NCBI GenBank assembly: GCA_963828195.1 | Contig: CAWHDT010000007.1 | Span: forward strand, 160,001-224,000 | Length of the DNA stretch: 64,000 bases | Source of the DNA: Candidatus Bathyarchaeota archaeon | Lineage (GTDB): Archaea > Thermoproteota > Bathyarchaeia > Bathyarchaeales > Bathycorpusculaceae | Reading direction: 5' to 3' | Shown: positions 1 through 64,000 of the stretch, in pieces | Position numbering within the stretch: position 1 is the stretch's first letter | Layout of the letters: the number at the start of each line of letters is the position of its first letter | Position numbers and translations under genes: made by a program | Notes under the pieces: generated by a model | The model's database searches: none | Told to the model about the DNA's origin: nothing | Seen by the model: the letters and a program-made list of their open reading frames with translations, nothing else

Positions 1-20
1 AGATAAAGCCGATCTTCTTT

Positions 21-225
21 TTTTGAAAGAACAACAACACCTAGAATTCAACTGTTGTTCTTCTCGGCAATATTTATTTTTAAAAGAAGAAGAAGCTTCA
101 GAAAACAATTTTTCTTCTTCTTCTTGCCATATTTGCGTTGTTTTTTTGGTGTAAATACTAGGTAGGTCTATAGGTAGGCGGTTTCTGGTCAGGGTTTGTT
201 TTGCGTTGCCTTGTTGGTTTAGGGG
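21..225 (+). repeat. Dispersed palindromic intergenic repeat, copy A
   Basis: TTTTGAAAGAACAACAACACC..CAACTGTTGTTCTTC..AAAAGAAGAAGAA..TTCTTCTTC..CCATATTT..TTTTTGGTGTAAATACTAG aligns with 39665-39870. Confidence 0.85.
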
Positions 226-360
226 TTAAATCACAGCCATTGCAGTCAGGTGCCTTTGGGAAAAAGCGCTGTTCCAATACAAGAAACATATTTGGGGCAT
301 CAACAGGATCCAAATAGACAATCAACCAGCCATTTTAGATAATTCTGGAAAAAGGATTAA

Positions 361-405
361 AGAAATTTGCTGGTGGCAGAGACTATATTTGAACTCGTGA
401 TCTCT
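361..405 (-). mobile_element. Degenerate duplication of tRNA-iMet 3' half (att-like remnant)
   Basis: 39/45 nt identical to 1160-1204. Confidence 0.8.
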
Positions 406-790
406 ATTGGTGCCTTAAAAAACAGGAGTTAATAGCCTCTTCAACAGGGTGAAAACGATGCTTTGACGCTCAAAATCATCTTTTTGTCGGTGACAAAGAC
501 TTCTAATTACTTTTCAATGTATCCAGGACGCAGCCGACAGCACAAGTGACTTCAGGGTTCTTTGGTTTTGACAGCTTTTTTTCTGGAATAACAGTGACTT
601 TCATCCTTGCCTCATAATCATGAAGATTAATAGGTAAACTGCACATTTTTTCGACGCCTCTTACATGTTTCAAAAAAGCCACCGATGCCTTTAGGGTTAC
701 CCAAAATATTTTATATAGAAACTCAAAAGCTCAATATAATATCGTGTGACATATAGCCCTAAAGTTATATCCACAAAAACGGAATGATTT

Positions 791-817
791 TGTTGGCAGC
801 GGGTGGCTAGATTTGAA
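791..817 (-). mobile_element. Second degenerate tRNA-iMet 3'-end copy (att-like remnant)
   Basis: TGTTGGCAGCGGGTGGCTAGATTTGAA vs tRNA TGTTGGTAGCGGGGACTAGATTTGAA. Confidence 0.6.
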
Positions 818-1097
818 GGGACTTTTCCGAAAATACCAATCTATCGATGAAATCTTCAGCTGCCCTTATTTTCTGGTCCATTTCTTCCCGATGCTCGTAA
901 TAGTAAGACAACGCGTCATGCACTTGCTCGAGTCTTAAATGAGGGTGAGCGGTAATTATGTCATCAGGCGAGCAGTTCATGTATTCATACTCAACAGCTA
1001 TGTCAACTACCCTGATGCGAGTACCCACTATAACAGGCGAGCCATTGCAAATCTTCGAATCGACCTAGACGTAGGGATGTTCAGTTTTAGTTTGCAA
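807..1097 (-). pseudogene. DUF433 family (antitoxin-like) gene with in-frame TAG at codon 11
   Basis: TTG start after GAGAGG; MQTKTEHPYV*VDSKICNGSPVIVGTRIRV...ALSYY matches DUF433; TAG at 1065-1067. Confidence 0.75.
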
Positions 1098-1169
1098 TTC
1101 GAAACCTCTCAGATTAAATGACTTCCAGCATCTCTTAACTTTTGCCATAGAAACCAGCGAGAAATTTGT

Positions 1170-1248
1170 TGGTAGCGGGGACTAGATTTGAACTAGTGAT
1201 CTCTGGGTTATGAGCCCAGCGGGTTAATCCTGGCTACCCCACCCCGCT
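1170..1248 (-). tRNA. tRNA-Met(CAT), initiator type
   Basis: AGCGGGG acceptor with A1, GGG/CCC anticodon stem around CTCATAA, GTTCAAATC T-loop, encoded CCA. Confidence 0.95.
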
Positions 1249-1375
1249 AAAGGTTGCTAACAATTTTGTTTTAGCATCTATTAGTTTCTTAGTCGAATAT
1301 TAATAGTTTCTTTTTCCTATTGTGGCAAAGCATTTTAGAGGCGACTTATACTTCTTTGGCGAAGGATGTTAACCG

Positions 1376-2047
1376 ATGGATAAGGCGTATTTGCGCAAGC
1401 TTTCAAACCCGACTTTGGAAAACCCATTTTTTATTCAAGGGCTCCCAGGTTTTGGGAACGTCGGCAGAATAGCGGCGCATCTGCTCATCAAGTTCTGCGA
1501 TGCTAAGCCTTTCGCGGAGTTGTATTCGCCTTCTTTTCCCGATTACGTGTCGATAACTGCTCAAGGCATAGCGCATTTGCCGCGGTACGAGTTTTATTAT
1601 GCGCCTATGGTGAAAAACAACTTGGTCATTATGACGGGCGAGATTCAGCCGTCGTTTGATGATGTGGTTGCTCACTATGAGGTCTGCGAAGAGGTTCTTG
1701 ATTTTGTTGAAACGTTGGGTTGCCACTTCATCGTAACCATGGGGGGCATACCGATAGCTGAGGATAAAGCCCAAGTTTACATTGCAGCTACTTCACCGAG
1801 GTTGGCAACGGAGTTTATGGAAAAAGGCGCGGTTATTTACAGTAAAGGCAGAATCGTCGGCGGCACAGGGCTGACTTTGGCGATGGCGAAGGAAAGAAAA
1901 ATCGACGGCGTCGGTTTGCTTGGAACAACCACAGGGTTTAAGGCTGATCGTGAAGCTGGGTTTCTTGTTTTCAAGTTTTTGATGAAGGCTTTAGGAAAAG
2001 AGATAAAAGAAGGTTTAGTAGAGAACAATGCACCAGAAGAGCAGTGA
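1376..2047 (+). CDS. PAC2 family proteasome assembly chaperone
   Basis: GLPGFGNVG N-terminal motif, TMGG, IVGGTG. Confidence 0.85.
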   Translation: MDKAYLRKLSNPTLENPFFIQGLPGFGNVGRIAAHLLIKFCDAKPFAELYSPSFPDYVSITAQGIAHLPRYEFYYAPMVKNNLVIMTGEIQPSFDDVVAHYEVCEEVLDFVETLGCHFIVTMGGIPIAEDKAQVYIAATSPRLATEFMEKGAVIYSKGRIVGGTGLTLAMAKERKIDGVGLLGTTTGFKADREAGFLVFKFLMKALGKEIKEGLVENNAPEEQ

Positions 2048-2292
2048 GAGGGTGTACCATGACTGAAGACGAAAACGAAAGTGTATCCGGCATATACTCG
2101 AAATTTTGGAGAATCACACTGGTAATTGTCGCGATGCTTCTGATCTTCGCGGGCCCAACTTACGGTTTCTACGCTTTGGTGAAAGTCCTGAAAATACACT
2201 ATTTAGTCTCTGTGGGCGGAGGCATCATCATGTTTGTGGTGGGCATGGCGCTCATGGTGTTTCTAATCAGAAAGAAAATGATTACAGTTTAG
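2044..2292 (+). CDS. Small two-TM membrane protein
   Basis: Two hydrophobic segments; overlaps PAC2 stop. Confidence 0.7.
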   Translation: MRGCTMTEDENESVSGIYSKFWRITLVIVAMLLIFAGPTYGFYALVKVLKIHYLVSVGGGIIMFVVGMALMVFLIRKKMITV

Positions 2293-2471
2293 TTTGCCTC
2301 AGATACCCCAGGGTGCATCATCAATCAGCAGTTTAGATTCTTCATCGGCAACCCATAGAAACAGCCCTTGTTTTATTTAACTATTCGTTGAATTTTTCGA
2401 TTGAAACTTAACTACAAATATGCTTCCAAAATACACAAGTCATATTAAATATTAAGATAGCAATAACTGGT

Positions 2472-3059
2472 ATGCAGGAAAACAGCCACAGAAGCTCGGA
2501 AGCGCCGAAAGAGAAAAGTGAAGAAACAAAAAGAACAACTATCATCCTTGAAAAAACCGAGCGAGAATTCATTGAATCTCTAATTAAAGATGGGAAAGAG
2601 CCTGGAATCAAACCGTTAATCTCCAAAATGCTTGACATTTACAGAAGCATGATGATTTATGATTGGCGTTACCCCGGCGAATATTACTGTGGAATAAGCC
2701 GCATCGCACTTGTCAACGTGGAGCTACTTAATATTTTGACACAGCAGATTCCGAGGGAAAAGTGGCTTGAGGTCGGCGAAAAGATGGGTGATGCATTAAA
2801 AGTTTCTATCCAATCCACCCTGGGAATTGATGCGGGCGAACAGGAAAATTGGGAAAAGATATTTGAAAGATTAAAAGTGCAGGGATTCGGAGATTTCTAC
2901 CTGAAAGACAAGTTTCTGCTGATGAAAACGCCGTTCATTAATGACTGCGAAATTTGGAGGGGCATCATGGAAGGATTATTAGGTGTGGAACTGGAAATCA
3001 GAAATTCGGCGCCTCCGCTGGTTTTCGAAATCAAGAAACCGAAGCCGCCTCAAATTTAA
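2472..3059 (+). CDS. Putative regulator (RHH-like N-terminus, V4R-like C-terminus) upstream of his operon
   Basis: RTTIILEKTEREFIESL N-terminus; QGFGDF and GIMEGLLG resemble V4R-type domains. Confidence 0.55.
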   Translation: MQENSHRSSEAPKEKSEETKRTTIILEKTEREFIESLIKDGKEPGIKPLISKMLDIYRSMMIYDWRYPGEYYCGISRIALVNVELLNILTQQIPREKWLEVGEKMGDALKVSIQSTLGIDAGEQENWEKIFERLKVQGFGDFYLKDKFLLMKTPFINDCEIWRGIMEGLLGVELEIRNSAPPLVFEIKKPKPPQI

Positions 3060-3307
3060 CGCCATCCAATCTTTCGACAGTTAAATATTAGGAAAACAGT
3101 TTATTAGGAAGCAGGCGGCAGGTGTCTCTCAGTGGTACATGATGAGGGATTGCGTTCATACAAGGCGATTGCGTTCATTAAAGGCAATCGAAAACGTTTA
3201 AGCATAAAATCGAAAAGATATTTGTTATCAGGCGCGTTCCTTCAAAAAACCGTTTTGTCAAAACAAAAAACCCTTAGAGGTTTCTCTAAAAATTTAGGTG
3301 AAAAATT

Positions 3308-4306
3308 ATGGATAAAATAAAATTTGCCATCCCAAAAGGTTCTCTGGAAAAAGCTACCGCGGAGTTCTTTTCTAAATCAGGCTTTAAAATCGGCGGAACC
3401 GAAAGAACATACCGCCCAAGCATTAACGACCCCCAAATAGAACTTAAAGTCCTCAGACCCCAAGAAATCCCCGTTTTTGTCAACGAGGGCCTGCAGGACC
3501 TTGGCATCACAGGCGAAGATTGGGTGAAAGAAAACCGTGCAGACGTTGAAGTCCTGCAGAACTTGGAGTATGGAAAAATCAGGCTTGTGATAGCTGTCCC
3601 AAAAACCTGCGAAGACGCCACGATGGGCGAGTTCATGGAATCCATCTGGAGCCAAGGCAAAAACTTCCGCATCAGCACAGAATACCTTAACATAGCTTCC
3701 GAGTACCTGAAAAGCACGCCGCAGTACAAGAAGCGTTTCGGCGACGCCGACCCCATGCTTGTCACGCCTTGGTGGAAAAAAGGCGACAACCCCAAAGCCA
3801 AAATCTTTTTGTCCTTCGGCGCAACAGAGGCGAAACCGCCGGAAAACTCGGACGCCATAATGGATGTTACTGAAACGGGCACTACGATTGAAGCAAACAA
3901 CCTGAAAATCATAGACACCGTCATGAAGTCCGCGGCAATCCTTATCGCCAACAAGAAGGCGATGGAGGATCCAGAGAAAAGAGAAAAAATCCACGACATA
4001 TTAGCGTTGCTCAAAGGCGTTGTGGATGGGTCAAAGAGAATACACATTTTCGTCAACGTCAAAAAATCAAACCTGCAGAAACTCTTAACGGAGTTGCCAG
4101 CCTTGAAGAACCCCACTATATCACCGTTGGCAGATGACACGTGGGTCAGCGTCAACACCGTCATCGAGAAAGACTGCCTAATTGCGCTGCTGCCGAAAAT
4201 CCGCAAATTAGCCCAAGGCTTGGTGGTGTATGAGCCGCGGCAGGTGCTGGCTTTAGATGAAATCGGCAAAAGAGAGGAGAATTCGTGCAAAAGCAAAGCC
4301 AAGTGA
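3308..4306 (+). CDS. hisG: ATP phosphoribosyltransferase (long form)
   Basis: FAIPKGSL, RPQEIP, DLGITGED, GATE, TGTT; C-terminal PTISPL domain. Confidence 0.95.
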   Translation: MDKIKFAIPKGSLEKATAEFFSKSGFKIGGTERTYRPSINDPQIELKVLRPQEIPVFVNEGLQDLGITGEDWVKENRADVEVLQNLEYGKIRLVIAVPKTCEDATMGEFMESIWSQGKNFRISTEYLNIASEYLKSTPQYKKRFGDADPMLVTPWWKKGDNPKAKIFLSFGATEAKPPENSDAIMDVTETGTTIEANNLKIIDTVMKSAAILIANKKAMEDPEKREKIHDILALLKGVVDGSKRIHIFVNVKKSNLQKLLTELPALKNPTISPLADDTWVSVNTVIEKDCLIALLPKIRKLAQGLVVYEPRQVLALDEIGKREENSCKSKAK

Positions 4307-5586
4307 AAATCTGCAAAGCGGAAGAGCTGCCACCTGACTGGTTTAAACGGCAAACCGCAGACGCAAAAGCCGCACGTGAGTTTCAAGACAAAGTCCAAAA
4401 CGTTATAACACGAGTTAGAGAGCGAGGCGATGAGGGCTTGCTTGGGTGCATAAGCGACTTTGATAAGTGTTCATTGACAAAAAAGACCCTCAAAGTCAGA
4501 AAAGAAGAAATTAAAGAAGCCTACACAAGAACTAGCCCTGACCAAGTTTGCTCATTGAAGTTCATGAAAGAAAGAGTTGCCGCCTTCCAAAAGCAACTGC
4601 TCGCTCAACCTGAAATCTGCAGTGAGAACGATGGCATACGGGTTCGAACCGTTCTGCAGCCCATTGAAAGCGTCGGCTGCTACGTTCCAGGAGGGCAAGC
4701 CGCGTACCCGAGCACGCTGGTCATGACTGCGGTTCCAGCCAAAGTAGCAGGCGTCCCACGGATTGTCGTTTGTTCGCCATCCGACACAAAAGGCAAAGTT
4801 AACCCGCTTGTTCTTGTCGCCGCCGACATCTGCGGGGTCGATGAGGTCTACAAGGTTGGCGGAGCCCAAGCCATAGCCGCCTTAGCCTATGGAACAAAAA
4901 CCATAAAGCCAGTGCGGAAAATCGTGGGTCCAGGCAGCAAATACGTGACAGCCGCAAAGGTTCTGGTTTCAACGGATGTGGCGATTGATATGCCAGCGGG
5001 TCCAAGCGAAGTGCTAGTGTTGGCTGATGAAATGGCTGATGCGCGGCTTATTGCCTTTGACATGATTTCGCAGGCTGAACATGGCGGAGACAGCGTTGCC
5101 GGACTCATAACAACTTCCGAAAAAGTTGCCCTGCAGGTTCAAAAAAATCTCGCAGCGCTAGCCGCTTCAGCAGAAAGAGGCGAAAAAGTCCAGGAGGCAC
5201 TGGCCAAATACGGCTTCATAGTTGTCTGCAAGAGTATGAATGAGGCAGTCTGCTTAGTTAATCAGTTTGCGCCTGAACACTTAGAAGTCATGACAGCAAA
5301 GCCCAAAGAGATCGCAGAGAAATTGACCGCCGGCCTCATACTTCTGGGTCCATACAGCCCCGTTGCCCTGAGCGACTATGGCAGCGGAACCAACCATGTG
5401 CTGCCGACAGGCGGGTTCGCCCAGTCGTTTTCAGGCTTATCTGTTTTGGATTTTATGCGGCGGGTAAGCATAGTTGAGAGCACAAGAACAGGTCTTGAGC
5501 GGGTGAAAGACAGCGTCAAAGTTATGGCACAAGCAGAAAATCTTCCTAACCACTACAAAGCGATAGAGGCAAGGTTCGAAAAATGA
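4285..5586 (+). CDS. hisD: Histidinol dehydrogenase
   Basis: GCYVPGG, GGAQAIAALAYGT, DMPAGPSE, SQAEH, APEHL, GTNHVLPT. Confidence 0.97.
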   Translation: MQKQSQVKICKAEELPPDWFKRQTADAKAAREFQDKVQNVITRVRERGDEGLLGCISDFDKCSLTKKTLKVRKEEIKEAYTRTSPDQVCSLKFMKERVAAFQKQLLAQPEICSENDGIRVRTVLQPIESVGCYVPGGQAAYPSTLVMTAVPAKVAGVPRIVVCSPSDTKGKVNPLVLVAADICGVDEVYKVGGAQAIAALAYGTKTIKPVRKIVGPGSKYVTAAKVLVSTDVAIDMPAGPSEVLVLADEMADARLIAFDMISQAEHGGDSVAGLITTSEKVALQVQKNLAALAASAERGEKVQEALAKYGFIVVCKSMNEAVCLVNQFAPEHLEVMTAKPKEIAEKLTAGLILLGPYSPVALSDYGSGTNHVLPTGGFAQSFSGLSVLDFMRRVSIVESTRTGLERVKDSVKVMAQAENLPNHYKAIEARFEK

Positions 5587-6701
5587 GCGCATCCTACAGG
5601 CAGTGGCTAAACGGTAAACTTGCAAAGCTCCAAGCGATAGACTGCTATTCAGCGGGAGCCACTCCTGAAACCGTGGCGAAGCAAATCGGCGTTTCCCCCT
5701 CGGAGATTGTGAAGCTCAATTTTAACGAAAGCCTTTTTGTTGACAGGGATAAGCAGGCGGAGTTGATCGGGGAAGTGGCTCGCGAACTTGATTTGCGCCT
5801 GTACCCTGAGGATGAAGTGCCCAAGTTCTACCTCAAACTTTCAGGTTACATCGGAGCGCTCCCTGAATTCCTTGCGGTTGGCAACGGCAGCGATGAGCTG
5901 ATAGACCGCATCGTGAGGCTCTTTGTCGACGAGGGCGAAGTCATGGTGTCATTTGCGCCGACGTTTAGCATTCCTAAACTCTGCATAAAGAGGCAGAAAG
6001 GCGAATACATTACTGTGCCGCTTCGAAGCGACTTGCAGCTTGACGTTAAAGGGCTCATTTCAGAGTTCAGCAACAAAACAAGGCTGCTGTACCTTTGCTC
6101 GCCAAATAACCCAACATCCACCCAGTTCAAAGCGCAAGATGTGCAAGCCTTGGCCAGAGCCTTCCCAGGCATAGTCATCTTAGACGAGGCTTACGGCGAA
6201 TTCGCCGATTACTCGTTTGTTCCACAGATACAAGATTTCCCCAACATGATTATTCTGCGAACGTTCTCCAAAGCCTTCGGGTTGGCATCACTGCGGCTTG
6301 GCTACGCCGTGGCAAATCCGGAGTTAGCCAAAGCCCTCAACGAAAAGTCTCCGCTGCCTTACCCCGTTAGCGGCTTCACGCTGCGCATGGGCGCTAAAAT
6401 GCTTGATAACGTGGATTTGATGGAGAAAGCCGGCAGAGAACTCCTTGCTGAACGGGGAAAGCTGATAAAGGCACTGAACAAAATAAAGGGTGTGCAAGCC
6501 TTCGATTCGCAAGCCGACTTTGTGCTGATGAACACGCAGAAACCCGCGGACGAAGTAAACGAGAAACTGCTCCAACGCGGCATCATGCTCAAGAAATGGG
6601 GCAAAATCCTGCAGTACGAAAACTGCTTCCGAGTGACAGTGGGTTTGCCAGAAATGAACGCGAAACTAATTGAAGCGTTAAAGCAAATCGTAGGGGAATA
6701 G
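5583..6701 (+). CDS. hisC: Histidinol-phosphate aminotransferase
   Basis: KLNFNES, GNGSDE, SPNNPT, DEAY, RTFSKAFGLASLRLGY. Confidence 0.95.
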   Translation: MSASYRQWLNGKLAKLQAIDCYSAGATPETVAKQIGVSPSEIVKLNFNESLFVDRDKQAELIGEVARELDLRLYPEDEVPKFYLKLSGYIGALPEFLAVGNGSDELIDRIVRLFVDEGEVMVSFAPTFSIPKLCIKRQKGEYITVPLRSDLQLDVKGLISEFSNKTRLLYLCSPNNPTSTQFKAQDVQALARAFPGIVILDEAYGEFADYSFVPQIQDFPNMIILRTFSKAFGLASLRLGYAVANPELAKALNEKSPLPYPVSGFTLRMGAKMLDNVDLMEKAGRELLAERGKLIKALNKIKGVQAFDSQADFVLMNTQKPADEVNEKLLQRGIMLKKWGKILQYENCFRVTVGLPEMNAKLIEALKQIVGE

Positions 6702-6702
6702 T

Positions 6703-7278
6703 ATGAGGACAGAAGAAGTTTACCGTAAAACAAAAGAAACTGAAGTGCAAGTGAAAGTGAATCTTGACGGCGAAGGAAAAATCTGCGTAGCCACAGGCGT
6801 GCCCTTCCTCGACCACATGATAGCCTCCTTAGCCACCCACAGCCTAATCGACATAACGGCGTCGGTGAAGGGCGATTTGGTGCACCACTCAGTGGAAGAC
6901 TTAGCCATAGGCTTAGGAGAAGCATTGAACAAGGCGTTGGGCACACGAGAGGGCATCACGCGTTTTGGCAATGCTGCCGCCCCAATGGATTGCTCGCTAG
7001 CTTTTGCAGCTGTGGATTTGGTGAAGCGCCCATACTTCAAAATTGACCTGAAGCTTAGGGGCAAAAAAGTGGAGAATATGCCGACCGAGGACATAGTGCA
7101 TTTCTTCGAATCCTTCGCCACCTCGCTTGGGTCAAACGTCCACGTCTACGTCGAGTACGGCAGCAACGACCACCACAAAGCAGAAGCAGCAGTGAAAGCC
7201 CTCGCCCTATCGCTGCGACAGGCAATAGCCATGGATCCAAGACGCAAAGGCGTACCCAGCTCCAAAGGTGCGATGTAG
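6703..7278 (+). CDS. hisB: Imidazoleglycerol-phosphate dehydratase
   Basis: RKTKET, FLDHM, HHSVED, NDHHKAEA, PSSKG. Confidence 0.97.
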   Translation: MRTEEVYRKTKETEVQVKVNLDGEGKICVATGVPFLDHMIASLATHSLIDITASVKGDLVHHSVEDLAIGLGEALNKALGTREGITRFGNAAAPMDCSLAFAAVDLVKRPYFKIDLKLRGKKVENMPTEDIVHFFESFATSLGSNVHVYVEYGSNDHHKAEAAVKALALSLRQAIAMDPRRKGVPSSKGAM

Positions 7279-7884
7279 TTGGCAAAAGCAGTTATCTTTG
7301 ACTACGGCGTCGGCAACCTGCTCAGCCTGAAAACGGCGCTGGAAAAAGCGGGCTTAGAAGCGGAAATCGGCACTTCAGCAAAAGACTTAGCTGAGGCAGA
7401 CGCGATTGCCCTGCCGGGCGTCGGAGCCTTCACGCCAGCAGCATCAAAACTGGAGTCGGTCAAAGAAATCCTCGTTAAAAAAATTCAGAGTGGAACCCCA
7501 CTGCTCGGCATATGTCTGGGTTTGCAGCTTTTCTTTGAAAAAAGCGAAGAAGGACCGGGAAACGGCTTAGCTCTCTTCAGGGGCGAAACGGTTCAGTTGC
7601 CCCGCACAGTTAAGGTTCCGCATATGGGATGGAATACCCTGAACATTGTAAAACAAAACGAGCTCTTCGACGGCGTCGCTGAGGGCTCATTTGTTTACTT
7701 TGTGCATTCGCTCTACCCAGTGCCAGCAGACAAAAAAATAGTGGTGACGCAGACCGAATACGGAACAACATTCACCTCGGCAGTCGCCTGCAAAAACATC
7801 TACGGGACCCAGTTCCACCCCGAAAAATCAGGCGACCTAGGCCTGAAAATCCTCAGAAACTTCGCTAAGGCAGTGGTAAGGTGA
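7279..7884 (+). CDS. hisH: Imidazole glycerol phosphate synthase, glutaminase subunit
   Basis: DYGVGNL, GICLG, PHMGWN, QFHPEKS. Confidence 0.97.
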   Translation: MAKAVIFDYGVGNLLSLKTALEKAGLEAEIGTSAKDLAEADAIALPGVGAFTPAASKLESVKEILVKKIQSGTPLLGICLGLQLFFEKSEEGPGNGLALFRGETVQLPRTVKVPHMGWNTLNIVKQNELFDGVAEGSFVYFVHSLYPVPADKKIVVTQTEYGTTFTSAVACKNIYGTQFHPEKSGDLGLKILRNFAKAVVR

Positions 7885-7888
7885 CATA

Positions 7889-8617
7889 ATGCAGTTAATT
7901 CCAGCTATTGATTTGATGAGTGGGAAAATCGTGAGGTTATCGCGCGGAGAAGCAAAGACCGCTAAATTCTATGAAACCCAATTCGGAACGCCAGTTGAAG
8001 CGGCGAAACGTTGGCGGGACGAGGGCGCTGGCAAACTGCATATCATCGATTTAGATGCAGCCTTTGGAACCGGCAATAACCACGCAGTCATCGCCGAGGT
8101 TGCGAAAAACATCAAATTGCCAATTCAAGTCGGCGGCGGAATACGCAGCTATGAAACAGCGGAAAAACTCTTCCAAACAGGCATAACCCAAGTGATCCTT
8201 GGCGCGTTAGCGTTCAGCGACCCCGCGGCTATTGGCAAAATCCAGAGAAAATTCGGCTTCGACTCAGTAATTGTTGCTTTAGACAACAAGGAAGGGCTGA
8301 TTATGGTTGAGGGCTGGAAAACCGCAACTGCCATGACCGTGGACGAAGCACTTGAAAAATACACCGCCATGGGCGTACGCTACTTTTTAATAACTTCCAT
8401 CGCCCAAGACGGCATGCTTACGGGTCCAGACTTGCATACGCTCAGCCAAGCCACCCTGCATCCCAACGCCAAAATCATTGCAGCAGGCGGAATCGGCAGC
8501 ATCGGCGACTTGGCAGCTCTCAAAGACATCGGTGTGGAAGGCGCAGTCATCGGCAAAGCCCTTTATGAAGGCAAATTCACTCTAAAGGAAGCCATACAAA
8601 AGATAGGAGCCACATAG
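7889..8617 (+). CDS. hisA: ProFAR isomerase
   Basis: IPAIDL, HIIDLD, QVGGGIR, GKALY. Confidence 0.96.
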   Translation: MQLIPAIDLMSGKIVRLSRGEAKTAKFYETQFGTPVEAAKRWRDEGAGKLHIIDLDAAFGTGNNHAVIAEVAKNIKLPIQVGGGIRSYETAEKLFQTGITQVILGALAFSDPAAIGKIQRKFGFDSVIVALDNKEGLIMVEGWKTATAMTVDEALEKYTAMGVRYFLITSIAQDGMLTGPDLHTLSQATLHPNAKIIAAGGIGSIGDLAALKDIGVEGAVIGKALYEGKFTLKEAIQKIGAT

Positions 8618-9421
8618 ATGCCGCTTGCAAAACGCATTGTGCCATGCCTCGATGTTGACCAGGGAAAAGTTGTGAAGTGCATAAACTTCCTCAACCCGAA
8701 GCGGGCTGGCGACCCAGTTGAATTGGCAAAACGCTACTCAGACGACGGCGCGGATGAACTGGTATTTCTGGACATAACCGCGTCTTCTGAAAAGCGGGAC
8801 ATTTTGCGCGGAGTTGTTGAAGGGGTCGCGAAAGCAATAAGCATCCCGTTCACCGTGGGCGGCGGAATACGCAACGTCGCTGATGCACGTCTGGTTTTGT
8901 GCAGCGGCGCCGACAAGGTTTCAGTCAACACCGCAGCCGTCGAAAACCCCAAGGTCATCACCGAGTTAGCTGACGTTTTCGGAAGGCAATGCGTCGTATG
9001 CGCCATTGATGCTAGAAGAAATGGCAGCGCTGTCGACGGCAAAACCATGGTTGACACTGCTGAGGGCAAAGTCTGGTTTGAAGTTGTCACTTACGGTGGG
9101 AGAAAACCCACAGGAATCGACGTTTTAGCTTGGGCGCTGCAGGCTGAGAACCTTGGGGCAGGCGAGTTTCTTGTGACCTCTATGGATAGAGACGGCACAA
9201 AAGACGGCTACGACATCGAGTTAACCCGCTCAATCTCCGAACGCGTAAACGTCCCAATCGTTGCAAGCGGCGGCGCCGGAGTTCCTAAGCACCTATTCGA
9301 CGTGTTGACTGAAGGAAAAGCCGATGCGGCGTTGGCAGCCTCCATTTTCCACTACAACCAGTACCCAATTCCTGTGGTGAAGGATTACCTACGGAAGATG
9401 GGGGTGACAATCAGACAATGA
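8618..9421 (+). CDS. hisF: Imidazole glycerol phosphate synthase, cyclase subunit
   Basis: [30 protein letters not shown]. Confidence 0.97.
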
Positions 9422-9768
9422 CAAATGCAGAAATGCTGGATAAGCTTGATTTCAAAAAAGGCAACGGGCTCATCCCAGTGGTTGTGCAAGATGCAAAAAC
9501 CAAAGAGGTTCTGATGCTGGCTTACGCGAACCGACAAGCCGTCGAACACACGCTGAAAACGGGCAAGGGCACGTATTGGAGCCGCTCACGCAATGAGCAG
9601 TGGGTTAAAGGAGAAACTTCGGGGCACACACAAAAAATCGTTTCCGTCTCTACAGATTGCGACTACGACGCGCTAATTTACGTCGTTGAGCAGACAGGTC
9701 CCGCCTGCCACACAGGACAATACAGCTGCTTCTACAACAAACTATTGGAAACACCCAAAAAACAATAA
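9418..9768 (+). CDS. hisI: Phosphoribosyl-AMP cyclohydrolase
   Basis: YWSRSR, KGETSG, DCDYD, ACHTG..SCF. Confidence 0.96.
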
Positions 9769-9772
9769 TCTT

Positions 9773-10001
9773 TTAGCGTAGAATAAAATTTTTTCTAAAT
9801 TCTTTGCTTGATTCACGAATTGCTTCAAGATCCTCATCAGAAAGAAGCTGTCTTAGATCCTCGAAAGCTTTCTTACCTTTAAGCTGCTGCCCCTCGGTGC
9901 ACGTTTCGAGGAGAAATTCACCCCCAGGTCTTATTGCCCTTAGCAATTTCTAATTGCTTTTTAACTTCAGTAGGAAGCGAAATTGAAGTAAACTTAGCCA
10001 A
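9773..10001 (-). pseudogene. Frameshifted VapB-like antitoxin (~75 aa)
   Basis: TTG start MAKFTSISLPTEVKKQLEIAKGNKTW; one extra G in a G5 run gives TGA; removing it restores GEFLLE...SSKEFRKNFILR*. Confidence 0.65.
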
Positions 10002-10112
10002 ATTTAAATGCCCGTCCTTAAGTATATTTTTCAAATAACCCTAAATGCTTTATTCAAATAATTCCTTCAAAATCAGAAAAGGGAAGTTTGCATAGTTCTC
10101 TAGTAATGATTT

Positions 10113-10283
10113 ATGGAGATTGAAGTTCAAAAGCTGCCCAAAGCTCTGCGAAAGAAGGGCATTGAGGTTAAGTTAGAAGAGATTTGCAAAGGAAGCGATG
10201 TTATTTTCCTGGAGGTCTTTGGGTCTTTTTTGGAGGCGAACAAAACAGGAAAAGCGACGTTGATAATGTTAAAGACAATTTAA
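10113..10283 (+). pseudogene. Truncated/frameshifted minimal nucleotidyltransferase (MNT)
   Basis: ..IFLEVFGSF then, after a shift in a T-run, GEQNRKSDVD (GS..DxD motif); rest missing. Confidence 0.6.
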
Positions 10284-10380
10284 AGTGTGTGCTTGAAGGT
10301 CCATTTAGCATTTTAAATGGTGAAACGTTGAAGAAACTTTTATGTATTTTAAGTTAATATCATATTAATACGGTGATAAC

Positions 10381-10611
10381 ATGGTAAAAGCGATAATAAC
10401 GATAGACGAACGGACAAACCGAATCCTCAACATAGTTAAAGCCAAGTATGGTCTCAAAGATAAAAGCCAGGCGATAAACTTGATGGCACAACAATTTGAG
10501 GAATGCGTACTTGAGCCCGAGCTAAGACCGGAGTTCATAGAAAACCTAAAAGCCTCAGAAACAGAAAAAACTGTAAAAGTCAAAGACTTCGCCAGTAGAT
10601 ATTCCAAGTGA
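10381..10611 (+). CDS. Antitoxin (DUF2683-like)
   Basis: NRILNIVKAKYGLKDKSQAIN..EPELRPEF; directly upstream of RelE-like gene. Confidence 0.8.
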   Translation: MVKAIITIDERTNRILNIVKAKYGLKDKSQAINLMAQQFEECVLEPELRPEFIENLKASETEKTVKVKDFASRYSK

Positions 10612-10615
10612 TTGC

Positions 10616-10876
10616 TTGTATTCCTTAGAAGTGGTTGAAAAAGTAGATAGAATATTCAAGAAACTGCGAAAGAAGGATTTGGCACAGTTTGAAGCGCTAT
10701 CTAAAAAGGCAAACGAGATTTTGGAAAATCCTCAGCAATTCAAACCTTTGCGAAGTCCTATGCAGCACATGCGCCGGGTCCATGTGGGTTCATTCGTTCT
10801 TGTGTATGACATAGACGAAGCAAGAAAGGTTGTCACGATAAGACGATATGAACATCATGATACTGTTTACAAATAG
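10616..10876 (+). CDS. RelE/ParE family toxin
   Basis: 86 aa basic protein; RRVHVGSFVLVY, HHDTVYK. Confidence 0.85.
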   Translation: MYSLEVVEKVDRIFKKLRKKDLAQFEALSKKANEILENPQQFKPLRSPMQHMRRVHVGSFVLVYDIDEARKVVTIRRYEHHDTVYK

Positions 10877-10984
10877 GTTTTTTCTAACTAAAGAAGAGCT
10901 AACATGCTTGGTAATGATAACGCTATCGAGGTTTTACCGCTGAAGGTCTTTATTTTAGCCTGCAGATGCCATAGAAACCGAGCC

Positions 10985-11015
10985 GTCGCAGGTTCAAATC
11001 CTGCTCTCCCAACCA
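10985..11015 (+). mobile_element. Orphan tRNA 3'-end fragment (att-like)
   Basis: Perfect T-arm GCAGG-TTCAAAT-CCTGC then acceptor strand and ACCA; no 5' half. Confidence 0.65.
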
Positions 11016-11268
11016 ACTTACCATAGAGTAAAGCGCCTTTTTGGTTTTTAGCTTTAAGGTATTGATTTTTTTCTATGCTTTAGAGCATAACCAGCTTTTC
11101 CGATTTTCAATCTTTTTCTCAGAAATTTCATTGAAATCTCAGCTTAAAAAGCAAGCCAAAAAGATATTGAAAAATTCCCAGTCGCGCCCTTCCAACCTTG
11201 GCAAGCCCTTGTAGTATATGCTTTTAAAGAAAAAACCACTTATCTATTCTTGTGGAGTTGTTGAGATT

Positions 11269-12324
11269 ATGTCACTTCATGAAGCAATGCTTTATGAGAA
11301 GCAAGAGGAAAACAAGGTTAAATGCTGTTTATGCGCCCGCCGATGCCTCATAAGCAATGATGCACGAGGCTTCTGTTTGGTGCGGGAAAACCAAGGCGGC
11401 ACGCTCTACACGCTCAATTACGGCAAAGCGGTGTCAGCGGGCGTTGACCCGATCAGCAAAAAGCCGCTGTCACATTTTAACCCAGGCGCGCTCGTCATGT
11501 CCGTTGCGGCGGCTGGCTGCAACTTCCGCTGTCAATTCTGCGACAACTGGATGATAAGCCAAGAAAAAGAAGTAGCGGGCAGACCTTTCCCGCCTGAGGA
11601 AGTTGTGAAGTCAGCGTTGAACGGAAACTGCCAAGGAATAAGCTACACGTACACTGAACCCACCATCTTCATGGAGTACGCCTACGACACGGCGAAACTT
11701 GCTCGTGAAGCAGGGTTGTTTAACACTTTCGTCACCAACGGGTACATGACTCCCGAAGCTGCAAAAACCATCTCGCCTCTTCTGGATGCGGCTACGGTTG
11801 ATTTTAAAGGCGGCGGCGACCCCGACTTCTACAAGTCAGTCATGGCGGTGCCCAACGTCGAGCATATTTATGAAACTCTAAAAGAGCTAAAGCTGGGCGG
11901 CGTCCACATAGAGATAACTAATCTTGTCGTCCCCAAAATCGGCGATTCAATGGATAGAATAAAACGTATGGCTGCGTGGATCAGAGACTATCTGGGCAAA
12001 GACACGCCGTTTCACCTGCTCCGTTTTCACCCAGACTACAAAATGACCACCATACCCGCCACCCCAGTCGTGGACATGGAGAGAGCATACATGACTGCCA
12101 AACACGAAGGATTAAACTACGTTTACATGGGCAACGTCCCAGGCCACCCCTCAGAAAACACCACCTGCCCAAACTGCAACGAAACCATAATCAAAAGAAA
12201 CAGCTTCGAAATAACCCAGTGGAAACTAACCCCTGACATGCGATGCCCCGTCTGCGGAACACAAATCCCCATAAAAGGCAAAGTATACCAAAACAACCTG
12301 CGATTCCCCTACTCACTATTTTAA
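11269..12324 (+). CDS. AmmeMemoRadiSam radical SAM enzyme
   Basis: CCLCARRC, GCNFRCQFCDNW, SYTYTEP, LLRFHP, CPNC..CPVC. Confidence 0.92.
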   Translation: MSLHEAMLYEKQEENKVKCCLCARRCLISNDARGFCLVRENQGGTLYTLNYGKAVSAGVDPISKKPLSHFNPGALVMSVAAAGCNFRCQFCDNWMISQEKEVAGRPFPPEEVVKSALNGNCQGISYTYTEPTIFMEYAYDTAKLAREAGLFNTFVTNGYMTPEAAKTISPLLDAATVDFKGGGDPDFYKSVMAVPNVEHIYETLKELKLGGVHIEITNLVVPKIGDSMDRIKRMAAWIRDYLGKDTPFHLLRFHPDYKMTTIPATPVVDMERAYMTAKHEGLNYVYMGNVPGHPSENTTCPNCNETIIKRNSFEITQWKLTPDMRCPVCGTQIPIKGKVYQNNLRFPYSLF

Positions 12325-12425
12325 GCACCAAGCAAGCACGCAGATTGGGGTTTTTTGGTCTTTCATTGTTTTTGAATTCTTATCTCTATATGCCGCTAAT
12401 TCTCTTCAGCGCTTGAGACTCTATT

Positions 12426-13400
12426 TTATCCAGAGGCGAGGTAAGTAACTGTGAACCCTGCGCCGTCAGGGGTAACATCAGAGACATCGGCTAGCTGCAC
12501 TTGAGGGCTTCTAGGTGTCATCGAAGAATACATAACTGTTTCACTCCACGGAAAACTACTAATTCCGCCAGTGCCAGCGCCGACAGTTGCAGAGCAGTTT
12601 GTGACAGTTACGTTCCCGAAATTAGCCAACTGCGAAGTTACCCCGTTCACAGAGGGCCTTTCAACTATCCATTCGGCGGACAACTGGCTCGAAGTGTAGT
12701 TAAACGTGTTCTGGAACGACTGATTGCTGGTAGCGTCAGTCACGTTGATGGTCCATTGGTTTGATGTACCGTTCACAAGCTGAATCGAAGCCTGCATCTG
12801 GTCGCCCGGCGAAACATCGATTGAGGTAATGGTGATTGAGGCGTTTGGAAAAAGCTCATACCAAGCAGAATACTCCGCTTGCCCACGGATTGAATCCTGC
12901 TCGGTGCCGCATTGAATAAGAGTGCTGTCGTTTTCAAAATGTCCTCCAATGCCAACCCAGACAGCCGAAAATGTTGGGTTTATCGAGGTCGTAAGGGTTG
13001 GAACTGCCCATGAGGCGTTGACGCTTGTTACGGTGGGCTGAGGGTTTTGCAGGTCGGAGGCTACGATGTAGCCTGCCCAGTTTAGGCTTTGGGTTATGTT
13101 AGTCGTTGGTATCGGAGTTGGGGTTGGGGTCGGTGAAGGAGTAGGCGTTGGAGTTGGGATTGGTGTGGGAAAAGGTGTGGCAGTTGGAATCGGAGTGGGG
13201 GAAGGTGAAGCGATTGGGGTCGGCGTTGGAGAAGGCGTAGCGGTTGGGCTTGGCGTGGGTGTAATCGAAGGTGATGGAGAGGGTTCTACACTGATTTTCA
13301 CTGGTCTCGATTGAAATGCGGCGTATGCTGCAAGAGCTATGAAAACAACAAGTACAACTATCAATGCGGCGAAAACCACTGCTAAAGTTTTTTCTTTCAA
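12426..13400 (-). CDS. Membrane-anchored G1 (A4) glutamic peptidase with Pro/Thr linker
   Basis: N-terminal TM, PT repeats, SLNWAGY, WVGIGG, LIQCGT, SAEWIVERP. Confidence 0.88.
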   Translation of the reverse strand: MKEKTLAVVFAALIVVLVVFIALAAYAAFQSRPVKISVEPSPSPSITPTPSPTATPSPTPTPIASPSPTPIPTATPFPTPIPTPTPTPSPTPTPTPIPTTNITQSLNWAGYIVASDLQNPQPTVTSVNASWAVPTLTTSINPTFSAVWVGIGGHFENDSTLIQCGTEQDSIRGQAEYSAWYELFPNASITITSIDVSPGDQMQASIQLVNGTSNQWTINVTDATSNQSFQNTFNYTSSQLSAEWIVERPSVNGVTSQLANFGNVTVTNCSATVGAGTGGISSFPWSETVMYSSMTPRSPQVQLADVSDVTPDGAGFTVTYLASG

Positions 13401-13598
13401 AGCTGCAATCCTCAGGTGCCGTCTGATAATCGATTAAACTTTTTAACGCTCAGTTCCCTTAAAGCCTTAATCATTTGGTTATGTCTTCTAATCAGCTGTT
13501 ATCCGTAGAAGCTAAGTTTTGACTTAAGGCGCCTACAATACGAATTCGTTTAATAAATAAATTAAGCAAACCCTATTTTTTCCTTGACGAATTGATGA

Positions 13599-13626
13599 TG
13601 GCGGAACTGCTGGGATTTGAACCCGA
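13599..13626 (-). mobile_element. Orphan tRNA 3'-end fragment (att-like)
   Basis: Minus strand CGGGTTCAAATCCCAGCAGTTCCGCCA, about 18 bp past vapC stop. Confidence 0.55.
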
Positions 13627-13643
13627 ATTTTGAAAACACGAAA

Positions 13644-14036
13644 TTACCATTTTTCTGTCTTCAATTCTTTGACTCTCTTAAATGGGGAAATATTGCGTGT
13701 AACCAGCGTCAAACCGTTCTCCACAGCAATTGCAGCTATCATGGCGTCCCTGAAGTCTATTGCTTGTCCTTTGGTCACCAGTTTAGCGGAAATTTCAGCC
13801 GCCTTTCTCGAAGATGAAATGTCTAATGGAAAAACTGTTAGCCTCTCAAGCAGCTTGGAAGCTTGCTTTATGTTTTCTTCTTTTTTCGCCGATTTGTTTG
13901 AGCCAAAATATAGTTCGAATGCATTAACAGATGTTGTTGCTCCTTTAGATTCTTCATCTAAGGCTTCAACTATTGTTCGAGCTTCTTGCTTGCCACGCAA
14001 GATGGCAACAAGCAAGTCACTATCTAGACACTTCAT
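13644..14036 (-). CDS. vapC: VapC PIN-domain toxin
   Basis: MKCLDSD, FELYFG, DAMIAAIA, LVTRN. Confidence 0.92.
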   Translation of the reverse strand: MKCLDSDLLVAILRGKQEARTIVEALDEESKGATTSVNAFELYFGSNKSAKKEENIKQASKLLERLTVFPLDISSSRKAAEISAKLVTKGQAIDFRDAMIAAIAVENGLTLVTRNISPFKRVKELKTEKW

Positions 14037-14256
14037 TTGAGATTCTTTCCTGGATTGCGTGCCAGCCCTTGGAGAGTTCAATTTGAATTGTTTCTTCCTC
14101 TTGGTCAGTCATCTTCCAGGAGCCGAAGCAATCCGCGATTTTTCCAGACTTTTTGGTTATGCGCAGGATAGTATCTGTGAAGCTTTCTTTGTCTGCTTTC
14201 TCAAGGAGTAAGGCTTCGTACGCCTCATCTTTTATTGAAATGGTCTTGGTACCCAT
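14020..14256 (-). CDS. vapB: VapB antitoxin
   Basis: KTISIKDEAYE..ESFTDTILR; overlaps vapC. Confidence 0.88.
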   Translation of the reverse strand: MGTKTISIKDEAYEALLLEKADKESFTDTILRITKKSGKIADCFGSWKMTDQEEETIQIELSKGWHAIQERISNEVSR

Positions 14257-14544
14257 GCTTCATGTATATGTACACGTACACAGATAAGCATTTTGAAATA
14301 AACCAGAACAGAATTGCAGTTCTGAGGGGTGCATTCAAGATTTAATTGCGGTGTACCGCTGAGAATAGACCTAAAAGAGGCAGAACGATCAGCTTGAAAT
14401 CGCAGTCATTGAAGAAAAAGTTGGAAAAGCCCGCAAAACGCTTCAGAATGAACGGCTAACTCGAATTGGGCTTCCGTCGAAATAAGGTGATTCCCAATGC
14501 TAAAGGTTTGCTAAAAAAAGTTGGGAATTGTTTTGTATTTTAGG

Positions 14545-15348
14545 TCAGAAGAGTTCGTCGCTTGCGTACAGAGGTTTTTTGCAGACAGGGCATACGTCTT
14601 CATTGATTTGAATGCTGCTTCCGCAGTGGGGGCATTTCTGGTTCTTTTTGTTTGCGTGAAGTCCCTGCATTTCCTTCATTATTTTTCCGTCTTTGAGCAG
14701 AAGCATTCGCTCTGTGTTGCGTGCAGCTTGACTATCATGAGTGACCATGATTATTGTGGTGCCTTGGGTGAGGTTGAGGTTGGCCAGTAACTTGATGATC
14801 CCCTGCTTATTCTCGCTGTCCAAGTTTCCTGTTGGCTCATCGGCAAGAACAATTGCAGGGTTATTTGCTAACGCGCGTGCAATCGCCACCCGTTGCTGCT
14901 CTCCAGCGCTGAGGCGTTGTGGTCTATGGTCTTCCCTGCCTGACAACCCAACCGTGCCAAGGAGCTCTTTCGCCCTGTCGCTTCTTTCCGCTTTAGATTT
15001 TCCAGCTGCAGCCATCGGCAACTCCACATTTTCCCTAGCATTCAAGTAGGGCAGTAGGTTGAAGCTTTGGAAGACGAAGCCTATTTTGTCTCTGCGAATC
15101 TTGTAGAGTTCAGACTCATGCAGGTTTGCGATGTCAACGTTGTCTAAGAGTACTTTGCCTTTAGTGGGTTTGTCAATGCAGCCTATTACGTTTAGCAATG
15201 TTGTTTTGCCTGAGCCAGACGGACCCATGATCGCCGCAAACTCACCCTTCTTAACCTTCAAGTTAAGGTTGGAGAGAGCTGGAACACTGCGTTTGCCAAG
15301 CATGTAGGTTCTCGATACACCCTCTAGATTTAGCACTAACTCACTCAT
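14545..15348 (-). CDS. ABC transporter ATP-binding protein (LolD/MacB type) with C-terminal Zn ribbon
   Basis: GPSGSGKT, LSAGEQQRV, DEPTGNLD; CPHC..CPVC. Confidence 0.92.
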   Translation of the reverse strand: MSELVLNLEGVSRTYMLGKRSVPALSNLNLKVKKGEFAAIMGPSGSGKTTLLNVIGCIDKPTKGKVLLDNVDIANLHESELYKIRRDKIGFVFQSFNLLPYLNARENVELPMAAAGKSKAERSDRAKELLGTVGLSGREDHRPQRLSAGEQQRVAIARALANNPAIVLADEPTGNLDSENKQGIIKLLANLNLTQGTTIIMVTHDSQAARNTERMLLLKDGKIMKEMQGLHANKKNQKCPHCGSSIQINEDVCPVCKKPLYASDELF

Positions 15349-16816
15349 ACCGCATAGCCTCCGCAGGATTCGTTTTTGAAGCACGCCAAGCCGGATATAG
15401 ACTGCCAAGTGCACCAAGTACCACAGCTGCGCCAAACGCAATCAGCATAAGCTCAGGACTCACCGTGACAACTGGAACTGACGATGCCGCTCCATTCGAG
15501 ATTGTTACTACTGCTCCTGTGGGGACTCCAAGCGAGTTCCCTACTGCAGGAAGTAGCACTTTTGATAGAAATGGTGCAGCAACGGCGCCTATGGCCACTC
15601 CAACTAAGGCAGCGATCAAACTTAGCATGATGCCTTCGAATAGGAATTGGCCCATCACGTTTCCACTGCTGAAACCTATGGCTTTGAGGGTGCCGATTTC
15701 TTTGGTTCGCTCACGCACGGTGTACTGCATTACGAAGAGAACTATGAGGCTTGTAGCTACGATTGCAAGGATGATTTCGACGTAGGCTTGGTTGTTCGTC
15801 TGGTTCATGGTGGCCTTAGCATCAGCTAACTGACTGTTGTACAGTGACTCGATTTGCTGAAGCTGGCTTAAGCGGTCCTGCGCTGTTGAAACGTCGAGTT
15901 CCGGATGCATGGCGCTTATGGCGTTGGACACTGAGGTAACGTCTGCTGTGGTGTCGGCGAACACGTTAAGCTGAGTTATGGTGTCTGTCTGGTTTGTTAT
16001 AGCTTGAGCTTCTGGAAGGCTCATGTAAAGGTCCTGGATATCAGCGCCTGATGGGCTGTAGATGCCTACGACCGTGAAGTTTGTGCCTAAAATATCAACG
16101 GTGCCGCCTACCCCTACTCCGAAGTAAGCAGAGTTGTTCTCGCTCAACAGCACATCGTCGGTGTCTCCAGCCTTCAGATTTGTTCCAGCGGTAATGTTTG
16201 TGGGCAATATTGGATAATTATTAAGTAGCGAAGAATCCAAGGGGACGCCTTCGATGATGTAATTAGGTACTGTGATGGTCAAGCCTGATCCTCCTCCAAT
16301 GACTGTAGCCCCGGCAGGAGGAGTGATTGTTTCGTTATGTCCTTCTGTTACCTGTAAAATTGGCTCAACGGCTGCCACGCCAGAGATTGAACTGTTAACG
16401 TCGTTGTACAGGCTTTCGTTCATAGGTTCTGTGAATCCGCCGCCCAACGCGCCTCCACCAAACTGCCCGCTTGTCTCTATTTGATTGCCGCTACTGCCAC
16501 TGATTGGAGCGCCTCCGATGACTTGTGCGCCGCCGCCAGAGCTAGTGGTGAAACCGAAACCTGATGGAGCGGATGGTGTAAGCCCACATTGTATTTCTGT
16601 TGCCGTCTGGTTGATGGCTGCTGAAGTTTGATTGATGGTGTTTGCGAGCCCGTTTGTCTCGTTTTGTGTGGCTGCTTGATTTGCTGCTATGCCTGCTGGA
16701 ATGACAATCAGTATTGCCATGGAAAAAGCGAGTGCGATGATTACTAGTAGTGCTCTTATTTTTCGTCTTGAAAGATTTCTTAATGCTCTTGTTGTTAGAC
16801 TCAATTTTCTTTTCAC
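15341..16816 (-). CDS. ABC permease, MacB/FtsX family
   Basis: RNLSRRKIR, ERTKEIGTLKAIG, YPAWRAS. Confidence 0.92.
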   Translation of the reverse strand: MKRKLSLTTRALRNLSRRKIRALLVIIALAFSMAILIVIPAGIAANQAATQNETNGLANTINQTSAAINQTATEIQCGLTPSAPSGFGFTTSSGGGAQVIGGAPISGSSGNQIETSGQFGGGALGGGFTEPMNESLYNDVNSSISGVAAVEPILQVTEGHNETITPPAGATVIGGGSGLTITVPNYIIEGVPLDSSLLNNYPILPTNITAGTNLKAGDTDDVLLSENNSAYFGVGVGGTVDILGTNFTVVGIYSPSGADIQDLYMSLPEAQAITNQTDTITQLNVFADTTADVTSVSNAISAMHPELDVSTAQDRLSQLQQIESLYNSQLADAKATMNQTNNQAYVEIILAIVATSLIVLFVMQYTVRERTKEIGTLKAIGFSSGNVMGQFLFEGIMLSLIAALVGVAIGAVAAPFLSKVLLPAVGNSLGVPTGAVVTISNGAASSVPVVTVSPELMLIAFGAAVVLGALGSLYPAWRASKTNPAEAMRYE

Positions 16817-16827
16817 CTTTAATTGTT

Positions 16828-16879
16828 GCTACCATTATTGATAGTAGCATTTATAAATGTTACTATCGCCGATGGTAGC
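16828..16879. promoter_or_regulatory. 52-bp palindrome: two putative BlaI-type operators flanking TTTATAAA
   Basis: GCTACCAT-TATTG-ATAGTAGC ATTTATAAAT GTTACTAT-CGCCG-ATGGTAGC. Confidence 0.75.
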
Positions 16880-16969
16880 TCAAAAAACACGGCAAGACAA
16901 AGCAGCAACAAAAAGAAACTGAAACACTGCACGCTTACCTACTCAACTCCAGGGCAAAAAGTTAAAGAG

Positions 16970-16988
16970 CTACTACCGCCAATGGTAA
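16970..16988. promoter_or_regulatory. Third putative BlaI-type operator upstream of repressor gene
   Basis: CTACTAC-CGCCA-ATGGTAA resembles the 16828-16879 sites. Confidence 0.6.
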
Positions 16989-17003
16989 GGAAGGAAAAGT
17001 TAC

Positions 17004-17471
17004 ATGCCATCAGAGAAAAAAACCGCCAGCTCACAGTATAACGTTGAAGGAAAACAACTCGAAGCGTTTCTAGGCCCGCTGGAAGCAAACATCATCGAAA
17101 CCATATGGGGCTCCAAAAAAAGACCCATAACAGTAAGAGAAGTACTGGAAACACTTCAGAAGAAAAAGAAAATCGCCTACACCACAGTAATGAACACCAT
17201 GGACAGATTGCACGAAAAGGGCCTGCTTGACCGGCGCATAGAAAAAGGCAAAGGCGGCGTCTACTACGTTTACTGGCCAAAACTTGAAGAACAAAACTTC
17301 AAAGAAGCCGCCGTCCGCGAAGTACTGGGCAGCCTGCTTGAAAACTTCGGCGACCTCGTTACCGCGTGCCTTATCGAAAAAGCCGCCGACAACGACGAGC
17401 AACTGAAAAATTTGAAGGCGCAATTAGAAAAAACCCTCAAAGAAAAGAAAAAGAAAAGTGACCAATTATGA
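17004..17471 (+). CDS. BlaI/MecI/CopY family repressor
   Basis: LGPLEANII, AYTTVMNTMDRL..KGLL. Confidence 0.92.
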   Translation: MPSEKKTASSQYNVEGKQLEAFLGPLEANIIETIWGSKKRPITVREVLETLQKKKKIAYTTVMNTMDRLHEKGLLDRRIEKGKGGVYYVYWPKLEEQNFKEAAVREVLGSLLENFGDLVTACLIEKAADNDEQLKNLKAQLEKTLKEKKKKSDQL

Positions 17472-18784
17472 TGCTGAGCCTAAACGATTTTCTAACGCAA
17501 ATCCTTCAACCCTACTTCTTCTACTCAGCAGTTTTTCTCTCATTATCCTTTGTCTGCATCAAAGTTTTCTTGAAACTCAATCCGTCCATAAGCAGAAAAA
17601 TCCAAAGCACAATTTGGCTAATTCCGCTTTTTATTCCGATTTATGTGATGATTTTGTTTCATCCGCAGACCCTGATATCAATGGGGATACCTAAACTACC
17701 TCCAGAAACCTTTGCTTCCGCTTCCGCCGTAACAACTTCAGGCATTGTTATTGGAAAATTTGTCCCCATCAGTGCTTTTTCAGCCACGGGTCTTTTGTGT
17801 CTGGGGGGAGCAGTCGCAGCTGTGGGCTATCTGATTCTCACGGTTGTTTTGGGGCAGAGAATAGCGATGAGGGCATTTCACGTGACTATGATGTACCCTG
17901 AAGAATACGTGTCTCTTCAGGAAAAAGTGAAGGAAATCTCTTTGAAAATCGGGACTCCAGCGCCGAAGGTCGGCATGATTGACGATTTAAGACCTAACGC
18001 GTTTACAGTGGGCTACGGGAAGAAGGCAGTGATAGTTTTCTCGCTGGGCATTTTAAAGATGCTCAACATTGATGAATTAGCCGCGGTGGTTTCTCATGAG
18101 CTCGCCCATGTAAAATCAAGAGATTACCTGTTCAGAAGCCTGTCATACACTTTGAACATCCTTTCCTTTTTTAATCCTTTATCCTATTTCGCTGCGTCTT
18201 CAGCGCAAAGGGAAAGGGAGTTGCTGGCCGACGAGAAAGGCGCCGCTCTGCTTAGCCAACCCAGAGTCATGTCAGAAGTCCTCGCTAAACTTGAAGGGGT
18301 TCTTCAAATGTTTCCCAAAGAACGCTTTGCAGAGAGGCTCTCCGCAAGCTTGTTTCTTGTATCGCCCCTATCCCGCAGGTCAGAAATACTTGCCGCTCAC
18401 CCCCAGATAGCCCAAAGAGTACGTAACATTAATGTGTCTGCATCACGAACTGCGCCAAAACCGACTAAACGAGGCACGGTTGTAGCGTTGTCTCTGATTC
18501 TGATTCTGGCCGCGGCAACAGTGGGATACGGCACGATTGCTCTTCAGACTTCCTTTTCACAAAAAAGCGGCGTCATAGCAGTTAGGGTCAACGGAGCAGG
18601 CCAAATCATAACGGGGCAAACAGGAAACGGGGCTGCTTCAGCAACCATTCTTTCGCCGCCGCCGGGAAGTTTGCTTACGCCAAATTCTGGAGGGTTACCC
18701 TCCCTCCCGCAAGGAAACGCGATACTCATTCAGGGCGGAGTGGGGATTATTCAAAATTGTTCAGAGCCCGAATACCTACCATAA
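17468..18784 (+). CDS. Membrane Zn metallopeptidase (M48/M56, BlaR-like)
   Basis: PNAF, HELAH, ERELLAD, HP..RV; several TMs; coupled to blaI. Confidence 0.88.
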   Translation: MMLSLNDFLTQILQPYFFYSAVFLSLSFVCIKVFLKLNPSISRKIQSTIWLIPLFIPIYVMILFHPQTLISMGIPKLPPETFASASAVTTSGIVIGKFVPISAFSATGLLCLGGAVAAVGYLILTVVLGQRIAMRAFHVTMMYPEEYVSLQEKVKEISLKIGTPAPKVGMIDDLRPNAFTVGYGKKAVIVFSLGILKMLNIDELAAVVSHELAHVKSRDYLFRSLSYTLNILSFFNPLSYFAASSAQRERELLADEKGAALLSQPRVMSEVLAKLEGVLQMFPKERFAERLSASLFLVSPLSRRSEILAAHPQIAQRVRNINVSASRTAPKPTKRGTVVALSLILILAAATVGYGTIALQTSFSQKSGVIAVRVNGAGQIITGQTGNGAASATILSPPPGSLLTPNSGGLPSLPQGNAILIQGGVGIIQNCSEPEYLP

Positions 18785-18955
18785 AATGGCATTTACGGAA
18801 TTCGATTATGCAAAAGTCAGGTTTAATCGCAATAAGATCGTAAGAGAATATACAGATTAAATCATTGGTTTGCTCCGATGGAATTTTAAACCTTAACCGC
18901 GAAGGGTTTTTGTTACTATAATCTGGAGTTCGAATCGCTTTTCCGGTGTCTTTTT

Positions 18956-20200
18956 TTAAAGGACTTGAGCAGTATTAACTTGTGGCAATAACTTTGATTC
19001 TTCAAGAATCTTCTTGAATTCCTTATCTTTTAGCGATTCTTTTTTACCGTTTGCATAAACAGCTTTAACCTGCTTAACCACTGCTGACAAGGCATCATTG
19101 CTTGGGTAGTTGCCTGTTATTTCGATAATTTTATGTTTGACTATGCTTTTGCCAGATTGTTTGCCTATAGTTAAGTGTCGTACGTTACCAACTAGCTCGG
19201 GAGGATACGGTTCATAAGTCCAAGAGTCATTGAGGACGCCGCACGTGTGGATGCCTGATTCGTGTGCGAAGCCATAGTCACCCACGATGGCTTTGTTAAG
19301 TGGAACGACGAAGCCGGTTGCTTTGCTAATGAAGTCTGCCGCCTGTCTGAGCTTTTGAGTTTTTCCCTCGAATTTTTTGATACCGTGATGCAAGTACAGG
19401 TTGAGGACAACTTTCTCGGTTTCCGCATTACCTGCGCGCTCCCCAATGCCCAAATACGTTGTATTTAGGTAGATTTTGTCCCACACTCCTGACGCTGCAC
19501 GTATGGCTGCCATAGTGTTTCCTAAAGCGTTGCCTAAGTCGTCGTGGGCATGAATCTCCAACGCCTTTATTCGAGTTTCTTTCTTGAGTGCAATCACTTT
19601 AGCGGGAATGCCAATTGGCAAAGGTGCGTCCAACTCGGGAAGCCCTATCCCCACTGTATCACAAACACGGTAACACTCTGCACCAGCATCCGCCGCCGCG
19701 TTAACGAATTTCTTTTCGAAAGCCCAATCCGCACGGGTAGCGTCCTCACCGTGAACAAACGTTCGTAACCCATGAGTTTTAGCGGCATATTCTACCACAT
19801 CCACCACATTAGCTAAGAGTTCATCAGTTGTTTTATCAGGCCACTTTGCCTGCAAATGAATATAAGAAACTGGATGCGAGATGCCAACTTCCTGAAAGTC
19901 CAAGTCGATAGCGCTGTCAATATCTTTTTTGACTGCTCTGCACCAGCCAGCAACTCTGCAATCCAGCTTCATACGGTGGATGAGTTTCGCTGCTTTTTTG
20001 TCGGGTTCTTGATAATGAAACAGTTCGATTCGTTCAGCACCTATTTCGCAAAGCAACTGCGCGATTTTTGCGGCGTCTTTAGGTCTAGTAGCTAAGCCGG
20101 GCATTTGCATGCCATCGCGCAGGGTGGTGTCATCGATAATGGGTTCGGTTTTGAGGGCGGGCATTTTGAAGAAAAAGTCGTTCAGTTCCATGCTCATCAC
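18956..20200 (-). CDS. nifV: Homocitrate synthase-like (DRE-TIM), NifV candidate
   Basis: DTTLRDG, CDTVG, HAHDDLG, GIGERAGNA, HESGIH; last gene of the nif operon. Confidence 0.75.
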   Translation of the reverse strand: MMSMELNDFFFKMPALKTEPIIDDTTLRDGMQMPGLATRPKDAAKIAQLLCEIGAERIELFHYQEPDKKAAKLIHRMKLDCRVAGWCRAVKKDIDSAIDLDFQEVGISHPVSYIHLQAKWPDKTTDELLANVVDVVEYAAKTHGLRTFVHGEDATRADWAFEKKFVNAAADAGAECYRVCDTVGIGLPELDAPLPIGIPAKVIALKKETRIKALEIHAHDDLGNALGNTMAAIRAASGVWDKIYLNTTYLGIGERAGNAETEKVVLNLYLHHGIKKFEGKTQKLRQAADFISKATGFVVPLNKAIVGDYGFAHESGIHTCGVLNDSWTYEPYPPELVGNVRHLTIGKQSGKSIVKHKIIEITGNYPSNDALSAVVKQVKAVYANGKKESLKDKEFKKILEESKLLPQVNTAQVL

Positions 20201-20207
20201 CTTGTGT

Positions 20208-21539
20208 TTATGCGTCTTTAGCGTCCATTATTGTGTTGACCAATGTATCCAGCAGTTGTAAGGAACCTCGGAAGCCAACCATGCTTCGTCTTTGGTAGCC
20301 GAATCGGTCGCTTTGCGGAAAGCCAACTCGAATAAGCGGTATGCCTTCGTCTTTGGAGATGTATTTGCCTTTACAATCGCCGATAATTAAGTCCACACGG
20401 GCTTCTTTGATTTTCTGATGTAGGTCATAGAGGTCGCCGCCAACGATTATATTCTGTTTCTCAGCGTCAACTCCGTACAATGTTGCTAGGGTCTGCATGT
20501 CTTGAGCAAACTGGCTGCCTTCAAGCGTTGTCATCACATGTACTGGCTGCATGCCAAGCTCGTAAACAAAACGGGTGATTCCTTGTACGATGTCGGGGTC
20601 GCCGAACACTGCGACTTTTGTGCCGAAGGTAATTTGGCTTGAATCAACTATGGCGTCAACTAGCAGGTCGCGTTCATCAATTAAAGATTCAGGCATGTTT
20701 TTCCCAGTCAGTGCGGTTAGGTTTGCAATGAAGGTTTCTGTGGATTCAACGCCGATTGGAAGATCCCCAAACTTGGCTGGCATGCTGTATTTTTCCTGCA
20801 GATAGTTTGCTGCGCCTTGCCCTTCATATTTGCAAAGTGGTATTGTTCCCTGCGAGTTTGAGCAGTCAGCAATTTCCTGGACTGTTGTTCCTCCACGGGG
20901 GAAATGTGGTTTAGGAAGACGCAGAGGTGCGTTGAGTGTTTGCGAGATATCGGTGAGGTATAGACCGGGGATGCCCATTTCTGCTAGGATATGTTTGATT
21001 TCTAAGACGTCGCCGGGGTTAAGCATGCCTGGAATAATGTTGACTTTGCCGTTGGGCTCTGTTTTTGGTTCAGCGAGCTGGGTGACGAGTGCTTTTATGG
21101 CATTGTCATATCCGATTACGTGGGTGCCGACGTAGCTGGGCGTGTGTATCCCAACTATTTTTGTGTGGCGCTCGTTGTTTTCGGATTTGAAGGCTTTAAT
21201 TATTCCGTGAATGTCATCGCCTGTTGTTTCGCTAAGGCAGGTGGTGATGACTGTGATTAATTCTGGGTGTTGACGGGCGATTATGTTGGATAATGCCAGT
21301 TTTAGGTTGATTGCGCCTCCAAAGATGGTTGCTTTCTCATGGAGAGAGGTGATGGCAACTTCTATGGGTTCGCGGAAGTGTCGGGACATCAAGTTGCGGG
21401 GATAGGTTGAGCAGCCCTGCGAGCCATGTATAAGCGGTACGCTACCATGAATGCCCAGAGTAGCCCAGATCGCACCGATAGGCTGGCACATACGTGGCGC
21501 GTTTATAGCGACACTTCTTTGTCTGTTAATTAGCACCAT
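20208..21539 (-). CDS. nifK: Nitrogenase component I beta subunit
   Basis: MCQPIGA, HGSQGC, TTCLSETTGDDI, TPSY; ATG at 21539. Confidence 0.88.
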   Translation of the reverse strand: MVLINRQRSVAINAPRMCQPIGAIWATLGIHGSVPLIHGSQGCSTYPRNLMSRHFREPIEVAITSLHEKATIFGGAINLKLALSNIIARQHPELITVITTCLSETTGDDIHGIIKAFKSENNERHTKIVGIHTPSYVGTHVIGYDNAIKALVTQLAEPKTEPNGKVNIIPGMLNPGDVLEIKHILAEMGIPGLYLTDISQTLNAPLRLPKPHFPRGGTTVQEIADCSNSQGTIPLCKYEGQGAANYLQEKYSMPAKFGDLPIGVESTETFIANLTALTGKNMPESLIDERDLLVDAIVDSSQITFGTKVAVFGDPDIVQGITRFVYELGMQPVHVMTTLEGSQFAQDMQTLATLYGVDAEKQNIIVGGDLYDLHQKIKEARVDLIIGDCKGKYISKDEGIPLIRVGFPQSDRFGYQRRSMVGFRGSLQLLDTLVNTIMDAKDA

Positions 21540-21541
21540 AG

Positions 21542-22918
21542 CTAATCTGCATCCCGTGTTCTGATAAACTTCCACGCGGGGCTATAGACTGACTTGTAAA
21601 TGTCTCTTGCAAATCGAACAAAGCCTTTGAAGACCATGTAGCCGCCTTTGCTTTCGTATGTGTGTCCGTTTAGGAAAGGCACGCCGTACTTGTAAGCTAA
21701 ATATTTTTCTTTGGTACCGGAGATGAACAGGTCTGGTTTGTATTTAACCATCATTTCTTCCAGTTCAGGCGCGTTTGGGTTATCAATAAGCAACGTTCCG
21801 TTTTTCACTCGGCTCACGATTTTTTCGTAGTCGTCTTCATGACCAAATGTGGTTGCGACAACGTTGACTTCCATGCCCAGTTCCTCCATAGCTCTAGGCC
21901 AATGCCAACTGCGCGGTCCGCCCTCGTAAATCATCACTTTTTTGCCCTGTAACTTTTCTCTGTAGACATCCATCTCCGATTTAATGTCTGCCATTTCTTT
22001 TGCAATAACTTCTTCGGCTTTTTGTTCTAAGCCAAAAAACTTCGCAACGATCCGCAAGTCATCAGCAGTCTGCCGCATGCCATAGAAGTCCACTTCAACA
22101 TAGGGTGTGCCGTACTTGTCCTTCATCATTTCAGCGATGTACTTGGCTGACCGTGCGCATCTTACAACGTTTAGTTTTGCATGATGCATTTTGGCTATGT
22201 CATGGATGGAAGAGTCACCCGTGAAAGTACACACTACCCGAAGCCCAATGGCTTCCAGCAGCGGCAGTATAAGCCAATCGTCCCCTCTGATGTTGTATTC
22301 TCCGACAAGGTTTATGTCATAAGGCGTCTTGTTCTGGAGTTCTTCTGTGCCTACGACCTTGTTAAACAGAACTTCGTTGCCGACGTGGTGCCCTAGACTT
22401 TGGCTTACGCCGTGAAAGCCTGGGCAGTTGAAAGCTACTACTGGTTTTCCTATGGCGGCGGTTGCACGTTTAGCGACTGCTTCTATGTCGTCACCGATTA
22501 GCCCGGCAACGCATGTTGCGTAAATGAATACTCCTTGTGCGTTTGGGAAAGCCTTGTTTGCTTCAAGTATGGATTCGTAGAGCTTTTTTTCTCCTCCAAA
22601 GACGATGTTTGATTCGCGCAGGTCAGTGGAGAAAACGTTGACCAGCTGGAAGTTTGTGTCTTTTGCAAGGTTTGGTCGTACGTCCCAGGGGTAATAGCAG
22701 CAGCCTATAGGGCCATGTTCCAGTTGAATAACGTCTTTTACAGGTCCACCCACGACACCTCTGCAGCCGGCATAAGTGCAGCCTCGCTCAGTCATGTCGC
22801 CTGGGATGGTTGCTACGTTGCAGGCTGGAATGTGGCATTCGTCTTTGTCATCTTTGATGTAAATGTGTTTTTTTCTGTCTGGGACATGCTTGTCGCATTC
22901 AGGTAAGATAAACGGTAT
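21542..22918 (-). CDS. nifD: Nitrogenase component I alpha subunit (apparent ATA start, ~458 aa)
   Basis: ERGC, [35 protein letters not shown], NGHTY; open frame extends 41 codons upstream of 22795. Confidence 0.88.
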   Translation of the reverse strand: [458 protein letters not shown]

Positions 22919-23818
22919 CTACTTCACCCCAGATTCGCTAGAGCGACCAAAGCCACTGAAATGTGTGCCGCAGGTTTCCTCGCTAGGCACCCCCATGGCG
23001 TCTGCTCTGCATTGGACGCAGTTGTGAAACTGGAATAGCATGCCTTCGCATAGGTGGCGGATTCTTTGAATTTCCTGCAGAGATGGAGCTGGAATATTGG
23101 CGAATTTTGCTTGGGGAATCAGGGGCATAATGTTCATTATGTAAGCGCCCATGTCACGTACGGTTCTGGCTACGTCAACCACATGTTCTGAGTTTATGCC
23201 GGGAATGAATACCGAGTTAACTTTGACGACTATGCCTGCGTCAGCGGCGGCTCGTAATCCGTCGAGTTGTTTTTTGCTAAGGACCTCGAACGCTTTTCTG
23301 CCCATGTACGTCTTGTTTTGGTAGCGAACGAAAGAGTAAATCTGCTCGCCTACCGTGGGGTCTAATGCGTTGATTGTTATTGTGAGGGCTGAAACGCCTA
23401 CCTCTTTTAGTTGGGCAAGTTTTTCTGGTAGCAGCAATCCGTTTGTTGAAACGCAACGGGTTAAATGTGGAAATTCCTTTTTCACTTGTCGAAGAGTATC
23501 AAATGTAACGTCACTGCTAAGGGGGTCGCCTGGGCCAGCAATGCCTACGACACGCAGTCGCGGGTCTTTTTGCACTGCAAACCGCACTCGCTCCATCGCT
23601 TCTTCAGCCGTTATCACTTTGCTTGTAACGCCGGGACGGTTCTCGTTGGCACAGTCGTATTTACGAACACAATAGTTGCAGCCTATGTTACATGTTGATA
23701 CGACGGGAAGATGTACTCTGCCAAACTTGAAATGCGCTCCCGAACCGTAACAAGGATGCTCCTGCACTAGCTGAGAGCAAATCTTTTTGCGTATCTCAGA
23801 TTTTTCATAGCTAACCAT
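22919..23818 (-). CDS. nifB: NifB radical SAM (no NifX domain)
   Basis: HPCY, CNIGCNYC, ENRPG, AGPGDPL, CVQCRADA. Confidence 0.93.
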   Translation of the reverse strand: MVSYEKSEIRKKICSQLVQEHPCYGSGAHFKFGRVHLPVVSTCNIGCNYCVRKYDCANENRPGVTSKVITAEEAMERVRFAVQKDPRLRVVGIAGPGDPLSSDVTFDTLRQVKKEFPHLTRCVSTNGLLLPEKLAQLKEVGVSALTITINALDPTVGEQIYSFVRYQNKTYMGRKAFEVLSKKQLDGLRAAADAGIVVKVNSVFIPGINSEHVVDVARTVRDMGAYIMNIMPLIPQAKFANIPAPSLQEIQRIRHLCEGMLFQFHNCVQCRADAMGVPSEETCGTHFSGFGRSSESGVK

Positions 23819-23828
23819 CTTTTGTCAC

Positions 23829-24659
<831 letters not shown>

Positions 24660-24753
24660 CTATCCATTTTCTTTAAGCGAAAGTTACTTCTATTTTTTTC
24701 AAATTTCTTTCACCTTGATTTTTTTCTACGTTCTTATCCATGTTTCCAAGCAA

Positions 24754-24778
24754 TTTAAAGGTAGTTGTGATTTGTTCA
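24754..24778 (-). promoter_or_regulatory. nifH promoter: conserved upstream motif + TATA
   Basis: Minus strand TGAACAAATCACAACTACCTTTAAA. Confidence 0.75.
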
Positions 24779-25027
24779 GCAAACTTCTGAGTAAGTAACC
24801 AAATATCACAATTACTTTTAGATGTATCGACAATTGTCTTAGTATTTTTATTTTACTTAGACAGTTGTTGTCACCAAAATATCGTTAAAAATAATTCCGC
24901 TGACGATTATCTGCTTAATGTAAGCTAAGGAAATGCGTGTTTATCAAAAAATGAAAAAGTGTAACCGACTCACATTTTCTAGGTTGGCTGAGTGCAAATG
25001 TTTATCTTTGATAAATTTCCCTTTAAT

Positions 25028-25525
25028 TCAGCTTTTACCCCATCTTAAAAGGTATTCCTCAAGAAAAATCATTATAAATTTTTTAGTCAATTCCGATCTT
25101 AAGATCAAGGTAAAATTGTTTTCAGAGATTTTGATTACCTTAAAGAAATTACATACTTCTAGCCTTTTTAATAAGTTTTCAACAGTTACTACCTGGTTCT
25201 TAAGCTGTTCACCATTAGAACGAGCAATTCCTCTATTGCTTCGTCCAGAATATTTCCTGGTTTGCGAAGACTCAATAAAGTCAAGAAATAGAAACCAGTT
25301 TTCTATATCCATTAAAACGTGTTCTCCGTTCAAAAGCAAATCCATGCATGTTGCTACTTTTTCTTTCGGGAATGCTCTGTTTTCATTGTAAGAATTTAGC
25401 GTTCGTCTTATGATTTCACTGTCCGACAGATTTTCTTGTGCAGTGATTTTTTCAAGGAACTTTATCGTCGATTCGCCCAAGGGTGCAGTTATCCTTTTTT
25501 GTTTTTTCAATGCGATCGCCAACAA
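25028..25525 (-). CDS. Ribbon-helix-helix (CopG-like) regulator with C-terminal ligand-binding domain
   Basis: KRITAPL..LSDSEIIRRTL. Confidence 0.7.
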   Translation of the reverse strand: MLAIALKKQKRITAPLGESTIKFLEKITAQENLSDSEIIRRTLNSYNENRAFPKEKVATCMDLLLNGEHVLMDIENWFLFLDFIESSQTRKYSGRSNRGIARSNGEQLKNQVVTVENLLKRLEVCNFFKVIKISENNFTLILRSELTKKFIMIFLEEYLLRWGKS

Positions 25526-25547
25526 CGTTATTTTTCTTTCTCCTCGT

Positions 25548-26006
25548 TTATGCTACACAAAGTGAAGTAGTGTCTTCTTTTATTACTTCAAGGGCTACAC
25601 CAGGAATGATTCTGCGAATGCCATTGATTTTTTGCAACTGCTTTACAAAGGAGGCTAATTCCGAGTTCTCTTTGAATTTTGCCGTTATGACGACATCAAA
25701 ATCTCCTGTTATTTGGTAAACTGATAGGACATTGGTCATCGTTGAAATTGAATTTTTAATAAATTCAACGCGTCCACCAGTTTGAATAAGGATTACTGCG
25801 GTCTGCGTAAAGCCCAACTTTGCAGGATCCAGAACAATGGTGTACTTCTTTAAGATGCCCTGTTTTTGTAAATCTGCCACTCGGTTTATCACAGTGCCTG
25901 GGGCTTTGTTAAGTTTTGTTGAGATCTCGCGGAGGCTTACCCGACTATTTTCTCTTAACATATTTAAGATTTGGATATCTAGCTTATCGATTACTCCTTT
26001 CTTCAG
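25548..26006 (-). CDS. Lrp/AsnC family regulator (likely CTG start)
   Basis: IDKLDIQILNMLRENSRVSLREI, YQITGDFD; in-frame TGA just upstream of CTG at 26006. Confidence 0.88.
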   Translation of the reverse strand: MKKGVIDKLDIQILNMLRENSRVSLREISTKLNKAPGTVINRVADLQKQGILKKYTIVLDPAKLGFTQTAVILIQTGGRVEFIKNSISTMTNVLSVYQITGDFDVVITAKFKENSELASFVKQLQKINGIRRIIPGVALEVIKEDTTSLCVA

Positions 26007-26203
26007 GGCTTGTCACTTCGCTTAATAAATTGTCTTTTTTCTGACTTTTCGTTTCTATTCTTACTATACTTCAATAAATTTACGTCATCCATCATAAACA
26101 AAGATTTTCCAAATCCATAATTGAAATACCTTTTACGCCAAACATTCGTTTAATTTCACTCTCCAAATTGTTACGCTACATACGGCTTTTATACAAGAAA
26201 TGA

Positions 26204-26229
26204 AATATAAACGTAGTTATGATTTGTTC
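26204..26229 (-). promoter_or_regulatory. Lrp-operon promoter with shared motif
   Basis: Minus strand TGAACAAATCATAACTACGTTTATAT. Confidence 0.7.
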
Positions 26230-26308
26230 AGAAACATTCAGAAAATAGCATATTTGTCTTGCATATCTAATTATTATTGAGCATACGTCTTAATTTTATG
26301 AAATTATA

Positions 26309-26333
26309 TGAACAAATCACAACCACCTTTAAA
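26309..26333 (+). promoter_or_regulatory. Rightward promoter with shared motif
   Basis: TGAACAAATCACAACCACCTTTAAA, 24/25 identical to the nifH copy. Confidence 0.75.
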
Positions 26334-26365
26334 TCCTCTCTCAAGCATTTAACTATTAAGAAAAG

Positions 26366-26542
26366 ATGAGTGAGGCGGAAAAATTGGAAACAAAAGAACT
26401 TTGGTGCACATTACCAATAAAAAATAAGACACGCTCAAATCTGAACAGAAGACAGAAATGCCCCGCTTTTTCAGAATTCGCAAGAAGTATTTTATCTAAA
26501 AGTGTTGTTGACGCGGAATTTTGGTACTTCACTCACATATAA
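26366..26542 (+). CDS. Small hypothetical protein (58 aa)
   Basis: MSEAEKLETKELWCTLP...FWYFTHI; ~33 bp downstream of the motif-TATA. Confidence 0.45.
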   Translation: MSEAEKLETKELWCTLPIKNKTRSNLNRRQKCPAFSEFARSILSKSVVDAEFWYFTHI

Positions 26543-27069
26543 AAAAAATTAGAGGTGAAAAACGAAGAGTTCGATAGAAGAAGAGGGCAAAAAGCCTTAC
26601 AATCAACAAGGATATTTAAACAAGAACGCCCATTTTTTTTCTCTATTTTAATCAAGGCACAAAAGCTCTTGGTTTAACATTTTGACAACGTCAACTCCAA
26701 TTAAACCATAGCAAGGTCCAGCGCCAGAAGATATTTACTTTGAAATCAGATTAGCTAATTAGCTAAAATTTGCTCCGATTTCGCTTGGATTCAGCACAGC
26801 CGGGGAAAAATTCCGGCTTTGAATACCTGAAATCTAAACTCGGCCAAGTTTGTCCCATGTAGGTAAGTGCTTTCCATAATTGAGTTGCGTTAGTCAATTA
26901 CGCTCTTTTGTTTATCCAATCTCTCAGAGTGAACCTACCCTAACAACAGTTAGCGAATGCAATAATGCAAAAAATTCAGTTCCTAAAGATAGCTTTTCTC
27001 AGGTTTAGATTTTCAGGTTTCCTTGAAGAAATTATAAGTTTTATTAAGAATGAGCATAACTGCATTTGT

Positions 27070-27933
27070 GTGCAAGCGACGAAGTATTATGCGTTGGCGT
27101 TAACGACCAGTTACTGGAAACCAGGCGACGGCTACATCGACAAAATAGTCGGGGCTTTAGAGGGCAAAATTGAAGACGGCGATTTCGTCGTGGTGTCGGA
27201 AAAAGCCATTTCAACCGCAACAGGCAACATGGTAGACGAGGGCACCGTAAAACCCAGCTTAAACGCGAGGGTTATGGCTGGTTTCTGGATGCGTCTTGCT
27301 TGGGGGTACCCGCTCGGGTTTTTATGCGGCTTTGGCATGCGGCTCTTGCGGAGGCTGAGAAGTTACCCTTTGGAGTCAGGGAGCCGCCACAAGCAAGTAG
27401 CGCTTCAGTATGCGGGTTTTTGGCAGGCGTTGATGTTTGGGTCTGAAGGAGGAATCGACGGCTCCAATCTGCCTTACGCCTACGTCAGCTTGCCGTTGAG
27501 TGATCCAGGTGAAGCGGCGCGGAAAATTCGTGAACACGTATTTGCTGAGTTGAAAAGAAATGTCTGCGTTATAGTTGCTGACACAGATAAAACCTACAAG
27601 TTCAGGAATTTCTTTTTTACTCCCAGACCAAACCCGATGCAGGGCATACATTCCTTCGGCGGAGTTGCCTCTTACGCCGCTGGGAGAATGCTGAAGCTCA
27701 AAAAAAGCTCAACGCCTCTTGCTGTTTCGGGCTGCAGTCTGGGGGCGGGTGAAGCCTTAAAAGTCACCAACATAGCTGACAAAGCCCGTGGGCCGGGTTC
27801 AGGCGCGACGGTTTGGGATATGGCGGCGAGGTTTCATGTGGAGGTTAACGGCGTAAGCTGGGAGATGCTGTCTAAAATCAGGCATAAGCCACTGGTTATT
27901 GTTAGAAAAAAACGGGTTAAGCTCAATACATAA
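27070..27933 (+). CDS. CofE-like F420:gamma-glutamyl ligase family
   Basis: DFVVVSEKAIS, GGIDGSN, VIVADTD. Confidence 0.75.
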   Translation: MQATKYYALALTTSYWKPGDGYIDKIVGALEGKIEDGDFVVVSEKAISTATGNMVDEGTVKPSLNARVMAGFWMRLAWGYPLGFLCGFGMRLLRRLRSYPLESGSRHKQVALQYAGFWQALMFGSEGGIDGSNLPYAYVSLPLSDPGEAARKIREHVFAELKRNVCVIVADTDKTYKFRNFFFTPRPNPMQGIHSFGGVASYAAGRMLKLKKSSTPLAVSGCSLGAGEALKVTNIADKARGPGSGATVWDMAARFHVEVNGVSWEMLSKIRHKPLVIVRKKRVKLNT

Positions 27934-28030
27934 GAAACAAATAATCATCTGAATGTAAAAGAACTTTTTTGGATAGTAACACATAAAAACCAGCCTTCGA
28001 AGGCAGAATATCGGAACAGGTGAATTAGGT

Positions 28031-29533
28031 ATGGAAGAAGCATTACAGAAGTTAGACGCATTCTTTAATCCTCATTCAGTTGCAATAATCGGCGCCACAA
28101 AGAAAATGGATAAAGCAGGCCACGTGATTTTCAAAAATTTTTCAACCAACAAACTGCGTGGAGTCTACAAGGGAGAACTCTACCCTGTTAACCCGAACGA
28201 AGATTCAATTTTAGGTTTCAAATGCTACAAAACCTTAACTGACGTTCCCGGCGACGTAGATTTGATAGTTATTATTATTCCGGCGGTAGCGGTTCCAGGC
28301 GTGATGGAGGAGGCAGCGGCTAAAAACGTCAAAGCCTGCATCATAATCACCGCGGGCTTCAAAGAAGTTGGAAACGTGGAGCTTGAAGAGAAAGTGGTCG
28401 CCATCGCCAAAAAAGGCGGAATACGCGTGCTGGGACCCAACTGCCTCGGCGTTTACTACTCAAAAACGGGTATCGACAGCCTTTTTCTTCCCGAAACCAA
28501 AACTCTCACCACCGGAGACGAAGTTGTTGCGACGCCACGGCCATTAGCAGGCAACATCGCGATGATTACGCAGAGCGGCGCCTTCGGATCAGCAGCCCTT
28601 GACTTCTTAACTGGGCGGCAGATGGGCGTTAGCAAATTCGTGAGTTTCGGCAACAAATGCGACGTAAACGAATCAGACATACTGGCCTACCTGCTTCAGG
28701 ACGAAGAAACCCACGTGACACTTATGTATCTGGAAGACGTCAAAGACGGCAGGGAATTTTTGGAAATCGCCAAGAAAATCACTTTGAAAAAACCCGTCGT
28801 CGTCATAAAAACGGGAAGAAGCGCCGCGGGTGCACGCGCAGCAGCCTCGCACACGGGCGCCATCGCTGGGTCAGACAAAATTTACGACGCCGCCTTCGAG
28901 CAGGGCGGAGTGATTAGGGCGCGGGACATGGATGAATTCTTCGACATTGGAAAAGCCCTTGCCATGCAGCCTCCAGCCGTCGGCAGAAACATCGGAATCC
29001 TCACCGACGCAGGCGGACCCGGCGTCATGACAGTGGACGAATGCGAATTCCTCGGGTTAACCGTCAACAAGTTTACGCCTGACATACTGGCGGAGTTCCA
29101 GCAGCTCAAAGACACGAATCAAATCCTAAAAATCTCGGCGACATCAAACCCCGTTGACCTCACCGGCTCAGTGACCGATGACCAGTTCGTGATTTCGGCG
29201 GACCTTATGTTTCGAGACCCAGAAATCAACGGCATCATATTGCTTGGGCTCCATCACATGCCTGGGCTACGTGAAAAATACATTGACGGCATCGTGTTGA
29301 TCGCCTCAAGGTACAGCAAACCCATAGTTATGTGCGACATCGGCGAAACAGAAATGGCGCTCTACACCCGCTCAAGATTCGACCGGCTCAACGTTCCAGC
29401 GTATCCTTCGCCTGAAGCTGCCGCCCGAGCGATGAAGGGGCTAGTGACCTACGGCGAATACCTCACCAAGTACGGCGCTGCAGACGAACGCATCGCATTC
29501 GTAAAAAAGAGTGGCAACGCAGTCACAAAGTAA
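28031..29533 (+). CDS. acdA: Acetate-CoA ligase (ADP-forming) alpha subunit
   Basis: SVAIIGA, LGPNCLG, TQSGA, ASHTGAIAG, NPVDL. Confidence 0.9.
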   Translation: MEEALQKLDAFFNPHSVAIIGATKKMDKAGHVIFKNFSTNKLRGVYKGELYPVNPNEDSILGFKCYKTLTDVPGDVDLIVIIIPAVAVPGVMEEAAAKNVKACIIITAGFKEVGNVELEEKVVAIAKKGGIRVLGPNCLGVYYSKTGIDSLFLPETKTLTTGDEVVATPRPLAGNIAMITQSGAFGSAALDFLTGRQMGVSKFVSFGNKCDVNESDILAYLLQDEETHVTLMYLEDVKDGREFLEIAKKITLKKPVVVIKTGRSAAGARAAASHTGAIAGSDKIYDAAFEQGGVIRARDMDEFFDIGKALAMQPPAVGRNIGILTDAGGPGVMTVDECEFLGLTVNKFTPDILAEFQQLKDTNQILKISATSNPVDLTGSVTDDQFVISADLMFRDPEINGIILLGLHHMPGLREKYIDGIVLIASRYSKPIVMCDIGETEMALYTRSRFDRLNVPAYPSPEAAARAMKGLVTYGEYLTKYGAADERIAFVKKSGNAVTK

Positions 29534-29909
29534 CCGTGACTCCGACTTCGCTGCCGTCCGCCAGTTTGAGGCGTTCCCGCAAATTCCACGGGGCAACAAC
29601 CTCCAACTCATCTTTTGGGTAACCTGGCACCTCGGGAGAAACCACCCCGCAAACCAACCCGCCTATCCTGGCTTTGATTAAGGTTCCAGTGCAGTAGCCT
29701 GCCTCTGGTTTTATCTCGAATTTCTCGGCGTCTTCAAGCTTATCTTTCTGCAGAACGCCGTCTTTTGTTAGACGGATGTTTAGGGTTCCAAGATACGGGG
29801 TGAACCCGAGTTTTTCCTCTATTCGCCGTTTAACCCAGGGCAAAGCAACAAATTTTTTGCCTTCCCCGCTGCCAGAAAAAACTGTGCCGTAGAGTGCTAT
29901 TTCACCCAA
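29523..29909 (-). CDS. ribK: CTP-dependent riboflavin kinase
   Basis: GTVFSGSGEG, GFTPYLGTLN, LRERLKL.DG. Confidence 0.9.
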   Translation of the reverse strand: MGEIALYGTVFSGSGEGKKFVALPWVKRRIEEKLGFTPYLGTLNIRLTKDGVLQKDKLEDAEKFEIKPEAGYCTGTLIKARIGGLVCGVVSPEVPGYPKDELEVVAPWNLRERLKLADGSEVGVTVTL

Positions 29910-29928
29910 AAAGCGTCCTTCAGGCAGC

Positions 29929-30309
29929 TCAGGGTTTTTGTTCTTTTAGCCACTGAGCAACTTTTTTGAGGACAGGATCAGACGTTATGTCAACGACGGG
30001 CACAATCATTTTTTCTTTAGTTTCAATCACCGGCGCATACTTCGGCATCAACGCATAGCCCACAAAACTCCAAAAAACTTTCCCGTTCTCCAACAGCTCC
30101 TTCGCAACTATGGCGGTTGAAGCGGGAAGCGGAAAATACAGGAAAACAACCCCGTCAACCCAGTAAAGCCCCGCCAGCTTGCCCCCTGCCAAAACAGAGG
30201 TGAACCGGGCTATTTCCTCAGGCGAGGTGAAATAGTTTTTTTCCATAACGACAATTTCTTTAAAGGGAGAATACGTGATGTTGACTTCGGGTTTACTCAT
30301 GCCTTTCAC
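29929..30309 (-). CDS. Conserved archaeal hypothetical protein
   Basis: LYWVDGVVF motif; operonic with ribK. Confidence 0.7.
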   Translation of the reverse strand: MKGMSKPEVNITYSPFKEIVVMEKNYFTSPEEIARFTSVLAGGKLAGLYWVDGVVFLYFPLPASTAIVAKELLENGKVFWSFVGYALMPKYAPVIETKEKMIVPVVDITSDPVLKKVAQWLKEQKP

Positions 30310-30457
30310 TTCAACAAGTTAGCTAGGGGTTTGCTGCCCTTTTAATCTTGCCGTAAAACCTGTTGCGAGAACCTGAGATGGGTGCTACTTTGGGGAATTG
30401 GGTTTCAAGCAAGTTTAATATTACTGGTTCCGACGGTATTACTTAGAGTTTGTTCGT

Positions 30458-30727
30458 ATGGATCAAGTTGTCTCGGTCACCAAGAAAGGGCAAGTCACAA
30501 TACCTAAGAGGCTCAGAGACAAGTACGGCATCAAAGACAAGGTCATCTTCGAAGAAAACGAATGCGGAATCGTCCTAAAACCAGTGCCTACCCCAGCCGA
30601 CTTAATGGGTTCATTCAAAGCGTACGCCAAAGGCAAGACAGCCCGCCAACTGCTAGAAGAAGCCCGGAAAGAAGAATTCGCCAAAGAAAAAGAACAGATG
30701 AAACATGCCAGAACTTCTAACATTTGA
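30458..30727 (+). CDS. AbrB/MazE family antitoxin
   Basis: VTKKGQVTIPKRLRDKYGI. Confidence 0.9.
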   Translation: MDQVVSVTKKGQVTIPKRLRDKYGIKDKVIFEENECGIVLKPVPTPADLMGSFKAYAKGKTARQLLEEARKEEFAKEKEQMKHARTSNI

Positions 30728-30790
30728 TTCTGAACCCATCTTTAGCCTTCTTCCTTGGCACACCCGACGCCGAAACCGATGTTACCGTAA
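30705..30790 (+). pseudogene. Truncated VapC N-terminus
   Basis: MPELLTFDSEPI then shifted LAFFLGTPDAE; overlaps antitoxin end. Confidence 0.5.
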
Positions 30791-30851
30791 ATGTTATAAT
30801 GCTCTTGAGATAACTAACTACAATGTTTCCTAATGGAGAAGATGGAAGAAA

Positions 30852-31541
30852 TTGTTAATGGAGAAAAAAACTTCCACGTGTACCCTCGAAGAACTTATTG
30901 GACCACTGAATGATGTTGAAAAAAAATATGCGCCAAAACTGCTCTATGTTGCTGGACAACTGCCAATCCCGTTACCATCTCCAAGAGTCGCAGTTATAGG
31001 TTCACGGAAAGCTTCATCCAAAGGGCTTAACGCTGCCAGCAATATTGCAAAAGTTCTTGCAAAACACAACGTAATTGTCGTTAGCGGACTTGCTGAGGGA
31101 ATTGATAGTGCGGCACACAAAGGTGCCATTGAAGCAAACGGACATACAATTGCAGTTTTAGGCACTCCATTAGACCGAGTTTACCCACGGGAAAATGCTC
31201 AACTTCAAGAGTTCATCATGCGAGAACACTTAGCGGTTTCTCAATTTCCAATCGGATACCCCATTCAGCCAAAGAATTTTGTTATCAGAAATAGAACAAT
31301 GGCGCTTATTGCCGATGCATCAATTATAGTTGAGGCGAGTAATTCTAGTGGTTCTCTTCATCAAGGATGGGAAGCGCTAAGGCTTGGAAGACCTCTTTTT
31401 ATTTGGAGTCCTCTAATGCGTGACCCTTCATTGAACTGGACACAAAAAATGGCAATGTATGGCGCAATGGAACTTACCGACCCAGAAGAAGTGCTGGATG
31501 ACTTACCCTCTCGACAAAGAATCCTTGAAGTGATCCAATGA
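30852..31541 (+). CDS. DprA/Smf Rossmann-domain protein
   Basis: VAVIGSR, SGLAEGID, AVLGT, RNRTMA, VEA..SGS. Confidence 0.9.
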   Translation: MLMEKKTSTCTLEELIGPLNDVEKKYAPKLLYVAGQLPIPLPSPRVAVIGSRKASSKGLNAASNIAKVLAKHNVIVVSGLAEGIDSAAHKGAIEANGHTIAVLGTPLDRVYPRENAQLQEFIMREHLAVSQFPIGYPIQPKNFVIRNRTMALIADASIIVEASNSSGSLHQGWEALRLGRPLFIWSPLMRDPSLNWTQKMAMYGAMELTDPEEVLDDLPSRQRILEVIQ

Positions 31542-31544
31542 AAT

Positions 31545-32198
31545 ATGAACCTATGTCAACTTGAGTTTGGTGCGCTACTAACTTACTCTCCTCATGGGAC
31601 CACGCCAAACGCTGTACATTCAAAGGGTGTCATGCAGGCTCTTAAGAGAGACCAATATGTTGGAAATCAACCAACAATCTTGATGTCAGAATGGGTAGCA
31701 AAGGTAGTGAAACAAAAAATGGCTGAACTCCCCTTTGAATGTTTTTTCCAGCCAAACACGATTTTAGTTCCAGTGCCGAAGAGTTCTTTGATGCAGCCCA
31801 ACACTTTATGGGTTCCAGAACGAGTTGCAAAAGCATTGGTTTCAGTGGGTATCGGAAAACAGGTTGCCTCTTGCCTCATTAGGTCTAAAGCAGTTCCCAA
31901 GGCAGCATTAAGTTCACCAAGCGAGAGACCGACTGCAGAACAGCATTATGAATCGATAACCGTTCAGGGAATCCTATGTAAACCCGACGAAATTGTGTTA
32001 ATTGATGATGTTGTTACTCGTGGAGCTACCCTGCTAGGTTGTGCAAATCGGTTGGCAGATGCTTTTCCAAAATGTCGCATACGAGCATTTGCAGCCATGC
32101 GAACCATTAGCAATCCAGATGAATTTGAGAATGTTTATTCTCCATGCATTGGGACAATCGACCTATGTGGAACAGGCGACACATTTAGACGCCCATAA
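31545..32198 (+). CDS. Phosphoribosyltransferase (ComF-like)
   Basis: LVPVP, VLIDDVVTRGATL. Confidence 0.88.
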   Translation: MNLCQLEFGALLTYSPHGTTPNAVHSKGVMQALKRDQYVGNQPTILMSEWVAKVVKQKMAELPFECFFQPNTILVPVPKSSLMQPNTLWVPERVAKALVSVGIGKQVASCLIRSKAVPKAALSSPSERPTAEQHYESITVQGILCKPDEIVLIDDVVTRGATLLGCANRLADAFPKCRIRAFAAMRTISNPDEFENVYSPCIGTIDLCGTGDTFRRP

Positions 32199-32289
32199 CC
32201 TAATTTGGTTTTTTAAAAAATCATTGCTGGGTAACTTGATTTAACAGCACTCTTCTTCAGGTCATAAAGCAGGTTCTGCTTAGGGCAAG

Positions 32290-32712
32290 TTAGGTCGTTT
32301 TGGGCATGAGCACTTTGTCTATGCTGTGGATTACGCCGTTGTTGACTAGGTTGTCTTTGCTTTTGATGTTGGCGTTGTTGATTTTTGGGTTCACGTGGAG
32401 GTGCCATTGGTGAGCGTCAATAGTGACCTCTTGGCCTTGAAGGGTTTTGGCGCTGGTCATTTTGCTCAGGTCGGCAACCGTATACTTTCCTTCAACGATG
32501 TGGTACGAGGCAAGCGCCTTAAGTTTTACAGGGTCACTCATAAGTTTGTCATATGCGCCTTCGGGCAACTCTGAAAAGGCATAGTCTTCGGGGGCAAAAA
32601 CCGTGAAGGGGCCTGGCCCTCTGAGCGTGTCAATTAGTTCTCCGTCTTGGATTGCCTTAAACAGGTTTTTGAATGAACCATCTACAAGAAGAGTATCTAT
32701 AATGTCTGCCAT
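32290..32712 (-). CDS. Fasciclin domain protein
   Basis: GPFTVFAPED, YHIV, NGVIHSIDKVL. Confidence 0.93.
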   Translation of the reverse strand: MADIIDTLLVDGSFKNLFKAIQDGELIDTLRGPGPFTVFAPEDYAFSELPEGAYDKLMSDPVKLKALASYHIVEGKYTVADLSKMTSAKTLQGQEVTIDAHQWHLHVNPKINNANIKSKDNLVNNGVIHSIDKVLMPKTT

Positions 32713-32819
32713 TTGTTTTCAACCGCTAACTAGGTTGAGTTTTTAGGGGTTTAAATAAATTTGTGACTGCGCCGCCACAGCAACACTAATTCTTTCACGT
32801 TAACTCGAGTGCAGGCATG

Positions 32820-33167
32820 TCAGATAATCCTGTTGATATCATAATATATGATGTATATTTCAACCTGGTCGTATATTTTCATGTATTTGTCTCGGAATGC
32901 TTTGAAGTATTTTATCGCTTTCTCTTTCTCGCAGTCAGGAACATCTATTTCTATTAGATACAAAGCATCATAGTAAATTTTATCACCTGATCTATAGAAC
33001 CCTTCAACCGTCGGGCGACCTATATGAGGGGTCTTGGTATAACCTCCAAACTGCTTTTGTATATCCTCGAGCATTTTATCTATTTTTTCTGTTTCAATCT
33101 GCGCACCATTATTATAAAGAAGCGGCAGATGAACGGAGAACCTCCAAAAATACGGAGAAAGGCTCAA
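32820..33167 (-). CDS. Hypothetical protein (possibly DUF3574/PII-like fold)
   Basis: LPLLYNNG..FGGYT..EGFY..YYD pattern. Confidence 0.6.
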   Translation of the reverse strand: MSLSPYFWRFSVHLPLLYNNGAQIETEKIDKMLEDIQKQFGGYTKTPHIGRPTVEGFYRSGDKIYYDALYLIEIDVPDCEKEKAIKYFKAFRDKYMKIYDQVEIYIIYYDINRII

Positions 33168-33179
33168 GAAACTTCACGC

Positions 33180-33446
33180 TTAAGGTGTAGCACCACTGGA
33201 GAAACAGGGCTTGCTTTGTTCTCTTACCTCTGGCGGAACACCTTTAACTAATTTAACTTTCTTGTATGTTATTCCTTCTCTGTCAAGTATTTTCGTTGTG
33301 CCTTTGCTTACTACGAATAATCCATCGCCTAGGTCTGCAACGAGCCTGCTGGAATGAACGTGGATAAGCTCGTTTCTTGCTTTTATTCTATCAGCGTCTT
33401 TTTCTATTTTGATGCCTTCGTAACATTCTATGCCCATAACATTCAA
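33180..33446 (-). CDS. Hypothetical protein
   Basis: 88-aa ORF co-oriented 12 bp upstream of previous gene. Confidence 0.55.
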   Translation of the reverse strand: MNVMGIECYEGIKIEKDADRIKARNELIHVHSSRLVADLGDGLFVVSKGTTKILDREGITYKKVKLVKGVPPEVREQSKPCFSSGATP

Positions 33447-33537
33447 CTCTACTTATTGATTCTTTGCAGCGACGGACTATAATACTTTCAAGCGGTTAAA
33501 AAGTTTTGTTAATTGTTATAAAATTGTAGAGAATGAG

Positions 33538-33583
33538 GAAGAAGAAGAAAAACGATTTCTCTAGGCTTCTTCTTCTTTTGAAA
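33538..33583 (-). repeat. Dispersed palindromic repeat, partial copy D
   Basis: GAAGAAGAAGAAAAACGATTTCTCTAGGCTTCTTCTTCTTTTGAA nearly identical to 46074-46118. Confidence 0.8.
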
Positions 33584-33692
33584 TAAAAAATTCCGTTGGC
33601 ATTTTGGATTTGCGGGGTTTGGGTTTAGAAAAAGTTATAGCGTAGGCATACATTAAGCCTAACTAAATCAATGTTTGGATGGTTAATGTTTC

Positions 33693-34778
33693 ATGCCTGA
33701 GATTCGTGTTGCAGTTGTCGGCGTTGGGAACAGCGCTTGTGCCCTGATTCAGGGAACCCAATATTACAAAGACGCAAAAGAAGACACCACCGTGCCCGGC
33801 TTGATGCATGTGAATTACGGCGGCTACCACATCCGCGACATCCGCTTCGTGGCGGCTTTTGAAGTTAACAAAGACAAAATCGGCAAAGACCTCTCCGAAG
33901 CCATCTGGATGAAACCAAACGTCTGCGAAAAATTCAGCGACGTACCAAACCTCGGCGTGAAAGTTTCTCCAGGCATCATCCTTGACGGCGCCGCACCTCA
34001 TATGCGGGAAACCTTCAACGTTTACGACGACAGCAAAACCACAAAGGAAAGCATCGTCCAAACCCTCAAAGACGCCAAAGCACAGGTCCTCGTCAACTAC
34101 CTCCCCGTCGGCAGCCACGACGCAGTAAGATTTTACGCTCAATGCGCCATTGACGCGGGATGCGCCCTCGTGAACTGTATGCCTGAATTCATCGGCTCAG
34201 ACAAATCGTTGGAGTGGCCCAAAAAGTTTGAGGCGGCAGGGTTGCCCGTGCTTGGCGACGACATCAAAAGCCAGGTGGGCGCGACCATTCTGCATCGGAC
34301 GCTTGTCCGCCTTTGCCTTGACCGCGGCGCCATTGTGGATGAAACTTACCAGCTTAACTTGGGCGGAGACACAGACTTCCAGAACATGACTGTTGAGAGC
34401 CGCTTAACGAGCAAGCGCATCAGCAAAACTGAAGCCGTCACCAGCCTGGTGCCCTACAATCTGCCAACCCGCATTGGACCCAGCGATTATGTGCCGTTTT
34501 TGAAAAACAAGAAGATATGTTACTTGTCGATCAAAACTCGGGCTTTTGGCGACCGACCCATAAACATCAGCGCTAAACTCGAAGTGGAAGACTCGCCTAA
34601 CAGCGCAGGCGTCGTCATCGACCTTATCCGAGCAGCAAAAATCGCGTTGGACCGCAAAATCAGCGGCACCCTCATCAGCATGCCTTCTTACGCTTTTAAG
34701 CATCCGCCGGTGCAGGTTCCTGATTCGCAGGCGCGGCAGTGGACGGAAGACTGGATCGCGGGCAAACGCGAAAGATAA
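33693..34778 (+). CDS. ino1: Myo-inositol-1-phosphate synthase
   Basis: GVGNSA, NYLPVGS, GDDIKSQVGAT, EDSPNSAG. Confidence 0.95.
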   Translation: MPEIRVAVVGVGNSACALIQGTQYYKDAKEDTTVPGLMHVNYGGYHIRDIRFVAAFEVNKDKIGKDLSEAIWMKPNVCEKFSDVPNLGVKVSPGIILDGAAPHMRETFNVYDDSKTTKESIVQTLKDAKAQVLVNYLPVGSHDAVRFYAQCAIDAGCALVNCMPEFIGSDKSLEWPKKFEAAGLPVLGDDIKSQVGATILHRTLVRLCLDRGAIVDETYQLNLGGDTDFQNMTVESRLTSKRISKTEAVTSLVPYNLPTRIGPSDYVPFLKNKKICYLSIKTRAFGDRPINISAKLEVEDSPNSAGVVIDLIRAAKIALDRKISGTLISMPSYAFKHPPVQVPDSQARQWTEDWIAGKRER

Positions 34779-34888
34779 AACCGCAGCCGCCCAAACGGCA
34801 TCTGGGAAAAACAGCGCCCAACCAGAAAGCCGCAGCCCACAAACATCCGCCCGTATCCGACAGTAACTTCAACAATGAGTCAGCATGC

Positions 34889-35016
34889 AAAGTCGCAATC
34901 CGCCCATCCCAAAGTCGCAACCCGCAAAAAGAAACAAGCCCCAAACCAAAAAAGCAACCCCGAACACAAAGACACAGAGCGGAAAGTCGCAACTTACGCC
35001 AAACCAAAAGTCGCAA
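34889..35016 (+). repeat. Four AAAGTCGCAA direct repeats
   Basis: At 34889, 34911, 34983, 35007. Confidence 0.8.
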
Positions 35017-35151
35017 CTAAAATTTTTAACTTCAAAAAACCGTCTAAACCACGAAAAACAGCAGCCAAGCCAAACCCGCCTTTCTCTTTGTGAAAGCTTT
35101 TTTAAGCTTAAAAGCTAAAATGGTTATTATCATATTTGGGAGTTTGAATGC

Positions 35152-35568
35152 ATGGTTAAAGTTGAATCGTACGAAGTGCCTGAAGGTCTCTTTTTCTCCA
35201 AAGATTTTGAGTGGATAAAAATTGAAGGCGACACGGTTCGCATGGGCATAACTGACTACGCTCAGAAGTCTCTAAGAGAAATCGTTTACGCCGAATTACC
35301 AGGCGTCGGATCAGAAGTCAAGCAAGGCGAACCCTACGGAACACTGGAGTCTGTGAAGGCAGTGTCAGACCTTGTCGCAGCGATCAGCGGAACAATCCAA
35401 GAAGTCAACGAGGAAGTCCAGTCAAAACCAGAAACCATAAACGAGGACCCCTACGAAAAAGGCTGGCTGCTCAAAGTTAAACCCTCAAATCTTCAGGCAG
35501 AGCTTGCAAACCTCATGGACTTCAACAAAGCGGTCGAATGGCACAAAGCCCAAGCTCAACCAAAATAA
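35152..35568 (+). CDS. gcvH: Glycine cleavage H / lipoyl carrier protein
   Basis: GITDYAQ, ESVKAVSD, NEDPY..GW. Confidence 0.93.
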   Translation: MVKVESYEVPEGLFFSKDFEWIKIEGDTVRMGITDYAQKSLREIVYAELPGVGSEVKQGEPYGTLESVKAVSDLVAAISGTIQEVNEEVQSKPETINEDPYEKGWLLKVKPSNLQAELANLMDFNKAVEWHKAQAQPK

Positions 35569-35583
35569 ACAGAGGCAAAGCAG

Positions 35584-36930
35584 ATGGCGAGACGCATCAT
35601 AGTTATTGGGGCAAACGCTGCAGGCGTCGAAGCAGCATCAGCGGCACGCAAAAAAGACCGCACAGCCGAAATCACATTAATTACCCAAGAGAAAAACGCT
35701 GGTTACTCACGCTGCGGTTTACCGTTCGTGATTGGAGGGCAAATCAAAAGTTTCCACGATTTAATCGTTTATCCACCAGCCTATTTCCAAATGCTAAAAC
35801 TGAATTTGCGAAGCGAAACCAAAGCCACATCGATTAACACTAAAGAAAAAACCGTAACCGTAACAACCAAAGAGGGAACCGCCGAGGTTCTGCCGTACGA
35901 CAGCTTGGTAATTGCAACTGGCGCTGACTCGTTTATGCCGCCGATCAAAGGCAGAGAAAAACCCGGAATCCTAAGCCTCCGCGGAATAGAAGACGGCGAA
36001 AAAATAGACGCAGCAGTCAAAGCAGGCGCGAAATCAGCCGTCATCATGGGCGCGGGCTTGATCGGTTTGGAAGTGGGCGTCGGCTTAATCGAGAAAGGTT
36101 TGAAAGTTACCATCGTGGAGATGCTGCCGCAGATTCTGCCTCAGCTGCTTGATGCAGACATGGCGAAGCTTGTTCAGGATCATTTAGAGGAGAAGGGCAT
36201 GCGTATCCTCACCAGCAAAGGCGTCGAAGAATTCCTAGGCGAAACCAAAGTTACCGCGGTTATGGCTGGCGGAGAAAAAATCGAAGCAGACCTGTTCATC
36301 AGCGCTTTTGGCGTTCGAGCCAACACGAAACTCGCAGTTGACGCAGGAATACCGCTTGGCGAAACAAGGGCAATTAAGACCAATGGACGCATGGAAACCG
36401 ACATAAAAGACGTTTACGCCGTCGGCGACTGCGCTGAAGCCCCCAACCTAATCACACATCGACCCATGTGCGCTCAACTTGGCACCATCGCAGTTCGGCA
36501 GGGCAAAGTTGCAGGCGCAAACGCTGGAGGCGACTATTCTCAGTTCACAGGCATCTTGGCTTCTGCTGTGACACGGCTGTTTGAGATTGAAGCAGGCAAC
36601 ACCGGATTAACTGAAACCGCCGCTGCACGCAACCGCATTGAAGTCGTAACCGGAGCTATAGGCAGCAAGACCAAGGCAGATTATTTCCCAGGGGCCAAAC
36701 CCATCAAAATCAAGCTTGTCGTCGAAAAAGAATCCCAACGCATTATAGGCGGCCAAGTCATCGGCGGAGAAGAAGTTACGCAGCGCATAAACTGCCTCAG
36801 CTTCGCCATCCAGAAAGGCATGACCGTGCGCGAACTAGCCAAAGCAGACACAGCATACGCGCCACCGCTCTGCGAAACCTGGGAACCCATGGTTCTCGCC
36901 GCAGAAATGGTCCTTATGAAACTGCGTTAA
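35584..36930 (+). CDS. NADH oxidase / CoA-disulfide reductase family
   Basis: GANAAG, YSRCGLP, GAGLIG, AVGDC, YAPP. Confidence 0.9.
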   Translation: MARRIIVIGANAAGVEAASAARKKDRTAEITLITQEKNAGYSRCGLPFVIGGQIKSFHDLIVYPPAYFQMLKLNLRSETKATSINTKEKTVTVTTKEGTAEVLPYDSLVIATGADSFMPPIKGREKPGILSLRGIEDGEKIDAAVKAGAKSAVIMGAGLIGLEVGVGLIEKGLKVTIVEMLPQILPQLLDADMAKLVQDHLEEKGMRILTSKGVEEFLGETKVTAVMAGGEKIEADLFISAFGVRANTKLAVDAGIPLGETRAIKTNGRMETDIKDVYAVGDCAEAPNLITHRPMCAQLGTIAVRQGKVAGANAGGDYSQFTGILASAVTRLFEIEAGNTGLTETAAARNRIEVVTGAIGSKTKADYFPGAKPIKIKLVVEKESQRIIGGQVIGGEEVTQRINCLSFAIQKGMTVRELAKADTAYAPPLCETWEPMVLAAEMVLMKLR

Positions 36931-37082
36931 ATCGATAATTTCTTTTTTCTTTTTTTTGTTTTAAGATTTAGTGCTTTTCCATAATTTTTTTTGCCTTCGA
37001 CGTATAAGTCTATTTCGTCACTAACTTGGCGTATCTTGTTTTTGTTTTGGCTTCATATTGGAAACCTTATTGCCGTAGGGTT

Positions 37083-38942
37083 TTAGATGAGGTAGGCTTC
37101 TGTGATGTATCTTCTTACAACCCATTGTGTCTGGAAGTAGTATGCGATTTTTGCGATGGAGTTTTTCATAAGAGTTATCCAAGCGTCTTTTTGCCTGTTG
37201 AATGTTGGCGCGATTAGGTATTCGAGTTTGCTGTAGAGGTCTTGAAGTTCCAATTCTCTTCGTTCTTTCTCAAGCAGCAGCTCTCCAGGGTGTGGACCTA
37301 TTGCCCATCCGGTTACACCTTCGATGCAGCCCTCCATCCACCAACCGTCCAGGACACTAAAGTTCACGACGCCGTTGTGGGCAGCTTTCATGCCGCTGGT
37401 TCCTGAAGCCTCAAAAGGCGGCAAAGGAGTGTTAAGCCAGACATCAACGCCCGAAGTAAGTTTAGCTGCACTATCCATGTTATAGTTCTCTATGTAAACT
37501 ATGCTTACTTGACCTTTCAATGCGTTCGCGTAGTCGTGAATTTGCTTGATGAGCCGTTTGCCGTCGATGTCGTTTGGATGCGCTTTTCCAGCAAATATCA
37601 TCTGGATTTTTTCTTTCCGATTTATGTCTATTAGCCTATGCAGGTCGGAGAAAATCAATGTTGAACGTTTGTATCCAGTGGCTCTTCTGGCGAAGCCTAA
37701 GGTGAGGACTTGCGGATCCAGTTGTACCCCGTTGGTTTTTTCAACGAAGGCAAGCAGGTCTGTTTTTGCTTTTGTGTGGGCGTCCCAAACTTCCCGGTTG
37801 GGAATTTCGCTGGCTTTGGCAAGAAGGATAGGTTCGTTTGTCCATCCTGGAATGTATTTGTCAAATAGCTGCCTGAAGTGCAGACAAGTCCATGTTGACG
37901 AGTGGACCCCGTTTGTGACGGCTCGTATATAGCGTCCTGGAAAAAGTTTTCTGGAGTAATCTACATGCGCTTCAGAGACGCCGTTGATGTATTTGCTTAA
38001 ATTTAGCGCTAAAAGAGCCATGTTCAGGTTTTCTTTTCCTGCATACTGCTCCATATCAGAGAGCGGGTATTCCTTTCCGAGCATTTGCTGCACAAGGTCA
38101 TAAGTGAATTGGTCGAATGCGGCTTCCACCGGGCTATGTGTAGTGAAAACGCAGAGGTTTCGGACTTTTTCCGCATCCATGCCGTTCTCTTTTAGCAGTT
38201 CAAGAGTCAGCAGGCTCGAGTGACCTTCGTTCATGTGGTACTTTCGGATTTTGAAGGGAAGAGTTTTTAAAACTTTGGTGCCGCCTATCCCTAAAACGAT
38301 CTCTTGCTTAAGCCTGTAGCTTCTGTCACCGCCATACAGTGAATCTGTTATTCTTCGGTCTTCAGGAGCATTTTCTTCGAGGTCAGTGTCTAAAAACAGT
38401 ATTGGCACCGTGCCGCCTGTCATGCTCTGGTACTCGTTGAGCCAAGCTTGCACTTTAACGGGGCGTCCTTCAATAGTTACGGTGACTGTGCTTGGCATGA
38501 GGCTTAAGGTTTCAGCCGGGTTCCATTCGTCTGGAAACTCCTGCTGCTCTCCTTGCGCGGTTATTTTTTGCCTGAAATAGCCTTTCCTGCTTACAAGGGT
38601 GATGGCAACCATTTGAAGGCGCAGGTCGGCGCTGGACTTCACGATGTCGCCTGCTAAGACGCCTAAGCCGCCGCTGTAAGTTGGCATTTTGCTTGATACG
38701 CCGATTTCCATGGAGAAATATGCGATTCGGGGGTCTTCAAAGAAATGGTGTCGGCAGTTTTCGCTGCAAAAACAGTATTTTTTGCCGGCGAAGCTTTCGC
38801 ATGTTCCCTCGATTCTTGCGGCTGAGTTCTCTGCGTCAATCTGAATTCCGCATACGGGGCATCTCAATAACGCACGATTATTATAAAACACGGGGTTATC
38901 CAAGCTGGCACCACAGAAGAAAACCCATCGTTCTACATTCAT
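37083..38942 (-). CDS. glgP: Alpha-glucan phosphorylase with N-terminal YHS/TRASH domain
   Basis: CPVCG..YCFCSENC; AYFSME, YSGGLG, HMNEGH, EASGTSGMK. Confidence 0.92.
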   Translation of the reverse strand: MNVERWVFFCGASLDNPVFYNNRALLRCPVCGIQIDAENSAARIEGTCESFAGKKYCFCSENCRHHFFEDPRIAYFSMEIGVSSKMPTYSGGLGVLAGDIVKSSADLRLQMVAITLVSRKGYFRQKITAQGEQQEFPDEWNPAETLSLMPSTVTVTIEGRPVKVQAWLNEYQSMTGGTVPILFLDTDLEENAPEDRRITDSLYGGDRSYRLKQEIVLGIGGTKVLKTLPFKIRKYHMNEGHSSLLTLELLKENGMDAEKVRNLCVFTTHSPVEAAFDQFTYDLVQQMLGKEYPLSDMEQYAGKENLNMALLALNLSKYINGVSEAHVDYSRKLFPGRYIRAVTNGVHSSTWTCLHFRQLFDKYIPGWTNEPILLAKASEIPNREVWDAHTKAKTDLLAFVEKTNGVQLDPQVLTLGFARRATGYKRSTLIFSDLHRLIDINRKEKIQMIFAGKAHPNDIDGKRLIKQIHDYANALKGQVSIVYIENYNMDSAAKLTSGVDVWLNTPLPPFEASGTSGMKAAHNGVVNFSVLDGWWMEGCIEGVTGWAIGPHPGELLLEKERRELELQDLYSKLEYLIAPTFNRQKDAWITLMKNSIAKIAYYFQTQWVVRRYITEAYLI

Positions 38943-39034
38943 ATATGTGTATTGCTATGAAGCGAGCGGACACACGGCACCCTCTTTTATAATTCTTGCC
39001 ATTGAGGCGGCGGCAACCTTTTCCTTTTTTGTTA

Positions 39035-39493
39035 TTATCCTGTTTGGGATGTTTCCGGCTGGGTGAATGGCTCAGTCATGCCCACGATGAGTTTGCCGAA
39101 AGTGTTAATGTGGTTTTCTTCTTCCGCCAAAATTTCCTCCAGCATCCGCCTCGTCGTGTAGTCGCCTTCTTCAGCGGCAGCCTGAATTGCCTCTTTATAG
39201 AGGTTGATGGCGTCTTCCTCGTCCCGTTCGTCTTGGGTGAGCATTTCGATGAGGCTGCCTCTGACAAAAATCGGGTCAGGTTTAGTTGTGGCTACGCCGT
39301 TGAGGTAGTCTAAGCGCTCTGCGAGGCGTTCGGCATGTTTCATTTCGGCGATGGCTGTCTTGCGGAAAACATCTTCCACGGCGGCGCCGTCGATGCCAGT
39401 AACTTGAACGTGCTGCCACATGTACTGAATGCTAACTTGAAGTTCACGGGCTATGCCCTTGTTCAAAAATTCCAAAAGCTTATCAGAAACCAA
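39035..39493 (-). CDS. Bacterioferritin/ferritin-like protein
   Basis: ARELQVSIQY, EMKHAE, EEENH; TTG after AGGTGA. Confidence 0.88.
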   Translation of the reverse strand: MVSDKLLEFLNKGIARELQVSIQYMWQHVQVTGIDGAAVEDVFRKTAIAEMKHAERLAERLDYLNGVATTKPDPIFVRGSLIEMLTQDERDEEDAINLYKEAIQAAAEEGDYTTRRMLEEILAEEENHINTFGKLIVGMTEPFTQPETSQTG

Positions 39494-39650
39494 AACGTAT
39501 TCACCTACAAAAATTAAGGTCAGCTTAGTATATAAATCAAGTTCCAAACGAATATCTGCCCTTCAGCTAAGAAGGTACTGTCTTCTTTCGGGGGTTTTGC
39601 CCTGATGTTTTGGTTATGCCTTTACTGATTGTTTTTTGTGGCTATTTTTA

Positions 39651-39870
39651 TTACCAATTTTCAATTTTGAAAGAACAACAACACCCGGAAAACAACTGTT
39701 GTTCTTCTTCTTGGCAAAATTATTCAAAAGAAGAAGAACTTGGTGAAAGTTTTTTTCTTCTTCTGTCCTACCATATTTACAATGGATTTTTGGTGTAAAT
39801 ACTAGACCTCCCCATAGGGTAGGCTGGCCAGATTCAGGGCTTAATTCAAGTTGATTTTTTGGGTTTAGGA
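39651..39870 (+). repeat. Dispersed palindromic repeat, copy B
   Basis: Near-identical over ~90 bp to reverse complement of 46100-46190; ~200 bp similarity to copy A. Confidence 0.88.
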
Positions 39871-40001
39871 CATGAATTTTGCAGGTTGAGGAGGACAGTA
39901 AGTACCCAAAAGCGATGAAGAGAGAACAAAATTCTAATATCAAACAAACGCAATGCTTAATCCAAACAGCTTAAATCAAACATCACACAAGCAAACTGTG
40001 C

Positions 40002-40076
40002 GGGCCGGTCGTCTAGCCTGGTTAGGACGTTGGCTTTACACGCCAAAGGTCGCCGGTTCAAGTCCGGCTCGGCCCA
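40002..40076 (+). tRNA. tRNA-Val(TAC)
   Basis: GGGCCGG acceptor, TTGGC-TTTACAC-GCCAA anticodon arm, GGTTCAAGTCC; CCA not encoded. Confidence 0.96.
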
Positions 40077-40364
40077 CTTTAGACCCCCCCCTTAATGGTC
40101 CGAATCTAATTAGCTATGTCATCAGGGTTAAAGAGCATCGTTGTATTGTTTCTTTGAGCGGAGTATCCTTCGTGCATTGCCGTGATTGCTATGTTTTAAA
40201 ATGCGTTGGCAACAATTCAGTTTCACAAAGCGGGCAAAACTACAAAGCAGGTTAATCGATAAGCGCAGTCAATCTTGTTGGGTACATTTTGTTTGTGTCA
40301 ATAAATCTTGACAAGAACAGTTTTATCGGAAAATAAACCAACGTATGCGTATAGGGGATTTGGT

Positions 40365-42491
40365 ATGAAAAGAGCTTTCGCAGCGGGATTTATTATTGCG
40401 ATTCTATGTTTTTCGATGATCGTTGTTTTCGCGAAAACGGGTTTGGCCAACGCCCAACAAAGTCCAGTCATTACTTCGGTTAGTCCGATTTCGTCGGCGC
40501 TTGTGCAGAATATAACTATTCAAGGTAGTGGCTTCGGAAATGTTCAGCCTCAACTTTTGAGTTTGGGTGACGGGTCTGTTGATACCGTTTGGGGTGGGTC
40601 TACACCGAGCATCGTTGTTTATGATGAACGCAATTTGCTCTCTGCTGGAGCCACAGGGAATTGGTCAGGTTTCACGAATGGACCTCCCGACCTTATCGGC
40701 GTCGTCCTTGTAAGTTGGACGGATACACAAATAGTCTTAGGAGGCTTTGGTTCTGGCCTCAACTCGCAGTTTTCATGGAGTCAAGTTTCTCAAGGAGATA
40801 CCTTACAAATACAAATTCAGACTGCCAGCGGAGTTGAAACGTACGACACTGTTGCCGGTTCAAGCCAACCCAATCAAAATCCCACTTCCAGCTCCACCAG
40901 TTCGCCAGTTTTAATTTCTTCAGTAAGTCCCATCTCTGCTACGCTATTGCAGACCATAACCATCAAAGGCAGTGGCTTCGGAAGTACCCAGCCTCAACTT
41001 CTTAATTTAGGCGACGGGTCAGTAGATACTGTTGGTGGAGGCGCCACTCCCGTGATAAGAATTTATGATGAAAGCGGTTCATCCAATTGGGAAGCAGGCG
41101 TCCAGGATTCTCCCAATTCGGGTGCGGATTCGATTGGCGTGATATTAACGAGTTGGTCAAACACTGAAATAGTCTTGGGAGGCTTCGGAACCGCACTTAA
41201 CACAAACGGTCAAGGTCAATGGAACCTTTCGCCGGGAGACCCCCTGCTGATTGCGGTGCTGACTGCCAACGGACAAGCAGCATACACAACTACTGTTGTC
41301 TCAAGTCAATCGAATCAAAATCCCGCTGGAGCGCCACCCGTTATCTCATCGGTAAGTCCGGTTTCGGCAGCTCGGTTGCAGACCATAACTATTCAAGGCA
41401 GCGGTTTTGGGAATACCCAGCCCCAACTCATGAATCTGACTGACGGATCCGTAGACACCATCGTCGGCGGCACCGCTCCTGTAATAAGAATATATGATGA
41501 GGCGGGCTTGGACAGTTGGGAGGCAGGCTGCACAGACTCGCAATTTGTGCCCAAAGATATGATTGGCATTTACCTGACAAGTTGGTCAGATAATGAAATA
41601 GTTTTAGGCGGCTTCGGAACAGAACTAAACGTCAACGGTCAAGAACCCTCGAACATTAACCCGGGCGATCCACTAATAATTGATGTAGTGACTTCTAACG
41701 GGCAGACCGCGTACACTACCACGGCTGTTTCAAGTCAATCTGGCCAAAATTCAACTTCAAGTCCAGTTTCTACCGCGAATCCGCCGACCCCAACTCTAAC
41801 TGTCTCATGCCAAAGCTCCGCAACGCTCTCAAACTTCATGGTGGAAATTAGCGGCAACTTAACATCTGATGGGGCAGGGTTGCAGGGTTTGCCGATTTTG
41901 CTCTCCTATAGCGTTGACGGAGGAACCACTTGGAACGAACTTACCACGGTGAACACAGACAATAACGGAAACTTTTTGGCAGTTTGGATGCCCTCGGTCA
42001 CGGGAAATTACCTGTTGACGGCTGAATGGGCAGGAGACACAAATTACATTGAAACCAGCACGACAATTAATTTTGCAGTCTTGCCATTTGGAGAGCAAAG
42101 CGTTTTCTCGGTGACGTCAAACTCGACAATATCCGCGCTTGCCTTCAACTCAACGAGCGGAGAACTGGATTTCACAGTCAACGGACCCGAAGGCACAACA
42201 GGATACTGCGATGTTTATATTCCCACATCGTTAATCAGCGACATCTCAGACCTAACCGCGTCTCTGAACGGAAACCCAATAACATACAATGTGGAGTCCA
42301 TTGGGAATGCTTGGCTGGTATCCTTCAGCTACCAAACAGGCACTAACAATGTTGCACTGGGAATGAATGCTGCGGATTCATTTGCGGTAAACGGTAACCA
42401 ACTTGCGCAATGGATTCCCTATGGAGTTATAATTGTATTGATAGCTGTAATCGCGGTTTTGTTGGTTGCCAGAAAAACAAAAAAATTATAA
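40365..42491 (+). CDS. Cell-surface protein with three IPT/TIG-like repeats, Ig-like domain and C-terminal TM
   Basis: Signal peptide; ISSVSPIS..TITIxGSGFG..SWSxxEIVLGGFG three times; TM plus basic tail. Confidence 0.85.
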   Translation: MKRAFAAGFIIAILCFSMIVVFAKTGLANAQQSPVITSVSPISSALVQNITIQGSGFGNVQPQLLSLGDGSVDTVWGGSTPSIVVYDERNLLSAGATGNWSGFTNGPPDLIGVVLVSWTDTQIVLGGFGSGLNSQFSWSQVSQGDTLQIQIQTASGVETYDTVAGSSQPNQNPTSSSTSSPVLISSVSPISATLLQTITIKGSGFGSTQPQLLNLGDGSVDTVGGGATPVIRIYDESGSSNWEAGVQDSPNSGADSIGVILTSWSNTEIVLGGFGTALNTNGQGQWNLSPGDPLLIAVLTANGQAAYTTTVVSSQSNQNPAGAPPVISSVSPVSAARLQTITIQGSGFGNTQPQLMNLTDGSVDTIVGGTAPVIRIYDEAGLDSWEAGCTDSQFVPKDMIGIYLTSWSDNEIVLGGFGTELNVNGQEPSNINPGDPLIIDVVTSNGQTAYTTTAVSSQSGQNSTSSPVSTANPPTPTLTVSCQSSATLSNFMVEISGNLTSDGAGLQGLPILLSYSVDGGTTWNELTTVNTDNNGNFLAVWMPSVTGNYLLTAEWAGDTNYIETSTTINFAVLPFGEQSVFSVTSNSTISALAFNSTSGELDFTVNGPEGTTGYCDVYIPTSLISDISDLTASLNGNPITYNVESIGNAWLVSFSYQTGTNNVALGMNAADSFAVNGNQLAQWIPYGVIIVLIAVIAVLLVARKTKKL

Positions 42492-42563
42492 GTCCATAAC
42501 CAACATGATGGCTTGGACGATGCGAAGCGCAATGCTATATGGATGGGGCGTGAACCCGCTTGA

Positions 42564-42585
42564 GGTTCAAGTTCGACTCGACCCA
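42564..42585 (+). mobile_element. Degenerate tRNA-Val 3'-end duplication
   Basis: GGTTCAAGTTCGACTCGACCCA, 19/22 to the tRNA. Confidence 0.65.
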
Positions 42586-42743
42586 GATTCATAGACCTAT
42601 CGTGACGACACGGTGAAGTTAGCTGAAGAAGGAGTAAAGAAACGCGCTTTTACTTCCATTGCAGGTGTGGCTGTTTACTCACAGTCACACATCTTAAAAT
42701 AAAGCCTCATACGCTCAAAATAAACTAGCGAAAGTGAGAAACA

Positions 42744-43523
42744 ATGACAGGAAAGACCTTGATAGTTTTTTCAACAATAAGGGGATTAAACGATGAGGCA
42801 GCACATGTCATAGCTGATGTGCTCAAAGCAACCTACAGCATGGATGTAACTGTCGAAGACCTTGGAAAGGGTCCACTAGACATCACACCATTCCAAAACA
42901 TTATCGTTGGTGGCGGTGGGGGTGGAAAAAACGTTTACGATGAAGCTGTGGATTTTTTGGCGAAGGACTTTGGAGGCAAAAATGTTGCGCTCTACTTCCT
43001 CTGCGAGGGTGGAGAAACCCCGAAAGCGGAGAGTACTGAAGCCAACCAAAAAAAACTATTGTCCAAAAACAAGACTCTCAAGCCTATCGACGTTGCTGCC
43101 TTTGGAGGCTGCCAGATTAGCCAAAATAGAATGGTTATGGATGATCAAAACACGAGTAAGGTGAAGGAGTGGGCGATAGAGCTGGGAAAGAAGCTTAATG
43201 CGGAATCCCAACCGCCAAACCTGCTCAAGACCGTTCCCTCCGAATACAGCTTTCAATTTTTCACAGAACTCGAAAAAAACACTGGAATAACTTCAAGAAG
43301 CACTGTTGAGTTCGCCGAAAAACTCCAAACTATACCCAGTAAGTCCGTTAACTTTCATTTTCAGCGTCAAGATTTTCAAAGATGGTTCATAACCAGTATT
43401 GGGGATGAAGAACTAGCCAAGAGAATTGACCAGATTAACATATGGGTCAACGACGAAGAAAACTTGAGGAAAGAGATAGCCGAAAAAGTTCAAACCCGCA
43501 TCACTGAATTAACGAAATCTTAA
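42744..43523 (+). CDS. Flavodoxin-like domain fused to DUF5752-like domain
   Basis: KTLIVFST..IIVGG..AFGG; C-terminal FQFFTE..FHFQRQDFQRW..IGDEELA. Confidence 0.7.
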   Translation: MTGKTLIVFSTIRGLNDEAAHVIADVLKATYSMDVTVEDLGKGPLDITPFQNIIVGGGGGGKNVYDEAVDFLAKDFGGKNVALYFLCEGGETPKAESTEANQKKLLSKNKTLKPIDVAAFGGCQISQNRMVMDDQNTSKVKEWAIELGKKLNAESQPPNLLKTVPSEYSFQFFTELEKNTGITSRSTVEFAEKLQTIPSKSVNFHFQRQDFQRWFITSIGDEELAKRIDQINIWVNDEENLRKEIAEKVQTRITELTKS

Positions 43524-43595
43524 CCCCAGATTTCGTTCCTGCGAATTGAAAATGCGTTGCACATAAAACAAATCGCGCGCGCTTTGGGCAAGCAT

Positions 43596-43610
43596 GGCTC
43601 GGCCCACTTT
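43596..43610 (+). mobile_element. Exact 15-bp tRNA-Val 3'-end duplication (attR-like)
   Basis: GGCTCGGCCCACTTT identical to 40066-40080. Confidence 0.75.
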
Positions 43611-43619
43611 TACTCAAAT

Positions 43620-44906
43620 TTAAAAAATAATATTTTTTTCAAATAATTTTGCGGCAGTTTCGATGAGTTCTGTTTCGTTGTTCACGGCGGCTTGGCGAAA
43701 GTTCTCCACAACAGGCAAAAACATCTTTTTCAGCATGATACTGGTTAAGTCGCTGACGATCTTTCTTTGGCGCTCATCCAACCCATCTAGCATGCTTAGG
43801 GCTTTGGCAAGTTCTCTTTGGCGGCTTTCCTCAACCTGCGACAACAAAACAGAAATAATTTCCTGCACCGAATATTCTTTTGCAGCTCCCTCAAGCATTG
43901 CAAGTTCATTGTCAACGATTTTAAGGGCATCCTGCGTGCTTTTCTGACGCTCCAGCTTGTTGCGCTCAGTAATTGACGTTAAGTCATCGAGGTTGTAGAG
44001 CTTCACATTAGGCAACTCCTTGAGGGATTCTTCGACGTTTCTGGGGTTAGAAATATCAATTACCAAAAGACCATTTTTGTTTTTTCTCGCCACGGTAAGC
44101 CTAGAAACCAGGTCCTTTGTTAACAGATAATGAGGTGCAGAAGTTGAACAGAAAACCACATCGGCGTCCACAAGCACCTCTCCTAACTTGTCAAACGTGA
44201 CGGCTTTGCCGCCCAGCTCCTCAGCCAAACGCAACGCCCGCTCGTAGGTTCTGTTCGCGATAAACACCGGGTTAAGGCAGCGTCGAGCCATGGCTTTAGC
44301 GACAAGAGTGCCAGTTTCGCCAGCCCCCATGATGAGGATTTTCTTTTCGTTGAGGCTTCCCAGCAGTTTTTCGGCGAGCTCCACCGCCGCCGAGCCCGCG
44401 GAAACAGCGCCTTTGCTAATTCCTGTTTCACGCCTCACACGTCTTCCAACATTTACCGCCCGATTAAACACGAGATTAAGAACTGGACCCGCCGCCTTTG
44501 CGTTTTCGGCTTCAAGGTAAGCCTTCCAAACCTGGTTTATAACCTGGTCTTCGCCGACAACCATCGATTCCAGACCGGAAGTTACCCGCAAAAGATGGCG
44601 AAGTGCATCGTGATTAACTGCGTACTCGATTGCTTTGTCTGCCTCCGCAGAGTGCGCTGACGCGCGGTTCGCCAAATATTCCACCGCGGATTTGACGGTC
44701 TTATCCCCATGTTCACTTACGAGATAAAGTTCGACACGATTGCACGTTTGGATAAGCACCGATTCCTGGGCGCCATCAAGTAGGCGTATGTCTTCGTATG
44801 CATTCGCCTTATCCTTAAACGAGACAGCTTCCAAAAGCGGCACACGCGCCGTCTTGTGAGTGACCCTAACGTTTACTATGTCAAAAGGTTTAGCGGAGGA
44901 TTGCAT
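43620..44906 (-). CDS. hemA: Glutamyl-tRNA reductase
   Basis: TCNRVE, GLESMVVGEDQ, GAGETG, DISNPRNV. Confidence 0.95.
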   Translation of the reverse strand: MQSSAKPFDIVNVRVTHKTARVPLLEAVSFKDKANAYEDIRLLDGAQESVLIQTCNRVELYLVSEHGDKTVKSAVEYLANRASAHSAEADKAIEYAVNHDALRHLLRVTSGLESMVVGEDQVINQVWKAYLEAENAKAAGPVLNLVFNRAVNVGRRVRRETGISKGAVSAGSAAVELAEKLLGSLNEKKILIMGAGETGTLVAKAMARRCLNPVFIANRTYERALRLAEELGGKAVTFDKLGEVLVDADVVFCSTSAPHYLLTKDLVSRLTVARKNKNGLLVIDISNPRNVEESLKELPNVKLYNLDDLTSITERNKLERQKSTQDALKIVDNELAMLEGAAKEYSVQEIISVLLSQVEESRQRELAKALSMLDGLDERQRKIVSDLTSIMLKKMFLPVVENFRQAAVNNETELIETAAKLFEKNIIF

Positions 44907-44908
44907 TG

Positions 44909-45880
44909 TTAGATGAAACCCCCTGCTTCAGCCTTGATCGCGGACTCCCCCATGACTAGCTGCGAAGAACTCCAAGTGTCTTCCACTATTTGCTCTATAC
45001 CCTGCAGCACCAAAGCCAACTTTTGCCCTTTAAAGGTGAAACCATAAACTTTCGGCGTTCTCCTTGCAAACACCAGTTTTTTGCCCTTCAAGCATCTAAG
45101 ATAAATGTAGATTCTTCTCATGCACAAGCCAGTTTCTTTTACAAGCTTCCCCGCGGAAATTCCTTCGTCCGCAATCGCACCATAGATTCTTTGTTCTGCA
45201 CTCGTTAAGGTCTCTTTTGTTGAGTCTCTTTTGGTCCTGAAGAAAAATATGTAATCGTTTGCCTTGGGGGTTTCTATCAGACCTACTGAACGCAGGCGTT
45301 TGAGGGTTCGGGAAACAGCTTTTGTGGGGATCAACTCATTTATTTCTGCGAACGTTTTAGGTCCCGAGAGAAAGGATTCTAAAAGAGACTCTTCGTAGCA
45401 TTCTGAGTCTGTCGGCAGCTTAACGGCGAATTCGGGGAAGCACCCGAGCAACTCCATCAATCTTCCGCCGAAGCCAGTTGCGCAGTATTCGTCTCTTGCA
45501 GAGTTGGCAGCTAAGCCCACCCCGATTAAAGGGCGCAGGTATTCTTTGACGAGGTTGCTTTGGCTATAGCTGTACCCGCCTTGTTTTAGTTCCCGTTGAA
45601 GTTGGCTTACGGAGTATCTGCCGTTTACAATTGCCTGCAGGATGAGAAGTCTTGTTTGGTTTTTTAGCACGTTGAAGAGTTCTTTCATGTAGTTGGGGTT
45701 ATTCATTGTTTCTCTGATGCGTCGAAGCTCGTTTTTCAGCTTGTATACTCGGCATCTGTTTATGCATTCTAAGGGAGTTATTGGGGAGCATTTTCTGCAT
45801 TGGGCTTCAAGCGACTTCAGCATTCCTGACAAGTCATGGTTGCTTTCGGTTTTCTGCGTCGGCGACAGGACAGTTATCAT
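44909..45880 (-). CDS. Multi-wHTH putative regulator with N-terminal 4-Cys motif
   Basis: CRKCSPITPLECINRC; ArsR-like LFNVLKNQTRLLIL; further HTH-like segments. Confidence 0.7.
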   Translation of the reverse strand: MITVLSPTQKTESNHDLSGMLKSLEAQCRKCSPITPLECINRCRVYKLKNELRRIRETMNNPNYMKELFNVLKNQTRLLILQAIVNGRYSVSQLQRELKQGGYSYSQSNLVKEYLRPLIGVGLAANSARDEYCATGFGGRLMELLGCFPEFAVKLPTDSECYEESLLESFLSGPKTFAEINELIPTKAVSRTLKRLRSVGLIETPKANDYIFFFRTKRDSTKETLTSAEQRIYGAIADEGISAGKLVKETGLCMRRIYIYLRCLKGKKLVFARRTPKVYGFTFKGQKLALVLQGIEQIVEDTWSSSQLVMGESAIKAEAGGFI

Positions 45881-45989
45881 TGGTATTTCTCCTGTTCGGC
45901 ATTTGCGTTTGGTGGGGAGTCCGTGGTCATCGAGTTTCCTCCTGTGAAGATTAATTGTGTTGATGTAAAAGCGTTCTCGTAAGTAATTG

Positions 45990-46023
45990 TTGACTAAAAC
46001 TTAGTCAAACTTTCTTGACTAAG
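45990..46023. promoter_or_regulatory. Palindromic operator candidate
   Basis: TTGACTAA-AAC-TTAGTCAA plus a third half-site TTGACTAAG. Confidence 0.65.
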
Positions 46024-46034
46024 ATTCTACGCAT

Positions 46035-46190
46035 ATTTATGCCAAAAAACAATCACAAAAAGAAAAAACCAAAGAAGAAGAAGAAAAACGCTTTTTCTAG
46101 GCTTCTTCTTCTTTTGAATAATTTTGCCAAGAAGAAGAACAACAGTTGTTTTCTGGGTGTTGTTGTTCTTTTAAAATTAAAAATTGGTAA
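46035..46190 (-). repeat. Dispersed palindromic repeat, copy C
   Basis: Reverse complement TTACCAATTTTTAATTTTAAAAGAACAACAACACCCAGAAAACAACTGTTGTTCTTCTTCTTGGCAAAATTATTCAAAAGAAGAAGAA. Confidence 0.88.
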
Positions 46191-46245
46191 CAAAACGAGC
46201 TACAAAAATGGCGTTGAAAAAGTGAGCCGGCTTGATAAGAAACTT

Positions 46246-46656
46246 TTATTCATTGTTACTTATAGCTGTCGGATTATTGTTTTGTTGTGGCTTCTGTTTT
46301 CTTAGGTCTGTTGCGCAGTAGGGGCAGAAGTTGTTTTCTGAGGAGATTGTTTTGTTGCAGACGGGACAGTTTTTCGCTGTGGCTGACAGGGCTTTTGTTG
46401 AACTTGTTAGTAGCCTGTAGCCTTTGCCGTCCATGTATAGCTTCTTGTAGAATCCTACTTCTCGCTCACATTGAAGCCGGCAAAACCAAGAAACTGGAAA
46501 GGCACACAGCAACGTTGCCGTTAGTATTAAATCGGAAGGTTGCTTAAGCCAAGTTAAAACTAACAACAGCAGTATCCCCATTGACACGTAGGGTAAACCT
46601 AGAAAGGCTTTGACTAAACGATAAATTGATTTTAAACCTCTATTTACCGGATTCAC
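46246..46656 (-). CDS. Membrane protein with C-terminal Zn ribbon
   Basis: Two TMs; CPVC..FCPYC. Confidence 0.7.
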   Translation of the reverse strand: MNPVNRGLKSIYRLVKAFLGLPYVSMGILLLLVLTWLKQPSDLILTATLLCAFPVSWFCRLQCEREVGFYKKLYMDGKGYRLLTSSTKALSATAKNCPVCNKTISSENNFCPYCATDLRKQKPQQNNNPTAISNNE

Positions 46657-46659
46657 CGT

Positions 46660-46929
46660 TCAGCTCTCCCGTAGAGGAAGCTCTTGTTTTTCCGTTGCCA
46701 AACCCGCATCCGCCTGCACCTCAGGTTTATGCGTCAATATTAGTGCACCTAAAATGATTGTTCCGACTCCCAAAATAATAAACACTGCTGGAGCAAGTCC
46801 ACCGTTCATGGAATAGATGTTATCGACCAAACCCCATATGACTGAACCGCTGATAACTACTCCAATCAGAATAATAACAAACCCGCCAAGCAAATTATCC
46901 CTATGCTCTTCTTCTTTTTCATTTGACAT
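46660..46929 (-). CDS. Small two-TM membrane protein
   Basis: Two hydrophobic helices. Confidence 0.65.
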   Translation of the reverse strand: MSNEKEEEHRDNLLGGFVIILIGVVISGSVIWGLVDNIYSMNGGLAPAVFIILGVGTIILGALILTHKPEVQADAGLATEKQELPLRES

Positions 46930-46980
46930 TTAGCCGAAACTTCTTCCCAACGCATTATGGTAAACTAAATCCCTTAAGGA

Positions 46981-47613
46981 CTATAAATCACTTTTTTGGC
47001 AAAAACGCTGTTCGTACCATTCCGCAAACTTCCGTAAAGCAATTGCCCTGTGCGAAAACCCATTTTTTTCTTCAATAGTCATCTCCGCGAAAGTTTTGCC
47101 GCTTGAATCTGGCTGGAAAATGGGGTCAAAGCCGAAGGCTGATTTGCCATATTGTTTGCGTTCAGTTAAAGTTATTTCGCCGCAGGCTTCGCCTCTGAAA
47201 CATTCGGGCACACAGCTGTTTTCGTCACAGTACGCTATGACGGACTCGAACTTTGCTCCTCTATCATGCACATTCTCCATTAACCGCAGTATACCTTCGT
47301 TGTGAATTGTTTTGTACACGTAAGCCGCGTAAGGACCGGGAAAACCGCTTAAAGCATCAATGAATAAGCCTGCGTCCTCAACAAAAATTGGCAAGCGGAT
47401 TCGTTTAAACGCGTTTGCTGCGCTTGTTTGGGCGATTTCTTTTAGGCTGTCGCTCTGTATCTCGTCTCCTTTCACGCGGAGCATTGCAACTGCAAAGCCG
47501 TAGCTGCTAAGGATGCTTCGGGCTTCGTTGAATTTGTTGATGTTGCCTGTGGCAAAAAACACAACTTTGCCATTTGGGTTGCAGGTTTGGTTACTGTTTT
47601 CTTTCTTCGACAT
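46981..47613 (-). CDS. rdgB: XTP/dITP diphosphatase (Ham1)
   Basis: ATGNINK, EDAGL, GFPGPY, FGFDPIF, SHR. Confidence 0.95.
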   Translation of the reverse strand: MSKKENSNQTCNPNGKVVFFATGNINKFNEARSILSSYGFAVAMLRVKGDEIQSDSLKEIAQTSAANAFKRIRLPIFVEDAGLFIDALSGFPGPYAAYVYKTIHNEGILRLMENVHDRGAKFESVIAYCDENSCVPECFRGEACGEITLTERKQYGKSAFGFDPIFQPDSSGKTFAEMTIEEKNGFSHRAIALRKFAEWYEQRFCQKSDL

Positions 47614-48250
47614 AGCGGCCACGCCTCTCTATCTCCTTTATCTTCTCATAAACCTTTTCCGCTGTTTCCAAGCCCAGAACCGAAGAGTAACCGCAAAGTA
47701 CAGCTTTGAAGCATTCTTCCCAGAACTGGAAATGCGTACTCTGCAGCGCCCGCTTCATTAAATGCAAATCCACCCCCTGCGCTTCCAGTTCATTGTTTTT
47801 TTCGCCCAAACCGAAGTCAACAAAAAAGATTTTTCCTTCAGGGTTCAGAATCATATTTGATGTTGTTAGGTCGCCGTGGATTAAGCCTTGCCTGTGAAGT
47901 TGACCGATTAATTCGCCGATTGAAACGCATAATTTCTGCTTTTTCTCTGAGGGCATCTTGTTTAGCAACTGTTTAATCTGTTGCCCTTCCACAAACTCCA
48001 TCGTGATTGATGCTTCAGCCACGTTAACCATGTATATCAGCGGAGTCGGGACACCAGCCGCTTTGGCTTCATGCATCAGCTGAGGCTCATGTACTGTCCT
48101 GTAACTTCGAATTTGCTTATCTAAAGCTTCGGGACGGTACCTTTTTGGGATCCGAACCTTAGTCACTACTTTTCTTCCGTGCCAATCAGAAACGTAGAGG
48201 CTGGCTTCAGCCCCCTTCCTAAACAGCGTTTGCTCAGCTACTGTATCCAT
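47591..48250 (-). CDS. bud32: KEOPS kinase Bud32
   Basis: GAEA, HGDLTTSN, DFGL, RRGRY. Confidence 0.95.
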   Translation of the reverse strand: MDTVAEQTLFRKGAEASLYVSDWHGRKVVTKVRIPKRYRPEALDKQIRSYRTVHEPQLMHEAKAAGVPTPLIYMVNVAEASITMEFVEGQQIKQLLNKMPSEKKQKLCVSIGELIGQLHRQGLIHGDLTTSNMILNPEGKIFFVDFGLGEKNNELEAQGVDLHLMKRALQSTHFQFWEECFKAVLCGYSSVLGLETAEKVYEKIKEIERRGRYVEERKQ

Positions 48251-49272
48251 GGCACATCCACCTTGTCCACCCGCCAACGAAGCTTCACAAAGCTTTCATC
48301 CAAAGGCGTAACCAACCCATGCCCATAAGCTAAAACACCAGTCCAAGCAATCATGGCGCCGTTGTCAGTCGCAAATTCAAGCGGAACCACGCTGAAGCGT
48401 GCATCATGCTCCTCCGCGACGATATTTAGCATGGTTTGTAACCTTTTATTGGCTGCCACGCCGCCCGTTAAAAGAACCTCCTTCTTCTCGGTATGAGCCA
48501 ACGCGCGTTCAGTAACTTCTGTAACCATCGAAAAAGCGTTCTCCTGAAGACTATAACACAAATCTTCCAAACTGCATTCGCCCTTGTGCAGAAGAGCTGT
48601 CGCTGCGGTTAACAAGCCGCTGAGAGATAGATCCATGCCCTTCACAACATAAGGCAAAGAGACAAAATTTTTACCGTTAGCTGCCAGGTGCTCCACGGCA
48701 GCCCCAAGAGGCAAACCCTTCTGATTTCTAAGACCCGCTTCTCGGGCAAAAACGTCTAAACAGTTCCCAAGCGCAATATCTAAGGTTTCGCCGAAAACCC
48801 TGTAGCGGCCAGCCTCAAAAGCCGTGACCATGGTGTTTCCGCCTGAAGCGTAGAGAGTGACGGGGTCAACAACCCCAGTTTTTAGTTTTCCAACCTCAAT
48901 GTGTGCCACAGAATGGTTTACGCCGACGAGCGGAAGCATCAGGTAGGACGCCAAAGCTCTGGCGACAGTAGCGCCTGTTCGCAAAGACGGTCCTAAGCCG
49001 GGACCTTGAGAAAACGCGATAACAGACAAATCACTTGGTTTAACGTTCGCCGCCTTTAAAGCGTCGCTTAAGACTTTATCAGCTACTTCAGAGTGGTGCC
49101 TTGCTGCTTCTCTGGGGTGGATTCCGCCTTCCGCTGGTATGTAGCTGTCCGATTGGTTGGCAAGTATTTCTCCCTCGAACGTTGCTATCCCGACGCCGAA
49201 ATCGTCTGCTGAGGATTCTATGCCTAAACAGTACTTTTCGCCTTTTTGCTGTTTGCTCTGCATGTTTTTCAT
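48238..49272 (-). CDS. kae1: KEOPS t6A transferase Kae1
   Basis: GIESSAD, GGIHP, GPGLGP, NHSVAH, TDNGAMIA. Confidence 0.95.
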   Translation of the reverse strand: MKNMQSKQQKGEKYCLGIESSADDFGVGIATFEGEILANQSDSYIPAEGGIHPREAARHHSEVADKVLSDALKAANVKPSDLSVIAFSQGPGLGPSLRTGATVARALASYLMLPLVGVNHSVAHIEVGKLKTGVVDPVTLYASGGNTMVTAFEAGRYRVFGETLDIALGNCLDVFAREAGLRNQKGLPLGAAVEHLAANGKNFVSLPYVVKGMDLSLSGLLTAATALLHKGECSLEDLCYSLQENAFSMVTEVTERALAHTEKKEVLLTGGVAANKRLQTMLNIVAEEHDARFSVVPLEFATDNGAMIAWTGVLAYGHGLVTPLDESFVKLRWRVDKVDVPWIQ

Positions 49273-49354
49273 GGATTCCACATTTTTTGGGGGATACATA
49301 TTTTTATCTGGATTCAACGCTTATATTCTAATTGCATTATTTGGATTTGATCAG

Positions 49355-49795
49355 ATGCCTAAACGTAATGACCTTGAACAGAAAGCACTCCATTATGTAG
49401 TCAACACGGGTTATCAAGGTGTGCTTCAATCAGATTTATGGCGTGAACTGGGCGCGAGCAGCCGGGAGGGTTCACGTGTCTCCATTAAACTGGAGGAAAA
49501 AGGGTTAATTCGCAGAGAAAAAGAACTGCAGGAAGGAAGATGGACATATCGTCTTTACCCCAAAAGGCTTCCCGCATCAATAGAAACCATCAATGACTGC
49601 CCATGCCTGCTCTGCCCAGACAATGAACGATGTGACCCAACAACTGCGCTTTCGCCTAAAAGCTGCCCTAAACTTACCGATTGGATACTTGGCTTAGGGA
49701 AAGAAGCCACTGCATCTCCCGCCGTTCCAAGCGCGCCAAGCGAACCGAGCACACCAGAGGATGATTCACTTGCCGAAAGCCTGGATTCAAGATAG
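49355..49795 (+). CDS. TFE beta / RPC34-like wHTH + FeS protein
   Basis: GVLQSDLWRELG wHTH; CLLC..C..SPKSCPKL. Confidence 0.8.
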   Translation: MPKRNDLEQKALHYVVNTGYQGVLQSDLWRELGASSREGSRVSIKLEEKGLIRREKELQEGRWTYRLYPKRLPASIETINDCPCLLCPDNERCDPTTALSPKSCPKLTDWILGLGKEATASPAVPSAPSEPSTPEDDSLAESLDSR

Positions 49796-50402
49796 AAAAC
49801 GAGAGTACTACTACAAAAAAGCCAAAGAAGAAAACTACCGCTCCCGAGCCACATACAAGCTAGTTCAAGCCAACGAGAAATACGGGTTTATACGAAGAAA
49901 CGATGTAGTGGTCGATTTAGGCGCTGCACCAGGCGGCTGGATTCAAGCAGCAAGGAAAATGACTGGAAAAAACGGTTACGTTTTAGGCGTCGATTTAAAA
50001 CCAATAGACCCATTCACTCAGGAGTATATTCGAACTATAATTGCCGATTTTACTGAGTCGGATATCGTGGATCAAATACGTTCTTTTTTGCCTCGTGAAG
50101 CAGACGTGGTGCTTTCTGACGCTGCACCAAACATCACTGGCGTTTGGGAAGTTGACCATGCAAAACAAATTGATTTAGCAACCAAAGCGTTAGAAATAGC
50201 CCAATGCATACTGAAGCCGTCAGGAAACTTTTTTGTTAAACTTTTCGAAGGCGAAATGTTCAACGGCTTCATTTTGACTGTGAAGGATCTCTTTGATTCA
50301 GTGAAGATAGTTAAGCCTCAGGCTAGCAGACAAAAAAGCTCGGAGATGTACCTTTTGGCTTTAGGCTTGAAATCTATGGGCAAATGCAAAGATGAAATCT
50401 AG
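49770..50402 (+). CDS. rlmE: 23S rRNA Um2552 methyltransferase
   Basis: YRSRA.YKL, DLGAAPGGW, SDAAPN, KPQASR..SSE. Confidence 0.93.
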   Translation: MPKAWIQDRKREYYYKKAKEENYRSRATYKLVQANEKYGFIRRNDVVVDLGAAPGGWIQAARKMTGKNGYVLGVDLKPIDPFTQEYIRTIIADFTESDIVDQIRSFLPREADVVLSDAAPNITGVWEVDHAKQIDLATKALEIAQCILKPSGNFFVKLFEGEMFNGFILTVKDLFDSVKIVKPQASRQKSSEMYLLALGLKSMGKCKDEI

Positions 50403-50659
50403 TTTCCGCCGAAGTTCTTCAGGTTTAAAGTCCTGAGCTATTTTCAGAACCTCTAGGCTTGTTTACTTGTGATGTACCAACAGTACGGGAAGACCAAGTG
50501 CATCATCAACCCGCATAGCTGGCGAGTGGTGACATAAGCGAGGTTCTCGGTGGTTGTGAAAGAGTTTGGGAAAGGTTAAATTGCTAGGAACATTAAATCC
50601 TTGTGCTCGAGGATTTCGGGCTTTAAAAATTAAGCCACTAAATTAGCGAAGGTTACAAC

Positions 50660-51214
50660 GTGAAACTTGAATATCCAGCATTTTGGCGAAACGCGTCGTC
50701 AAAACGCAAAAGAATCTACTTGATTATACTCGTTTTTGTACTTGCTTTTGTCGTTACCGCCGTTGGCAGCTATGTACCGCTGAGTCATTCGGATGCTCAG
50801 TCAATATCTAATGGCGTAAACGCGACTATTACTTCGCATAAGTCCACTGCTTCTTTAGCGGAGTACATTTTCATCAATAACTTCTCAATTTGCCTACTCA
50901 TGTTCGTTCCCATCGTTGGACCCATCGTGGGGATGTTCATAATCTTTGATACGGGTATCGCGCTTGGCGCCATATCAACCGTACAGGGCTATCCGCCCTT
51001 TGTAGCATTGATAAGCGAACTGATATTGCCTATATTCTGGCTAGAATTCATCGCTTACTCGACAGCTATGGCGGAAGGCATTTGGTTAAGCCGCAGGCTA
51101 ATGCAACGTCGTTGGTTTGAACTAAAAAACATGGTTATACTGATAGGTATATGCGCCGTCATACTTGCCGGCAGCGCAGTATTAGAAGCTTGGCTAATAA
51201 GCATCGGTCTCTAG
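50660..51214 (+). CDS. SpoIIM-family membrane protein
   Basis: IFINN, LE, AVLEA; multiple TMs. Confidence 0.8.
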   Translation: MKLEYPAFWRNASSKRKRIYLIILVFVLAFVVTAVGSYVPLSHSDAQSISNGVNATITSHKSTASLAEYIFINNFSICLLMFVPIVGPIVGMFIIFDTGIALGAISTVQGYPPFVALISELILPIFWLEFIAYSTAMAEGIWLSRRLMQRRWFELKNMVILIGICAVILAGSAVLEAWLISIGL

Positions 51215-51228
51215 AAGCGCTTGCCGCT

Positions 51229-52083
51229 TTACTTTTTCATTACCTCTAAACTTATATCTAATGCTTTAACGCTATGAGTAAGTTCCCCCAAACTTATAAT
51301 GTCCACTTGCGCCGATGCGTATTCCAACAGGTTCTCGCCTGTAATTTTACCACTGACTTCTAACAGCACACCGCCAAACCCAGCTTTCTCTAACATTACG
51401 GCGGCATCCTTGGCCTGTTTAGGAGAAAAATTATCCAGCATGATAATGTCAGCTCCTGCCTTAGCTGCCTGCAATGCGTCCTCAGCTTTCGTAACTTCAA
51501 CTTCGATTTTTTTGCTAAACGAAACGTTCGCCTTTGCTTTTTTAACTGCGGCTTCAACGCTTCCAACTATTGCTAAATGATTATCTTTAATCAAAACCAT
51601 GTCATCCAAATGAAGCCTATGTGGATCTCCGCCGCCTATGGCTACTGCTTTTTTATCGAAATAAAGCAGTCCGGGCGCCGATTTTCGCGTCGCAGCAATT
51701 TTGGCTTTGGAGCCTGCGTTTTCAAGTTTCTTTGCTAAAGTTTGGGTGGCAGTTGCGATGCCGCTCATTCTTGAGAGAAGATTCAGCATTGTCCTCTCAG
51801 AGCAAAGAATGGTTTGGGCGTCTCCTGAGATTTCCAATAGTACTTGTTTATTTTTTATTTTTTCTCCGTCAGCAACTTTTGCCTTAACTTTTAAACCTAA
51901 ACACTCAGCGAGAATGCTTGTCTCTTCAATTCCTGCTGCAACGCCTTCTTCTTTAGCTACAACTGCCGCGTTTACCTCTAAGTTTGATGGAATAATTGCC
52001 TGTGCTGTTACGTCGCCTTGCCCAATGTCCTCTGCAAGTATTTGCTTGAGCTTCTCTTCCAGAATTTTTCGTGGAGCAAACAT
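51229..52083 (-). CDS. nadC: Quinolinate phosphoribosyltransferase
   Basis: EDIGQGDVT, TRKSAPG, IKDNH, IEVEV, MLDN. Confidence 0.95.
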   Translation of the reverse strand: MFAPRKILEEKLKQILAEDIGQGDVTAQAIIPSNLEVNAAVVAKEEGVAAGIEETSILAECLGLKVKAKVADGEKIKNKQVLLEISGDAQTILCSERTMLNLLSRMSGIATATQTLAKKLENAGSKAKIAATRKSAPGLLYFDKKAVAIGGGDPHRLHLDDMVLIKDNHLAIVGSVEAAVKKAKANVSFSKKIEVEVTKAEDALQAAKAGADIIMLDNFSPKQAKDAAVMLEKAGFGGVLLEVSGKITGENLLEYASAQVDIISLGELTHSVKALDISLEVMKK

Positions 52084-52170
52084 ATCTTGTACTGTTGCGT
52101 TTAAACCTTAAATTGCTTGCTTTTTCAAGTGGAGCATGGGATAGTTAAAATAAATCGAGGCTTATCTGGT

Positions 52171-53316
52171 ATGAATATGCGATTGCTACTGAGCTGCTCA
52201 GAGCTTGGCTTAGGCCATGTTTCCCGTATCATACCCTTAGGAAAAAGACTGGCAAAAGAGGGTCATGAATTGTTCTTTTTCTCAGGAGGCAAAGCATATG
52301 ACATGCTTCAGCAGGAGTTTACAAATGTTAACAAATGCACTCCGATATCTTGGTATGAAAACGCTTATGGCATTATTACGTCTGCCTCGCTAATCAACCT
52401 GCTTTTTCCTCTTCCCTTATTTAACAGCGAGACAAATAGGCTTGAAATAAAAAACTCCAACGCATGGGAAACTATACATCGCTACTATGACCTCAGAGAA
52501 AATATTCGCGATATTGCACCTGACGTTCTCATCGCAGACGGCGACATAAACGCGCTTCGACTTGCCTATAACTGGAAAATTCCCTCAGTTTACATAGCTA
52601 ACATGATAAGGCCAACCTACGGTTTCTCTGCTCTTCTTAATCCAGGCGAGCGACTGATTGAGCGGTATGTGAAGCGGTGCTCAAAAATAATAATTCCCGA
52701 TAACCCGCCGCCCTACACTGTCTCCGAGTATAGTATTGGCGACTTGAGCAATATGGGGTTAAACGGGAAAGTTGAATTCACAGGCAGCTTCGTTGACACA
52801 ACACCCGTTGAAGGCTTGCAAGAACACATTTTTGCGCCTGTAAGTGGCCCCCCAGGCACAAGAGCAAAAATAATGAAAACTCTCCTTCCAGTTCTCGAAA
52901 AGCTCAAAACCAAATGCGTCATAAGTTTAGGAACACCGGGCAAAAAAGTTTCGACCAAAATCGGGAACTGCGAACTTCACAGTTGGCTATCTACGGAAGA
53001 GCGAGAGCAATATATGAAAAATGCTAAATTCGTAATCTTTAGCGGTGGACACGCAACTTGTTTTGAAACAATTAAATATTCCAAGCCGAGCATCTGCATC
53101 CCGACCCAACCTGAACAGTTGGGCAACGCTGCTAAGCTTCAAGACTTAAACTGCTCAATAACTGTTAAGAACAAAGGTCAGTTGCAGAAGGCGGTTCAGA
53201 AAATGGAGAAGGAGCAAGAATCGTTTGACAAAAACATGGTTGCGCTCAGCAGGTTTTCTAGCAAGTATATGGGTCTAGACAGGGCAGTTACAATCATAGA
53301 TACCCTTCTTGATTGA
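52171..53316 (+). CDS. GT-B glycosyltransferase (GT28/MJ1255-like)
   Basis: GLGHVSR, GGHAT..E, EQLGNA. Confidence 0.85.
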   Translation: MNMRLLLSCSELGLGHVSRIIPLGKRLAKEGHELFFFSGGKAYDMLQQEFTNVNKCTPISWYENAYGIITSASLINLLFPLPLFNSETNRLEIKNSNAWETIHRYYDLRENIRDIAPDVLIADGDINALRLAYNWKIPSVYIANMIRPTYGFSALLNPGERLIERYVKRCSKIIIPDNPPPYTVSEYSIGDLSNMGLNGKVEFTGSFVDTTPVEGLQEHIFAPVSGPPGTRAKIMKTLLPVLEKLKTKCVISLGTPGKKVSTKIGNCELHSWLSTEEREQYMKNAKFVIFSGGHATCFETIKYSKPSICIPTQPEQLGNAAKLQDLNCSITVKNKGQLQKAVQKMEKEQESFDKNMVALSRFSSKYMGLDRAVTIIDTLLD

Positions 53317-53325
53317 CGTCGGCTG

Positions 53326-53961
53326 TTATTTGCTGAGGTTTACGCGTTTAATTTCGCCCAAAGGCTTTTCCTCTTCAAAAATGATGGCTTTAAACTTGTA
53401 TATTTTAGCGTCCTTTGTTAACCAGCTATCGGGGGGGAGCCCTGCTTTTACGCAGCATTGGCAAAGAAATTCTTCTTCACACCAACCCCATTCAATTGGC
53501 ACTTGAGGCAGCAGCAAACCCTTACGGTAACCTCTTTCAACGATTAAGCCGTCTTCGCCGACTTTGATTTTGCTCAAGTACTCCTTGGGGTTTTTGACTT
53601 CCACGGGTTCAGGAGGTGTCAGCACGCTTACTTCAAAAATGACTTTGTCCAGTTCCTTCAAAGACATCGGTTCGAACCTTGGGTCTTGCGTTGCAGCGTT
53701 AATGGCGGAATCAATGACTGCTTCAACAAGCGGGCTTGTCGGGTAAGGGTAACCGATACAGCCACGCAACTCCTTCTCACCGTGACTCGGAGTGCTTATT
53801 GTTACGAATACCCCGCATTGCTCAAAGAGTTTCTTGGCTGTATCTTTTGGAGGTTGAATGTTTTTGTTTTTCTCCAGTTTTTCCTTTACAGCGCTTCGAG
53901 CGAGTTGGATTAAGAATTTTCCTTCTTCTAAGCTTAGTTCAAACGACATACCGCTTACCAC
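53326..53961 (-). CDS. AMMECR1 domain protein
   Basis: GVFVT, LRGCIG, DPRF, GLLLPQV. Confidence 0.93.
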   Translation of the reverse strand: MVSGMSFELSLEEGKFLIQLARSAVKEKLEKNKNIQPPKDTAKKLFEQCGVFVTISTPSHGEKELRGCIGYPYPTSPLVEAVIDSAINAATQDPRFEPMSLKELDKVIFEVSVLTPPEPVEVKNPKEYLSKIKVGEDGLIVERGYRKGLLLPQVPIEWGWCEEEFLCQCCVKAGLPPDSWLTKDAKIYKFKAIIFEEEKPLGEIKRVNLSK

Positions 53962-54026
53962 TCCTCAATAACATGGCGCAAGTTAGCGCAAATCCCTTTC
54001 AGCTTAGATAAATTTGAAAGATGATT

Positions 54027-54716
54027 TTAGAACTTTATCGATTCTTCAGCGATTCCGTCCTTAGTTATAATAAGGAAGTCGATGCCGTCGCCACTCATTG
54101 AATCTCGGCTTATTGCCGACTTTATAGAGCGCATGACGAGTTCTTTCGCTTCTTCCGCATTCAGGGTTTCTTTGTAGCCTTCTTCCAAAACACCTATCGC
54201 TATTTCTGTGCCTGAACCAACCACAGCGTATTTATCAGGTAAAAGCGAGCCTAAAACATCAAGCACGTAGAGCGATGGACCTTCCTCATCTAAACCACCG
54301 ACGATAGTTTGGGTAATTAATGGTGCGTATCGACGGTTGAAGAGGACGTTTGCCATAAGTTTAGAGGCTGAACGTACGCTGATTTTTCTGCCTGTGTCCA
54401 TGCTGAAAAGGTTAGCTTGCGCTTCCATTTCTTTAGCGAGAATTTGCATGTCCCCAACAAGTCCTGCACAGGCAACGCCGATTCGATCAGTTACTTTGAA
54501 CACTTTTTTTCCGCCTTTACTCATGATGAAATAACCATAAGTTACTCTTTTTTCCGCAGCTAAAATTACTCCGCCCGAGAAGACAACGCCAACTGTGGTG
54601 GCGCCTGGCATCCAAGCGTAGCCGCCTTGCTGAGCTTGCTGCTGCTGGTCCTGTTGCATCTGCGGATACTGTGGAACTTGAGGTATTTGAGGTAACTGTG
54701 GTCCATAATTTTCCAT
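54027..54716 (-). CDS. psmB: Proteasome beta subunit
   Basis: GATTVG, AGLVGD, GSG, RDSMSGDG; Gln-rich propeptide. Confidence 0.95.
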   Translation of the reverse strand: MENYGPQLPQIPQVPQYPQMQQDQQQQAQQGGYAWMPGATTVGVVFSGGVILAAEKRVTYGYFIMSKGGKKVFKVTDRIGVACAGLVGDMQILAKEMEAQANLFSMDTGRKISVRSASKLMANVLFNRRYAPLITQTIVGGLDEEGPSLYVLDVLGSLLPDKYAVVGSGTEIAIGVLEEGYKETLNAEEAKELVMRSIKSAISRDSMSGDGIDFLIITKDGIAEESIKF

Positions 54717-54926
54717 AATTTTCGCCTTTTCGATGTTATATACAAAACAATCTATTAAGCTTACTTATAACCAATTCTAGACGCCTAAGGCAACTTTGAA
54801 AAATGAATCTTGCGCGCTGAGCGCTATGCAGTTGCTGCACCAGGGAATTCAAAGGCGAAATGAGGTTTTTTCCCAGAAACTTTAAACTGCCCAGCCTATT
54901 TCTTTAAATGATTAATAGCCTCATAG

Positions 54927-55520
54927 TTGAAGCAGATGATAGAAATCTACTCTCAGGACGTTGGCGGCGTTTGGTATAGCGTTGCCTGCCATCAAATGCA
55001 GATTGTCGCATCGTCTTTCGGGGCAAGTCAACAGTTAATTTTAAGCAACATTTTAGGAAGCATACCTTACAATGTGCCTTTTCAGGTTTTCCATGAGCCC
55101 TCAGCTTTCGCCAAAAACATTTTCAGTTCCTTAAACAACATTTACCATGGAAGAAACGTTAACCCCAGCTTCACTTTAGCATTGACCCGTTTGCCAGTTT
55201 ACACACGTAGAGTGCTTAAAGCAACTGCCGAAATCCCTCTGGGCTATGTGACTTCTTACGGCGCAATCGCCAAAACGGTAGGTGGAGGACCGAGAGCAGT
55301 GGGAAACGTTATGGCTGCCAACCCTTTTGCACCCATTGTTCCCTGCCACAGAGTTGTTAAATCTGATTTTACTTTAGGCGGTTACGGAGGCGGATTGAAA
55401 GTTAAATTGAGCCTCCTGGGCAGGGAGAAAAGGGGCTATTCAACCTCAAAAGAAATAGAAGTTAATGGACGCCAGCTTCAAGTGTTCCCTGTTGAATATG
55501 TTTTAAGAGATTTGGCTTAA
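54927..55520 (+). CDS. ogt: O6-methylguanine-DNA methyltransferase
   Basis: PRAVG, VPCHRV, GGYGGG. Confidence 0.93.
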   Translation: MKQMIEIYSQDVGGVWYSVACHQMQIVASSFGASQQLILSNILGSIPYNVPFQVFHEPSAFAKNIFSSLNNIYHGRNVNPSFTLALTRLPVYTRRVLKATAEIPLGYVTSYGAIAKTVGGGPRAVGNVMAANPFAPIVPCHRVVKSDFTLGGYGGGLKVKLSLLGREKRGYSTSKEIEVNGRQLQVFPVEYVLRDLA

Positions 55521-55583
55521 CCCGAAGCGTTGGGTTTACGCAAATCATAAAAGCAGGCGAGCTCAAACTCAAAGGCGGGAATC

Positions 55584-56114
55584 ATGTTGGTTAATCGGGG
55601 TCTTTACGTCGGCAGATTTCAACCTTTTCATTTGGGACACCTGCGCGCCATCAAGGCAGTTTTAAAAGAAATTGATGAACTCGTCGTGGTAATCGGCAGC
55701 GCTCAATACAGCCATAACTCCAACAACCCGTTTACGGCGGGCGAGCGATTAGTTATGATTCGCCGTGCTTTGCAGGAGGCTAAAGTGGATTATTCTAAGC
55801 TTTGGATTGTTCCAGTTCCAGATGTTCATTTGCACATGATTTGGGTCAGCGCTGTGGAAGGTTACACTCCAAAGTTTAATATTTGTTACTCCAATGAACC
55901 CCTGTCAAGAAGGCTTTTCATGGAAGCAGGTTACCAAGTGAAAAACATACCCTTCTTTGACAGGACACATTACGTGTCAACAATCATAAGAGAAAAAATG
56001 CTTCAAGGCGACAGCTGGATGGAGCTTGTTCCTAAAAGCGTAGCTGAATTCATCAATGAGATAGACGGGGTTAATCGGCTTCGGGATTTAGCTAGAACAG
56101 ATAGGGTGTCTTAA
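55584..56114 (+). CDS. nadM: Nicotinamide-nucleotide adenylyltransferase
   Basis: GRFQPFHLGH, NPFTAGER. Confidence 0.93.
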   Translation: MLVNRGLYVGRFQPFHLGHLRAIKAVLKEIDELVVVIGSAQYSHNSNNPFTAGERLVMIRRALQEAKVDYSKLWIVPVPDVHLHMIWVSAVEGYTPKFNICYSNEPLSRRLFMEAGYQVKNIPFFDRTHYVSTIIREKMLQGDSWMELVPKSVAEFINEIDGVNRLRDLARTDRVS

Positions 56115-56677
56115 ACAACCATTTTTTCGTCCGAAGCCTTATGATAGAAACGCCAGGCGAGAAGATAAACAACGACTACAATTATTAGTTCTGCTAGTAC
56201 CCCAGCAAAAGCGGTTGGTGCTTCGATGGCAAAAAAGTTGTTTGCTGCATGAAGAAACACCGACGCAGAATAGTAAGGTAGCGGTTTTTTCTTAGCGATG
56301 CCGTAGGCTGTTATAGCCGCGCTGGAAGCATGAAAAATAACGCCTGGGATTCTAACAATAAAAGGTACCTGATAAATGAATACGTATAAGAAGAATTCAG
56401 AAATGCCGAAACCTAACCCGATCAAAACCCCTAGGGTTACAAGTGACCTTTCGGTTTCACCATGCCTATAGAATAGTGGGAAAACTTTCGCTAACTCCTC
56501 CACGAAAGGCGCAACTACAACAATCGCTATAGCGTAGGGGAAAAAAGGGTAAAAGTTCGAAAAAAACAAGGCAAACGGAATACTCACTAGGATTCCGCAG
56601 GAGAAAAAGAAGATTAATTCTCTGCGACTTGGTTTATGAAGCGGTATAACGCATTGCTGCTGCGGCTTATCTTCCAT
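56111..56677 (-). CDS. PrsW family intramembrane protease
   Basis: APFVEELAK, GLGFG..E, H..S, HAANN. Confidence 0.85.
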   Translation of the reverse strand: MEDKPQQQCVIPLHKPSRRELIFFFSCGILVSIPFALFFSNFYPFFPYAIAIVVVAPFVEELAKVFPLFYRHGETERSLVTLGVLIGLGFGISEFFLYVFIYQVPFIVRIPGVIFHASSAAITAYGIAKKKPLPYYSASVFLHAANNFFAIEAPTAFAGVLAELIIVVVVYLLAWRFYHKASDEKMVV

Positions 56678-56741
56678 AAAAAAGGGGCTTCCCTACAAAA
56701 TAGTGAACTAAACGCTTACTTATCAGCTTTTTCGCTGTCTC

Positions 56742-58115
56742 TTAGAAGCCCGCAGCTATTGGGCTTTTGGGCTTCATTATTTCCCGAAGAACCACCGTTG
56801 CATAGGAACCTCTAAAAAGCATGAAGCTCAACTCGGCTTGGCAGCCTTTGCCGTTTGCATTTGCTGAAACGCTTTTGAGCTTGAAGTCTCTGATGGGAGT
56901 CACAGCCGTTCGCAAGCCGCCTTTGCCGCCAGCCCTTGATAATGCATTAACCTGTAAATTCTCTAACTTGATTTCTTCTTCCTCAAGAATCGCCAGTTCA
57001 ATTTGCCCCATGATACCTTGAGAAAGCTTCTGCCTTACTCCTACAATGGGTAGGGCAACCCGCAGTTTTCCAGCGGCAATTCGCTCGTTAACGCCCCCAA
57101 GAGTTTCTGCTGTTACATTTTTCACCATGGTTGTCAGAGGCAACCCGGAGCGTTCAACAGCAACCACAAAGTCGCCGACCTCGGCTTTGCTCAAAGAGTA
57201 ACCATGCTTAACCCGCTCGCTCAGGAAACGATTAAACAGGTAAGACTGATGTGCTTGAACAAAAAGTTGCTGAAGCTTGAGCGGCAACCTTTGAAATGCT
57301 CCAACAAAATCACTCGGTTTATCCGCCAAGTGGCTCAGCATTAATCTTTCAAATCGAAGCTGCCGAGGAAAATTCTCCAGTGCCTGCTTGAAATTTTTTG
57401 TCAACTGCAGTTCTCGGCGTGCTTGCCTTGAGGCTGGATGCTCGTGAGGGCTTGGTTTGGCAAGAAAAAGCATTGCCGCCTCCTCAAAATCGCCTCTAAC
57501 CAGGGCTTTTCCAACCAGATGTGTTATGGGTCGTGTGGTTCCGAAGCGTTGGTGCCCAAAAAAGTTTGGGATGCCGCCTAAGGCTTCAAGTTCTTTTTGT
57601 GTCTGAGAAATTCTGTTTTCAACCGTTTTTTCCTTGAGTTTTACTGCTTTGATTTTTATGGTAAATTGATTGCCAAGCAGGTAAAATAGTGAAAGCGCTT
57701 CGCGAAGGTAGCCGGCAGGGTACAGTTGGATGTCTTTAACGTTAACTCTTGAAGCATCCTCCACCGTGCCGTCTTCAATCGTTATGTGTTGAGCGGTTAT
57801 GGCTTTGGCGTCTTTAATGCCTGCAATCTGGATGCGTCCCTGGTCAATTCCAAGTTGTTTTGCTACGTTTTTGACAGCTATGAAATTGTCCCAGTTGCGC
57901 TTTACCAAAACGCAGAGTAGATACCTCTGCCTTTGGGAGGAGGAACCCAAGATTTCACTTGGAACCGCTCCATCTATGTTTGCCTTTGAACCATCAACAA
58001 GAACTTCCTCAACCACAAAATCATCTACCGCTTCACGAATGACGCCCCCGATGCCTAAACTTTTGGTGGCGTAAACTTCGATGCCGAGCTGCTTATCAAG
58101 CGATGAAACAGGCAC
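56742..58115 (-). CDS. truD: tRNA pseudouridine(13) synthase
   Basis: AGIKDA.AITAQ, GNQF, PNFFGHQRFG, GSYATV. Confidence 0.95.
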   Translation of the reverse strand: MPVSSLDKQLGIEVYATKSLGIGGVIREAVDDFVVEEVLVDGSKANIDGAVPSEILGSSSQRQRYLLCVLVKRNWDNFIAVKNVAKQLGIDQGRIQIAGIKDAKAITAQHITIEDGTVEDASRVNVKDIQLYPAGYLREALSLFYLLGNQFTIKIKAVKLKEKTVENRISQTQKELEALGGIPNFFGHQRFGTTRPITHLVGKALVRGDFEEAAMLFLAKPSPHEHPASRQARRELQLTKNFKQALENFPRQLRFERLMLSHLADKPSDFVGAFQRLPLKLQQLFVQAHQSYLFNRFLSERVKHGYSLSKAEVGDFVVAVERSGLPLTTMVKNVTAETLGGVNERIAAGKLRVALPIVGVRQKLSQGIMGQIELAILEEEEIKLENLQVNALSRAGGKGGLRTAVTPIRDFKLKSVSANANGKGCQAELSFMLFRGSYATVVLREIMKPKSPIAAGF

Positions 58116-58124
58116 GCAATCGCC

Positions 58125-58487
58125 TTACAAAAGCTTAAGTTTACCCGTTAAGCGGTCAATCTTTTCTGCCGGCGCCGGACCTATGCCTAAGCATGTAACT
58201 GTGCCCTCAGGAACCTCAGTTAACCCCCTATCAACAATCAACGCATGGGGCAACCCCAACTGGTCAGCGGCTTCCTCCAACTCGCTGAGCTCTTTTTCGT
58301 CAGCAACCTTGACCGCGATTTTTCGTTGACCCTCATACATCCATGCTTCCCACCATTTCTTATGTTGGTTAAAAGCGGCTTGAGCAGCTGAAACCGCTGC
58401 GTGTCCAGCCTGCGCCGCAATTTTTCCTTTACTCATCTGCAAGTCGGTTCGGAAAACGAGGACTTGCTTGTATTCAAATTCATCCAT
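58125..58487 (-). CDS. pth2: Peptidyl-tRNA hydrolase Pth2
   Basis: MSKGKIAAQAGHA, DRGLTE, GIGP. Confidence 0.95.
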   Translation of the reverse strand: MDEFEYKQVLVFRTDLQMSKGKIAAQAGHAAVSAAQAAFNQHKKWWEAWMYEGQRKIAVKVADEKELSELEEAADQLGLPHALIVDRGLTEVPEGTVTCLGIGPAPAEKIDRLTGKLKLL

Positions 58488-58521
58488 TACTTTTCCCGCT
58501 TATACGTTGACGTTGGAGATT

Positions 58522-59769
58522 TTAAGCGTTTGCTGACAAATAAAGCAATGCAAAATAAGCAACTGTGGCAAGCATAGAAGGCTTCGTAAGCGCTTTAGCT
58601 ATCATTTTTCCCTGAAAATCGATTTCATCTTCATTGCTCAAAGCTTTGTCGACGCCTAACTTCCTGCAGACTCTTAGCATTTCATCCACTTTGTTATCCG
58701 ATAAGGAGTTAAGGAATCTCCTGAGCCTAAGCATAACGTTGAAATCAAAACTTAGTAAGTCAGAACAGCGTTTCTGATAAAGCTGTAAGGTTTTGGAGGA
58801 AACGTCACCTTGCTTTATGGCTTCACAAGCGGTTTCCACCGCGATTTTGGCGCATGTTAACCCGAAAATTACTCCGCCGCCAGTTGTGGGTTTAACCTGT
58901 GAGGCGCAGTCGCCTACGGCAAGAAACCCGTCGGTATAAGTTCTGTTGATTGGACCACCTAAAGAAATTGTGTGATAGCCGATTTGTGTTATTTTTGCTT
59001 TGTCCAGCTGTTTAGATGCAACTGGATGTTTACGCATCAGCCTATTGAGGTACTCGCGGGGGTTTCCCTTGTTTGTTGCCAACCCCAACTTTGCTGTTCC
59101 GTCAAGCTTTGGAATAAGCCACCCGTAAAAGCCAGGCGCATAATTCTTGCCGAAGTAAACTTCCACCGCATCATCCTCGATGTTCTGTACGTTTTCTACT
59201 TCAGTTTCAACTGCATAAACCAGCCCCTCAGGCTTAAGAGCCGTTAAACCTGCTTGCCTTAAAAGCCTGGAAGAGACACCCTCCGCATCCAAAGCAATCT
59301 TAGAAAAAACTTTTTCTTCTTTCCCACCGTTACTTTGGATTTTTACTCCTTTAACAAAGCCATTCGTCATTATTAGTGATTGGACACGAGAGTTTAAGAC
59401 GAACTGTGCGCCCGCAGCTTCCGCTTGCCCAGCCAAGTACTTGTCAAAACGGGCTCTGTTAAGAGCAGCAGTCACAGGATGGGATAGGTAAAGGGAAAAT
59501 TTGGTGCCGGCAGGTGAATAAAAGTTGGCAGATCTAAAAGTGTTTTCTACAATTCCTTTTGGAAGAGGATACAAATCCATTGCAGTTAAGCTTCGGATGC
59601 TCAGGTGCCCCGCGCAGTGAGACGGCAAACCTATTTCAGGGTGCTCCTCAAAAACAGAGACTTTAACGCCTAATTTAGCTAAGTTTAATGCTGCATATGA
59701 GCCAACAGGTCCACCTCCGACAACTATTGCGTCTGGGGCGTTGCCTGTTACCTGCAATTTTTGCGTCAT
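58522..59769 (-). CDS. Geranylgeranyl reductase family
   Basis: GGGPVG, CAG, YGWLIP, GDCA..PTTGGG. Confidence 0.9.
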   Translation of the reverse strand: MTQKLQVTGNAPDAIVVGGGPVGSYAALNLAKLGVKVSVFEEHPEIGLPSHCAGHLSIRSLTAMDLYPLPKGIVENTFRSANFYSPAGTKFSLYLSHPVTAALNRARFDKYLAGQAEAAGAQFVLNSRVQSLIMTNGFVKGVKIQSNGGKEEKVFSKIALDAEGVSSRLLRQAGLTALKPEGLVYAVETEVENVQNIEDDAVEVYFGKNYAPGFYGWLIPKLDGTAKLGLATNKGNPREYLNRLMRKHPVASKQLDKAKITQIGYHTISLGGPINRTYTDGFLAVGDCASQVKPTTGGGVIFGLTCAKIAVETACEAIKQGDVSSKTLQLYQKRCSDLLSFDFNVMLRLRRFLNSLSDNKVDEMLRVCRKLGVDKALSNEDEIDFQGKMIAKALTKPSMLATVAYFALLYLSANA

Positions 59770-59779
59770 CGTTACTGTG

Positions 59780-60010
59780 TTACTGGACTAGTTCAATTCG
59801 GCGTTTTCCACGCGCCATAGACGAAGTTCGGATTTTACCGCTTACCTCAAGCTTCAGGAGCAGGTCGTTGAAGTCTTTGAAGCCTAAATCCTCAAACTCA
59901 CTTTTCAGCTGTGCAAAGAGTTCATCGTCGGTTAAGTCGCCCTTTTTTGTGAGAACTTCCAACATAACAAAGTACGCTGGCCGCGTTTTCCACGTTTTTA
60001 TCTGAGGCAT
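59780..60010 (-). CDS. Small conserved wHTH protein
   Basis: MPQIKTW..LLKLEVSGKI; follows cdc48. Confidence 0.75.
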   Translation of the reverse strand: MPQIKTWKTRPAYFVMLEVLTKKGDLTDDELFAQLKSEFEDLGFKDFNDLLLKLEVSGKIRTSSMARGKRRIELVQ

Positions 60011-60021
60011 AAGTTTTCCTT

Positions 60022-62235
60022 CTAAGCAACTGGCGTTGCTGGCTTTTGTACTTGTCGGATTTGCTGCATAAAGCTTTTGTACCATTTCTCCATGTCGGGA
60101 GTTATTGACGGACCCATTTCTTTCTGTGCATCGAGGAAATCTTTCATACTTACTTCTTGAGAGTTTACATCCCTTCTTAATGCGTGCATTGCGGCTTCCC
60201 TGCATAAGGATTCTATGTCGGCGCCGCCGTAGAACTTAGTCAATATTGCCAGCTGGTTCAAGTCAACGTCTTTGCAGATGGGCATGCCTTTAGTGTAGAT
60301 TTTTAATATTTGCAAGCGGCCTTTCTCGTCTGGTTCAGGTACGTAAATTAATCTGTCGAATCTTCCCGGGCGCATAACGGCGGAATCAACCATGTCAGGG
60401 CGGTTAGTCGCAGCGATAATTACAATGTCTTGCAGTGTTACTAGTCCATCCATTTCTGTTAGAAGCTGGCTTATTACCCTCTCTGAAACGCCGCTGTCAG
60501 ACATACCCATGCCACGTCTGGGCGTGATTGAGTCGATCTCATCTAAGAACACCACTGTAGGCGCTGCCATGCGGGCTTTGCGGAATATTTCGCGTATAGC
60601 TTTTTCTGATTCTCCAACCCATTTGGAGAAGACTTCAGGACCCTTAATTGAGATGAAGTTGGCTTCGCTTTCCGTTGCGACTGCTCGTGCTAACAGGGTT
60701 TTGCCGCAGCCTGGTGGGCCATAAAGCAGAATGCCTTTTGGCGGTCTAATTCCAAGCTTGGTGAATACTTCCGGGGTCTTCAGGGGCCACTCAACAGATT
60801 CCATAAGGTGCTGTTTTACATCGTCAAGTCCGCCTACGTCGTCCCAGTGAATAGTTGGGACTTCAATGTACACCTCTCGCATGGCTGTTGGTGTAATTTC
60901 TTTGTATGCGTTGTCAAAATCGCTCATTTGAACTTCCATTTTTTCAAGCACTGCAGGCGGAATGCGTTCTTCTTCAAGATTAATCTGCGGCAGGTACCTG
61001 CGTAATGCTTTCATGGCTGTTTCTCTGCCAAGTGCAGATAAGTCGGCTCCAGTGTAGCCATGAGTCATTTCGGCGAGGCGGTCAAGATTTACTCCTTCGT
61101 CTTTCTCTCCTTTGATTTTTTCTCCTTCTTTAGAGAGAGGTACAAGAGGCATTCCCCTTGTGTGTATCATAAGACATTCCAGTCTTCCTTTCTTGTCGGG
61201 AACGCCAATTTCAATTTCTCGGTCAAATCTTCCTGGCCTTCGCAATGCAGGATCAAGTGCGCTTGGGCGGTTGGTTGCGCCGATAACTATGACGTTTCCT
61301 CTTCCGCCTAAACCATCCATCAAAGCGAGGAGTTGGGCAACAACGCGCCTTTCAACTTCGCCAGTCACTTCTTCACGTTTAGGCGCTATAGCGTCAAGCT
61401 CATCGACGAATATGATGCTTGGAGCGTTTTGCTGGGCTTGCTGGAAAATCTCTCGCAGACGCGCTTCAGATTCCCCGTAGAATTTACTCATGATTTCTGG
61501 ACCGTTAATTGAGTAGAAGTTGGCTTCTGACTCGTTAGCGACTGCTCGGGCTAACAGGGTTTTGCCGCAGCCTGGCGGACCATGAAGCAGGACGCCTTTT
61601 GGCGGCTCTATTCCTAAGCGCTGGAAGAGTTCTGGGTGACGCAGCGGCAACTCAACCATTTCGCGGACCCGTTGGATTTCTTCATGTAAGCCGCCGATGT
61701 CTTCATAGGTGGTTCTTGGCAAGCCTTTGCCTTCAGGCGCCGGTTCGTTCAGAATGGTCAAACGTGTTTCAGATGTTACTTTTATTATGCCGTGGGGTCG
61801 AGTTTTGGAGACTGTGAATGGAATGGCGTGTCCCAGCATCATTACTAGGGTCGTGTCGCCCTCCACGAGGGTGCGTTCCATGAGGCGGTTCTTGACGAAG
61901 TTAGTGAAGTCTTCATCAACGTTTAAACGCATGTCCACTGGCGCAAGGGTTATGCTTAATGCCGTTTTGACTTTTGCCGGTCTCACCACAACATACTCGT
62001 TTATGGCTACTCCGCTGTTTTTGCGTGTGAAACCGTCAATGCGGATGATATCGCGGTTTTGGTCTTCACTGTAGGCTGGCCAAGCTATCGCTGACGTTGT
62101 GCGTTTATTTATTATCTCTATAACGTCTCCAGCGCTTATGCCAAGTTTCTGCATGGTTCGCTGGTCGATGCGGGCGATTCCTCTGCCCACATCTCTTTGC
62201 CTTGCGTCTCCGACACGTAATTGAACTTCGCTCAA
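60022..62235 (-). CDS. cdc48: Cdc48/VAT AAA+ ATPase
   Basis: N-domain and two [11 protein letters not shown] modules, RPGRFDR. Confidence 0.97.
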
Positions 62236-62381
62236 ACAGAATCCTCCAAATAATCTGATGCTAAAGATACATGTTTTAAAAAACCTTTATGACTATATAA
62301 ACTTTAAAGCGTAATGATTAATACTTTCAGGTGTTTGTTAGCCGGAACATTGCTGGTTCTTGTTTAAAATAAGAACTTTGG

Positions 62382-62666
62382 CTAATCTCTGCTGCTTCTT
62401 CGGACATACATGCATTGGGCTTGACTGACGCCTGGGATTTTGCCGAGTTTTTCCTCAAACTCGTCCACTATGCCGCCTTTGTCCTCTGGAAACTTTAGTT
62501 GAACAAGAAGCGCTACTAATCCGAAAGCTACTGGTTCCTCGCCGTACCCCTCGATTGACGCGAACTCTGGCTTAATGTTGTCAATTTGCTTTTTGAGGGC
62601 ATCAAAGTTTTCCACTATGTCTTCTGGAAAAACCTTGTAGGTTACAATAACGCTGCCCATATGCAT
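62382..62666 (-). CDS. ef1b: Elongation factor 1-beta
   Basis: KVFPE, EPVAFGL. Confidence 0.92.
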   Translation of the reverse strand: MHMGSVIVTYKVFPEDIVENFDALKKQIDNIKPEFASIEGYGEEPVAFGLVALLVQLKFPEDKGGIVDEFEEKLGKIPGVSQAQCMYVRRSSRD

Positions 62667-62672
62667 TCGCCT

Positions 62673-62861
62673 TTATGGCCCTGTAAAACCGCATTTTGGG
62701 CACTTGTATAAGCGGCCGAATTTGCGGCATTTTCCATCCCGTTTAATCTGGATTTCTCCGCAGTTGGGGCACAGGAATTTTGTGGATTCACTGCCCGGCG
62801 GAATCGGTTTGCCGCAGCTTGTGCAAGTAACCAAGGAAAGTGATGTTGCTCTTTCTGACAT
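62673..62861 (-). CDS. DUF1610 zinc-finger protein
   Basis: CTSC..FLCPNCG..YKCPKCGFTGP; next to EF-1beta. Confidence 0.9.
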   Translation of the reverse strand: MSERATSLSLVTCTSCGKPIPPGSESTKFLCPNCGEIQIKRDGKCRKFGRLYKCPKCGFTGP

Positions 62862-62964
62862 AACTACATCTCTTGCGGTTCTAAATGTAAGTCTCACTTA
62901 TATCTGCTATGCTGTGCTTTGCCGTAATCCACAGTTTTCCTGCGATTTACATGCAAATACACTG

Positions 62965-63270
62965 CTATTTTGCATTATTTGTTGAGCCCTTTGCCTGCTC
63001 GTTAGCACCAGCTAGAGCACGTTGATATCTCTCTTCAAGTTCTTCCTCATATGCCCCGTGAGGGTCTATTTCCTCATTATAATTGGTCTCTTTAGCTATC
63101 CTTCGAAACACTGCTAACGCGTCAAAAAAAGGTTTTATTACTATCTTGTCACCCTCTAGCCTAAAAGTAACCTCGGAGCCTGACTTTATTTTCAGGGCTG
63201 CCCGTATTGATTTTGGAATAGTAACCTGCCCTTTTGGGCCAACTTTCCTTTTCTCTTGCATCAATTTCAC
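62965..63270 (-). CDS. Orphan AbrB/MazE family antitoxin
   Basis: VGPKGQVTIPK. Confidence 0.85.
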   Translation of the reverse strand: MKLMQEKRKVGPKGQVTIPKSIRAALKIKSGSEVTFRLEGDKIVIKPFFDALAVFRRIAKETNYNEEIDPHGAYEEELEERYQRALAGANEQAKGSTNNAK

Positions 63271-63359
63271 GGCATATTAATTTAATGTCTTTAGGCTTTA
63301 AGAGCCATTCGCAAGTTTATTAAGAGGGCTTCTCGCCTAATTTTATTGTCGTGGTAATT

Positions 63360-64000
63360 TTGGGTGTAGACTTTAAGGATCTTGTTCCGAAAACCCCCGT
63401 TAAACTGGAAGATTTAGGCGGCAAAATCATCGCCATCGATGCTTACAACGCCATTTACCAGTTCCTCAGCATCATCCGCCAGCCCGACGGCACACCCCTC
63501 AAGGACAGCTCGGGAAAAGTTACCAGCCACCTCAGCGGCTTATTTTACCGTACAAGCAACCTTGTGGAAATGGGCATAAAACCAATTTACGTTTTCGACG
63601 GGATCCCGCCGACTTTGAAGGCAGCTGAGATTGAGAGACGCAGGCAAGTCAAGGTGGAAGCAGCCATGCACTACGAGAAAGCCGCGGCAAAAGGAGACAC
63701 CGAGAAGATGCGGATGTTTGCTCAAGCCACGTCAAGCATGAAAGATTACATGCAGGACGACAGCAAAAAACTGTTGGAGCTTATGGGTTTACCGTGGGTA
63801 CAAGCGCCCAGCGAAGGCGAAGCTCAAGCGGCGCGGATGACCAAATGCGGCGATGCTGATTACTGTGCAAGCCAAGACTATGACAGCCTGCTTTTTGGAG
63901 CACCCAGAATGCTGCGAAACATTACTATTTCGGGCAGACGTAAACGCGGTAACGCTTACGTCGAGGTGGTGCCTGAGGTGATGGAGCTATCAAAAACGTT
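63360..64000 (+). CDS. fen: Flap endonuclease 1 (partial, runs off window)
   Basis: TTG start MGVDFKDL, AIDAYN..YQFL, TSHLSG, APSEGEAQAA, SQDYD. Confidence 0.95.
   Translation, partial: MGVDFKDLVPKTPVKLEDLGGKIIAIDAYNAIYQFLSIIRQPDGTPLKDSSGKVTSHLSGLFYRTSNLVEMGIKPIYVFDGIPPTLKAAEIERRRQVKVEAAMHYEKAAAKGDTEKMRMFAQATSSMKDYMQDDSKKLLELMGLPWVQAPSEGEAQAARMTKCGDADYCASQDYDSLLFGAPRMLRNITISGRRKRGNAYVEVVPEVMELSKT

Follow-up and report, generated by a model that had tools for sequence, protein, structure and literature searches.

A minimal nitrogenase cluster in a Bathyarchaeial genome

The window, by which we mean the whole 64,000 nt stretch that was analysed, comes from a Candidatus Bathyarchaeota archaeon (GCA_963828195.1, contig CAWHDT010000007.1, positions 160,001 to 224,000) and carries the following features:

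25548..25961, minus strand: Lrp/AsnC-type regulator, upstream of nifH; Pfam AsnC_trans_reg and HTH_24
23829..24647, minus strand: nifH, nitrogenase Fe protein, 272 aa; TIGR01287, 433.3 bits (cut-off 394.35)
22919..23818, minus strand: nifB, short radical-SAM form, 299 aa; Pfam Radical_SAM
21542..22918, minus strand: nifD, nitrogenase alpha subunit, 458 aa; above the TIGR01862 and TIGR01284 cut-offs
20208..21539, minus strand: nifK, nitrogenase beta subunit, 443 aa; PDB and NCBIfam matches
18956..20200, minus strand: nifV-like gene, paralogue of the homocitrate/isopropylmalate synthase family, 414 aa; Pfam HMGL-like and HCS_D2

NifH is the sole match to PF00142 at E<=1e-5 genome-wide. NifB scores 322.3 bits with TIGR01290, below the cut-off of 343.65, covering model positions 7-278 of 441, and it lacks the C-terminal NifX-like domain. 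NifD is placed as a nitrogenase component I alpha subunit by TIGR01862 (602.6 bits; cut-off 486.05) and TIGR01284 (578.8 bits; cut-off 512.8), and falls below the nifD, VNFD, ANFD and nifE equivalog cut-offs. The best structure match of both subunits is Methanocaldococcus infernus NifDK (9spz/9sq3), at 521.5 bits for NifD (9spz_A) and 423.6 bits for NifK (9spz_B); NifK also matches 9p1x_B (404.6 bits), C. pasteurianum NifK (366.5), AnfK (319 and 316.4) and VnfK (312.6). Among NCBIfam models, vnfK (401.6 bits) outscores nifK (365.5) and anfK (357.7) for this protein, each score being below the model's own cut-off. Downstream of nifK, ~7 nt away and on the same strand, comes the nifV-like gene; its product scores 273.1 bits with nifV (cut-off 462.9) and 305.2 bits with an IPMS subfamily, all below cut-offs; it is one of five family members in the genome, two others of which exceed the LEU1_arch cut-off. 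A counterpart of the Lrp/AsnC-type gene is found upstream of nifH in one related locus (L003, 73.5% identity), the remaining five giving no match, and that this regulator belongs to the nitrogenase system is only a guess.

The gene order H-B-D-K-V, with nifB between nifH and nifD and the nifV-like gene after nifK, is kept in all six related loci, five of them named Bathyarchaeota/Bathyarchaeia, including a MAG of a published study, and the sixth titled 'uncultured archaeon'. The nearest named relatives are Bathyarchaeota/Bathyarchaeia MAGs. Bathyarchaeial nifHBDK without nifEN has indeed been published: Bathy-6 MAGs are described as having nifHBDK, lacking nifEN and clustering with Clfx, the nitrogenases of Chloroflexi (PMC11697101; ISME Commun 2024). 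The cluster described here resembles the Bathy-6 cluster in lineage, gene order and lack of nifE and nifN, and may share its Clfx affinity; its NifD is 81% identical to that of the Bathy-6 MAG Bathy6-F36_MillC (L007), which has the same H-B-D-K-V order; it differs in the start codon of nifD, ATA rather than ATG. That ATA codon is new here, as are the conserved nifV-like gene and the lack of a P-II gene; the main text of the 2024 study makes no mention of nifV, homocitrate, P-II or the start codon.

An ATA start codon in an otherwise conserved nifD

A first-pass annotation had reported four motifs in NifD, and translation of 21542-22918 confirms them: a 22-residue N-terminal motif (residues 1-22), a 10-residue motif (residues 249-258), GGPRSWHW (residues 333-340) and PFLNGHTY (residues 414-421), all within a single open frame of 458 aa with no extension. 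The first codon (22918-22916), directly after the nifB stop codon TAG, is ATA (Ile) and not ATG; the first ATG in this frame is codon 42, at 22795. The codon is ATG in six of six relatives, as against ATA in this genome, and the same ATA letter is present in contigs of four runs from three studies, these contigs being at depth 2-6 and one of the runs possibly being the window's own source. Given the ATA start, expression may be weak. The nifD start retains both a Shine-Dalgarno-like GGGGTGA and the nifB stop that abuts it, such that coupled initiation at ATA is plausible.

It is conceivable that the cluster is weakly expressed, decaying or unused for N2 fixation, in which case its nitrogenase character would reflect ancestry and its role in vivo would be minor or different. 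Consistent with this, the ATA codon recurs across runs and studies, no P-II regulator was found in the genome, few genomes of the class carry the gene (two of 301 sampled, including this one, and none of the 14 others of the genus), and diazotrophic growth was not demonstrated for Roseiflexus (PMC11573651). Nonetheless, none of the five genes is broken or truncated in comparison with its relatives, and H, B, D and V have dN/dS values of 0.03-0.10 relative to L003 (0.055 for D alone) and K one of 0.050, the latter value having been recomputed because an indel distorted the first. All metal ligands in D and K are also retained in the alignment. The likely ligands in NifD are Cys47, Cys73 and Cys136 for the P-cluster and Cys254 and His419 for the cofactor, the last two aligning with Cys275 and His442; Gln173, His177, Arg81 and Arg336 align with Gln191, His195, Arg96 and Arg359 (A. 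vinelandii numbering, assigned from the alignment to the NifD-equivalog representative P0128 and from published papers). In NifK the likely ligands are Cys18, Cys43, Cys101 and Ser135. Since the signals for coupled initiation are kept as well, and the ATA variant may simply be recent, we consider decay or disuse unlikely.

No genes found for a delta subunit, NifEN or P-II regulators

The stop codon of nifD (TAG, 21544-21542) and the start codon of nifK (ATG, 21539-21537) are separated by 2 nt, leaving no room for a G gene between them, as the first-pass annotation had argued. Nor did a G gene turn up elsewhere: the genome as a whole (2.83 Mb, 96% complete) gave no match to AnfG_VnfG (PF03139) at E<=1, with an M. 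acetivorans control scoring above the cut-off. In the examples that we saw, G adjoins VnfD or is fused to it.

Genome-wide, PF00148 and TIGR01862 each match NifD and NifK and nothing else; searches with these profiles found no NifE or NifN. Since the genome is 96% complete, the absence of NifE and NifN is likely rather than proven. Two features of the NifEN-independent, Clfx-type nifHBDK systems are thus shared: nifB lies between nifH and nifD, and nifE and nifN are in all likelihood missing. A search of the genome for a P-II/NifI gene was likewise negative. Also on this contig are an ABC ATPase, a modE-domain gene, modA (86.4 bits; cut-off 62.5) and modB (187.9 bits; cut-off 182.6), a context that would suit a Mo enzyme, although nitrogenase is not the sole user of ModABC. 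The NrpR-type operator GGAA-N6-TTCC has two matches in the window, none of them near nifH, with 1.7 expected by chance.

Vanadium-like motifs probably mark the lineage rather than the metal

The first-pass annotation had compared the NifD motifs with those of VnfD and of Mo NifD, and the sequences it gave for both are accurate: aligned A. vinelandii VnfD (5n6y_A) reads the 34 residues quoted there and NGHGY, and P0128 (863 bits) reads HCYRS, GGLRP and MHSWDY. Indeed, this NifD shares with VnfDGK the N-terminal motif, C-A-R-S, G-G-P-R-x-W-H-W and N-G-H-x-Y, and scores higher with VnfD than with Mo NifD among A. vinelandii-type structures (441.3 versus 372 bits). The annotation had also inferred a Group III-type enzyme; by the canonical Mo model, this NifD indeed falls outside ordinary Group I/II (TIGR01282; 510.8 bits, cut-off 653.55). 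Assignment to the other classes fails too. With the VnfD model (TIGR01860) the score is 480.2 bits against a cut-off of 823.1, true VnfD representatives scoring 917-978; with the AnfD model (TIGR01861) it is 446.4 bits against 873.8, there is no G gene, and AnfD rows read GGSKLWHW. NifE (TIGR01283) is rejected at 451.3 bits against 505.1; the window NifD keeps His419, a ligand that a NifE should lack and a position at which two of 11 rows labelled 'NifE and other' have His, and NifE rows form the outgroup of the tree.

From the motifs the annotation leaned towards V- and Fe-type enzymes, mentioning the carbonate ligand of V-nitrogenase; comparison does not support the view that they point to V or Fe, or to a carbonate pocket. 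The carbonate loop of VnfD is Thr355-Gly-Gly-Pro358-Arg-Leu360 (TGGPRL); the window reads Glu-Gly-Gly-Pro-Arg-Ser, so that it has one of the three marker residues, Pro358, with Glu replacing the carbonate-contacting Thr at position 355 and Ser replacing Leu at 360. Pro-358 itself occurs in 115 of 116 lineage members outside Vnf/Anf in the alignment, as well as in the NifD of M. infernus (GGPRTWHW), which bears FeMoco. Published metal-diagnostic sites are α65, α69, α96, α380 and α428, with C-A-R-S as the state of V and Fe-only enzymes (McGlynn et al.; PMC3578447). The Mo state is found at four of the five sites in the window NifD and in 22 of 22 Bathyarchaeial rows (α65 Ala, α69 Gly, α96 Arg, α428 Lys), the corresponding residues in eight Vnf/Anf rows being Cys, Leu/His, Lys and Gly. 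Position α380 holds Thr, which is neither state, Vnf/Anf having Lys. His445, fixed in the eight Vnf/Anf rows, is replaced by Glu445. VnfD accordingly has Cys, Leu, Lys, Lys, Gly and His at the six positions where we find Ala65, Gly69, Arg96, Thr380, Lys428 and Glu445. The one marker in the V/Fe state is C-A-R-S, following the cofactor Cys (α276), and it occurs in 19 of 22 Bathyarchaeial rows and 26 of 72 Clfx-like rows. At 14 columns that are invariant within, and differ between, eight Vnf/Anf and seven Nif-I/II rows, the window NifD agrees with Nif at seven, with Vnf/Anf at one and with neither at six; for Roseiflexus these counts are six, two and six. In NifK, the relay position between P-cluster and cofactor is occupied by Tyr46, as in Nif, where AnfK has Phe; the M. 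infernus paper takes an Ala/Tyr relay pair to be Nif-type (bioRxiv 10.1101/2025.10.10.681579).

These data bear on the possibility that the enzyme works without G on a cofactor that lacks Mo or departs from FeMo-co in some other way, for instance an Fe-only cluster or a carbonate-bearing FeV-co. C-A-R-S, Pro-358, the higher bit scores of NifD with VnfD and of NifK with vnfK, and a topology test described below would all fit such an enzyme. We nevertheless consider it very unlikely, given VNFD and ANFD scores far under their cut-offs, the missing Thr-355 and Leu-360, the lack of every residue fixed in Vnf/Anf at α65, α69, α96, α380, α428 and α445, the occurrence of Pro-358/WHW in an FeMoco-bearing enzyme and of C-A-R-S among Clfx-like rows, the absence of a G gene from the genome, and the failure of vanadate and Fe with Roseiflexus NifDK (PMC11573651). 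On the sequence comparisons, the N-terminus, Pro-358/WHW and N-G-H would mark the lineage and not the metal, since these vanadium-like motifs are common to the whole lineage, including Mo-using enzymes. The first-pass annotation had asked whether its motifs might prove general among Mo enzymes; they are found in a lineage that includes Mo-using M. infernus and Roseiflexus.

NifD belongs to an early-branching lineage that includes Vnf and Anf

The NifD tree has 60 rows, 84 of the 144 aligned having been removed by an under-80%-identity filter. It covers relatives of 440-520 aa and six of the 17 non-Bathyarchaeial loci; L018 was excluded for a 1007-aa open frame and L023 for an equally long match. 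The Nif-I/II reference set is small (one Nif-I-type row and six from Bacillota), and the references include no named Methanobacteria or Methanosarcina NifD; the best 120 matches of a search with a VnfD query were all VnfD, with no AnfD, and one AnfD came from one of five genomes searched.

The Bathyarchaeial sequences form a clade (100/100) outside Nif-I/II (100/97), contrary to a placement within Group I/II, and this clade lies inside a 42-row clade (100/99) together with Clfx-like, Caldicellulosiruptor-type, M. infernus-like and Vnf/Anf rows. Vnf/Anf form their own clade of six tree rows (100/100, stem 0.85), with P0116 as sister, which excludes the window NifD. The Bathyarchaeial and Clfx-like clades fall within a 31-row group supported at 84/87, in which four clades form a polytomy; P0121, the M. 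infernus-like representative, lies across the split from them (88/88 versus 84/87), and with these supports the D-only tree does not order the clades inside the lineage. NifD and NifK trees of Bathy-6 reportedly join Clfx (PMC11697101). L025, first labelled NifD, groups with NifE. An exclusive Bathyarchaeial plus Vnf/Anf clade, a grouping chosen for the AU test after the tree had been seen, was not rejected (p-AU 0.232), and a sister relationship is thus still allowed. The suggestion in the first-pass annotation of a position near the Mo/V/Fe split is therefore sound in so far as it concerns the clade shared with Vnf/Anf; the leaning towards V or Fe that went with it is unsupported.

Discussion

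We think it likely that this locus encodes a complete, minimal Bathyarchaeial nitrogenase that is independent of NifEN, most likely uses FeMo-cofactor, and has vanadium-like traits by inheritance within its lineage. NifH would be the Fe protein, NifB would make the Fe8S9C precursor, and NifD and NifK would form the catalytic α2β2 component, with the NifV-like synthase probably supplying homocitrate. With NifE and NifN missing from the genome, and with Roseiflexus as a precedent, NifH most likely matures NifB-co with Mo and homocitrate on NifDK, which would itself be the scaffold. The inherited features (MPxxLxxCDK at the N-terminus, Pro-358 with WHW after it, and N-G-H at the His ligand) would be ancestral to the early-branching lineage, from which Vnf and Anf would have arisen later.

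The enzyme is most likely of the Mo type, as judged from the metal-diagnostic sites above and from the two nearest characterised enzymes, both of which use Mo. In Roseiflexus, NifDK becomes active without NifEN when NifB, NifH, molybdate, homocitrate and SAM are supplied, and neither vanadate nor Fe(II) can substitute (PMC11573651). Roseiflexus sp. RS-1 (Clfx) shares with the Bathyarchaeial cluster the nifHBDK order, the lack of NifEN, GGPRxWHW, NGHTY(D/E) and Ala65/Gly69/Arg96, and its clade lies beside the Bathyarchaeial one in the NifD tree, at the 84/87 support given above. Its NifD is, however, only ~55% identical (P0100), and has C-Q-R-S and a shorter N-terminus where the window NifD has C-A-R-S and a full MPxxLPECDK-type N-terminus; moreover, Roseiflexus is a thermophilic bacterium, whereas ours is an archaeon whose DNA recurs in soil metagenome-labelled runs. 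M. infernus NifDK needs Mo for growth, with Mo seen by anomalous diffraction (bioRxiv 10.1101/2025.10.10.681579). It shares the Vnf-like N-terminus, GGPRTWHW, the Ala/Tyr relay, compact subunits and the lack of G, and differs in having C-Q-R-S and N-S-H. Its operon also encodes NifI1,2 regulators and accessory proteins, unlike the genome described here, which lacks P-II.

Two further possibilities concern the cofactor itself. Garcia et al. (PMC7216921) defined the Clfx type by nifB lying between nifH and nifD, and proposed a 'proto-Mo-cofactor' for lineages without NifEN. A Mo-containing cluster not identical to canonical FeMo-co would suit a genome without NifEN, and Ala at α276 and Glu/Gln at α355 are unlike both Nif-I/II and Vnf rows; set against this, preformed FeMo-co activates the apo-NifDK of Roseiflexus, whose reconstituted form has A. 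vinelandii-like product ratios (PMC11573651), and the M. infernus FeMoco is described as chemically identical to that of A. vinelandii (bioRxiv 10.1101/2025.10.10.681579). We regard such a cluster as highly improbable. There is a similarly slim chance that a cofactor variant of an undescribed kind, with another heterometal or belt ligand, is built directly on NifDK, in which case nitrogenases would have a fourth type of active site; the possibility arises because V/Fe-type C-A-R-S and the Pro-358 loop are combined here with a Mo-type relay and no NifEN, G or P-II.

A FeMo-cofactor enzyme, our preferred reading, has consequences for genome scanning: the N-terminal, GGPR-WHW and NGH motifs are unsuitable for calling V- or Fe-nitrogenases, and α65, α69, α96, α380, α428, Thr355/Leu360 and the G subunit are better markers of the metal. 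The gene set is also very small, comprising H, B, D, K and a NifV-like protein without NifEN, and is thus an appealing candidate for nitrogenase transfer to other organisms; the Roseiflexus (PMC11573651) and M. infernus (bioRxiv 10.1101/2025.10.10.681579) papers argue likewise for their own systems. Several runs labelled as soil metagenome contain near-identical DNA; in the RNA runs X17-X20, 0.04 of the sampled words were present, a figure that says nothing about expression. If active, the cluster would represent nitrogen fixation by a non-methanogenic archaeon and, because of that recurrence, Bathyarchaeia would be suppliers of nitrogen in those soils.

Organisation of the nif cluster and the start of nifD

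Five genes lie head-to-tail on the minus strand:

24647-23829, minus strand: nifH
23818-22919, minus strand: nifB, short form
22918-21542, minus strand: nifD
21539-20208, minus strand: nifK
20200-18956, minus strand: nifV-like gene (homocitrate/isopropylmalate-synthase family)

All four motifs that the first-pass annotation had quoted as VnfD-like are present in the nifD frame where it had placed them, and the gap between the nifD stop and the nifK start is indeed 2 nt. The strings it had given for comparison are also right: the aligned A. vinelandii VnfD (5n6y) has the quoted 34-letter stretch and NGHGY, and a NifD-equivalog representative has HCYRS, GGLRP and MHSWDY. Directly downstream of the cluster, a BlaI-like penicillinase-repressor gene overlaps a BlaR1/M48-peptidase-like gene (17004-18784, plus strand).

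The nifD frame opens with ATA (22916-22918, minus strand), abutting the nifB stop TAG, and its first ATG is codon 42; by contrast, ATG follows the nifB stop in all six related loci. Contigs of four public runs from three studies cover the site and are identical to the window (depth is low, and the window may itself derive from one of these runs), so the ATA is not an assembly slip. The GGGGTGA upstream of nifD and the abutting nifB stop codon are both retained, and dN/dS relative to the nearest relative is 0.055 for NifD and 0.050 for NifK. We read the ATA as a near-cognate start codon that is recent or tolerated; it might nonetheless reduce NifD synthesis.

Genome content and distribution

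The genome (G000; 2.83 Mb in 9 contigs, 96% complete) encodes a single NifH, and its only PF00148 proteins are the NifD and NifK of the cluster; hence it has no NifE, NifN or second nitrogenase at this level of completeness. A search of the same genome for AnfG/VnfG found none at E<=1, with a positive M. acetivorans control, and a search for P-II proteins (GlnB/GlnK/NifI) found none at E<=0.001 in this nitrogenase-carrying genome, with 13 of 14 control genomes positive. On the contig that carries nif, some 60 kb away and beyond the window, lies a row of genes (L029, G000:C7:117890-121609): selD-like, ModE-domain, modA, modB and ABC ATPase. The family of the nifV-like gene has five members in the genome; since two of the others score above the LEU1_arch cut-off, the one linked to nif is an additional paralogue. 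A synthase of this kind follows nifK in 6/6 related loci, all of which share the order nifH, nifB, nifD, nifK, nifV-like.

The nearest NifD proteins are 74-96% identical and all metagenomic, and those that are named belong to Bathyarchaeota/Bathyarchaeia. Related NifD sequences (80-96% identity) occur in six species-representative genomes, five of them titled Bathyarchaeota/Bathyarchaeia (including Bathy6-F36_MillC) and one 'uncultured archaeon'. Within the class, a nitrogenase alpha gene was found in 2 of 301 sampled genomes, counting this one, and, within the genus, in no genome but this one (14 others searched). This patchiness fits the lateral acquisition considered likely for the Bathy-6 nitrogenase, which clusters with Clfx, the Chloroflexi nitrogenases (PMC11697101).

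NifD belongs to a lineage outside Nif-I/II

Profile searches place NifD above both broad nitrogenase-alpha models (TIGR01862, 602.6 against a cut-off of 486; TIGR01284, 578.8 against 512.8) and below the equivalog cut-offs for nifD (510.8 against 653.6), VNFD (480.2 against 823.1), ANFD (446.4 against 873.8) and nifE (451.3 against 505.1). The top solved structure for both NifD and NifK is 9spz, the Methanocaldococcus infernus enzyme (521.5 and 423.6 bits, respectively); lesser scores for NifD were obtained with VnfD (441.3), AnfD (418 and 414) and A. vinelandii NifD (372).

For the NifD tree, 144 rows were aligned and 60 kept at <80% mutual identity, with NifE as outgroup; they comprised protein-search matches, cluster representatives labelled by NCBIfam, named VnfD, one AnfD, and NifD of Bacillota loci. 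Quick and careful trees were concordant. Nif-I/II form one clade (100/97) and the remaining 42 rows a separate one (100/99). Within the latter, an M. infernus-like representative, the Caldicellulosiruptor group, one further group and the Vnf/Anf clade (100/100, with a stem of 0.85) make up one side (88/88). On the opposite side (84/87), the Bathyarchaeial rows (100/100), a Chloroflexi/Roseiflexus clade (100/100) and two further small clades form a polytomy. The clade names Clfx, F-Mc and Mc are those of Garcia et al. (PMC7216921), and we infer their application to our rows from the organism names Roseiflexus and Caldicellulosiruptor. Constraining Bathyarchaeial and Vnf/Anf rows to one clade made the tree only 15.75 log-likelihood units worse and was not rejected (p-AU 0.232); NifD sequences by themselves do not settle the branching order within the lineage. 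NifD falls in the 42-row clade and not within Nif-I/II, the placement that the first-pass annotation had named as refuting its reading, so its phrase 'near the Mo/V/Fe split' is fair.

Several comparison proteins are unusual in their own right. P0139, a metagenome cluster representative within the Vnf/Anf clade, is VnfD-like (VNFD 595 bits, below cut-off), but its cofactor ligand Cys275 is replaced by Ser and the Gln191/His195 motif is gone; this protein could be a paralogue that has degenerated or been repurposed. Many Nostoc/Tolypothrix VnfD proteins (P0278, P0279, P0287 and others) are 600-760 aa long, the alpha domain being followed either by PF03139, a fused G subunit, or by PF14159; the two forms sometimes share a contig (e.g. 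P0278 and P0286). In two Caproicibacter loci, L018 and L023, the NifD match spans 1978 nt (the L018 open frame is 1007 aa); possible explanations are a fusion or an inserted element such as an intein.

Sequence motifs and the identity of the metal

The first-pass annotation had read the motifs as Vnf/Anf-like signatures and left the metal unnamed; a V/Fe interpretation has partial support at best. C-A-R-S stays Vnf-like, and the other motifs are spread over the lineage. Pro-358, part of the VnfD carbonate loop, is shared by 115 of the 116 rows of the lineage outside Vnf/Anf (rows were allotted to clades via the nearest tree row) and by 7/7 Vnf rows; neither the Anf row nor any of the seven Nif-I/II rows has it. 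The alignment shows a similar spread over the lineage for the MPxxLxxCD N-terminus, WHW and N-G-H. M. infernus NifD has MPFVLLDCDK and GGPRTWHW; this organism requires Mo for growth, Mo was seen in its enzyme by anomalous diffraction, and the cofactor is described as chemically identical to that of A. vinelandii (bioRxiv 10.1101/2025.10.10.681579). Roseiflexus NifD has GGPRVWHW and NGHTYD, and its NifDK is activated by molybdate and not by vanadate or Fe(II) (PMC11573651). Judged by these comparisons, the N-terminus, Pro-358/WHW and N-G-H motifs do not mark the metal.

In the window, the loop positions 355 and 360 are Glu and Ser, rather than the Thr and Leu of VnfD. Four of the five positions listed by McGlynn et al. 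as diagnostic of the metal are in the Mo state:

Window NifD residues at positions from McGlynn et al. (PMC3578447), A. vinelandii numbering
α65: Ala, Mo state
α69: Gly, Mo state
α96: Arg, Mo state
α428: Lys, Mo state
α380: Thr, neither state (Nif Glu, Vnf/Anf Lys)

At α445, which we added to this list, the window has Glu; the seven Nif-I/II rows have Asp and the eight Vnf/Anf rows His. In an unbiased count of the 14 columns fixed differently between these two sets of rows, the window has seven Nif states, one Vnf/Anf state and six others, and the pattern is the same in Roseiflexus (6/2/6) and the M. infernus-like row (5/1/8). Three residues past the second P-cluster Cys, NifK has Tyr, which it shares with the NifK of M. 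infernus and C. pasteurianum, and AnfK has Phe; Ala (NifD) with Tyr (NifK) is described as the Nif-type relay, with Cys/Phe in Vnf and Anf (bioRxiv 10.1101/2025.10.10.681579).

C-A-R-S is the sole feature that keeps a different cofactor open for the Bathyarchaeial enzyme, a reading to which we give a small probability. C-(Y/Q/H)-R-S is associated with Mo enzymes and C-A-R-S with V and Fe-only enzymes (McGlynn et al., PMC3578447). Its Ala is found in 19/22 Bathyarchaeial, 26/72 Clfx-like and 8/8 Vnf/Anf rows, and in 0/22 rows of other uncharacterised groups and 0/7 Nif-I/II rows. The literature covered on these nitrogenases includes no characterised C-A-R-S enzyme outside Vnf/Anf.

Proposed pathway and relation to published work

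Gene content, ligands and relatedness are observed directly; the pathway as a whole most likely follows, by analogy, that of the Roseiflexus enzyme (PMC11573651). NifB would make NifB-co, which would be taken up by apo-NifDK already carrying P-clusters. FeMo-co would then be completed on NifDK itself with NifH, molybdate and homocitrate, after which NifH would supply electrons for N2 reduction. The homocitrate would come from the linked nifV-like gene, and the molybdate from ModABC.

The sequence observation is confirmed, and the enzyme is of a known kind, already described in the Bathyarchaeial lineage. Bathy-6 MAGs with nifHBDK, lacking nifE/N and with conserved active-site residues, have been reported (PMC11697101); the words nifV and homocitrate are absent from the main text of that paper. 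Mo-like active sites were predicted when Clfx was defined (PMC7216921), the same case had been argued for the uncharacterised group (PMC3578447), and biochemistry is available for the Roseiflexus enzyme (PMC11573651), as are biochemistry and a structure for that of M. infernus (bioRxiv 10.1101/2025.10.10.681579). Among the nifHBDK literature matches listed, none reports the metal of a Bathyarchaeial enzyme. Four residual points stand beside this: the C-A-R-S motif, the ATA that opens nifD, the nifV-like gene next to nifK, and the lack of a P-II protein.

Follow-up and report, generated by a model that had tools for sequence, protein, structure and literature searches.

The window, that is, the whole stretch of 64,000 nucleotides analysed here, comes from an uncultured peat archaeon whose 2.83-Mb Bathyarchaeia genome is 96% complete. 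Bathyarchaeia are an abundant, uncultured class. The window contains a Mo-type nitrogenase cluster, nifHBDK, whose NifH and NifD reach the curated model cut-offs, and upstream of nifH stand a regulator operon and a divergent small open reading frame. The features are as follows:

18956..20200, minus strand: nifV-like gene of the homocitrate/isopropylmalate-synthase family, the last of the cluster (Pfam HMGL-like and HCS_D2; nifV model 273 bits, below cut-off)
20208..21575, minus strand: nifK-like gene (best NCBIfam models vnfK and nifK, all below cut-off; Pfam Oxidored_nitro)
21542..22795, minus strand: nifD (TIGR01862, 570 bits, above the cut-off of 486)
22919..23818, minus strand: short nifB-like radical SAM gene that stands alone (Pfam Radical_SAM; TIGR01290 at 322 bits, short of the cut-off of 344)
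23829..24647, minus strand: nifH (NCBIfam TIGR01287, 433 bits, above the cut-off of 394)
24753..24791, minus strand: nifH promoter element, matrix score 54.5, with box 1 CTCAGAA at 24791-24785, box 2 TGCTGAA at 24781-24775, box 3 ATCACAA at 24771-24765, BRE-position bases at 24766-24760 and the TATA sequence TTTAAAT at 24759-24753
25028..25525, minus strand: p165, a nif-linked paralog within a genus-wide family of ribbon-helix-helix (RHH) proteins with a sensor part (Pfam RHH_1, E 0.0042, 17.4 bits, below cut-off)
25548..25961, minus strand: Lrp137, an Lrp/AsnC-family regulator and the first gene of its operon (Pfam AsnC_trans_reg and HTH_24; weak NCBIfam Lrp matches)
26205..26243, minus strand: promoter element of the Lrp137-p165 operon, TTCTGAA-N3-TTCTGAACAAATCATAACTAC-G-TTTATAT, matrix score 55.2
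26296..26334, plus strand: small-ORF promoter element, divergent from the Lrp promoter, TTATGAA-N3-TATATGAACAAATCACAACCAC-C-TTTAAAT, score 60.5
26366..26542, plus strand: 58-amino-acid ORF behind the third copy of the motif (no family match in Pfam or NCBIfam)

The p165 gene thus lies between the Lrp137 gene and nifH, and 131 nt separate the nifH ATG from the T of TGAAC in its element. The Lrp137 frame is open upstream as far as a CTG at 26006-26004, where the alignment places a relative's ATG, while homologues of the 58-amino-acid ORF are 86% identical in the close relative L032 and 47% identical in a second relative, G016. The order nifH-nifB-nifD-nifK is also that of the published Bathy-6 locus, which, in the available part of its description, has no nifE or nifN, is called the first confident nitrogenase cluster in Bathyarchaeia and brings the class the credit for the first such cluster in a non-methanogenic archaeon (PMC11697101). 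NrpR and PII do not occur in the text of that paper, and its available part contains nothing on regulation; it does not describe the operator, its regulon or the candidate RHH regulator presented below (PMC11697101).

The promoter element and its regulon

The original prediction held that three promoters share a 25-bp motif fused to a TATA box. All three copies are real: TGAACAAATCAYAACYAC occurs at 24761-24778 (minus), 26213-26230 (minus) and 26309-26326 (plus), followed in each case 1 nt later by TTTAAA or TTTATA, although the middle 25-mer spans 26206-26230 and had been placed 1-2 nt off, at 26204-26229. The window holds exactly three matches to TGAACAAATCAYAACYAC, and still three when up to three mismatches are allowed, against a mean of 0.19 in dinucleotide-preserving shuffles, none of 100 of which reached three. 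As predicted, the nifH and small-ORF copies are identical at 24 of 25 positions, and the extra (T/A)GAA that had been seen one turn upstream turned out to be the 3′ end of a conserved box (CTCAGAA, TTCTGAA and TTATGAA in the three copies).

The operator-promoter consensus is TTTTCATAA-N3-TTATGAACAAATC-WY-AAYYA-NN-YTTATAT, roughly 40 bases in all. Over 92 distinct sites the distance from the element to YTTATAT is constant, which supports the reading of the motif as a regulatory site locked to its TATA box, and in the logo of these sites T/G/A/A/C/A are conserved at 95-98% and the AA at positions 12-13 at 100%. Conservation extends approximately 32 bp upstream of the TATA box and is concentrated in three phased, TCATAA-type boxes of 7 bp (TTCATAA, TTATGAA and ATCAYAA) that begin at -13, -3 and +7, counted from the T of TGAAC; with an exact 10-bp period, these short repeats all lie on the same side of the helix. 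The boxes make dyads of 15-17 bp with an A/T-rich center, and the promoter-proximal box abuts the BRE/TATA sequence such that its terminal AA doubles as BRE-position bases. No comparable upstream context accompanies the 339 ordinary TTTAWA boxes found upstream of genes in this genome. Archaeal TATA boxes are A/T-rich and stand about 25 nt before the transcription start. Eight of the genome's 19 sites have a start codon with a GGTG-type ribosome site at +68 to +70, which fits a predicted transcription start near +48. Within the window, Rfam returned two tRNAs only and no match near the motif region, and a scan for sigma-70 promoters and terminators stayed at chance level, with a model that is not applicable to an archaeon. 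A text search of the literature for the 10-mer TGAACAAATC gave, among the matches listed, unrelated ones throughout.

Trained on 11 sites, a 50-nt weight matrix detected 19 sites in the whole genome (8 of them outside the training set) at scores of 18-64, with nothing between 12 and 18, and a 26-nt pattern at no more than one mismatch gave 12 matches against none in the reversed control. These 19 sites, the nifH promoter and about 18 others, head nifHBDK-V, one glnA-asnB operon, two amino-acid permeases, kdp (kdpABC), a P-type ATPase of 926 amino acids, small membrane peptides, Lrp genes and several stand-alone Lrp-ligand-domain genes. The new nif regulon that had been anticipated is therefore real in that the motif heads nif and its set is nitrogen-related, but with 19 sites and a genus-wide distribution it is not a nif regulon of three promoters. 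The suggested scan of glnA and amt promoters likewise gave a divided answer, since one glnA-asnB operon has the motif while the only amt gene of the genome and two of its three glnA genes do not. A nitrogen label describes this set incompletely: K+ and cation transporters belong to it, and the amt gene and glnA pair just named stand outside. Two further ideas about glnA were rejected. A second MEKN... site, considered as a broken glnA copy, belongs to a conserved small ORF that is found in relatives, and glnA is not a universal target, as genomes that lack the motif carry only GS of 38-47% identity and the other two GS of the present genome have no site. Several of the sites fall within segments that have been duplicated, namely those of four small-peptide genes, of a pair of permease paralogs and of another family in three copies, and contig C5 contains two paralogous islands; for about 11 of the 19, neither the downstream genes nor the flanks are related.

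Conservation, and the absence of NrpR and P-II

The motif is present at no more than one mismatch in 40 of 61 same-genus genomes, with reversed controls near zero. At up to two mismatches the pattern was found in 22 of 24 same-genus genomes and, among 16 from the order's other families, in 1, with a weak match. Upstream of nifH in Bathyarchaeia, the motif is retained in six of six regions while the remainder of the region has diverged. The Lrp137-p165 element has the same arrangement in L032, where the small-ORF element is retained as well, and G016 possesses a homologous small ORF with a site. In 15 loci of relatives, which were chosen around motif or Lrp matches, a site lies directly before Amt-family genes in six, APC permeases in nine and kdp in six; TrkH is also a target in relatives, and CitMHS is a further target. 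The most widely retained targets are small membrane peptides beside kdp or P-type ATPase genes, and in some motif-bearing genomes every examined site heads a small-peptide gene.

The NrpR operator is GGAA-N6-TTCC, located at the TATA box or after it in nif and glnA promoters. This sequence has two matches in the window (8161 and 39364), a chance level that 51 of 100 shuffles equal or exceed, and, as had been observed, none by nif. The NrpR domain (NRD1_2, PF01995) has no match in this genome, with M. jannaschii and M. acetivorans matching as control genomes, and no match above cut-off in any of the 61 same-genus genomes. P-II was not found in this genome and is present in 4 of the 61, being absent from 57. 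The lack of NrpR from all 61 genomes and the restriction of P-II to four of them therefore support the NrpR-independent control that was originally proposed. Because neither P-II, in this genome, nor NrpR was found in a diazotroph lineage, the question arises how nitrogen status is sensed.

Candidate binders and competing explanations

The adjacent Lrp or RHH protein had been put forward as the binder. The likeliest candidate is the neighboring RHH family and not the adjacent Lrp, so that one half of this proposal is favored while the other fits less well. The canonical RHH protein is encoded elsewhere on the same contig, has 185 amino acids and matches RHH_1 at 25.9 bits (above the cut-off of 20.5); p165 is 43% identical to it and lacks its last ~20 residues. 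RHH_1 matches 26 of 26 aligned family members, Pfam has no family for the C-terminal 140 residues, and the best of five PDB sequences matched at E up to 1 is CopG (E 0.012). RHH operators are short repeated boxes on one helix face, which is the arrangement of the three boxes here.

Among the 61 same-genus genomes, 38 have both the motif and the RHH gene, 2 the motif only, 5 the RHH gene only and 16 neither. An RHH gene is thus found in 38 of the 40 motif-bearing genomes, and the two exceptions are 92% and 66% complete; G005 has motif sites and no RHH match. In the RHH-only group, one genome has an RHH gene with stop codons, one a two-mismatch site beside its RHH gene, one a further two-mismatch site and one a three-mismatch site, and in G057 the RHH gene is intact and no motif match exists even at three mismatches. 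On a tree of a single gene, TruD, which covers 56 genomes and leaves out 5 of the 61, the motif changed at least 10 times and the RHH gene at least 8 times. Six independent pairs on well-supported branches of this tree show the RHH gene going the same way as the motif in four to five and the opposite way in none or one, for which a sign test gives a median p of 0.0625, above 0.05. A regulator and accessory targets could be lost jointly without one binding the other. In 13 of 30 RHH loci a motif site lies downstream of the RHH gene on the same strand, 46-66 nt after its stop codon in nine of these, and 17 of the 30 have no site within 1.5 kb. Except for the nif-linked paralog, via its operon, no RHH gene in the RHH loci was found to have the motif in front of it, and there is therefore no autoregulatory link.

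RHH proteins dimerize through paired N-terminal strands, and structural modeling gives a putative dimer here. The self-association model of the RHH protein scored 0.79, the best of three controls 0.00, and the predicted interface includes the N-terminal strand (residues 4-13). Of proteins solved as one-chain pairs, 20 of 30 reach this mark, as does 1 of 23 solved as single chains; these counts hold only roughly, because our own alignment and four copies were used. Contact agreement among runs was at least 93% and partner pLDDT at least 85; because solved RHH dimers already exist, resemblance to them may explain the score. The monomer model is weak (mean pLDDT 66.8), and its Foldseek matches in the PDB, headed by designed proteins, are weak as well (TM 0.36-0.44). 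Alignment of the modeled residues 88-185 with VIA-align suggests the H-NOX C-terminal subdomain (Z 10.0, rmsd 3.5, 98 residues aligned) and also TRAPP Bet3 (Z 7-7.5).

An Lrp/AsnC protein (Lrp137, the paralogous Lrp159 or one of their relatives, possibly forming mixed oligomers with the stand-alone ligand-domain proteins) that senses amino acids such as glutamine is, in our estimate, an unlikely binder of the element. Lrp sites are generally dyads with an A/T-rich center, a style shared by the 15-17-bp dyads described above; Lrp137 and Lrp159 are themselves motif-driven, several ligand-domain-only genes fall within the regulon, and Lrp adjoins nifH in three of six nif loci. An Lrp gene is also within 200 nt upstream of a motif promoter, or itself motif-driven, in 8 of the 15 relatives' loci, but these were picked around motif or Lrp matches and the adjacency counts are therefore biased. 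A precedent exists in Sa-Lrp, which, in the available text, is glutamine-responsive and binds ammonia-assimilation promoters (PMC3584215). However, the Lrp distribution fits the motif worse than the RHH distribution does: housekeeping-type Lrp occurs in 61 of 61 same-genus genomes, and 12 of the 40 motif-bearing genomes have only this type and no island-type Lrp (at a threshold of about 81 bits that we set post hoc), yet all 12 have the RHH gene. Furthermore, island Lrps share no common recognition helix, falling into three groups (GTVxxR, PNxLHNR and GVMAxAR), and most stand behind other, different promoters. Autoregulation of the island Lrps via the motif was considered separately and rejected, their upstream regions carrying other conserved promoters.

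It is improbable that the same element and binder answer to potassium, cation or osmotic status and not to nitrogen. The kdpABC genes, the 926-amino-acid ATPase, TrkH and CitMHS are all targets, the membrane peptides by kdp and P-type ATPase genes are the most widely retained ones, and the amt gene of this genome has no site; nevertheless, nitrogenase, glnA-asnB, Amt-family proteins and amino-acid permeases make up the majority of identified targets, and K+ would not be expected to turn on nitrogenase.

TFB reads roughly 6-7 bp. The approximately 32 bp conserved upstream of the TATA box far exceed this, making it very unlikely that the element is merely a special promoter class for one TFB/TBP paralog with no dedicated regulator, despite the three TFB and three TBP genes of this genome and a BRE/TATA fusion whose spacing does not vary over 92 sites. 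Least credible of all is the idea that duplication or a mobile element scattered copies of one promoter cassette that are not regulated together. It could account for the sites in duplicated segments and the paralogous islands on contig C5 but not for the roughly 11 of 19 sites with unrelated genes and flanks, the orthologous promoters of diverged species that retain the boxes while their flanks diverge, the confinement of variation to specific positions in the 92-site logo or the functional coherence of the downstream genes.

A proposed mechanism and its relation to known systems

We consider it about an even call that the element is the operator-promoter of an accessory nutrient-scavenging regulon of one Bathyarchaeia genus with the RHH protein as its candidate binder. 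The binder, the sign of control and the signal we infer as follows. The motif would constitute the operator part of a composite operator-promoter; dimers of the genus-specific RHH protein, with a putative H-NOX/V4R-like sensor at the C-terminus, would occupy the boxes; and this occupancy would decide the access of TFB/TBP to the promoter. RHH proteins are mostly repressors, and archaeal sites upstream of BRE/TATA are more often activating. We favor ligand-gated repression that would be relieved when fixed nitrogen is scarce, giving it odds that are neither for nor against, and place next, slightly below an even chance, activation through recruitment of TFB/TBP. The local Lrp and the ligand-domain-only proteins may add amino-acid-specific tuning. 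The most comprehensive version of this proposal, which we put forward tentatively and with clearly less than even confidence, is a nitrogen- and potassium-scavenging regulon that includes nitrogenase, dispenses with P-II and NrpR and is run by an undescribed one-component RHH plus H-NOX/V4R-like regulator acting on three phased TCATAA boxes fused to BRE/TATA, the truncated paralog and Lrp serving as nif-specific modulators.

Our literature search found nothing on gene regulation in Bathyarchaeia. What has been obtained is a concrete operator with defined boxes and a regulon that tells which genes the lineage switches together, namely those for N2 fixation, for ammonium and amino-acid uptake and for K+ uptake. 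The candidate regulator can be named and is amenable to in vitro work without culturing the organism, and the operator could allow regulon membership to be read straight from peat and digester metagenomes; Bathy-6 is abundant in pulp-mill digesters.

In methanogens, the repressor NrpR (with the activator NrpA and the P-II proteins NifI1/NifI2) likewise co-regulates nif and glnA via a promoter-linked operator, whereas here no NrpR domain protein is found, P-II is absent from the genome and the element precedes the TATA box. The available account of NrpR describes its binding as 2-oxoglutarate-dependent (PMC9765008). Lrps tied to nitrogen include Sa-Lrp of Sulfolobus acidocaldarius and the Lrp of Haloferax mediterranei, and in the present system Lrp genes are also inside the regulon; however, Sa-Lrp, as portrayed in the accessible part of its source, binds AT-rich sites and wraps DNA (PMC3584215), in contrast to the sharply defined element of about 27 bp seen here. 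TFB-RF1 and EarA likewise act at a site directly upstream of the BRE. According to the text available for each, TFB-RF1 recruits TFB to promoters with a weak BRE (PMC5937170), and dependence on EarA is bypassed by deletion of the BRE (PMC5512572). These proteins belong to other families, while here the TATA sequence is near-consensus and conserved and activation is only one candidate sign.

NikR is likewise a one-component regulator with an RHH domain and a C-terminal sensor domain, although it is not among the five PDB sequences matched by the RHH protein at E up to 1, and its sensor is a metal-binding domain whereas the one modeled here has a putative H-NOX/V4R/Bet3-like fold. The NikR of E. 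coli, an RHH-plus-sensor tetramer, binds GTATGA-N16-TCATAC in the published description as available (PMC7055735). Its half-sites, GTATGA and TCATAC, are close to the TTATGA and TCATAA of the present element (PMC7055735), but they are set 16 bp apart, while here three boxes follow one another at a 10-bp period.

The window copies and the anatomy of the element

The motif noted before three promoters of the window is present at all of them: the 18-mer TGAACAAATCAYAACYAC, followed by one base and then TTTAAA or TTTATA, occurs three times, a count that does not rise in a pattern search tolerating 3 mismatches and that none of 100 shuffles reaches (mean 0.19). As had also been claimed, two copies are nearly identical, the 25-mers of the first and third differing by a single base, and the additional upstream (T/A)GAA is real, being part of another conserved box. 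The middle copy exists as well, but lies 1-2 nt from the range first assigned to it. The source genome (2.83 Mb, 9 contigs, 44% G+C, 96% complete), of which the window is C7:160001-224000, carries in this region:

18956-20200, minus strand, homocitrate-synthase-family gene
20208-21575, minus strand, nifK-like gene (NCBIfam cut-off not reached)
21542-22795, minus strand, nifD (NCBIfam cut-off passed)
22919-23818, minus strand, short nifB-like radical SAM gene (NCBIfam cut-off not reached)
23829-24647, minus strand, nifH (NCBIfam cut-off passed)
24761-24778, minus strand, TGAACAAATCAYAACYAC
25028-25525, minus strand, 165-aa gene upstream of nifH (p165; weak ribbon-helix-helix, RHH, match, E 0.0042)
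25548-25961, minus strand, Lrp/AsnC gene upstream of nifH (Lrp137)
26213-26230, minus strand, TGAACAAATCAYAACYAC
26309-26326, plus strand, TGAACAAATCAYAACYAC
26366-26542, 58-aa ORF divergent from Lrp137 and p165

The nearest relatives of this nifD are in five other metagenome-assembled Bathyarchaeia genomes (82-96% identity), followed by Bacillota at ~40%. The nif cluster itself is already published, as nifHBDK without nifEN in Bathy-6 Bathyarchaeia (PMC11697101); its text mentions neither NrpR nor PII, and searches of open-access article text, passages of that paper included, turned up no mention of the operator, regulon or RHH candidate described here.

A logo of 92 distinct sites from the source genome and fetched loci of its relatives, which are not independent of one another, gives the consensus TTTTCATAA-N3-TTATGAACAAATC-WY-AAYYA-NN-YTTATAT. 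Numbered from the T of TGAAC, it contains three 7-bp boxes at an exact 10-bp spacing:

-13 to -7, TTCATAA
-3 to +3, TTATGAA, inverted
+7 to +13, ATCAYAA

The boxes pair into two dyads that overlap, TCATAA-N3-TTATGA and TTATGA-N5-TCAYAA. In 100% of the 92 sites AA occupies positions 12-13, within the expected BRE position (12-18), and the TATA box follows at 19-25 with invariant spacing. Because start codons with a GGTG-type ribosome site cluster at +68 to +70 (8/19 sites in the source genome, with the same start-codon spacing in relatives' small-peptide genes), the arrangement would fit a transcription start near +48 and dyad centres near -43 and -53. Upstream of 339 ordinary gene-upstream TTTAWA boxes there is slight A enrichment and no resemblance to the motif.

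A second palindrome, GACRTAYGTC, occupies 26279-26290, between the Lrp gene and the small ORF and ~25 nt ahead of the motif; it recurs on contig C5 upstream of three small-peptide promoters, between small-peptide genes and divergent 80-aa Lrp-ligand-domain genes. No stop interrupts the Lrp137 frame for 15 codons 5′ of its ATG (25962-26006, minus strand), as far as a CTG. This codon is aligned with the ATG at which the ortholog in L034, a relative's locus, begins, and is likewise CTG in the close relative L032; begun at the ATG, the protein would lose the first helix of its DNA-binding domain. Between the window and L032 the nif proteins are 95-99% identical, Lrp137 74% and p165 67%, the regulator pair thus diverging much faster than the enzymes.

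Reach and conservation of the regulon

The original prediction of a three-promoter nif regulon proved too narrow: a 50-nt weight matrix with 11 input sites finds 19 in the source genome, many at non-nif genes (15 on C5, three in the window, one on contig C8; scores 18-64, with nothing scoring 12-18). Those in the window head nifHBDK-V, the Lrp137-p165 operon and the 58-aa ORF. The others stand before a glutamine synthetase gene with two asparagine-synthetase-like genes behind it; two APC permease paralogs of 520 aa; kdpABC, led by a gene for a 96-aa Lrp ligand domain; a ligand-domain gene of 97 aa; a further full-length Lrp (159 aa); a CobQ-like amidotransferase; a 32-residue membrane peptide in four copies, one upstream of a 926-aa P-type ATPase; and several further small ORFs. 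Among the glutamine synthetase and ammonium transporter promoters proposed for checking, one glnA has a site, but the other two glnA genes, one of them 83% identical to the motif-bearing copy, and the sole amt gene have none, which is evidence against a simple global nitrogen regulon.

Most sites lie in two partly paralogous islands (C5:351000-367000 and C5:934000-950000) that contain five genes for stand-alone Lrp ligand domains (80-97 aa) alongside permease, kdp, P-type ATPase and glnA-asnB genes. The membrane peptides (MFGIIDLASI...; 32-35 residues, single helix) start exactly 69 nt from the motif, at C5:946442, 361270 (minus), 366502 and 940098 (minus), one copy being shortened to 19 codons, and occur also in the relatives' loci L007, L014, L017 and L021; their genes adjoin those for Kdp or P-type ATPases, and they may thus be small peptides associated with such pumps. 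A conserved 45-codon ORF before each APC permease (MKKRMESPNV...; C5:357380 and 939662, both minus), likewise starting 69 nt from the motif, may encode a leader peptide. Another conserved small ORF, MEKNSPKK..., similar at its start to the N-terminal residues of the motif-bearing GlnA (MEKNDSVKK...), stands behind the motif variant CTCAAACACCCTTATAT at C5:875025 (plus), in locus L015 and in other relatives.

With up to 2 mismatches, a 26-nt motif pattern is found in 22/24 same-genus genomes versus 1/16 from other families of the order; with up to 1 mismatch it is found in 40 of the 61 genomes of the genus, with nearly all reversed-pattern controls at 0. All six Bathyarchaeia nifH upstream regions (the window's and L032-L036) carry a version of the motif in the same place beside the TATA box, and four of the six share nothing else. 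The matrix (score >12) flags a site in 4/5 relatives' nif loci, that of L035 preceding a small-peptide gene instead of nifH; in L035 and L036 the nifH site was recognised by sequence reading alone. Across 15 fetched relatives' loci, the motif directly precedes Amt-family genes (6 loci), APC permeases (9), kdp together with the ligand-domain gene that leads it (6), glnA, asnB and a CitMHS-TrkH-amt-amt cluster; in relatives with 1-2 pattern matches, the examined sites head small membrane peptides or the conserved MEKN... ORF. Spread of a duplicated promoter cassette is an unlikely explanation, given that orthologous promoters keep the motif though their flanks have diverged and that the downstream genes are unrelated.

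Candidate binding proteins

The binder was originally sought in the adjacent Lrp or RHH protein, and co-occurrence favors the latter. p165 has diverged (43% identity) from its paralog, a 185-aa RHH protein that has a single gene in most genomes of the genus (C7:325509-326063 in the source genome) and is present in 1/16 genomes beyond it. Motif and RHH gene are both present in 38 genomes and both absent from 16; two have only the motif (92% and 66% complete) and five only the gene. Among these five, one gene has internal stops and its genome matches the pattern at control level only, a second genome has a 2-mismatch site immediately after the RHH gene, two others have a 2-mismatch and a 3-mismatch site, respectively, and the last, G057, has no match with up to 3 mismatches. 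A TruD phylogeny covering 56 genomes (five of 61 excluded because TruD was missing or fragmented; RHH pseudogene scored absent) requires at least 10 changes of the motif and at least 8 of the gene. Of 6 independent pairs, all on well-supported branches, 4-5 show RHH changing in the same direction, 0-1 in the opposite direction and 1-2 no change of RHH (median p 0.0625). A same-strand motif site follows the RHH gene in 13/30 loci, 46-66 nt past the stop in 9 of these, and 17/30 have no site within 1.5 kb.

All 26 aligned family members match Pfam RHH_1; the family, with 975 homologs found, goes by CopG or Arc/MetJ-type regulator in source annotations. The monomer is modeled with middling confidence (pLDDT 66.8), but well across residues 110-180; residues 88-185 resemble the H-NOX C-terminal subdomain (Z 10.0 and 9.9, rmsd 3.5 and 3.3, 98 aligned) and TRAPP Bet3-family proteins (Z 7-7.5), with a fainter likeness to the PoxR sensory domain (Z 5.8). 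We take this region of the model to be a small-molecule sensor fold, although fold similarity does not by itself show function; p165 lacks the last ~20 residues, two strands of the modeled sensor sheet. A four-copy model, whose interface takes in the N-terminal strand, supports self-association (score 0.79, best control 0.00; runs agreeing in at least 93% of contacts, pLDDT at least 85), although solved RHH dimers may explain the pass; 20/30 proteins solved as one-chain pairs and 1/23 solved single chains reach the 0.79 mark, counts that are only a rough guide here.

Binding by Lrp/AsnC proteins would account for an Lrp gene directly beside a motif-bearing promoter in 8/15 loci (themselves chosen around motif or Lrp matches) and beside nifH in 3/6 nif loci. 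However, the island Lrps fall into three groups with differing recognition helices, most have their own, unrelated promoters, and 12 of 40 motif-bearing genomes possess only the housekeeping Lrp common to all 61 (by a bit-score threshold set after seeing the data); all 12 have the RHH gene. One Lrp subgroup, with a PNxLHNR recognition helix, apparently shares an operon with a PhoU_div (DUF47) gene and a gene for a PHO4-type phosphate transporter, and lies immediately ahead of a permease promoter that bears the motif (L087, L090, L094, L095).

Proposed control and known systems

We propose that dimers of the RHH-sensor protein would bind the three phased boxes and that their occupancy would set TFB/TBP access, because the proximal box shares two bases with the BRE. 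Repression has roughly an even chance, given the near-consensus conserved TATA boxes, the BRE overlap and the prevalence of repressors among RHH proteins. Activation, its chances a little short of even, would suit a site wholly upstream of the TATA box and fixed in phase, a position like that described for the activators TFB-RF1 and EarA (PMC5937170, PMC5512572). Judged from the targets, the signal is most likely fixed-nitrogen status, with K+ or another cation a live rival. It is possible that the motif instead marks a promoter class read by TFB/TBP paralogs, as the source genome encodes three TFB (C1:64266, C9:158160, C5:309825) and three TBP genes (C5:76700, 154472, 769218), but such a class leaves 32 bp of upstream conservation unexplained.

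Methanogen nif genes are under the control of NrpR, NrpA and NifI1,2 (PMC9765008). No match to the NrpR domain family occurs in the source genome (96% complete; controls as expected) and none above cut-off in the 61 genomes of the genus, and no GGAA-N6-TTCC lies near nif, in agreement with the predicted NrpR-independent control and lack of such a box near nifH. P-II is without a match in the source genome and matches in 4/61 genomes, twice within 575-603-aa frames of motif-less genomes (G018, G052). Because of this scarcity, no NifI-type switch-off partner is evident, though some members of the genus carry nitrogenase. NikR, likewise an RHH domain joined to a sensor and tetrameric, binds GTATGA-N16-TCATAC (PMC7055735), a half-site close to the TTATGA/TCATAA of the boxes described here.
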